Assembly (NCBI GenBank): GCA_049999805.1
Contig: JBNGIO010002643.1
Coordinates: forward strand, 1 to 39,931
Direction of reading: 5' to 3'
Source of the DNA: Folioceros fuciformis
Taxonomy: Eukaryota
Length of the DNA: 39,931 nucleotides
Shown here: one piece after another, positions 1-39,931 of the stretch
Position numbering within the stretch: the first letter of the stretch is position 1
Layout: every line of letters starts with the position of its first letter
Notes under the pieces: generated by a model
The model's database searches: none
Told to the model about the DNA's origin: nothing
The model's input: the letters and a program-made list of their open reading frames with translations, nothing else
Made by a program: the position numbers and the translations under genes

Positions 1-419
1 TCGGGGGAGAAGCGGCAACCGGGGGAGGAGGAACTCGGGCAGGAGGAGGAGGCGATGCCGCAGGAGGAGGATACTGAAAAGGCGGGAACGGGTTGGGGAT
101 CTCCTGCAAAGCCACTCCCCGCCTCGGGGCCTCTGCCCGGATGCTTTCCTGGACTGGGAGGTGACGGAGTTCCAGAAGCTTCCTGCTGCGGAATTCGGGC
201 CCGTCCGACAATGCAGCCTTTGTCTCGATCAACCGGGACATTCCTATGCACAAAGGACGTCTCACCGCAAATACATGAACAACGGGAGAGAAGCTTGTTT
301 TGCATGAATCTGCGGACGCGGATGCACGTGTCAAGCTTACCAGAGAAGAAGGCGAGCAATCCGAGTGCTGCAACCGCACCCGTCGTCCAGCACACAGCGA
401 GCACATGCTCACGGCGCAT
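1..419 (-). CDS. 5' part of a secreted proline-rich protein, truncated by the window edge; exons 419-341 and 243-<1
   Basis: Manual splice gives MRREHVLAVCWTTGAVAALGLLAFFS-G-MSRLIETKAALSDGPEFRSRKLLELRHLP...PNPFPPFQYPPPAASPPPPARVPPPPVAASPP. It has a hydrophobic N-terminus, a frame-preserving GT-AG intron (340-244), an RKLL motif and a Pro-rich tract. Confidence 0.6.
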   Translation of the reverse strand, partial: MRREHVLAVCWTTGAVAALGLLAFFSGKLDTCIRVRRFMQNKLLSRCSCICGETSFVHRNVPVDRDKGCIVGRARIPQQEASGTPSPPSPGKHPGRGPEAGSGFAGDPQPVPAFSVSSSCGIASSSCPSSSSPGCRFSP

Positions 420-1506
420 TCTCCTTCCCTCCATACTAATCCACCGCACAAGTTTCTTCCACTCCAGCGAGCAAGCTTCAGCTCGTTCCACCAGACCAAG
501 ACTTTCAAGCAGCACGATCCAACCCCGCGAACGCACCGTACGATGCCATGCAACAACAAAATTAAGAGCAAGATGATGCCTGATGCCACAAATCCAGTTG
601 TGCAACACTTACGAGATTACAGCGCAGGTGCCTGCCGCCAGTGCTCTGGGTGAGCGCAGGCCGGAAGGTGAAGGAGAGGAAAAAAAAAAGCCACAGTTGA
701 GATGTTCAGATTCAGATTTTGCGATATCCTTGGGATGCGGGCTTCCTCCGCAACACAAGAATTGGTCGTGAATCTTAGCAGGCGAGGGCCACAAATAGGC
801 ACAACAGGCGCAGTTAACGTTACATTCAAAGACGGGATGGGGGGAAGGAGCCAGTGGCGGCTGGGCTGCAGGCGAAGTGTAATAAGAAAAGCAGCGATGC
901 GTAATTCGATGTTCTCGGAAACGGGATCCAAAGCTCTCTCGTCTGCCAAGGACATGGTATGGCTGTCGGTCTGGGCCTCGCTGGTGATTGGAATTTGCGA
1001 TCCTGACAGTACAAGCACACTGACGCTCATAATAACTGGGTTCATAGTCGCTGTCGTGCCAATCTGGTCCACACAGGCCGCGAACCCTACAATTACGCCG
1101 CACGCTGATGCTACTCTACGTCAGCTGGCAGGGACAGCATTAATTTCCCGCCTCGATAAGGAGATGCCCATACGTATGGGCTTAAGACTTCCACCCCAGG
1201 AAAGCTGGCTCGTCACCGCCAGCTTGGTCAGTTGTATTTGCTCGAGTTTTAGAGTAAAGGAAAATGGCAGACCACTGATGTTACATGGACCAACAATCTG
1301 ATTACTCTTGCAAAAGCAGCTTTGACATGAACGATTCTCCACGCACAAAAACAGCAGGAGAATCCAAAGCCAGCCCTACAGGAAGCCCCCCGGGAATAAA
1401 TACACATGGTCCTGACCGGAGGGGGAGTGCAGGAAAGAATGAAAGAATGGTTAGTGTGCGATGCCTCCACTGCTAGCTTCTAGCCAGCTCTGATGGGGGC
1501 AGTCAC

Positions 1507-4500
1507 TCATCCACCAAACAAGTAACTGGCAGCTTGCTCCTCGTTTCCCTGGAATAAAGCGAGAGCTTGCTGGACGGATGACCTGTCGAATCCTAGTTCC
1601 ATCAATCTCAAAATCTTCGGCTCTAAGTTGGGTACCTGAGACCAAACGTGGTGCAGAGACAGAGAGGAAGGTTTGGTACTTGACTTTCTGGCACCCATCT
1701 TCGGATTGATTGCAGAGAAGATGGTGAAAAAAAAAAAAACCTTGGAAACCCGGCCTGGTCCTACTAAGGCAGGCTTAGCTGAAAAGACGACTGGGTTGAG
1801 TGCATGCCTACCTGTTGTGGTGCTGTTCTTAGGTTGCCAGATGTGCCTGTGTCAAGATACAAGCCATGCAGTGAGATAACTGCGCCAGTGGGCAATAAAC
1901 GAGGAAGGGAACTCGTGGTGTACAGGTGTGTTACCTGGAGTTCCGGAAACCAGAGAAGGTGCCGATGGGGGATGTACGGAGGTTTCAGCTTGGCCTGCGT
2001 CCTGCAATTATCAGGCTATGTCAGCATGACGGACAATGTTTTGCATAAAAGTGACTGGGAACAGAGGCAGCCATTCAAGAACTCGGCCACATTCACAGCA
2101 AGACCATTCAGGATGCGCCTTGTCCAATTCCACAGCCACACAGACCACTTATTTTACGATTGTACTGTTAGAAGCGTTAAGATGACCAAGCTGCAGCTGG
2201 GTGGCTACCCCATATTGGGAGGGTACCTAATCCACCATTCACTGCTGAGAGAACAGTGTACCTCACCACAAGCCAATAAGAGAGTAGAGCTAACAACTTG
2301 TCAAGAACACCGGTCTTCACGGCGCTGCTTTTTAGCCTGGCACAAGTTAAGAATCCATAAGCAGAGCAATGACGCCGCCTCCAACTTTTCAGCTCATTTT
2401 AGGCTGGATAGTTAATTTGTGGAGCATAAGAGTTTTGTTCTTCAAAGGTCTGATCGATCCATTAGACAGACACGATCTCCATGCAGCGTTTAAATTTCCT
2501 GTTAATATTTCCGTTTAATACCCCTGGACGGTAACATCGCCTTACCCGTCGTAGACTTGCTGGAGACGACGATTCAGGGACTTCCGGTGCACTGGTTAAG
2601 TGCAAAGGTAGATCCTTCTCTGAAGTGCATGCAACAACATCACATGTCAACCTTTACAGTCTTGCGCCAAAGTGATGGTAGACATAGATGCACAGTACAC
2701 TACCCCATTGTCTGCTACCCTTTAATGTCAACCGGAAACCAACCTTGCAGAAAAGGGACAGCAATCGATCCTCCACCAACGCGCAAAACATTGTCCTTCA
2801 AATCAATGGTGCACTGCCGAGAAAGAGTCAATTACAGTTTCCCTTATCCAGCCACAAAGTAGATGCCAGTGAAAGTGGTCAACCACAGTACCTGGTGCTT
2901 CCGCAACATGTCCAAACCAAAAATGAACTCTATATTAGGCTGGTCAAGGACTGTGAACGAGCACGGATAGTATTCTGTTCCAATCTGAACAAGGGATACA
3001 ACCGGCATTTTTAGAGTTGCAGAAAATGGAAGATCAGAGATCAGAGATTCTCAACCTCTGACAAGGAAAATTCTAGAAACTGCCCTTTCACACTCTTCAG
3101 ACGATGCAAAGGTTCACATAAGAATGGTAGAAAGAAGGAACCTTTAGGGGCGCGACATGGATGCGACCAACAATTTCAGATTGTCCAACTCCCTGTGCAA
3201 TTCCTCGGAACCTCTTATCAAGAAGCCTCAATAGCCTGAGACAAGCCACATGCTCAGATCTTAAGGAAATATGGCGAGGGAACGCTGTCCAGGCAGCTAG
3301 AGTAACTTGTACAGACTGACTGGGTGATGAAAAGAGACGGATTGTAACCTCAAAGAACAGAAAAAAAAAACAAAAAAATCCTTACCCACAACGTTGGGCG
3401 CAGGTCCGGGAAATTATCGTGGACTGGGCACCACTGTCAACAAATGCCTGTCGACACAGATTATGTGAGCAGTGCACTGTACAGGAGTTGTTGGACAGTT
3501 GCGGAAAGGATGAAGGAGAAAGGGAAGAGCAATATGAAGAACCCAATACCTTGAGAGGAACTCCATTCACCTCCATGTCCACATACAGCATAATCTGTCG
3601 ACCCAAAAGTAATACTTCAATCCACTTTGCACAAGAAAGAAGATAATAAAAGTTGGAGCAGACGGTAATGAAATCAATACCTACCACACGCCCAAAGGCC
3701 TCAGGATTGTACTCAATTGCAGTCTCCCAATTTTCATCGATGTTTTTCTGCAACAAGCATTCTGCCGTCAGGCCTGAATGTCCAACACACAGGCAGATGA
3801 AAGGATGCAACAGCAATTTCTCCAGACCACGTATTTTCGTCTCACCTGCTGGATAACTTCTTCAATCTTCTTCTGTGCTTCAACATCAAATGGGTCCGCA
3901 TTCAGAAGCTCCTGGAAACGATACACATTTAGAGACGACTTCTGACGCAGAATTGAGCATGAGCACTCAAAAGCTTGCGCACACTTACCTCCTCCTGCTG
4001 TTTTCGGCGATTTAGTTCAACGTTCTGGCGATAGGTTTCCTTCAGAATATTTTGCACTTGTTCAAGGTCGCCTGCAAAGACAGCATTTGCAAACCGAGGA
4101 TTGTTCTGCATCAACCCACAAATAAATCGATGAGGAGACTCACCCCAGGACCAACACATCACCCGCGCTAGTCACAAACCAAAAAACCCAAACAGCTACC
4201 CGACGCAGCTCCTCCATCGCGTTGCGATCACTTCGCAAATGGTTCACGAAAGCAAGCGGATCGGTCGATGACCCATCACTGTTGAACGTCATCCTAGGCC
4301 GCTGAGCTCCTTGGGTTCCTGCTCCGCGTGCAAAACCACCTCGTCAGTATCACTGGAAGGACTACGTACGGCTGGAACCGTGAATAATTGACCTTCAAGG
4401 ATGAGGGCTAAGCGTACCTCCGGAGGCTCCAGGAGCAGACTCCACAGGCACCACCATCAGCAATTCCCCCTCCACAACACCGGCCGCATTAAGACGCCCA

Positions 4501-4898
4501 GAGTTGGGAATCTCCTTCCCATTAAACAGCAACTGCTGTTTATGAAGTGGAATTTGCGTCTGGGACAACACATGCAACCCAACATGAGCAAAACACGCAA
4601 CCCGTAAGGCTAACAATCCGTCAAACCCGATCCAAGTCCTGAAGGCATGAGACACCAACCTCCACTTCCAATATGGCCTTCACGTTCTCCACCTGCCCTT
4701 GCCGTCAGACACACCAGCACAACCAGGACATGAGAACTGCGCAAAACTCCACACAATTCGCCCACAGAGAAGCAGCAATGGAATCAGAGCAAAACACAGG
4801 ACTTGAGTGTGAAGCCAAAGCAAGAGACCTACCAGCTCGTCCGGCTCCACATCCACCAGAACGAAGCGCTCGTCCGCGGTCATCACAGTGAGCTTCAT
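1507..4898 (-). CDS. DDI1: DNA-damage-inducible protein 1 (UBL, retroviral-like aspartic protease and UBA domains), multi-exon
   Basis: N-terminal UBL (MKLTVMTADE..., QQLLFNGKEI). RVP motifs NPEAFGRV, MLYVDMEVNGVPLK, AFVDSGAQSTIIS, GIAQGVGQSEIVGRIH and FIFGLDMLRKHQ lie in successive GT-AG exons. The C-terminal UBA reads LMELGFDRSSVQQALALFQGNEEQAASYLFGG*. Confidence 0.95.
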
Positions 4899-5555
4899 GG
4901 CTGCCTCCTGTGGCTGTTGCAAATCCGAACAGAACAGCAAACGGAAGAATCCCCGACACCAGAACACATACTCGTGGGACAACGCTCACATCGGATGCAC
5001 ATATATAGACAATAACTGCAGTCAGGTCTAAAACAACACACACATACTCTCGGTTAAAAAGGCATGTCCACCGGCTGCTACAGGTTGCCCTGATGCGCTG
5101 ACAGGGACCTGGTGCTGGTGGGCTCCGGCATATAGGGACACACCCACGAGAGGGCTCAAAGAAGAAGCCCTAGACACCGGAGTCCTTGTTCAATTTGGTT
5201 TTCCTGTTTTTGGCAGAAATCGTGGTTCCATCACCGCACATTGGATCTGCGCACCTACCCGGCCTGCAGGTTCTGGAAACTCTTGCTGCTTTCTGTTGCT
5301 GCAGGCAGGTGTGGAAGGAATGACCAAGAGCTGTGAGTTTGCCTGTAAGGTGTGAGGAAAATCTCTGTGGTGCGCTTAGATGGGGTGTTGGTGGCATTCT
5401 TCAGGCTGCCCTAGCTGTCTCAGCCCACTTTGCGGGGGCCAGCAGCTGGGGCTCCACTCAGGGAGTGGCTTCTGCTAGCTGGTTCAGGAAGGCAGTGATA
5501 GATAGGGTGGGGGAGTGTGTTAAAAACATTTTGTGTTCGGCACCAGTGAGTCACC

Positions 5556-6758
5556 ATGGGGATAGTGGAGAAAATCAAGGAGATCGAGGCCGAAATGGCC
5601 CGAACTCAGAAGAACAAGGCCACGGAGTACCACTTGGGCCAGCTCAAAGCTAAGATCGCCAAGCTGAGGACCCAGCTGCTGGAGCCGCCGAAAGGGTCGA
5701 CTGGAGCGGGGGATGGTTTCGAGGTGACTAAATTCGGGCATGGTCGGGTTGCGCTGATAGGGTTTCCTAGTGTAGGGAAGTCCACATTGCTGACCCTTCT
5801 TACGGGGACGCAGTCCGAAACAGCAGCGTATGAGTTCACAACCCTGACATGCATTCCTGGGATTATACATTACAACGATGCAAAGATACAACTTCTTGAT
5901 CTGCCGGGTATTATTGAAGGAGCTTCGGAGGGGAAAGGTCGTGGACGGCAGGTTATTGCAGTGGCCAAGTCCTCTGATTTGGTTCTCATGGTTTTGGATG
6001 CTTCCAAGAGTGAGGGTCATAGGCAGATTTTGACCAGGGAGTTGGAAGCTGTGGGCTTGCGGCTGAATAAAAGTCCTCCTCAGATTTACTTCAAGAGGAA
6101 GAAGACGGGGGGCATTTCCTTCAACACCACAGTGGCCCTCAACCATGTGGATGAGAAGCTGTGCTACCAGATTCTCCACGAGTACAAGATCCACAATGCT
6201 GAAGTTCTGTTCAGGGAGGATGCTACAGTCGATGACCTGATTGATGTTATCGAAGGAAACCGGAAGTACATCAAATGTGTGTACGTCTACAACAAGATCG
6301 ATGTTGTGGGGATTGACGATGTTGACAGATTAGCCCGCCAGCCCAACTCCATTGTTATCAGCTGCAATCTCCAGCTGAACCTAGACAGACTACTGGCCAA
6401 GATGTGGGACGAGATGGGCCTGGTGCGTGTTTACACGAAGCCGCAAGGTCAGCAACCTGACTTCTCTGAGCCGGTCGTTCTTTCTACTGACAGAGGAGGC
6501 TGTGCGGTGGAAGACTTCTGCGATCATATTCATAGGAGTTTACTGAGAGATGTGAAGTACGTACTGGTCTGGGGGACCAGCTCCAAGCATTACCCTCAAC
6601 GGTGTGGGACTCAGCATGTTTTGCACGACGAAGATGTGGTCCAGATAGTGAAGAAGAAGGAGAAGGAGGAGGACGGTGGAAGGGGAAGATTCAAGTCCCA
6701 CACTACAGGCCCTGCCAGGATTTCTGACAGGGAGAAGAAGGCTCCTCTTAAGACTTAG
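5556..6758 (+). CDS. DRG2: Developmentally regulated GTP-binding protein (OBG family, DRG2-like); coding region uninterrupted
   Basis: 400-aa ORF with the DRG N-terminus EIEAEMARTQKNKATEYHLG, G1 GFPSVGKST, YEFTT, DLPG, NKID and a C-terminal TGS domain (HVLHDEDVVQIVKK). Confidence 0.95.
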   Translation: MGIVEKIKEIEAEMARTQKNKATEYHLGQLKAKIAKLRTQLLEPPKGSTGAGDGFEVTKFGHGRVALIGFPSVGKSTLLTLLTGTQSETAAYEFTTLTCIPGIIHYNDAKIQLLDLPGIIEGASEGKGRGRQVIAVAKSSDLVLMVLDASKSEGHRQILTRELEAVGLRLNKSPPQIYFKRKKTGGISFNTTVALNHVDEKLCYQILHEYKIHNAEVLFREDATVDDLIDVIEGNRKYIKCVYVYNKIDVVGIDDVDRLARQPNSIVISCNLQLNLDRLLAKMWDEMGLVRVYTKPQGQQPDFSEPVVLSTDRGGCAVEDFCDHIHRSLLRDVKYVLVWGTSSKHYPQRCGTQHVLHDEDVVQIVKKKEKEEDGGRGRFKSHTTGPARISDREKKAPLKT

Positions 6759-7398
6759 CTGTGCTCTTTCAATCGGTATGGTAAAGTCTACCTCTGCTCT
6801 TGCGCTGCCTGCCAATTACCTGTGCCGGTCGAACGTGCCTGTCCACGCAAATCCTCGAACCCACCGATGTTCGTAGAAAGTCCTGTCACCCTCTCATCAA
6901 TCTCTTCTTTGAGTGAAGCAAAGTGAAGGAGGTGACGGAGAAGTGAACATCCATCCAAGTGGCCAGTTTTCCGCCCCTGCCGAAACGAAACGAAACGAAA
7001 CGGGACTGCATCGCGATGTCACACGGCAAGCCGGTCCGGTTAAACTCGTTTATTCTATCCGAAGGAAAGGAGCTTAATTTGCCGATCGCGTGCCCTAGAT
7101 CGATGTAAGTTGTCGCTCTTGCGTCCCCTCCAAATGGGAGCTCATCATGATTTGTTGTAATTCTATGTGAACAGTCGTGATTGATTTGGTAGGACTTCAA
7201 TGACGGCAATAGTGCCAACGTAAGAGTGAAAAAAGGCCTAGAAGGTTCCAGCCGCAGGAAGTGCGCTCGAATCTACCCTAACCAGCAGGCAAGTCATTAG
7301 AAGAGTAAACGCCGGCTTGCACAGGCAAGCGTCGGAACGTTGAACGCTTCCCGACGACCGCGAAGTCACTATTCTTGTTAGTTTTCTTGTTTAAGGCG

Positions 7399-8682
7399 AT
7401 GGCTGTGAATCCCGAGCTGGAGTCGTCTGGCCTGCCGGTTCCCTTCTACAGTGAGTTCTTTCTGCTGTCGCGGAGCAAAGTGGAATTCCAAGTCGACAAA
7501 TTGTCCGAGTAAGCTTCATGCTGTGCAGCCTTGCTGTTGTTTTGGTGTGAAGACTGGTCGGGATCTGTCTTTAGTCAAGAGGCTTATGCTCGTGGAGGCA
7601 ACAATGCCTGGGTCACGAATTCATCTTTGCGCATCCTGGGAGTTAAGAGGGCCAGAAGGATTGCTGGATGGTTAGGGTAGATTCCGGCGTGGCTGGACAG
7701 CTAAGGGGAAGCAAGCAAGTAGGTGGTCGAGGGTGGGAAGCAGCAGCAGAAAGGTTTTTCTGTGCCGCGGTGGTCACCGTGGGCGTCCCTAATTTCTTTT
7801 TCTGATATGACACTCGGAAACTGCAGAGCGCCGGGTGGGAAGCTATCCGAACAGGGGACAATTTATCTTTCAACCGTTCGCTTGGTTTTCGTGACGGACG
7901 TGTATCATGGCGGTGCGGTGCGTGCGTTTGATTTGCCTCTGGTGAGTGAGCTCACAAACCTTGGGTTTGTTTGTACATCTTGGAGTTCTACTGGATTGGA
8001 CTCTCACGTGGTCTGGATCTTGTTCCTTGTGTAGTTGCACATACATGAGGAAAAATTCAATCAGCCTATTTTTTTCTGCAACAACATTACAGGCAAAGTA
8101 AATCCTGTAAGTTTCTTCATAAGGGATCATGAGAGCATAGTGTTTCACGTATGGCTTAGAACAGTTTGTTCATGCTGCTCCCCAAGGTCGGGTGTGTCGT
8201 GAGTTCGGCGAGGTGGCGTTTTCCCAAGCTGGTTGTAGGAACTGATGTTGAAAGCATGCCTTTCTGCCCTAGGTCATTCCTGAAGGACAAAATCCAGCAC
8301 TCTACTCTCCCCACTCTTTCAAGATTAACTTCAAGGAGGGTGGTGCGGGTACATTCATTCCTGTCTTTTTTAACTTGCTCAAGTCTCTTCGCCAAGCAGC
8401 CAATCCTTCAGCTCCCCCATCAGATCCTATTCCAGCGCAACAACCTGCATATGATGAAATGATAAGACATGCGTAAGAACTTTGCTCTTCCTAGTTGCCT
8501 TTGAGTTGGGTCCACAGGTTATGTTAAGTTGCAATCTCGGAGGACTCTGTTTTCTGACCAAAACTGTTGTGCTGCGCAGCTGGATAGACCCCAATGATCC
8601 CACGAGGCTGTACTTGCAACAGCCTCAGGAAATAACCAAGAGGCGACGCAACTACACTTCGAATGCTGAGGATGGATACTAA
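7399..8682 (+). CDS. WBP2/UPF0664-like PH-GRAM-fold protein; exons 7399-7508, 7827-7941, 8035-8106, 8273-8472, 8580-8682
   Basis: The splice model keeps frame: MAVNPELESSGLPVPFYSEFFLLSR...GTIYLSTVRLVFV...AFDLPL...EKFNQPIFFCNNITGKVNP...FKINFKEGGAGTFIPVFF...AWIDPNDPTRLYLQQP. These motifs match the plant WBP2-like family as I recall it. Confidence 0.85.
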
Positions 8683-9203
8683 GGCTCCAATCGTTCGTAC
8701 TTACGTGCCTTGTGACCTAATTCCCTGGGGGTCTAGCTTGCTGTATATATATAAGCGGGAGGGATCAAGAAGCGGGATGTGTCGGTGGGAGGTGATTTGC
8801 GCGAGTAGTCCGTCACTGGCTGTATATGAATCGTTTTTCTGATTGGGAGCTGGGAATGCTATATTGCCATTGTTGTAAATACCCGGAGTAGTGATGAACA
8901 GGTGGTCACAGCAAGAAAATAGCAAAAGCATTGTGCTAAATTCCTGACCGAGATCGTGAACATTGTACTAGTGTAATGGTTACTCTGGCACGGAGATTAC
9001 AGCAAGCCAGTCTTCTAAAGAGGTTGGGCTAAGCCAAGCTACAGTAGAAGTGGCCAGTCACCCAGCATTACCGAGCGGCAACCGATGCACTTTGCAGTAG
9101 GCCGCCAGTTTTCCAGGGACGACCAGACATCGGAGGTTCGTTCCTGGCTTGCCGAAAGCTCGTACCTACAGAACTGAGTTGTGTCGAGAGCCATATTCTT
9201 CGG

Positions 9204-9692
9204 CTACCTCACCGAGATTGGAAACAGATTCACCCTCTCCTTATTCAATCCGTCGCGAGAGCGTGACTCGCTGATAGCTTGGAGTCGATTCATCAGCTCC
9301 CTGTCGGTCTTGTCCAGTGTTTTCATGTTGAACGGCTGGGTGCTGCAGGCATACGGAGTACTGCACTGCATCATCGCGGTGGTGACATGCCCGTCGGAGG
9401 CCAACCTGAGCATCAAATTAACATAGGCGTCCCTCATCCTCTTCAACACGGAGATGAGAGGGAGAGCCACATTCTTTCTGCGGATGCGTACTCCTCCTCT
9501 GCTTCTGGCGGCTGCTACACCGGCAAGACCGCTAGCCGTCGGCGCAGGCTGCCCGCCCGCTCCCGCAGCAAATCGTGCAACCTTCACGCGCGGCTTTCTC
9601 CTGCGGAAAGAAACCCGTGACCTGCGAGGCGCATCATCCTGGTCTACATACAGCAGCCGCTGGTACTGCGGCGTCCTCCGGAGGATACTCAT
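9204..9692 (-). CDS. Plant-specific uncharacterised basic protein, single exon; an upstream start at 9761 is possible
   Basis: MSILRRTPQYQRL...RVKVARF...VLKRMRDAYVNLMLRLAS. The YQRL / KVxR / LxRxRDAYVxxML pattern resembles a small conserved plant protein family. Confidence 0.65.
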   Translation of the reverse strand: MSILRRTPQYQRLLYVDQDDAPRRSRVSFRRRKPRVKVARFAAGAGGQPAPTASGLAGVAAARSRGGVRIRRKNVALPLISVLKRMRDAYVNLMLRLASDGHVTTAMMQCSTPYACSTQPFNMKTLDKTDRELMNRLQAISESRSRDGLNKERVNLFPISVR

Positions 9693-10363
9693 GATCTTGT
9701 AGTAGAGATTAACCAGCAAACCGGCATAGGGAGACCTCCGATGGTGTCCGACCTCTCCCATCCTGACCGCGTGTTTGGAAGTATGGTTGACAACAAGTGC
9801 GCTTGCAATTGCCGCTCCGACAGACGAGAAACCGTGCACACACTAACTATGGCACGCCTTCTCACCGTCTCCGACCTTCTGAGAGCTTCTGCTGCACGTC
9901 CTTCAGCGTAGCACCTGCAGCGAGTACGGGGATGGCTCGAATTAAGAGAACGCTCCTCACCAACGCATTTTCGGGCTCCGCACAGGCGGGGATGCTCCCG
10001 GTCACGCAAGTGCCGACTGATAATCTAGATCAGGCAAAAGGAGACGAGAAGGCGCTTCTTTACCGAGTTCAGGCCGCAGTGACGCAGTAGTGATAAACAA
10101 GGCCCAGGTTTTCGTACGACGCATGGCACCGGCGCACACCACGATTCACCAGCTCCAGCCAATTGCATAAGGCAGAGAAAGTGGAGTTGGGATGTGCAAG
10201 GAGTGTGTGAGGGAGGGGTTTTCATAAATGAGGACTCTGAGGTGGCTGCCAGCAGCGGCTGCCGGTACCGCGGCAGCTACCAAGCAAGAGCTTGCTGTCT
10301 GCCATTCAACAACCTCGCGCAGACTGCAGACCTCCACGTGTACCAGTGCCCGTTCTGTTCGAA

Positions 10364-10425
10364 CTCTCGTCAGCTCTGTCTGCGAGTGTGCTCTCGCCAG
10401 CTCTGTCTGCGAGTGTGCTCTCGCC
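10364..10425. repeat. Tandem repeat, 27-bp unit, ~2.3 copies
   Basis: The unit ctctcgycagctctgtctgcgagtgtg starts at 10364, 10391 and 10418. Confidence 0.9.
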
Positions 10426-10699
10426 AACAGGCCCGCGCGACCTACAAGTTCCGGCCCCAACGGCGGGAAGTTGCACGTATTGCCGATCTGGCGGCCATAA
10501 CGGGCGCGAGGCCCATCACGGGTCCACCCGCGAAGGACCACCTGTATGTAACAGACGGTTGTTGAGCTTCCTACTGGCGCCAATAATGTAGCCACTCTCA
10601 CCCACTTCTGCTCCGGTAGCAAAAATTCGTAGCATGTGGAATCGGGCTTGAAAGGGCTAATACCAAACTAACTTTTTAGGTGTTTGAATTTGGATTTAG

Positions 10700-11555
10700 A
10701 ATTTGGATACCAATAACTGGTACTATAACTTAGAGCGAAGTTCTGAGAAGAGCACAACTTTGCGACATAATTTAGAGACAAAATGTAATTGGGATGGGGA
10801 ACTTCTATCTAAACTTGTCACAACATAACCATCAAGAAAAAATCAAGATTAGTTATGAATTAACTAAGTGGGGAGGGTTTATATTGATTCAACAACACCC
10901 GATGACATTCGATCAAGCGATTGCGATAAAATGTCTTGGCAATCATTTAGGTTTTGATATCAGAATGGAATAGCCTTGATAATCTACTTTAGAATGCCCT
11001 GTCATTGCGAACTAGGTGTCCTTAGACATGTTTAATTAGCGCCAAAAACAGGAGTTGATTGTTTCCTGCAAAGACATTCCAACGTCTTCACAACAACACG
11101 AAAAGGGGGCTTGTTTAGAAAGAAGCTTGAGCAAGGTGTTGTTGTGAAGACGTTGGAATGTCTTTGCAGAAAACAATGAACTCCTGTTTTCGGTGCTGAT
11201 TAGACATGTCTAAGGATACCAAGTTTGCAATGACAAGGCATTATAAAATAGATTATCAAGGCAATTCCATTCTGATATCAAAACCTAAATGATTGCCAAG
11301 ACATTTTATCGCAATCGCTTGATCGAACGTCAACGGGTGCTGTTGAATCAATACAAACCCTCCCGACTTAGTTAATTTATAACTAATCTTGACTTTTTCT
11401 TGATGGATGTGTTGTGACAAGGTACGATAGATATTCGCAAGTTTAGATAGAAGGTCCCCATCCCAACTACATTTTGTCTCTAGATTATGTCGCAAAGTTG
11501 TACTCCTTCTCAAAACTTCGCTCCAGTTATAGTACCAGTTACTGATATCCAAATT
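10700..11555. repeat. Long inverted repeat IR1: arms 10700-11099 and 11136-11555, 36-nt spacer
   Basis: The arms are reverse complements over their whole length (e.g. gcaaagacattccaacgtcttcacaacaacac / gtgttgttgtgaagacgttggaatgtctttgc). Differences are mostly transitions plus one 20-bp indel. Confidence 0.97.
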
Positions 11556-22695: not shown

Positions 22696-22985
22696 TTCCA
22701 GATCAATGGCCCGCGTTTATTTCCATAAGGTTCCGTGACCTGCAAAACCAGTTGCCAGCATGCAGAACCAGTAGCTAGGGCCACAACCATGGAGCTCATG
22801 TATAGATAAATCTGTAGTTGCCAGACAGGACTGCACTGCGATGTTCCAACCAGTGTGCAAAACAACTTCTGCTGAGAGGCAGAGAAGCAAGAAGTGCCAC
22901 AACAACATTCCGCATCAGAACTTTGAAGCGTGCAAGAAAGATCTCACAGTCGTTAACCGATCGACCCCGACTGGTAGTAGAAACC

Positions 22986-23154
22986 TTCGAAAAAAAAGTG
23001 GGCTCTGTGTGATCGGGTTCCCTTGGCCCGCACTGCAGCGTCGACGGTCGAAAATGTTCCCCGTTCCTCATGGCGGTGAACCAACATCAATGGGTACGCG
23101 AACAACCAGGCTTGGCAGGAGAACCGATCACACAGATCCCACTTTTTTCCCGAA
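22986..23154. mobile_element. Short foldback / MITE-like element with ~35-bp terminal inverted repeats
   Basis: ttcgaaaaaaaagtgggctctgtgtgatcgggttccct (22986-23023) pairs with aggagaaccgatcacacagatcccacttttttcccgaa (23117-23154). No clear target-site duplication is visible. Confidence 0.45.
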
Positions 23155-23968
23155 CTCATTGTGCCAGGAAATGACCAGGTCCGTCGTCCAGGCATCCTTG
23201 CAAAGCTGAAAAGGCCGGGAAGTTGGGAAGGCAAAGCGTCCGACGCGCAAGTTTACAAGTATCTAGAGCCCATGTTAAGAAACGGACGAAGGGAATCAGG
23301 GTGCGGCATACAAACAGAATAATGGCCTGCAAAACCACAAAACTGAGCCAGCATTTGTACAGCGCTGCTCAAATTCCAGAATCTTTGATGGCAAACAGGC
23401 AGCCGCCGGGTCACACGCGCAAATGCAGACGTGAGCCTCCAGAGGCTAGAGTGGGCCACCCTTGAGCTGCTGGAAGAAAAGGACATGCAAGCTGCACCAG
23501 ACACATTTCGCAGTTTGTAAAATCCTCAAAATTCCTTCACTAGTGCCATCTTCAGCAAGGATGCTTCCAGTCTGGCAGCCAGATCACCATGTTTGCCTGA
23601 AACAACTGATTACACTGTTGATGAATTCGATGCTTTAGATGGACAGACTCGGCTGGAGCCTCACGGTCAAAGCCTAGGCTAGACGTGGCTGCAGGAACGA
23701 ATGTCTCCAGAATCTTTCAGGGGAACAGAAAGCGCACAAGTGGTGCTACAGACTTGCGACAGACAAGGACAACGCGAAGCTTCGTTCTTTCTGCGCTGCG
23801 TTCAATTGAGCTTCAGGATAGTGGTACAACGTTCTACTGCACAGAAAGGTGGAACAACTTATTCCCCGTGGCACTGTGCAGACAGAACGGGTTCACATTG
23901 AAGCGAATGGATTCCGAGCCCGATGATCGCTAGCTACTCAATTGCGCCCTGGATTCGATCCTCACTTG

Positions 23969-24718
23969 TTAAGACTGGAAGCCGGCTGGCTTCTGCACCA
24001 AGAAAGCTACGACCTGCACCTGCCTGACGTTGTCAAAGCCGATGACCCTGATGAAGGAATTGGGGTAGGCCTTCCGGGCCTCCTGCACCTCCCGCAGCAC
24101 CTGGCCCGCGTCGTTGGCGCCGAAGAGAGGAAGCTTCCACAATGTGTAGTAGCGCCCGTCGTAGTAGCCGGGGCCCGCGTAGTTGGTCTTCGACACCGAA
24201 GACACCTGCGGGGGGGCTCACCTCATTATTGCAAAGTTGCGAGCACCATTGTGCCACGGGCAGCGTGTAGAACACAACGTATGTACACCACATTCCACCC
24301 ATGTGATGGGCCTACCGTGTCGAACTCGACGGCGGGGATCAGGTTCTTCCTGATGAGGAAGCTCAGCTGCTTGTAGATCTGGTCGTCAGTGAGGGGAGGC
24401 AGGTACGACAACGTCTCGAACTTGAGGTTGGTGTTGGGGTTCACCACCTGCGGCCACAGGAGTAGGGGCATCAATGTAAGGCGCAGCGCATGGCCGGCAG
24501 CAAGCTTGCAATTACGGGTGTCGTCATACAAGGAAGGCATTCGTGCGGCTGCCATTGGAGACAGTCTTGGCGGCGAGCGAGGAGGTGCCGATTCCGGCTC
24601 CCAGAGGCAGAGGAGCGACGCGCAGGCCGGTGGTGGAGGAAGCAGCCACTGCGCTGGGCCTGGACACGCTGCATGACGCTGTAGCCAGAGAGGAGGAAAC
24701 GGTGGCGAGGGCGGCCAT
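23969..24718 (-). CDS. RBCS: Rubisco small subunit precursor, divergent Cys/Met-free mature chain; exons 24718-24530, 24447-24316, 24205-23969
   Basis: The transit peptide ends ...[10 protein letters not shown]. Core motifs are [27 protein letters not shown] and [13 protein letters not shown]. It has two phase-0 GT-AG introns at typical RbcS positions and strongly GC-ending codons. Confidence 0.96.
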
Positions 24719-24824
24719 AGCTGCTCTTTCACCCGACACAATTCGGCTGTAGCGTCACTGTGGGTTGCTGCCTCTCAGACGCTTAGATACTCCCATACGG
24801 CAGCTGTTAAGTAGGTTGCGTTAC

Positions 24825-24903
24825 GGTCCAGATGCAGCGCATCTGGGACCAGGTGCGATGTATGCATGCTGCCTTGTACTTTGTTAATTTGTTACATGTA
24901 CCT
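24825..24903 (-). promoter_or_regulatory. Putative EIL/SLIM1-type elements upstream of RBCS: a UPE-box-like palindrome (24825-24850) and ATGTACCT (24896-24903)
   Basis: Gene-strand AGATGCGCTGCATCTGGACC matches the UPE-box consensus, recalled as AGRTWCATTGAAYCTRGACR, at 15/20 positions. ATGTACCT fits the EIL site AYGWAYCT. Confidence 0.4.
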
Positions 24904-25195
24904 GTCCTACAACTTCCCTTCCCTTCCCTCCCATTCCTTGTATCAAACTTTCATATCCCCATGCTCCGCTACCACTCCCTCAAGTCCGTGACCCATGATA
25001 GCCCATACATTTGTTATCACATGAATTTTTCATCCTTCCTTGGACATGCTCCGGTATGTGGCCTTTCTCTACATATGGAAGAATGTTGAACCATATGCAT
25101 ACAAATTATGGATTTTTTGTGGATTTAATTAGTTAGAATTTTAAATATATGCGGAACGAGGGTTTTGTATTTCAAGTACTGGCATTGGTATTTGA

Positions 25196-26440
25196 TCACA
25201 ACAAGGCCCACGATTGGGGATGGGGCAACGCAGGCCTCGCATTATTCCACGTAGATTCAAGCCAGTCCAGCATCTCAGTCGACTTCAAACTGGTGAAGGC
25301 ATGAAAGCCGAAAGCCAAACTGAGCTCCATGGCCACCGATTTCTTGACCCATGACCACTCCGAATTTCCCACCGCCGTCGGCAGCAGATGCAGAGACTCC
25401 ACCAGTACGTCAAAGTCCCACGGCTTCTCCACCGTCGTCTCCTCGAAATCTGTCTCCCAAGTCCCTGGCTCAGGTGGCCTCAGGAAGCCATCGGAATCCA
25501 GATACTTGTGCACGCTCAGAGCCTGGTAGACGGTCGCTGAAACAGGAGCTTCAAGTCCCACAATCCGCTCCGTGAAAAAGGTCTCGTTGATGGGGAGCGG
25601 GTCGCATACAACGGACCCCACAGGAATGCCCTTGGCACCGAGCTGTTGAATGTGACGCAAAATAACCGGTTCAGCGCCTTGGTCCCGGGGCATCTGCAGC
25701 CAAAAGAGGCACGTTCCCACATTCGTCAGAGCCCATGTCCCAGAACCATGGATGCAACAACAACGAAGCGTGTCGCGAGTGATGGTCAAGGGACAATGTG
25801 GCGATTGCGCGCGCGATGATGCACTTACATGGACGTAGAGAACGGGAGGATAGGAGGCGGCCTCCGCGGCTTCCACAGCGGAATCCTGCCCTGCGCACAC
25901 CATGAGAAGCATGCCGGCGATTTGCAGGTCCGGGGCGAGCGCTAGAGTGCTGGCGAGGTCCCCGCCTTGCGAGACCCCCATCACTGTGAACGGGAGGTGC
26001 TCCAGCCGGTGCTCTCTTCTCCATTGCTGAAGGAAGCAAGCCACCATACGCACGTCCGGGTTCTCGCCCGGGACCGGGCTGAGGATCCATTCGTTGCCCC
26101 CGCTGGCGCCGGCCTGGATGGAGATGACCGCGTAGCCTCGCGCCAGAGCGGCCTTGGTCACGAGCCTCTCTTCCGGCAGGCTCGAGCAGATCGCGCAGGC
26201 GGGAGCTTCATCCCAGAAATTCTCCGCCCGCTCGTGGCTCCTCCCGTGCGCCACAAACAGGATGGCCCGGGGCTGCGCTGGGATCTGCCAGATTGCGTAT
26301 GTCCCGTTTGGAATGTTCTGGAAGGTGGGAGACAGTGGGGTGTCCTCAAGCGTCTGCACCTTCACCCCCCCATAACTCAGCACAACTGTGACACACAGCA
26401 AGACCAGGGCAAACATCCTGCTTCCTATACCTCTGCCCAT
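25196..26440 (-). CDS. Secreted alpha/beta-hydrolase-fold protein of an uncharacterised plant family; exons 26440-25829 and 25693-25196
   Basis: Signal-peptide-like FALVLLCVTVVLSYGG, then ILFVAHG...FW...C..C..LPEE...ALARGYAVISI and nucleophile elbow GVSQGG. YVH|MPRD is joined across a GT-AG intron (25828-25694). Confidence 0.8.
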   Translation of the reverse strand: MGRGIGSRMFALVLLCVTVVLSYGGVKVQTLEDTPLSPTFQNIPNGTYAIWQIPAQPRAILFVAHGRSHERAENFWDEAPACAICSSLPEERLVTKAALARGYAVISIQAGASGGNEWILSPVPGENPDVRMVACFLQQWRREHRLEHLPFTVMGVSQGGDLASTLALAPDLQIAGMLLMVCAGQDSAVEAAEAASYPPVLYVHVSASSRAQSPHCPLTITRDTLRCCCIHGSGTWALTNVGTCLFWLQMPRDQGAEPVILRHIQQLGAKGIPVGSVVCDPLPINETFFTERIVGLEAPVSATVYQALSVHKYLDSDGFLRPPEPGTWETDFEETTVEKPWDFDVLVESLHLLPTAVGNSEWSWVKKSVAMELSLAFGFHAFTSLKSTEMLDWLESTWNNARPALPHPQSWALL

Positions 26441-26813
26441 GGTGATCACCTGAAGCCAAACAAGACCCGGAGGTGAAGAGTAGACGGGATGAAGAAGATG
26501 ACTGAATTATTGTCGCCACTGACATCTCGGCAGCTGGTTTGTCCGTGCATCATCGTCAGATGGGTTACGGATGTACTCTAGATTTGGAAAGATGCGTGGG
26601 GGCTGACAAGCTTTTAAAAACTCGATTGCGTGAGCCTGAGGCCTTTCTCTGTTGGACCACAACTACATGTGATTCTGTGACAGAGAGGATTGATAGATAG
26701 GTATGAACATAGAATGTATGTGATGTGGAGACATGTTTGCGAAGAGTTCTGAGAGACTCACGTAAGAGCAGGCACGCCGTTGGCTGCATGAATCAAGGGG
26801 AGGGGATCCGAAG

Positions 26814-26877
26814 ACCGGGGATGCAAAGAGAACCACAAAACCAGGGGATGCAAAGAGAACCACAAAACCAGGAGATG
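26814..26877. repeat. Tandem repeat, 27-bp unit, ~2.3 copies
   Basis: atgcaaagagaaccacaaaaccagg occurs at 26821 and 26848. Confidence 0.9.
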
Positions 26878-27166
26878 TCCAACTCCGCTGGAAATGAAAA
26901 TGTATTGCGAGGGGCCTGGAAGCTTTTAGGAGTCAGGGAGAGAAGCGGCGAGAAGGGCACCAAGAGACAGAAGTGAATAGGTTGTGCTGGATCGATGACG
27001 ATATTTGTTGGTGGGAACTCGGAGATGCAGGTGAGCTGTTTCTGCGAGAGGCGGAGCGGGGGCGATTTTATTTTCCTTGTGCGCCGATCAAGGTCTTACT
27101 AGTTTTGGATGGTGTTCTGCCCGTGTTGATTCAGTGCGCGAGAAGGTAAAGGCAGCTATAAGGGCC

Positions 27167-27788
27167 ATGGCGTTTGATGTCTTTCTTCGGCCGGGGAGCC
27201 ACAAGGGTTTGGGATCCCTTTTCCTTCACCGACGTGTGGGATCCCTTTTCCTTCACCGACGTGTGGGATCCGTTGGAGAGCACTGTTGGAGTGATCCGAA
27301 GCACAGCGGCATCCAGGGATGTTGCTTCCGTGATCAACACGAGGGTAGACTGGTTGGAGACTCCGACCGAGCATGTTATCAAGGCAGATTTGCCAAGTAG
27401 ATGACGGCACGACTTGTGCCCGCTGTTTCAAGATCTGGCTCATTTTGGCGAAGGTCGGCATGGATGCATGTTCTTCAACTGTCCTATTCAGCGCTGCTTG
27501 CCCGTGCCACAGCCCATGAATGTTGCGTGCAAGATTCTGGCGAGCTGAATGTGGAATTGCCATTCGTGAGGAAGGCCTGGGCAAGGAGGAAGTGAAGGTT
27601 GGGAAGTGAAGACAACACTGTGTTGGAGCTGAGCGGCGAGCGTTGCCGACAGGTCACGGTTTCGGTTGCCAGACAACGCCACGATGAATGACATCATTGC
27701 CAAGGTGGAGCACGGAGTTCTGGTGCTCCACGTTCCCAATTCCGAACCCCAGAAGGCGGAAGCTCGCAGCGCACATGTGATTGCTTAG
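27167..27788 (+). pseudogene. Cytosolic class I small heat-shock protein (HSP20) pseudogene
   Basis: WDPF...NTRVDWLETPTEHVIKADLP, then GLGKEEVKV / EDNTVLELSGER / RFRLPDNA...AKVEHGVLVLHVP in shifting frames. The conserved WHRxERxxGKF segment is absent, and a 27-bp WDPFSFTDV duplication lies at 27210-27271. Confidence 0.8.
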
Positions 27789-29328
27789 AGCAATCGGTCA
27801 GTGAACTCTTTTGTACCTGTGGTACCCACCGCCAGGAGCAGACAACATGGGATTGTACTGCTCGTTGGTAGCACCAGTAGGGAACCTGGACTCTCGTGCA
27901 CTCTGCACATGAATATGCACAGTCTGTCAATGAACGTTGTGTTCCCCTCATCGGCAGGGGTTGGTCGAGGAGTTCTCGCTCACGTCAACTCATGGGCTCC
28001 AGCGACTTAGCCTCCAGGTGCCGCAGAGTACGAAGCTGGGTGGAGACGAGTTATTTACCGATGGGAGTCGCCACCGTTTTTTTTTTTCCCCGTCGTGGAC
28101 CCTACGATGTGGTGGGCCAGTATACCACATAGCTACCCTGACGTGTAAAGATCGTCGAGTAACAGCAAGAAAGTTTTCCACGGAAGGACCAATTTCCATG
28201 ATATGACTTGGTGCCTAACATTCTCCGTGGTGTATGAAACAAATCGCACTGAGGGCATCCTTAACGACAACTTGCATGAATGGGCATTTTGGCTTAAATG
28301 GCGATCGTCTCTTTTCCGGTTCATACGCCTCCTTAATCTCGTTCCTAGCTATGGGGTCTGCATCAACTTAGAGTGCTGTCATCACACCTGTCGGACAGGA
28401 AAAATCAAGCTGGAAGGAACCGTTCTCTCTCGCTCAAATGAAGATACGTACTTCACATCGATTTATTTCAGATTCAGGGCGTCACCGCCATTTGACATTC
28501 TTCCGTTCTTCCCAAGATGGGGCAAGCAGAAACCTGGAAGCTTCCACGATACATCACATCACCTTGGCTACAGCTTGATATCAGATTGTGTAAGCAGCAG
28601 CGATCCTGACGTACTGGACCCTGCTGCGTTACCCGACTTATAAAGTTGCACACCCTGGAGAACAAAATTGCTGAGATTTGACAGTGCGTATACAACCCAT
28701 CATTCGGTGACATCAGCAGGTTGGTGAGTGACTACTCGTACCTCTTACCTCATCAACTCACTTTCGCAGTCGAGAGACCGTTCACCTCAGTTTCGGTTGC
28801 AAAAGGGTACCCTTCTGTGGTCCCTAGCATGACATGTGCGAGCTGACCTGTGCAAGATTTCGCTGTATCTTGGCAGTCAAGACACATGGCTCACTGCACC
28901 TTTGGTTCTCACCAATTTACACTTGGTGATTCGAAATATGCTTTGAGTTGAAGAGCCAGAGGATTGGCGGAGAAGACTTTGATGAAGATTTTGAGCGGAT
29001 GGCTTCCCTGTACCATGCGAGCGTGAGAAGCTGCTGCGAAGAAGACAAAGACATATTCCACACAAGCAGCAAATGCCTAACTGCCACCTTTCGAGGGCTC
29101 AGCTACGCCACAAGCGGTGGATACTTATCAGGCAACACCTCATGCTTACCGTCCTCAACCTTGTGCTTTACTTCCTTCATGAAACACGTTCTGTAACCTA
29201 TGTAAAGTCAATGACTAGACTGGTATGTTCAAAGTCAATGCAGGAAGTGTACCGACCCAGCACCAATCCTCGTCTGTGGTGATGTTACGTTAGAGACTTA
29301 TCACATCAGAAGGTCCCATCTGTTAGTG

Positions 29329-32300
29329 TTATGTCTTGACACTTGCATGCTTATGGAAAGGCCAAAGGTTAACAAGGCGCTCCAGAACTCCTCCACCTTT
29401 CATAAACAAGCCTGAGAATCCTTGCGGTGTTGTGGCTGGAGGGAAATCCTCTGCTGGCATTGCAAATGGGCGAATCAGCCTTTCCATCCTGTCCAGTGAC
29501 ATGTACGACCCTTCCTCCTGGAGTGTTTCAGACGGCAGAACGGGTAGTGTGTGATCACGATTCAGGGGTGAAGCCTGTAACATCAGGCGGTGTTAGTGCA
29601 AAGCACTGGATCTGACGTCCCCGTCCTGGCCCAAAACAACATTCAGGGAACAGATGGTATGAATTTGTCAACTCTTCACAATGTACAGCAACAAATTACC
29701 TCAAGTGGACTCAAGGCTGCCCCAGGACTAAACATGAGCTCAATACGGAACCTTCTTGGATCTTCCAGTGATACCTGAATTCAAGCAAGACAGATCTACG
29801 GTTATTCACATACCTTCATCGCATCCATCATACAAAATCAAACAAGGAAATGGAGGGAAGTGATGAGGTGCTCCTACCTCTGTATTTTCATACATCCTGA
29901 GTACTATGTGCGTCAAGTAATCTAACTCCTTAGTCTGGAAGATTCTCAGTAGAGCATCATTGGAAAAAAGCCCTGCTTCCCCTTGCAATGAATCATCCAG
30001 GTAGCAATATCGAAGGACATTGATCAACGAATGAATGTGTGATTCCTGCATTTACAAGAAAATCAATTTACCACATGCTGAAACCGCATAATTCACAACT
30101 CCCACCCCCAAGAAAGCGGGAACAGACTTACGGATGTGAAATAGAGGCGTGTGCGCACGTGCCTCTCTGGGGTCCTCACGTTAGCATACCTAGTTCACAA
30201 GACATGTACTGATTTGGTGGGTTTCTCAAGCAAAAACAGTTGCTTCTGTCCAGTTGAGACGGGAACCATAAGCTCCGTATCACTGACATGCACAGCATTG
30301 CTCGAAAGAGGTATTAACCGTAAGAAAGAACGCTTACTTGGGATCCAAACGATACTGTGTTTCTTTGTCATCGTCGTCATCTGGGTCCAAAGACTTCTCG
30401 CTTGAGCTCGACCTCCGGGACGTTTCCGTCTTTATCTTGCCATTGGGTTTCTCATTTGACCTACAAGTGAAATCATCAAAACTAGCTCTTGAAGTCCTTG
30501 AAGGTGACGGTGCCTTTGAGGCATCAGGAGTGCTCTTCAGCCCTGCTACGCTAATAGCCTCCTCTCTTGTATTGCGCAAGTCTATCATTATTTTCCCAAG
30601 CAATCTTCGTGCAATCTGCTCATATTGGCAGACGGACCGTGTTAGTCTGGGAAGGCTATATCATATAATTGCTTTTAAGCAAGTAAGTCTATACCTTGGA
30701 CCCTATCTTCAATTTGTGCTTCGGATTTATGCCATACTCGTTCGGAATAACGCCATCCGCAAGAGCCTGTACAACGTAGGTTAACATGTCGAACAAGCCA
30801 ACTGGGAGTGGGTCATGAGTCCATAGAAATACGTTTGTTCTTTGAGCACATGGTCAAGTTGTATTACCTTAGCTACTTTGTAAAGCTCATCCAGTCCATC
30901 AAGACCAAGATGTGCATTATGGAGAAGGTCATACCTACACCAAGCGAAGTGGCAGAACCCGTTGGCAAGCCTATCAAAAAACCCAACAACGCAGCTATTG
31001 ATTGCATGGCACCTAACACTCCCTCTCGCAAACCAAACCTGCTGCTTACTTTGCAGAATCGTAGATGTCAGGGATTTTGCTGATATCAAATCGCCTGCAT
31101 TACTGTATTCCGTCAGCTCCCGACAAAATAAGAAAAAGAAACCTCAAAAACAGTATATTCTACATCCTGAGAAAGTGAAACATATCCCTCCTCAGAGCGT
31201 AGATAATTCACCACAAGCAATTGTGGGCAGCATTGTTCAAGCCATGCTTGTAAAGACAGAAAACCCCTCTTTAGGACGATAATGTGAAAAACGCACCCTT
31301 TACGTTCATTGAAAATGTCACGCTCTAGCTTTTTCCACCGAGCATACATCAGCAAGAAGCCCTCACTACCACATGGGCGACCAGCTTCAATGCAGTCAGC
31401 GTCCATGTTCGTTTTACCCAGTGCACGCGCTTGATCATAAGGAGGGGGTTCCTCATCGAAGGAAGGCTCAACAAGCCGTTCTTCTGCTTTACAAAGAATC
31501 TTTACCTGTGCTGTAACTCTTTGAGTAAGATCAACCTGCCATCAGACAATCGATGCAGTTTACTTCACGAATCAGGCAATAGATCTTGTGGTGCATTCAA
31601 AGCAGGCACTATGGACTGAGACAGTTGGACTTTGTACAAACCACGTCATGATGCCTCAATTTCAAGAACGAAGTCGCAGCTTGCTTACCAGGTCTTTCAT
31701 CAGCTGCAAAGAGTTGGCCGGTAAACCCCCACCATCAACCATCCACGGGCAGTCCGAGTTTGATGCAGGTGGTGACTGGTCTTCATCCGTAATGATATCA
31801 TAGAGTCTGGCCTGCATGAGCTCACACTGAGTCATTGCTACTGGAAGTTTCACAGCCATCCAGCTATAGAAAACCTTCAAGTTTGGCTTCTCTATTGGTC
31901 TTCAGCATACCTTAGCTTCTTCCATCTCAATGCTTGCAGTGTCTAGACCATCAAGCATAGGGGAATCTTTGCTAACGAGAGAGACCTGAGAAGAAACCAA
32001 TTTCCACTTGCCTACCCTCAAAAAATAATGAGTGGCCAGCTGAGGTCAACATACAAAGGAATAATGCTCCTCCTACCAGGATGGGTGTTAGCTGTCCCTC
32101 TAGATCCAGCAGACCTTTCGCAAACGCAGCTGCTGACATCTGTGTTCAAAACAGGTAGAATCATGTACCATTTCAGGATCACAGGACACCCAATAATCTG
32201 ATGACTTGAACTTTGTGATGGCGAGGCCAAGCTGCATAACGGAACCTCCAAACAACACGAACAACACACAAATAGCAGAGAAGTCCATGACACACTTGAA

Positions 32301-35300
32301 CTCGCCCCTCGTCTGAACTGTAGATCTTCAAATCATGCCTGTAAGTGCTATGCAGCCTGAGCAAACCTGTCCCTTCCCCTGCAGATACAGTTTTTACATG
32401 ACTAAGGTAGACAGCGTTAAGTAGCATACATGGGCAAGGATTCAACTTCTTGAAGCATAAACCCCACACCTGGATACATGATATTCCTGAAGGAGCGCCC
32501 TAGCTCCTCGGCCTGCATGGTCAGAGAATCACAGCATCATTACAAGTATGGCAGAGAAATAGATCAGATTCACTACCATTCAACACTGCCAAGCGCTCAC
32601 CTGCTTCCGACCGGAGTGTGTAAGAACCCCACCATATTTGAGAACCATCAACGCTTCGGATGGCTTCTCCTTGTCAAATTCCTCATCATCCTCATCTGAT
32701 GATGATAAAGTTGTCCACTTTTGTGGCTTCAACTGAACCTTGCGATAAATGCCCGAAAAATGGCCTCCCTGGTTCAGACCCAACAATCACGCTGCAATTT
32801 TCTCCACAGAAATGAACAATGACCGAACAAGATGCAACGGCAATCACGCTGTATATCCACATAAATGAACCACAACCTAACAAGATGCAACATGTTCAAA
32901 TTCGAGCACATATTTGAAGAGCACGGAAGATTCACAATACCTCTTCCAGCACAGCTTTAACGTGTCGGAGTTTCTCTGCATGTTCCAAATCTTCAGCCTC
33001 ACTATCACTTTCCTTACCTGACCTGCAGTAAGTGAAACTCTCCATCAAAAACTTGCGAAACAATAAAAATCATTGATTATGTAGCTCGTCTATGGCTTTG
33101 AACCTTGCACGAGGTACTAGAGCGCGTGTTGCATCAAGCAGGTCCTGAAGCTGCACCGCACTCTTTAACTTGGCCTGCCGAAAGCAAAAGCACAGCAAAG
33201 GGTTTACAGGTGAGAGAGTGACAAAGAAAACGAATTTCCTCTGGAGTACCCAAACCCATCATGCACAGCACCCAATTACATATTGAAGAACGGAGGAAGA
33301 CCTCAGATCTTGGTCTATTGCTGTTATACTTGAGCATTAGGTCCAACAACCGGTCTTGCGTGACTTTCATTTTCACCTTCTGCTTTGGTGTACGGTCTCC
33401 ACTGCACTCATGAATGAAGGAGTCAGCGCTGCAGCATGAAGAGCGATAGAAAATAGAAGGAGGCCCTTACAAACACTTACTGACGGAGAACTGCAATGAC
33501 ACAACGAAGCTCTTCTGACTGTCCAAAAGTGCCTCCTGTTAAAATAGTGCTGCCCTGCCTAGAAATTTCTCCAGTCCTTTCTGGCTCAAGATGCCATGGC
33601 AGGATGGGAAGTGTGGAAGACAGATGAGGGGCCTTGGCTTCAAGAAACATAGTCCTGAGCACACATGCTGCATCATCGTAATACCTGCCACTCTCGGAAG
33701 TGAGGAATCGTTTGGCACTCCACACTTACGAAGACTTCTCAATTCTGTGTGCCATCTAAATACCCAGTATATTCAAATGGTGCACACGGCAAGCAGACAG
33801 AAAACGCAACTCACTTGTACGAATTCTTCACAAAGCTCCATCCATTCACGTCACAAACATAGGATCTCCCTTGAGACCGTAAAAGGTCGAAACCGCAGAC
33901 CTGAGTGGAAATAAAAATATCATCAGGTGCGAGTAGAATTCTCAAGGCCATCATGGTACTTGATGTACAGATCCCCAACAGATACTGCGAGGCTGAGGCG
34001 TGTGACTTTGGATCCTTGCCAAGCACAAATATGATGAACAAGTACGTGGTAACCATTGCTGGAAAACAGGACGAATGATCGTGCCAAGAAACGTGAAATA
34101 TAAGCTCACCGCTTGGCCAAATGCTACAACAACATCTCGAGCCATTTGCTTCTCTGCTGGTGTTAACAAGACTGGATACCTGACCTGTGCAAATACAATT
34201 CAATCCACATGACCGTTGTGACTGGAGACCTGCAGCAGCAACATACTGACAAAGTTGTCCATACCTCCTTGCCATCTGCACTTCTCATGACAACACCATC
34301 AACCACAGGGGACTTCCGTGCCTCAGCATGGGCATATTCTGGACCAACTGTGTAGACCTGCAAGCAACACGAGATGTTTCAATCAAAGTGCTCTCAACGC
34401 TAAATAGCTTTGAACAGGACCTCTGCAATCAGTTAGAGAGTTGTGACACGCATGATAAGATGGATGAATGTTGTTTATGTTATGACACATTCGAAGGCTA
34501 CCTTGACATCGGTACCTCCAGTAGTAAGAAACTCTTCATAAATATAGGACCCTCCTCTCCGTACTCTCCTTGTGTCAGGGTAAAACTCGCTTGAGCGTTC
34601 TACCACCTGTATTCACAGGAAGGAAAGGTAGCAGAGAGGGAAACAAGTACAAGTAAGAGCTGTTGTTCATGAACCCAGATAATGATCCAAGTCCCATGAT
34701 AACCGTCCTTGGCTCCCTTTTCTGTCGATCGGCAATAAGCTGTTAAAGTAAAACCTAACGAACCCGGATTGTCATTTGTGTGCCATTCAGCTTTGATTAT
34801 TCCTCCGGAAATCAATACTTACATGGCCACTGCGATCTTGTATCCAGTACTTGCTACCTTCCTCACTGGCTGTGAGGTTCATGCCACTTCATTTGCTAAT
34901 GGGGAATTACACATGGATAAGGCTGACACAGACTTCTCTGAACCACAATGTCTCACGGACTTTGAAGGCGAGATTCTGCAAGTTCAGATCTGCATTGGCT
35001 GTAGAAGTGTAAAAGTTAGGTCAGGTGGTGAGCCATGCGACTCATTTGTTGAGTACAATAAAGAGACCAAATGGATGACGGTTGGCTCAAACAGATCCGT
35101 GAGGCCAGATTTGTGACCTACAACTGAACAGAAATGCTCAGAGATTGTGAGCAGGCAATGTTGAGAACCATTTACCAGAGCAAATCACAGATTAGTTCAA
35201 ATGCTTCAAGGACACAGGAGTTGTGCACAAATTCTGTGACGATGCAGCATTGGGAACATAGAGAGTGATCACCGCAAGCACATCTGAATCACGACAAAGG

Positions 35301-37225
35301 CAACAGAGGCGATAATAAACAAAAGGAGCAACAGGTTTGGTGCTAATGCAAATATTCGTTCATGAAGATTTGGCACACACAAAACCTTCCAAATGTTGAG
35401 CCTGCTCAGGGTGAAAAGGAAGAAGACGAAGCTCATGACTTCTACAGGGGATCTACCCGTTGCTAACTAGTACCTTGACGTCTGTTCCTCCCGTGGGCAT
35501 GAATGCTTCATAGATGTAGGAGCCTCCCCTACGAACCCTTCGCAGTTGAGGATGGAATTCACTTGATCGATTCCCGACCTATACATCGCAGCATCAGTGC
35601 CACTTAACTGGATGCCGAGTCATGAGCTCAATGAGAGTAAAATGGGTTCCACACATACCTTACGGAAAAGCTCTTTCATCCCTCCTCCCGCTGAACTTGG
35701 GTAGTAAATCATCACACTGTGGTTGTCACCTACTCAAACAAAAGTCAAAGTTGAGATACAAAGTATAGCGGACACTTTTGAGCCTTTTCTTTGCGGAGGT
35801 CAAATGCGAAGAAGACGAAGATACCATCGACAGGCTTCTCAACAAAGGGCTTCATGATCCTTTTGCCGTGAACTTCAACATAATCTTCTTCCTCAACGAA
35901 GTAGTCAAGGTCCTGGTCCGGGTACTCTCTATTGACAAGGGCGTAGGTGGGAGTGGGGATCCCATACTCTTCCAGTCGCTACAACAGATGAGACATCCCC
36001 GGGATAAGTAATTCACGGCCCTCATCGCTATCGATTTCTTACATAACATGTTGCTCGTTACTCAGGAACCACATGAGGCGGATTACAGTTGAGAACATAC
36101 AGAGTAGACCTTCCTTCGATCGTGGAGAAGGTGTTGCGAGCCCAACTCATTCACCAAAAAGGGCCTGCGGTGACAGCGAACCAACAATGAGCACGAGGAC
36201 AGGGAGGCGAATTGCAAAACGCACTCAGTTCCCGTGGGCACCGAGACCGCTCTAACTGGGAAGACGAGAGCTCACTTTCTGAGTATCGCATACGCCTCGG
36301 CCTTCTCCAGAGGGTAGCCAGTCGAATAGAAAGCTATCAGACAGTCGCAGATTGGCCAGCTGTAGTGCAACCGTAAAGTGTTTCAACAATCACGATATCA
36401 GGAGTATCCAAATGCGCGCTGCACAACAAACATCGGGGAACAAACTGCGACAGCAAATGTATTTCGACTGGCTCAACATTTGAGCTGCGACTCATTGTAA
36501 AACTCGTATTTCAAGAATCATACGTACTTCTCGACAGGTTCCTCCAGAATGACTTTGTCTCCGAAAATAACCACCTGAAATAAATCCGTCAACACAAGCA
36601 GCACACATGAGCGACGAACTTTTGCCGCCACGCTCTCCACACAAAGTCAAGAATCGAAACCCCAGAGTCAGGAAGATTCCAGCAACATCAACCCGTCGCC
36701 GTGCATGCCACCGAGACAAGAAGAACTCCGCGGAGTACAAGAAAGCGTTAACGCGCTCATCACCGTACCTCGAATTCCCCAAAATCCTGAAGCCTCTTCA
36801 AAATCTCGGTCATAGGAGCTGATAGAGCCTGCAACACCAGAGGGAAGAGTCAAATTTCACAATAGCAGACACAACCCATCGCCTCCGCTCACCACCCCAC
36901 CAACGATTCTCACACGGCGCGTTCGAACATCATGCGACCCGACTCAACTCTTTCAGAACTCAAAATTAATCCCACCAACCACCAACTACTCTGACACCCC
37001 TTTAGTCACAAGAACACGAGGCTGGAGGTCCCACCCCACAAACGAGGACCCACAAAAATTCCCCCTCAATTCGTCCTCCGAACCGCACCACTCCCTCCGC
37101 TCGCTACTCACCTTCTTCTCCAGCACACAAACACCCACCACCACCTTGGACGGGTAGTAGGCCCCATCCCCGCCACCGAACACGCTTGCGGCAGTGGCGG
37201 CAACATTCTGTCCTCCGGTCCCCAT
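29329..37225 (-). CDS. VIH: Diphosphoinositol-pentakisphosphate kinase / inositol-pyrophosphate phosphatase (PPIP5K, VIP1/VIH family), many exons
   Basis: Kinase motifs [40 protein letters not shown] and VCGFDLLRS...[10 protein letters not shown]. The phosphatase RHGDRTPKQ is split by an intron, followed by [32 protein letters not shown] and C-terminal [12 protein letters not shown]. Confidence 0.95.
34502..34606 (-). other. PPIP5K kinase-domain exon, copy B (105 nt, phase 0): [35 protein letters not shown]
   Basis: cag| acceptor and |gta donor; open frame; paralogous to 35474-35578. Confidence 0.9.
35474..35578 (-). other. PPIP5K kinase-domain exon, copy A (105 nt, phase 0): [35 protein letters not shown]
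   Basis: tag| acceptor and |gta donor; open frame. Confidence 0.9.
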
Positions 37226-38382
37226 TCTGCAGCGGGGAAACGGCAATCGAAACAGGCGAGATCACTCCCTCCACGTGCAACACCACTGCATGCTCGAATA
37301 CCCCTGGCTTCCCCCAACATGTAGCTCCCGGAATTCTCCCATAGCGCCAGGAATTCCGCCCTCCAGGAACACAACCAACAAACACGCAGGGAGCGCAACC
37401 TGTGGGTGGTAACAGCGCGTGGCTTCGACTCTTGGCAGCCCGGAGGGAAACACTTTGATTTGTTCAGCCCAGGCCACGGCAGGCCAGGCCAAAATGGTCT
37501 AAAACCAGGCCAGACTGGGCCAACGCAAGGAAAAAAAAAACCGAGACACAGTCCAGCCGGCAGGGATGTCGCTTAATCACGGCTCACAACCTGCGCTTGA
37601 CCTAACTGATCCCAGTCTCATGACTCCCAGTGGTTGGTACGATCAACGATGCTGGGAATCTGGATTGGACGTTGTGTACTTGCCGGCACTGACATTCTCG
37701 TTGTCATGCACAAGGGCGAAGCCAAGAAAGGGTCGCCGAGCTGCCAGTCTGAAGTGAAAAAAAAAGCCACCCACAAACTTATCGGAATCTGGGAGCTGGA
37801 ATCTGAACCACGCGTGGATGGCCGCCGCGTGGACTGGGTGCACTGAATCTTCCCCGGGATCCATTCTGGCGAAACTTCATTTCGCCCCACCGGGCTGCTA
37901 TCCCGCCGACACGACCAGATGTTGCCCTGGGATTTCCTGACCTTGGAAACCAGGGGGCCCTACACTTCGTCACCACACTCGTTTTTAGCTTCTAGCATTT
38001 GGCATCGCATCAATGTCTTCACTCCCGGACCCGCCTACAGCTGCACAGCCTTCATGCGACTTGCCCCTGTTCACCACTGACGAGCCGCCGTCTATTCTTG
38101 TAACCATCTCCATCTCCAGCTTGTGTCGTCAGCCTCTCAGCTTTTTGATCTGGCTTGAGCTCACCGAGACTCGGGATACGCACACAGCGTGGATGGATGG
38201 ATGACTACAGCGGTTTCTCTCGATCCAAGTCATCGGGTATGCCACGATTCCAAGCACATTCCTAACACCACGCAGCTTCATTCAAATCTTGCGTTATCTC
38301 AGGCTGCTGACGCACTCCAGGTGTGTGGTACAGCGTGCTCTGAACACGTATATACATACAGAAGTGGACAAGACCAGCCTAT

Positions 38383-39253
38383 CTACCTGTCCACATAGCC
38401 GTCTTCCCTATCTTGTGCTTCCGAGACCTTGTTCGCTATACTGGTGGCCTTGTACCAGAGAAAGCCCTGCAGGAAAGACGAGCCCTTCCTTGAGCATCCC
38501 CTGCTTTTGAGCAGAAGCGTGCCAGGAAAGGAGAATACAGCATGCAATTGCTGCCCGCCTACGGCTCAGCTCAGTGAATGGGATTGCACACATACCGCAA
38601 CAGGAAGGCCGGTGATGGCGAAAAAGCCCAAGATCGGACCCCAGAACGGGCTGTCCGGTTGAACTACCCCGAAGATAGGATTGGAGTTGAAGTATTCGAA
38701 CACGGAACCCACCTGATGCCACCGGCATACACGCACAATCCAAATGTTTCCACATGAGCACGGAACTCGCAAATGTTCATGCTAATCCAGCTACATCCAA
38801 CAAAACCGAGAGTCCTGCACTTTTCTTGTCGTAGCATCGACAACAATATTCAATTCCAGCAGGCTTACTTACAGCGGCTATGGCGACGATGGCCGAAGCA
38901 AGCAGGTAGACGAAGAACGGCAGGTCCTGTCCCTCCTCCGCAACTGCAGCTGCTTTCTCCCCGCCAGCCCAGGGCGGCAGCACATCACTCCCGGGCTTGG
39001 CCCATTCCGGGACCTTCTCCCCCTCGCCCGAGCTCCCAACAGAGGATGAAGATTTGTTCACCGCATCCACGATCCAAGATGCGCGCCACCGGCTCCCAGC
39101 TGCTCCCCATTGCACTCCTCGACTTGCATTCCTCCTCAAAAACCAGGGATTGGCCGGGGAGGCTGCAGACGATGTAGACGGGGCATGGTGAGCCCCGATA
39201 GCTGCAGCAGCGGCAGTGGCAAGACACGAGCAGGAGGTAGCCGGGGTCCCCAT
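38383..39253 (-). CDS. Probable chloroplast-targeted membrane protein of unknown function; exons 39253-38873, 38712-38596, 38466-38383
   Basis: Ala/Ser-rich transit-like N-terminus, then PEWAKPGSDVLPPWA and LPFFVYLLASAIVAIAA|VGSVFEY...PILGFFAITGLPVA|GFLWYKA...EAQDREDGY. Introns are GT-AG and frame-consistent. Confidence 0.8.
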
Positions 39254-39931
39254 GGCTCAGATATCACAAGCCATGGCATGGCTGGAGGAGCACCATACTC
39301 ACAACCCTAACGGATAGCGTTTGCTTGCTTCCCATTGGCTTGGACGCTGCGCGCTAGGGTTTGAAGTTCTGGTTTGGAGTCCATCTTTCGTGTGGCGACA
39401 ACGAGGGCCCCGACGATGGTCGAGGCAGTCTCGAGGCTGTACGCTCAAGCTCATGGAAGAGTGGAGTACTCATCCGTGTCATGGCGAGACCAGTGAGGGT
39501 TGCCCCGACGTGTGATGCCCGGTTCTTCGGCGGAGACGGAAGGGATGAAAATCCGCCTGAGTGGAGGTCTGATTCGTCTGCCAGGAAAGCGTGGACGGCA
39601 CCAATTCACCCACTTCTCAACCACCGCCATCCTTGTAGTAGTATGTACGCTTACAAAGTTCCGCAGCCAGCTACTCTGAATCAAGAGCCGAAACGCCCGA
39701 CACCCGTAGCCCGCACGCAGGAGCTGGCGACGACGCCAGGAGGGTAGCCGGCTATGGCTCACGAGGTTATGCCATGAGGATGCGTCACGGGTCTGTAGCA
39801 ACGACACCCCAACATGCGGCCGGTCTGATCTCAAGCCAGCGGTCGGGGTCTGTACATCGCATTGCTTTGTTTAGCTTTGTGCCTACATGGTAGGGCAAAA
39901 AGGTGAGGAGCCAGGCCACCCGGCATTGGCT

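Follow-up and report, generated by a model that had tools for sequence, protein, structure and literature searches.

Paired coding and upstream hairpins in a rearranged gene unit of the hornwort Folioceros fuciformis: a putative small-RNA locus with one closely matching sister gene

The window analysed here is a DNA stretch of 39,931 nucleotides, the whole of contig C2643 in a fragmented 87-Mb assembly of 7240 contigs. It contains an inverted repeat, IR1, which is one half of a two-hairpin rearrangement; the other half, a second inverted repeat (IR2), lies beside it, and together they form a block at 10698-14424. The block is a hairpin locus of an already known kind, and its siRNA activity is putative. 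The reading we favour, with a probability of roughly 0.55, is that one rearrangement made the two hairpins and that, as at the PAI1-PAI4 locus of Arabidopsis, read-through would give siRNAs and methylation of the block, with a possible reach to a single intact sister gene on contig C6145.

IR1 was delimited by repeat search and alignment, which confirmed the original prediction of a tail-to-tail hairpin with arms at 10700-11099 and 11136-11555 and a loop of 36 nt (11100-11135). Identical columns number 369 among 399 paired; the 30 substitutions comprise 22 transitions and 8 transversions, and the alignment has one gap of 20 bp and two of 1 bp. The right arm (11136-11555, minus strand) holds the last ~100 codons of a gene, here called gene A, which ends in a TGA stop at 11258-11256; the remaining 120 nt up to the loop are 3' flank (D1). 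The left arm (10698-11099, plus strand) is an inverted copy of the 3' coding part and D1, and has acquired a 20-bp deletion, two 1-bp indels and a new in-frame TAG. The 20-bp gap is equivalent to 11422-11441 of the right arm and leaves a single CTTG at 10814-10817; it represents a loss from the left arm, because the intact paralog on C6145 has those 20 bp, and the deletion bounded by cttg that had been described earlier is therefore real. The loop (plus strand) begins with five bases of 3' flank, the start of D2, and continues with a 32-nt piece (11105-11136) of U, the region upstream of gene A, whose native copy is at 13186-13215. The predicted fold of IR1 has an energy of -617.5 kcal/mol, far below the -201 +/- 8 of 20 shuffles (z about -52), and both strands of the hairpin fold, at about -620 to -630 kcal/mol. 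In these respects IR1 is the long, gene-derived and foldable inverted repeat expected of a hairpin-siRNA locus.

The derivation of the arms from a gene, also part of the original prediction, was borne out by alignment to gene A and to its paralog. Gene A (11256-12021, minus strand), as defined by translation and alignment to the intact paralog P0002, does contribute its C-terminal coding region to the right arm, but is itself a frameshifted pseudogene. Its first ATG is lost (ACG at 12021-12019), its indels against C6145 amount to a net -14 bp near 11846 and -13 bp near 11560, a 43-bp duplication is present near 11654-11696, and the next ATG (11943) encodes 43 aa only. Likewise, the stop reported at 11256 exists as a TGA but is secondary, since the left arm (at 10971-10973) and C6145 have in common an ancestral TAG two codons earlier. 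A DNA search of the genome with the right arm found four places, namely both arms, C6145 and a distant match in C7082; the search for an intact paralogue thus led to one gene, an ORF of 272 aa on C6145. The pN/pS between gene A and C6145 is 0.29 (35/566 vs 29/136), and therefore the protein was under constraint. Changes since the split of the arms are near-neutral (9 nonsynonymous to 5 synonymous in the left arm, 4 to 2 in the right), and taking both results together, we infer that the death of gene A roughly coincided with the duplication. Because three indels against C6145, of 6, 10 and 15 bp, are common to both arms, these are sister copies. The C6145 contig (L016) has 8577 bp, its first 1247 bp are the same as its last 1247 bp, and it includes a 100-N gap; it is possibly a collapsed tandem unit of 7330 bp that carries, besides the intact gene, a broken PPR gene and a U copy that is older and diverged. 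PLS-type PPR genes are present in the genome, and the proximal upstream sequence of gene A (12106-12435) is also found upstream of a PPR gene on C6370 (L018:2815-3055).

IR2, identified by repeat search, has arms at 12240-13177 and 13528-14424. The left arm (minus strand) is U in its native position and the right arm (plus strand) is an inverted copy of U. The 350-nt loop (13178-13527, minus strand) is composed of D2 (13527-13427) joined head-to-tail, at 13427-13432, to the far end of U (13432-13178), and its pieces are matched in C6145 at 2485-2564 and 7191-8276. The arms were recognised as the region upstream of gene A by comparison with C6145, in which the link between U and the gene crosses the 100-N gap; open frames in U have no Pfam match. 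The junctions of the two repeats are reciprocal. In the 3' flank, D1 ends at 11136, the breakpoint at which the right arm of IR1 also ends, and D2 begins at 13527. The left arm of IR1 continues beyond D1 with the 5 nt at the start of D2, so the two were once contiguous, and C6145 and C1328 show them in this native order. For U the cut runs the other way: most of the IR1 loop consists of its 32-nt piece, and U continues from 13528, where the right arm of IR2 begins 8 nt downstream of the end of that piece, with these 8 nt lost. The arm core of IR2 is identical at 610/657 positions, compared with 369/399 in IR1, and this equal divergence indicates the same age. The flanks of the block are unique on both sides. 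A near-perfect palindrome of 54 bp (14429-14482) abuts its right end, and no second copy of it was found in the genome.

A coherent order of events can be proposed for this structure. The starting point would be tandemly joined units of ~2.4 kb, each with U, gene A and the 3' flank D1/D2. An inversion at the two breakpoints, after which the loop of IR2 flipped between the two arms, would produce the block, and a double template switch would be an equivalent route. A later deletion would have shortened the IR1 loop, which is probably what remains of a loop of ~350 nt resembling that of IR2. The event would have placed the 3' end of the gene and its upstream region each in an inverted repeat of its own, and around then the reading frame of gene A would have been disrupted. 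Occasional read-through, on the minus strand from the gene's own upstream region or alternatively on the plus strand from a neighbour's promoter, would then generate long dsRNA. Dicer-like enzymes would cut this dsRNA, and the resulting small RNAs would keep the block methylated and could reach C6145, the single close sister gene, while the block decays without visible selection. Regarding such enzymes, the genome has two Dicer-dimer loci, and RNase III matches occur in pairs on four contigs. By analogy with PAI1, most transcripts of which end at the centre of the inverted repeat (PMC3203196), D1 may end transcripts near the centre of IR1.

In order to look at the direction of substitution, arm changes were polarised with C6145 and counted over the four arms of IR1 and IR2. 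There are 40 C-to-T changes, 5 T-to-C changes and 15 transversions or other changes, a bias in the direction that methylation predicts, so the earlier suggestion that the transition excess is consistent with cytosine methylation stands. Per site, C-to-T changes affect 7.4% of CG (10/136), 11.2% of CHG (17/152) and 2.5% of CHH positions (13/512), and T-to-C changes affect 0.5% of A/T positions (5/1052); the CHG and CHH rates differ with p=4e-5. The CG and CHG enrichment is mostly derived from IR2, with 1/32 and 3/24 in IR1 alone, where CHH changes reach 7/156 vs 2/356 for T-to-C (p=0.004). A comparison of the arm branches with the paralog branch (p=2e-4) was discarded, as the latter is not polarised. 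Overall, the C-to-T pattern, an indirect sign, fits methylation, perhaps RNA-directed.

The same signature may be the product of ordinary repeat methylation, and the block would then be an inert relic, with no transcription through the hairpin tip and no siRNA. We regard this as unlikely, although several observations agree with it: gene A no longer functions, its upstream region is enclosed in the second inverted repeat, and a similar though milder context bias, with CG and CHG changes about 2.5-fold over CHH, is present in two repeat sets of the family that are non-IR or amplified. In addition, pairing shows no selection by two measures, the G:U-preserving changes (14 on the minus strand vs 8 on the plus strand, p=0.29) and the longest identical run between the arms (64 bp, p about 0.1). 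Against an inert block, CHH C-to-T changes exceed T-to-C changes per site 8-fold in IR1 vs 1.1-1.3-fold in the two baseline repeat sets, a hint of RNA-directed methylation in weak numbers, since the excess of arm CHH changes over the two baselines is borderline (p=0.053).

If siRNAs are made from IR1 as in the favoured reading, their predicted reach is narrow. An intact, unlinked target of sufficient identity, as expected for a hairpin-siRNA locus, exists in the C6145 gene, to which 161/380 21-mers of the left arm and 255/400 of the right arm correspond within 2 mismatches. At the same threshold 24/380 and 9/400 fit a flank in C1328, and none fit C6498, C3018, C7082, C6350 or C6155, which represent the subfamilies and are 5 of the 28 other contigs. 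The original prediction of silencing in trans of the gene A family as a whole is not supported, as the 21-mers fit the C6145 gene and none of these five other loci. Read-derived contigs of run X4, which is guessed to be RNA from another sample, include paralog-type contigs on U, with depth up to 64, and one contig on the middle of the gene (depth 3.3) that lacks the 43-bp duplication; none of those listed lies on the hairpin arms, and run X5 gave no contigs. If X4 is RNA, the intact gene type is transcribed, which says nothing about the hairpin.

A different view of the same target is that the hairpins have been kept by selection for silencing C6145 as a selfish or toxic HEPN-like RNase, with IR1 acting through mRNA cleavage and IR2 through promoter methylation, in the manner of Drosophila hpRNAs. 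We consider it quite unlikely; no sign of selection on the hairpin supports the analogy. Its other element is the nature of the protein. The gene A family is unannotated and constrained, and occurs in hornwort-like plants and ferns (Adiantum); P0005, a repeat-only match, was left out of the family alignments. In a possible resemblance to the HEPN superfamily (PMC3710099), the family has a helical domain, with HEPN-type chains as best structural neighbours, and a conserved His, here within the motif Y-x-x-L-S-x-H-[IV]-H. In a check for the HEPN motif R-x4-6-H, in which a polar residue comes after the Arg, the His is well kept, Arg is found in 3/17 and Lys in 6/17, and the residue after is T, V or I. 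Foldseek searches of the pdb and viral sets gave no match at E<=0.001, Atlas matches are all at or below 0.80, and no HEPN profile was matched in Pfam, NCBIfam, PADLOC or PDB sequence searches. A single-sequence word search and a (weak) alignment search of longer proteins also gave no match. The structure-based comparison makes a HEPN-like fold possible. The literature on HEPN in hornworts or ferns, with subscription journals mostly outside coverage, yielded no description of the family.

A broader proposal would extend this to the whole family, as HEPN-like proteins of RNase-toxin type that expanded selfishly and are suppressed by hairpins beside their members, with the present locus, made in one event, as a two-pronged silencer of its intact sister. 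This is more doubtful still. Inverted-repeat arms of >=150 bp are found in 4/20 family contigs vs 0/20 control contigs, which is not a significant enrichment (p=0.11), and three of the four contigs carry copies of one amplified unit, the one described below with the gene between inverted upstream copies. On another contig, C1279 (L047), the family member is broken; its 3' part is directly duplicated over 341 bp, and four pairs of inverted repeats are nested within one another, the outer arm having a few dispersed relatives. If true, the proposal would provide a plant parallel, in a haploid-dominant lineage, of the arms race between hpRNAs and drive genes in Drosophila, with a 3' hairpin against the mRNA and an upstream hairpin against the promoter.

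In one subfamily (C6409 at L053:2127-6676, C6350, C3889, C5469, C4974 and others) the gene lies between inverted upstream copies of ~1.3 kb. This unit is amplified, with arm matches on >20 contigs and fixed flanks at both ends, and its ORFs start with a stretch that by eye resembles a transit peptide. Terminal inverted repeats were considered for this subfamily and ruled out by fixed flanks at all 16 ends printed. ORFs which we take, from motifs, to be Copia-like gag or pol adjoin family members at L045, L046, L048 and L052. A gene between long inverted repeats and the several Copia-like neighbours would suit a foldback or long-TIR transposon carrying a gene, yet for the block this reading is highly improbable and largely refuted. 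Consistent with the original prediction, a direct-repeat scan (5-11 nt) found no target-site duplication at the ends of IR1 or of the whole block, the only repeats being 5-mers from the end sequence of the arm itself. Copies of the IR1 arm are limited to C6145, C7082 and a short match in C1328, and no dispersed copies sharing the same ends but differing in flanks were seen, both counts being lower bounds in a fragmented assembly. The flanks are unique, no transposase ORF is present within 10700-14424, and even in the C6409 subfamily the fixed flanks are of two types, 10 ends with one and 6 with the other. The block is not, then, one of many copies with target-site duplications.

An assembly artefact or amplification chimera has a very slim chance: the assembly is in 7240 contigs and no read-derived contig among the pieces listed spans the IR1 tip, but 30 substitutions and 3 indels separate the arms, the junctions are consistent with one coherent rearrangement, and both arm versions and the outer junctions are exact in read-derived contigs. 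These contigs come from two DNA runs of one sample, which may be the source of the assembly itself, and cover the left junction (10418-10730), the deleted left arm (10701-10937), the right arm (11270-11479) and the right end of the block (within 14274-14637). One X1 contig crosses the 13527|13528 junction and differs from the window after 13542. Further variants of U that are absent from the assembly also occur in read-derived contigs, with joints at 12767-13036 and 13082-13624 (region 12240-13601). That the block is a young MIRNA gene, from which one duplex is cut precisely, deserves similarly little credence: the inverted-duplication route to plant miRNAs (summarised in PMC5026261) and the 7.5% drift between the arms would suit it, but Rfam miRNA matches at the tip are sub-threshold (best 40.9 bits vs a gathering threshold of 200) and mismatches between the IR1 arms are evenly spread, with no local conserved duplex.

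Comparison with known systems places the block closest in proposed mode of action to PAI1-PAI4 of Arabidopsis Ws (PMC3203196). Both are gene-derived, tail-to-tail inverted repeats in which 3' read-through would give fold-back dsRNA, with an unlinked paralog of common sequence as candidate target and non-CG methylation expected. Unlike PAI1-PAI4, the block has no functional gene in either arm, its doubled coding part is the 3' ~300 bp only, and it has a second inverted repeat over the upstream region. In origin, it may resemble maize Mu killer (PMC3440606) and the Ac composite insertions (bioRxiv 10.1101/2020.01.07.897926), also partial inverted duplications from complex rearrangements, whose hairpins match both transcribed sequence of the source and its terminal or upstream sequence. 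In contrast to these, the source of the block is a cellular-looking orphan gene and not a DNA transposon, and no TIR or transposase was found. A long hairpin with homology to one member of a family that has expanded and changes fast is common to the block, the Drosophila hpRNAs against drive genes (PMC10317233) and the maize Tpd1 hairpin (PMC11390486). However, the arms of the block decay neutrally, and Tpd1 is a killer and not a suppressor. The block also has in common with the inverted-duplication origin of MIRNA genes a target-derived fold-back that is starting to drift, and differs from MIRNA genes in that it shows no sign of a fixed duplex.

The other genes of the window are ordinary for a land plant and, as we presume from motifs, include a DRG-type GTPase, NIP aquaporins, RbcS and a GDSL lipase. 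The NIP-like aquaporin cluster is at 16100-20150, with genes in opposite orientations, and between the GDSL lipase and RbcS genes there is a short inverted repeat (22986-23154) with 38-nt arms, 84% identity and a 93-nt spacer. Among land plants LCIB is known as a mark of hornworts, and the genome has an LCIB-family gene at C1919:3950-4891 (L075), which points to a hornwort-like plant.

In the literature on hornwort hairpin or inverted-repeat small-RNA loci (subscription journals mostly outside coverage) no description of this locus was found, nor were such loci found for this lineage. The block clearly illustrates, in a natural setting, that a tandem gene unit can through one rearrangement give rise to a coding and an upstream hairpin as a pair, with just one identifiable target. 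Its analysis also reveals a constrained gene family, so far without annotation, whose fold may be HEPN-like. If the small RNAs and an effect on C6145 prove true, the locus would be a compact test case for the suppression of selfish genes by hairpins beyond flies and maize.

Follow-up and report, generated by a model that had tools for sequence, protein, structure and literature searches.

Among the closest described systems are replacement isoforms in which an abundant protein has been depleted of its sulfur-containing residues, as exemplified by the cpc3 phycocyanin of cyanobacteria, the sulfur-depleted glycolytic isozymes of yeast and LHCBM9 of Chlamydomonas. Such isoforms are defined both by their induction under sulfur limitation and by the sulfur-rich counterpart whose place they take. 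No other single protein makes up as large a pool in the green cell as Rubisco. A passage in PMC6681370 describes the enzyme as having a high content of sulfur amino acids and as a main source of nitrogen and sulfur during starvation. The Rubisco small subunit (RbcS) gene described here resembles the replacement isoforms in composition only, in that conserved Cys and Met residues have been removed from an abundant protein. An earlier note on this DNA, made from the sequence alone, knew of no sulfur-depleted isoform of land-plant Rubisco, and our own search agrees: neither a sulfur-free nor a sulfur-poor RbcS is described in the main texts searched. The same literature holds no description of the sulfur-poor RbcS of leafy liverworts discussed below. 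The terms ‘rbcS’ and ‘Jungermanniopsida’ occur together there in a single plastome review, and in a review devoted to RbcS (PMC9833052) the word ‘cysteine’ is absent and ‘methionine’ appears once.

The gene is located on the minus strand of Folioceros fuciformis contig JBNGIO010002643.1, within a stretch of 39,931 nucleotides that was analysed as a whole and that we call the window. Its three exons run from an ATG at position 24718 to a TAA stop codon at 23971..23969, and our script-built gene model yields a coding sequence of 558 nt for a precursor of 185 amino acids (Table 1). The range 23969-24535, to which the earlier note referred, is the segment coding for the mature chain. No second copy of RbcS is present within the window, and scans of the window for Rfam families and tRNAs gave no matches.

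Table 1. Features of the RbcS gene, given in coordinates of the window.
Feature	Position	Strand	Description
5' UTR (minimum extent)	24719..24770	-	Spliced contig from run X2 reaches 24770; at least 52 nt
Exon 1	24718..24530	-	Start codon, predicted 61-aa Ser/Ala/Thr-rich transit peptide and mature residues F, L
Intron 1	24448..24529	-	82 nt, GT..AG, phase 0, GC 0.60; between mature residues 2 and 3
Exon 2	24447..24316	-	44 aa, VVNP...IPAVEFDT; PF00101, 32.7 bits
Intron 2	24206..24315	-	110 nt, GT..AG, phase 0, GC 0.56; after mature residue 46
Exon 3	24205..23969	-	78 aa and TAA, ends QKP; PF00101, 75.3 bits
3' UTR (minimum extent)	23800..23968	-	X2 contig extends to 23800; at least 169 nt

By its profile matches, the encoded protein is a member of the green-type form I Rubisco small subunit family (PF00101). 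Exons 2 and 3 match the Pfam profile RuBisCO_small at profile positions 1-34 and 37-97, respectively, with the scores listed in Table 1 (cut-off, 27), and exon 1 matches no Pfam family, which fits a transit peptide. Searches with the two exons matched 40 and 44 RbcS sequences in the PDB; exon 2 aligns with these chains at chain residues 5-45, and the best match of exon 3 is 9pvb chain M (111 bits). The leader, predicted to be a transit peptide, ends in a manner that resembles other streptophyte RbcS, and both introns occupy the two positions that are conserved in RbcS genes. The mature start was assigned by homology, with F aligned to the canonical Met1, and this gives a chain of 124 residues. 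In family, length, core motifs and gene structure, the gene is like canonical plant RbcS, and we consider it very probable that its product is a functional small subunit.

The composition of this protein is what sets it apart. The precursor contains a single Met, at residue 1, and a single Cys, at residue 16, both of which belong to the transit peptide. Given this arrangement, wherever beyond residue 16 the leader is cleaved, the resulting chain is sulfur-free, and this state is thus independent of the exact cleavage site. The 124-residue chain has no Cys, no Met, no His and one Trp, and nowhere in 169 residues has a new Cys or Met appeared. Among the matches listed, 152 other RbcS have a median of nine Cys plus Met (5th-95th percentile, 5-11) and none has zero. 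An exhaustive search of 1.84 billion representatives returned 371 proteins with E ≤ 0.001, and the best 150 of these 371 were examined; the exon-3 segment is covered by 93 of them, none of which lacks Cys and Met in that segment (minimum 1, most 4-7). Tryptophan is similarly extreme, since the 143 RbcS outside the sulfur-poor clade described below carry three to five residues and none has fewer than three. Histidine is a different matter, in that 49 of the same 143 proteins also lack it, and the eight Tyr residues of the chain compare with a median of seven. Our recount thus confirms the composition given in the earlier note.

To compare this protein with its family column by column, we used an alignment of RbcS from the homologue searches after leaving out 13 duplicated, fused or partial models (P0011, P0012, P0014, P0021, P0022, P0026, P0028, P0037, P0049, P0124, P0133, P0135 and P0162), and a column was called conserved when one residue occurs in at least 70% of the 144 other RbcS. 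None of the seven conserved Cys or Met columns is kept, compared with 56 of the 67 other conserved columns (Fisher p=1.8e-5). Relative to 34 named non-seed streptophyte RbcS, in which Cys plus Met has a median of 9.5 and a range of 5-11, the corresponding figures are 0 of 7 and 57 of 66 (p=7e-6). The loss of Cys and Met is, on these alignments, directional and non-random.

The places affected are among the best known of the protein. Canonical states in the 144 RbcS are Cys at position -1 (94%), Met1 (97%), Trp4 (96%), and the Cys of PC(L/I)EF (92%), the Met of LPMFG (90%) and the Cys residues of FGC (97%), EEC (90%) and QC (72%). At these eight places the chain has A, F, V, A, L, A, A and V, in the same order. 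These percentages bear out the consensus motifs that had been named for the C-M processing site, PCLEF and QC, which lie between 72% and 97%. Furthermore, both Met residues around WKLP have become L, the QC(M) pair has become V-V, and three of the four conserved Trp residues are replaced (W4V, W38L and W67Y). Every one of these replacements is also found, as a minority state, in functional RbcS from other lineages: among the 144 proteins, five have A at the FGC Cys, 13 have L at the LPMFG Met, 10 have A at the EEC Cys and 28 have V or I at the QC Cys. Rice RbcS, for example, carries A in place of the EEC Cys and L in place of the QC Cys. We conclude that the observation is real, extreme and non-random.

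The gene also appears to be transcribed and correctly spliced. Four public runs (X1-X4) contain sequence of the locus, and their contigs were aligned on 23600-24900. Run X2, which carries the organism label of the probable source and whose RNA nature is our guess, provided one contig of 779 letters that has zero differences from the window and covers 23800-24203, 24314-24445 and 24528-24770. This contig lacks two stretches of 110 and 82 letters, each bounded by CT..AC on the plus strand, as expected for precise removal of both predicted introns. One contig from X4 also bridges intron 1, and the exon-exon joints are absent from the DNA runs X1 and X3. We take the X2 contig to be a spliced transcript, although a processed DNA copy is possible in principle. 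Contigs of this kind indicate the presence of a transcript and carry no ranking of expression. Runs X5-X9 contain next to no words of the locus. Three short pieces in X4 match only 23994-24045 and then diverge into continuations that resemble the C-termini of chlorophyte RbcS. Because of these continuations, we rejected the pieces as paralogues and take them to come from other organisms in the sample.

Codon usage points in the same direction. GC at third codon positions is 0.84 in the coding sequence and 0.89 in its mature part, compared with a GC content of 0.45-0.51 in the flanks and with the intron values in Table 1. A bias so far above the local composition would be of the kind seen in highly expressed genes. 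In the 580 nt upstream, we found no noteworthy I-box, G-box or GT1 element, nor the GAGAC core of sulfur-responsive elements; GAGAC-type motifs are derived from angiosperms and their absence carries little weight.

Several simple explanations can be set aside on these grounds. Decay to a pseudogene is rejected given the intact frame, the exact splicing, the 56 of 67 conserved non-sulfur columns that are kept and the strong codon bias. The earlier note had argued against decay on much the same basis, and its reading of intact splice sites and of a strong third-position GC bias holds up against the transcript joints and the values given above. GC pressure is rejected as the cause: second codon positions of the mature RbcS have a GC of 0.34, and F, Y, I, N and K are abundant in the chain. 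Depletion across the proteome is rejected on the single example (n=1) of a neighbouring DRG GTPase reading frame in the same window, which has ordinary numbers of Cys, Met and His (7, 5 and 13, respectively, in 402 amino acids).

The protein is not unique in kind, because the leafy liverworts appear, from their sequences, to have a milder form of sulfur-poor RbcS. A word-based search with exon 3 gave nine proteins, and a profile made from five of them was used to obtain the best 120 of 1347 matches (down to 204 bits); a Marchantiopsida profile was used in the same way for the best 120 of 2298 (down to 231 bits). Mosses, ferns, algae and angiosperms are represented in these sets by canonical RbcS. 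A sulfur-poor clade emerged that comprises 8-10 clusters (P0001, P0003, P0004, P0005, P0006, P0010, P0013 and P0036, plus P0052 and P0192). Its members carry A(-1), F1, V4-N5-P6, A/T41, L73, A76 and V/I111, begin with NAF-NVVNP, include IP(A/T) and QVQ(V/I)VSF, and contain one to six Cys plus Met and three or four Trp. Calypogeia fissa, a leafy liverwort, is the only named source, and the other members are unnamed JGI/Logan sequences (P0001, P0003, P0004, P0006, P0013, P0036, P0052 and P0192). A scan of metagenome contigs with a profile of this liverwort clade produced 84 pattern matches, of which none was confirmed.

All of the states listed for the clade are present in the Folioceros protein. 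The two share the A-F processing site and the VVNP start; in both, A or T stands where PCLEF has its Cys, LPMFGC is replaced by LPLFGA, and QVQC by QVQ(V/I)V. They also have the same two intron positions, as judged from the read-through model P0052. However, the clade is only 63-65% identical to the mature chain, and its members keep their few Cys and Met and most of their Trp where the Folioceros protein has zero and one, respectively. Marchantia and Riccia RbcS are canonical and sulfur-rich. Sphagnum (the P0002 cluster) and an unnamed, bryophyte-like group represented by P0027 are intermediate, with five or six Cys plus Met; P0027 has the strings LPLFGA, EEAKK and QVQVA and a single Cys, whereas both of these groups keep the canonical C-MQVW start, the PC(L/I)EF Cys and four Trp. 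Among the matches listed, the nearest RbcS are 63-67% identical to the Folioceros protein and include Sphagnum-like proteins, the liverwort clade, Ceratodon and Mesotaenium. Given these values, the lineage of the gene is not closely sampled.

Calypogeia fissa has the one annotated genome within this clade. Its four RbcS found (CAM6093149.1, CAM6087673.1, CAM6103177.1 and CAM6081862.1) are on four contigs, are each annotated as ‘unnamed protein product’, and are all sulfur-poor, with 2, 3, 5 and 6 Cys plus Met. No canonical RbcS of this species occurs in the best 120 of 1347 matches or in the best 120 of 2298. This constitutes moderate evidence that C. fissa is without a canonical RbcS and, if so, a sulfur-poor RbcS can be the only type in a genome. 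The sulfur-rich counterpart that defines replacement isoforms is accordingly not found in C. fissa among the matches listed. The earlier note had proposed that the isoform is swapped in under sulfur starvation, a proposal that is left unsupported by these four sulfur-poor copies, and had itself counted equally sulfur-poor paralogues throughout the lineage as evidence against its idea. Among the matches listed, this is what we see in C. fissa, which is a possible relative, and only there.

The placement of the Folioceros protein depends on which columns are considered. In a tree built from all columns, the Folioceros protein is sister to the sulfur-poor liverwort clade (SH-aLRT 87; 86.8 in a second tree). 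Its branch of 0.59 is comparable to the root-to-tip lengths of about 0.3-0.6 in the liverwort clade, which gives no sign that the gene is a rapidly evolving side copy. A further tree of 57 rows and 106 columns was made after removal of 16 Cys/Met/Trp columns and the first residues. In this trait-free tree, the liverwort clade remains intact (100/98) and the Folioceros protein is placed weakly (86/75) with Mesotaenium and a similar unnamed sequence. Neither placement, with the liverworts (p 0.37) or with Mesotaenium (p 0.48), is rejected by AU tests on the same trait-free columns. It is mainly the trait columns that tie the protein to the liverwort clade. Several of the states concerned are widespread: A or T at residue 41, L at 73 and A at 89 are common in streptophyte algae, clade states also occur singly in streptophyte algae and ferns, and Spirogloea has the identical string TNAFLV at its processing site. 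As the AU tests favour neither, descent from a purge shared with liverworts and convergence cannot be told apart from these sequences.

A T-type identity was also considered. According to the part of PMC9833052 that concerns the RbcS-T/OsRbcS1 cluster, T-type RbcS form a divergent lineage that is said to include bryophytes and ferns and that alters Rubisco kinetics. The likeness here is that the best PDB match resembles a T-type-like tobacco protein: over the aligned stretch, 9pvb chain M equals the mature part of Nicotiana tabacum P0090, a T-type-like ‘MKTW’ RbcS. However, T-type proteins have a normal sulfur content, and the mature chain of P0090 carries five Cys, five Met and four Trp compared with zero, zero and one. 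Angiosperm T-like RbcS (Nicotiana, Amborella and Jatropha) form a supported clade of their own in both trees (95; 98/88), with the Folioceros protein outside it, and identity with this cluster is rejected for that reason. The wider ‘T-type’ sensu Pottier et al. 2018 may take in the Folioceros protein, given that the deep nodes are poorly supported.

We slightly favour the view that this gene encodes an ordinary small subunit of a streptophyte, one that is made constitutively and has become fixed in a sulfur-free and Trp-poor form through a long directional replacement. Taken separately, constitutive use rather than induction by starvation seems probable to us, and we give selection rather than drift an even chance of having shaped the composition. 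The nuclear gene would give rise to a precursor whose transit peptide carries the sole Met and the sole Cys, and import followed by cleavage at the predicted site would release a small subunit without sulfur and with one Trp that presumably caps the RbcL8 core. Slow replacement at highly conserved sites, with Cys changing to Ala, Met to Leu or Phe, and Trp to Val, Leu or Tyr, would have led to this state. The saving might amount to some 9 sulfur atoms per small subunit and some 72 per L8S8 complex. The latter number is roughly a third of the sulfur of the holoenzyme if the RbcL count is the usual one. At the same time, the subunit would be free of those side chains that oxidation and UV damage most readily.

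As the driver of the Cys and Met purge, our first choice would be sulfur economy in the most abundant protein of the cell, given that Trp was retained in the liverwort clade when Cys and Met were lost. For the extra loss of Trp, our first choice would be photo-oxidative or UV hardening. More tentatively, and with considerable doubt, we suggest that selection on elemental or oxidative cost purged all sulfur and three of the four Trp residues from an ordinary small subunit, either independently of the liverwort purge or as its extreme end.

An alternative is that hardening was the whole cause, such that selection removed Cys, Met, Trp and His from an abundant stromal protein, perhaps in an exposed or desiccation-prone habitat, and that the saving of sulfur was a by-product. 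The Trp replacements speak for this idea, since the loss is peculiar to the Folioceros gene and gives weight to oxidation resistance because sulfur sparing does not explain it, and the mature chain is free of His as well. Gerhardt, Wilson & Greenberg 1999, cited in PMC3801088, reportedly link Trp photolysis to a UV-B photoproduct of Rubisco. However, Tyr is also oxidisable and has not been reduced, and one of the lost Trp residues even became Tyr. A lack of His is common among RbcS, and the liverwort clade, which retained its Trp as it lost Cys and Met, fits a sulfur-specific pressure in that lineage. We consider hardening unlikely to be the whole explanation.

Still less probable, in our judgement, is a neutral history in which a constraint was relaxed, be it on the processing or methylation of the N-terminal Met or on thiol chemistry, after which the affected sites drifted to similar hydrophobic residues with the help of compensation in RbcL. 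All of the replacements are conservative and each is tolerated elsewhere, and the loss of a feature such as Met1 methylation could free several sites. Met1 of RbcS is N-methylated in a moss, according to bioRxiv 10.1101/2024.06.11.598444, and the functional significance of this modification is called unclear in a passage of PMC9833052. Because Met1 is lost here, the methylation found in moss cannot occur as such. Nevertheless, drift does not predict that all seven conserved sulfur positions would be lost with most of the other conserved columns kept, nor that no new Cys or Met would appear elsewhere in the precursor.

Least probable of all is a conditional isoform, by which an ordinary sulfur-rich RbcS would be exchanged for the sulfur-free copy when sulfate is scarce: the zero Cys and Met and their directional loss are how such an isoform should look, but nothing in the sequence indicates conditional use (including the upstream region, whose want of a GAGAC core counts for little), the only RNA-like assembly found for the organism contains the transcript, the C. 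fissa copies listed are sulfur-poor without exception, and the states at most sulfur-free positions are old, shared or recurrent and not the marks of a recent specialisation.

If the fixed, constitutive small subunit that we favour is borne in mind, the gene has implications beyond its own lineage. A natural RbcS without Cys or Met and with one Trp suggests that several conserved features are dispensable together, namely the C-M processing site, the N-terminal Met, the PCLEF, FGC, EEC and QC cysteines, and Trp4, Trp38 and Trp67. The protein is a ready test case for the roles of those residues, and it could guide the design of small subunits with a lower sulfur demand or with resistance to oxidation and UV. 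It is possibly the first example from the plant lineage of elemental sparing built into Rubisco, and the sulfur-poor RbcS of leafy liverworts allow this question to be approached comparatively. If the reading based on selection is true, a sulfur-thrifty Rubisco would be a strategy that recurs naturally within the plant lineage and has so far escaped notice.

The RbcS gene lies among several other predicted coding regions in the window (see table). The 436-aa ORF is separated from the RbcS 5' UTR by a spacer of ~430 nt, and its match to the BD-FAE alpha/beta-hydrolase family is weak and sub-threshold, scoring 21.8 bits where the cut-off is 26.8. The plus-strand exon-sized frames yielded an aquaporin (MIP) match at 36.7 bits. 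They also matched the C-terminal portion of a GDSL lipase at 20.4 bits, which is under the cut-off for that profile. These frames probably represent two multi-exon genes that have the DRG gene on one side and RbcS on the other. The closest clusters to the DRG/OBG-type GTPase frame are assigned to Streptophyta by Atlas placement. Genes of this type are intron-rich as a rule, and this copy, which lacks introns, may be a retrogene.

Other features in the window that accompany the RbcS gene
Feature	Position	Strand	Description
DRG/OBG-type GTPase ORF	5550-6755	+	402 aa, intron-less; domains MMR_HSR1, MMR_HSR1_Xtn, TGS
Exon-sized frames	19380-19673 and 22420-22692	+	Profile matches to MIP and, below cut-off, to GDSL lipase
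ORF, 436 aa	25196-26506	-	Adjoins RbcS gene on upstream side, same strand

Among the RbcS models in the databases, several are artefacts, namely P0011 (Marchantia Mp_4g06040), P0012, P0014, P0028 and P0052/P0319. These are of two kinds, in which either tandem copies have been merged in one protein or genomic contigs have been translated through introns, and they push profile scores up. The public sequencing run X4, which carries a different organism label, includes pieces identical to the window RbcS transcript as well as RbcS fragments that align at 23994-24045 and have chlorophyte-like continuations. Therefore, the sample seems to be mixed.

Divergent RbcS paralogues are present in Riccia fluitans and R. 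sorocarpa (P0125, P0126), with 61% identity to the main Marchantia type. In these proteins, Trp38 is replaced by Cys and the Cys of the QC motif by R.

Leafy liverworts carry a distinct, sulfur-poor RbcS clade whose members have 1-6 Cys+Met and a NAF-NVVNP start, and we found no description of this clade in the literature. It includes P0005, P0314, P0010 and P0315 from Calypogeia fissa, together with P0001, P0003, P0004, P0006, P0013, P0036, P0052 and P0192. Among the matches listed, the sulfur-poor type seems to be the sole RbcS type of C. fissa. Close to Sphagnum there is also a bryophyte-like group (P0027, P0029 and P0048) that retains the canonical MQVW start, carries LPLFGA, EEAKK and QVQVA, and has one Cys. 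This group is an intermediate sulfur-poor state in a lineage other than the leafy-liverwort clade.

Follow-up and report, generated by a model that had tools for sequence, protein, structure and literature searches.

In the stretch of Folioceros fuciformis DNA studied here (the window, 39,931 nucleotides in full), a PPIP5K/VIH-type gene carries two diverged copies, A and B, of one exon that encodes part of the active site. Exon A was spliced to the exons on both sides in all four RNA runs, and exon B was found in RNAs that also held A. We tentatively read A as the default exon and B as a conserved alternative to it, with a productive mRNA that is rare or made only under certain conditions, and we would rate this reading somewhat short of an even chance.

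Anatomy of the gene and its duplicated exon

The layout of the gene, with an N-terminal ATP-grasp kinase domain and a histidine-acid-phosphatase-like domain after it, was collinear with that of known PPIP5K/VIH members. In tblastn, residues 19-1043 of the plant protein P0019, a Camellia protein with precomputed domains PF18086 and PF00328, gave collinear segments from 36831 down to 29338 at 40-92% identity. Database matches to the gene were named PPIP5K/VIP (VIP1/VIP2) and had the same two domains. The first coding exon probably lies inside an open reading frame at 36986..37261, where it was recognised by eye from a 12-residue stretch. When a full-length plant homologue was searched against the window by tblastn, exon A/B was the only exon found twice (Table 1).

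Table 1. Features of the PPIP5K/VIH-type gene around the duplicated exon (positions in the window; joints as seen in RNA contigs)
Feature	Positions	Strand	Evidence
PPIP5K/VIH-type gene, about 30 exons; ATP-grasp kinase domain and histidine-phosphatase domain	29338..37261	-	
Upstream constitutive exon, ending ..MKELFRK (23 residues cited)	35659..35729	-	joints 35727>35823 and 35576>35657 (cut +2), 4/4 runs; translation
Exon A, 105 nt, apparent default copy	35474..35578	-	joints upstream exon>A and A>downstream exon, 4/4 runs
A-B intron, 867 nt	34607..35473	-	contig depth table and pieces
Intronic exon x1, 108 nt	35176..35283	-	joints 35283>35474 (X1, X2), 34998>35176 (X1), 34989>35176 (X2)
Intronic exon x2, 176 nt (167 nt from alternative acceptor 34989)	34823..34998	-	contig joints 34998>35176 (X1); 34989>35176 and 34989>35474 (X2)
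Exon B, 105 nt, diverged copy	34502..34606	-	contigs in X2 and X3, part in X10
B-downstream intron, 144 nt	34358..34501	-	no contig piece inside
Downstream constitutive exon, VYTVGPEY.. (31 residues)	34263..34357	-	joint 34355>35472 (cut +2), 4/4 runs; translation

The two copies have the same length, phase (0) and AG/GT boundaries. The acceptor and donor are tatag/GTCGGG and GTCAAG/gtacta in A, and atacag/GTGGTA and GTCAAG/gtagcc in B (slash, exon boundary), and each copy encodes 35 residues. The initial annotation had described two 105-nt phase-0 exons with canonical splice sites about 870 nt apart; their positions and the intron of 867 nt were confirmed. This intron is long compared with the other introns of the gene that were seen as joints (80-209 nt). 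Neither another copy of it nor any repeat or terminal repeat was found in the window. A 14-nt direct repeat (D2) flanks B plus 465 nt, which is at the chance level (about 4 such pairs expected by our own estimate).

Exon A aligned with chain positions 179-212 of 3t7a_A (E = 2.9e-7) and exon B with positions 182-212 (E = 5.9e-6), both ending at the lysine of ..TDVK; 3t7a and related entries are the solved human PPIP5K2 kinase domain. With a chain-to-protein offset of 36, the exon would encode the equivalent of human PPIP5K2 residues 215-248 and end in the substrate-binding lysine. According to the extract of PMC3564036 available, Lys248 of the human enzyme binds InsP6 and Arg213 binds substrate. 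Both copies end in DVK and the upstream exon ends in FRK, so that the substrate-binding Arg and Lys are present with either copy. Two of the statements already made about active-site residues in this segment thus hold in the alignment, namely that it contains the lysine (DVK aligned with Lys248) and that it follows an FRK of the Arg213 type. As for the third, a nucleotide-binding motif, the YE(A/E)F(M/L)(P/T) stretch probably forms the nucleotide hinge.

The A and B forms differ at eight of 35 residues, three of them in this stretch. The sole mention that we found of residue roles in YEEF concerned docking and came from a paper since retracted (PMC5063353), on which we did not rely. Exon A matched Camellia P0019 at 33 of 36 residues and has Ala where all 120 homologues have Glu. 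In exon B the hinge reads YEEFLT, and Val-Glu takes the place of the Gly-Asn seen in 120 of 120 homologues. The copies share a rare Gly18, present in two of the 120. The hinge variant of B (13 residues) also occurs in the database fragments P0262 and P0263; judging from the sequence around it, these have another exon structure. Judged by this variant and by the open frame obtained when B takes the place of A, the residues of B look compatible with function.

Divergence between the copies and their distribution

Exons A and B had 27 of 35 residues in common and matched at 69 of 105 nucleotides (66%), but at 9 of 35 third codon positions. Third positions held 26 of the 36 nucleotide differences (binomial P = 2e-6), and by the NG86 method pN was 0.147 and pS 0.95, which is saturated. 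When 36 changes were placed at random in a neutral simulation, an open frame with at most eight residue changes resulted in 0 of 200000 trials. Because no neutral run matched the divergence pattern, both copies were long maintained as coding sequence. The tandem duplication is thus genuine and ancient, and the pattern shows selection for the peptide in both copies. The initial annotation had come to the same view from the many synonymous differences and the kept peptide, and the third-position excess and the simulation back it.

Third-position identity between A and B (9/35) was lower than that between A and any of 36 distinct plant exons (0.29-0.49). At first and second positions, identity was 0.857 between A and B and 0.70-0.87 between B and the others; B was no closer to A than to other plants' exons. 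In a tree of the 105 nt, A and B fell in the same weakly supported group (support 81/93).

In two relatives, organisms B and C, exon B differed from the window by one synonymous change per 105 nt (at 34562), while 15 substitutions were present in the adjoining 303 nt of non-coding sequence (one-sided Fisher P = 0.053). This difference is marginal, and it may point to constraint on exon B between species.

The gene resembles other PPIP5K/Vip1/VIH kinases in its collinearity and differs from them in its second exon copy. No B-type sequence was present among 149 database proteins (120 of 120 "longer" and 29 of 29 "near" matches), a collection that contains no close relative of this organism (best identity in a variable region, 64%). 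A second copy of the exon was found in none of 77 metagenome loci, 42 of which had at least 1200 nt on both sides.

Splicing in the RNA contigs

The RNA data were Logan contigs from four runs (X1, X2, X3 and X10) of four related organisms, with the library type unrecorded; run X1 is identical to the window. The contigs skip stretches bounded by GT-AG and thus derive from spliced RNA. They drop rare variants, so that they record presence rather than absence, and their depths are rough.

The joint between the upstream exon and A was present in 4/4 runs, as was the joint between A and the downstream exon, which skips B and removes 1116 nt. Among the assembled contigs, a joint from the upstream exon to B and a joint from A to B were each found in 0/4 runs. 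Exon B was covered by contigs in two runs, X2 (record 7) and X3 (record 13); in X10 the cover reached its first 38 nt (record 5), and in X1 no contig lay over it. The RNAs containing B were of low depth, and each also held A plus x1/x2 or retained intron. In X2, where the main form had a depth of about 120-140, the intronic forms were still assembled at a depth of 3-7, so that any B-only mRNA in this run must be very scarce.

The acceptor of B was used from x2 in X3 (joint 34604>34821, cut +2). In X2 and X3, the match of the B contigs ends at the donor (34500) and is followed by 19 more letters, which presumably belong to the downstream exon. The A-B intron was covered by contigs in parts in all four runs and nearly entirely in X2; two neighbouring intron bins had no cover. 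Uncovered stretches (B in X1; parts of the A-B intron in X1, X3 and X10) were not counted as evidence.

The intronic exons were spliced in after A in two of the four runs. Joined to A, x1 (ttcag/ATGTGC and CTCTG/gtaaat) reads MCLR and then a stop, and x2 shifts the frame by 2 with a stop 2-5 codons after A. All the B-containing RNAs seen had a stop 2-5 codons after A. As both joints of A were found in every run and B was seen only with A and a premature stop, A behaves as a constitutive exon in these samples. The conservation of x1 and x2 is not that of exons: in organism B, one contig covered part of the A-B intron and differed at 21 of 188 letters.

Two other ideas about this intron were rejected. 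The first was that x1 is a decayed third copy of the exon. Its global alignment to A had z = 0.7 (reached by 254 of 1000 shuffles) and that to B z = 0.2; a 21-nt direct repeat (D1, 76%) shared by x1 and A was therefore treated as chance. The best local match of the whole A-B intron to A or B was within the range of the shuffles. The second was that a short frame from an ATG in x2 (34882), in frame with B through the x2-B joint, caused the conservation of B. The product would be missing the first half of the kinase domain and would have no need of the ATP-grasp motifs kept in B.

The pair had been proposed to be spliced in a mutually exclusive way. In the available extract of PMC3923563, the Kassiopeia database takes as candidates neighbouring exons of a gene that agree in length, reading frame and type of splice site and are clearly similar. 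A and B are adjacent, homologous and equal in length and phase, and purifying selection was detected on both. In the contig data at hand, one of the two single forms, with B alone, was not seen, nor was a direct A-B joint, and B came only together with A. The proposal is therefore not supported by these data, although a rare or condition-specific B-only mRNA could escape the contigs. Two findings together would speak against the pair altogether: that one copy is never included in transcripts, and that it is decayed or absent in relatives. Half of this was found, B being absent from productive contigs yet intact in two relatives (1 synonymous change).

No mechanism that would enforce the exclusion was found among a steric limit, a U12 donor, frame-based enforcement and competing pairing. 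The A-B intron is long, and none of the donors gtatgt, gtacta and gtagcc resembles the U12 type. The length of each exon is a multiple of three, so that a direct A-B form stays in frame, as had been predicted; translations were open for the form with both exons and for the form with B alone. Docking and selector pairings in the flanking introns, which the initial annotation had suggested looking for, were not borne out in shuffle tests, with no significant competing pairing. The duplex of the upstream-A intron with the A-B intron was matched by 30 of 40 shuffles and that of the B-downstream intron with the A-B intron by 13 of 40; a long, weak duplex between the upstream-A and B-downstream introns was matched by 2 of 40. 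An inverted repeat (I2; 20 nt, 75%, core of 9 bp) is about what we would expect by chance in 870 nt by our own estimate.

Readings of exon B and related systems

The reading that we prefer, tentatively, runs as follows. An exon of a land-plant PPIP5K/VIH gene was duplicated in tandem long ago. The normal mRNA joins the upstream exon, A and the downstream exon, with B and the 867-nt intron removed as one 1116-nt intron. Exon B, which has working splice sites and a kept coding sequence, would most likely replace A on rare occasions, be translated in that B-only mRNA with its donor joined to the downstream exon, and yield a second kinase form. The RNAs that hold B with A and the poorly conserved x1/x2 or retained intron are unproductive owing to the stop right after A, and the x1/x2 forms would be degraded. 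A productive mRNA with B in place of A was not in the assemblies of the four runs.

Several observations count against this reading. The upstream-B joint was seen in 0/4 runs, B was uncovered in X1, and every B RNA held A and a stop. No B-type sequence was among the 149 database proteins, the invariant Gly-Asn (120/120) is replaced in B, and no enforcing mechanism was found.

It is possible, though unlikely, that B has lost its productive use in this lineage, or never had one, and occurs solely in unproductive A-x1/x2-B transcripts that lower the amount of functional VIH mRNA (regulated unproductive splicing), with its protein-like conservation as a legacy of earlier use. The stop 2-5 codons after A in every B RNA would be explained, as would the missing upstream-B joint and the contig cover of the A-B intron where other introns have none. 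Sequence downstream of a stop, however, has no reason to stay open. Moreover, 27 of 35 residues have been kept although the synonymous sites are randomised, so that B must have been translated during almost its entire history, and among the four relatives B shows a single synonymous change where its flanks have changed by about 5%.

We consider it doubtful that A and B form an ancient, lineage-restricted active-site exon pair that yields two forms of the InsP8 synthase with different hinge residues (YEAFMP versus YEEFLT), and whose exclusion is enforced in an unusual way, in which A-donor transcripts that keep B are routed through x1/x2 to a stop and decay, leaving A-only and B-only mRNAs as the productive ones. 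The forms with both exons do pass through x1/x2 and gain a stop.

That B came from a diverged paralogue of the VIH gene, as a fragment inserted or converted into the intron with its splice sites, appears improbable. It would explain the low dN and saturated dS with no need for a B-only mRNA, and it fits the finding that B is no nearer to A than to other plants' exons at positions 1 and 2; the divergence would then be silent on the use of B here. Against it, the presence of B at this site predates the separation of the four relatives, and B has changed less than its flanks since. The copies share the rare Gly18 (2/120) and fall in one weakly supported group of the tree, and B lacks the Gly-Asn of 120/120 functional genes. 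No repeat, terminal repeat or intron copy was found in the window, and the 14-nt repeat was at the chance level.

Constitutive splicing of both exons together, which would build a 35-residue internal repeat into the kinase, would leave an open frame but is very improbable, as A was joined to the downstream exon in every run and to B in none. An assembly artefact, for which no supporting point was found, has a negligible chance: the copies are only 66% identical in DNA, and B is covered, along with the intron that flanks it, by contigs of three further organisms.

Reports of mutually exclusive splicing in plants are rare according to PMC3923563, which gives 166 exons in 66 Arabidopsis genes, and these are only predicted. 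Human ATE1 exons 7a/7b are a mutually exclusive pair that arose by tandem duplication, according to the extract of PMC7797038. A and B resemble such clusters (Kassiopeia, ATE1 7a/7b) in being adjacent, equal in length, frame and site type, and both open. They differ in that the A-only form was seen in 4/4 runs and the B-only form in 0/4, with no enforcement found. At the level of titles, no paper on alternative splicing of this exon was present among the literature matches listed; in the part of PMC4063336 available, "mutually exclusive" refers to protein partners.

If B is used, one gene would give two enzymes whose differences lie beside the substrate-binding Arg/Lys and in the putative nucleotide hinge. 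They would make a natural experiment on how these residues set the affinity for ATP or substrate, and a well-supported plant case of alternative use of duplicated exons, few of which are documented. PPIP5K/VIH enzymes make InsP8, the signal through which SPX-domain receptors of plants sense phosphate and energy status. That the splicing choice tunes InsP8 synthesis is speculation. If B is unused, a coding-like signature would have persisted without detectable productive expression, and even then the locus would reveal stop-introducing intronic exons in a VIH gene. Poison exons and regulated unproductive splicing are a known concept; x1 and x2 resemble poison exons in being inserted after A with a stop within five codons, but they are poorly conserved.

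In a UniRef model from Avena sativa (P0002), the same exon also occurs twice. In contrast to the pair described here, two exons are repeated there and the sequence is identical, which points to a recent duplication or an artefact of assembly or annotation rather than an old, diverged pair.

The duplicated active-site exon

The minus strand of the window carries four successive exons of a PPIP5K/VIH gene, of which the middle two, A and B, are copies of one active-site exon (see the table). The span 34502-35578 given for the pair in the initial annotation is exact: its ends coincide with B's last base and A's first base. Database matches are named PPIP5K, VIP1 or VIP2 and carry the domains PF18086 and PF00328. 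In a tblastn layout of a full-length plant homologue (P0019, from Camellia), residues 19-1043 were collinear with the window, and the A/B exon, matched twice, was the only one duplicated.

Features in the window
Feature	Position	Strand	Description
Upstream exon (prev)	35729..35659	-	ends in MKELFRK; strand reading
Exon A	35578..35474	-	105 nt, phase 0, AG before, GT after
Intronic exon x1	35176..35283	-	within the A-B intron
Imperfect palindrome	35200-35251		about 52 nt, within x1
Intronic exon x2	34823..34998	-	within the A-B intron; alternative acceptor 34989
ATG in x2	34880-34882	-	in frame with B through the x2>B joint (our reading)
Exon B	34606..34502	-	105 nt, phase 0, AG before, GT after
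Downstream exon (next)	34357..34263	-	strand reading
Small heat-shock protein gene	27162-27788	+	HSP20 domain, E = 1.6e-6 over 27633-27788
Uninterrupted reading frame	25199-26506	-	436 residues

Exons A and B align to positions 179-212 and 182-212, respectively, of the human PPIP5K2 kinase domain chain in a solved structure. The YEEF stretch is presumably the adenine hinge. Given a chain offset of 36, the arginine of the FRK ending the upstream exon would be Arg213 and the lysine of the DVK ending both A and B would be Lys248, the two residues that InsP6 binding needs according to an excerpt of PMC3564036.

A and B agree at 27 of 35 residues; at the DNA level, 69 of 105 nt are identical. Third codon positions hold 26 of the 36 differences (binomial P = 2e-6), and when 36 changes were placed at random 200000 times, an open frame with at most 8 residue changes never resulted. 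Third-position identity between A and B is 9/35; the 36 distinct orthologous exons taken from metagenome contigs of plant origin all score higher against A (0.29-0.49). Synonymous sites are thus fully randomised, and the split is old. The two copies depart from their relatives at different places. Gly2, Asn3 and Glu25 of the exon peptide are invariant across the 120 retrieved homologues; A has Ala25, B has Val2-Glu3, and B's Thr12 and Thr28 each occur in one of the 120. B's hinge variant, with its Leu-Thr, recurs in two short database proteins (P0262 and P0263) whose exon structure differs. In P0263, on a 180-kb contig, the variant segment runs straight into VYTVGP, so that its lineage is probably distant.

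For recent constraint, exon B in two relatives (organisms B and C) differs from the window at one base, 34562, a change that is synonymous (GTA to GTT) by our reading of the sequence and contigs. Over the adjoining 303 non-coding nt, the same X2 contig differs from the window by 15 substitutions plus 2 indels (one-sided Fisher P = 0.053), a comparison that counts as one weak observation because the changes are common to the relatives.

Transcripts and their coding capacity

Transcript evidence came from assembled contigs of four runs, X1, identical to the window, and X2, X3 and X10, each from a different related organism. None of the runs is recorded as RNA, yet the contigs skip stretches bounded by GT-AG and so come from spliced RNA. 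The prev>A junction and the A>next junction, which skips 1116 nt including B, were found in all four runs. The A>x1 and x1>x2 junctions were found in two (X1 and X2; x2 acceptor 34998 in X1, 34989 in X2), A>x2 in X2 only and x2>B in X3 only. Neither prev>B nor prev>next was seen in any of the four.

Contigs covered exon B in X3 and, joined to a retained x2-B intron, in X2; one X10 contig covered its first 38 nt plus the intron upstream, and no X1 contig covered it. In X2 and X3, the match of the B contigs ended at 34500 with 19 more letters beyond it, which were not among the loose ends. Since the A>next contigs of these runs likewise have a 19-letter side, the B donor is probably joined to the next exon in both organisms, although the joint itself is not listed. 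Contig depth over the A-B intron was 3-7 in X2, a measure too rough to rank transcript forms precisely, and two exon-free intron bins (33688-33781 and 33970-34063) had zero cover in all four runs.

An open frame is kept in prev-A-next, prev-B-next, prev-A-B-next and prev-next alike. Whenever A is joined to x1 or x2, or the x2-B intron is retained, a stop follows 2-5 codons past A; B then comes after the stop, and where the form is spliced it is out of frame as well. All the B-containing RNAs seen are therefore unproductive. A hypothetical protein started at the ATG in x2 would lack the N-terminal half of the kinase domain.

The A-B intron has no second copy in the window, and alignment to A and B rejected x1 as a decayed third copy of the exon. 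The palindrome in x1 is 77% self-complementary (blastn), with 29-nt arms at 79%.

Occurrence in other plants

B-type proteins were found neither among the 120 proteins of the "longer" database search nor among the 29 of the "near" search. This lack is weak evidence, because 90% clusters would hide isoforms 8 residues apart and the collection is without a close relative (best identity in a variable region, 64%). Scanning metagenomes turned up 77 loci that hold this exon; 42 of them extend 1200 nt or more to each side of it, and in none of the 77 did a second copy reach 25 bits. The duplication is thus missing from every other plant that was open to examination, the nearest (~77% DNA identity) included. 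The intron to the next exon was 0-1036 nt in the 69 loci where that exon was also found; about 18 of these were intron-less and appear to be cDNA-like (metatranscriptome) contigs, not genomic DNA. An Avena sativa UniRef model (P0002) repeats two successive exons (VGNRSS..DVK and VYTVGSGYAHAE..); their identical sequence suggests that the repeat is either recent or an artefact of assembly or annotation, unrelated to the old, diverged A/B pair.

Possible use of exon B

The initial annotation regarded A and B as apparently mutually exclusive exons. Set against an excerpt of PMC3923563 on candidates for such exons, the pair has the features used for prediction but did not show the defining splicing pattern in the contigs; we file it as a tandem-duplicated exon pair, an already known class. 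None of the usual enforcers of mutual exclusion was found: the A-B intron is long (867 nt, against 80-209 nt for the other introns of the gene seen as joints), the donors gtatgt, gtacta and gtagcc are not U12-like, both exon lengths are multiples of three, and the suggested docking/selector search found no pairing of flanking with central introns above shuffled controls. The pair is noteworthy for its place inside the active site of an InsP8 synthase and for the conflict between what its sequence and its transcripts indicate. Among the papers listed in literature searches, none dealt with PPIP5K/VIH using this exon alternatively.

The long-term selection signature requires in-frame translation of B over almost its whole history. 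Only a message that keeps B in frame would provide this, prev-B-next being the simplest; going by the transcripts, the four samples contain it rarely at best. Taking signature and transcripts together, we tentatively favour A as the default exon and B as a conserved alternative, used rarely or in unsampled conditions. That B nowadays occurs only in unproductive RNAs would agree with every B-containing RNA seen and has the selection signature against it; we consider it rather unlikely. Some explanation not named here has a still smaller chance.

It is improbable that B is a captured fragment of a paralogue. In a tree of the 105 nt, A and B fell into one group with weak support (81/93), both on long branches (0.42 and 0.63), though not resolved as sisters, and they have in common the rare Gly18 (2 of 120 homologues). 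No A>B junction was seen in any of the four runs, and constitutive inclusion of both exons is very improbable; that the duplicate, covered in RNA of the relatives, is an artefact is barely conceivable.

Elsewhere in the window, the 436-residue reading frame gave a sub-threshold match to BD-FAE (alpha/beta hydrolase-like; 21.8 bits, cutoff 26.8). The upstream reading frame of the small heat-shock protein gene contains a tandem repeat of a 9-residue unit, WDPFSFTDV.
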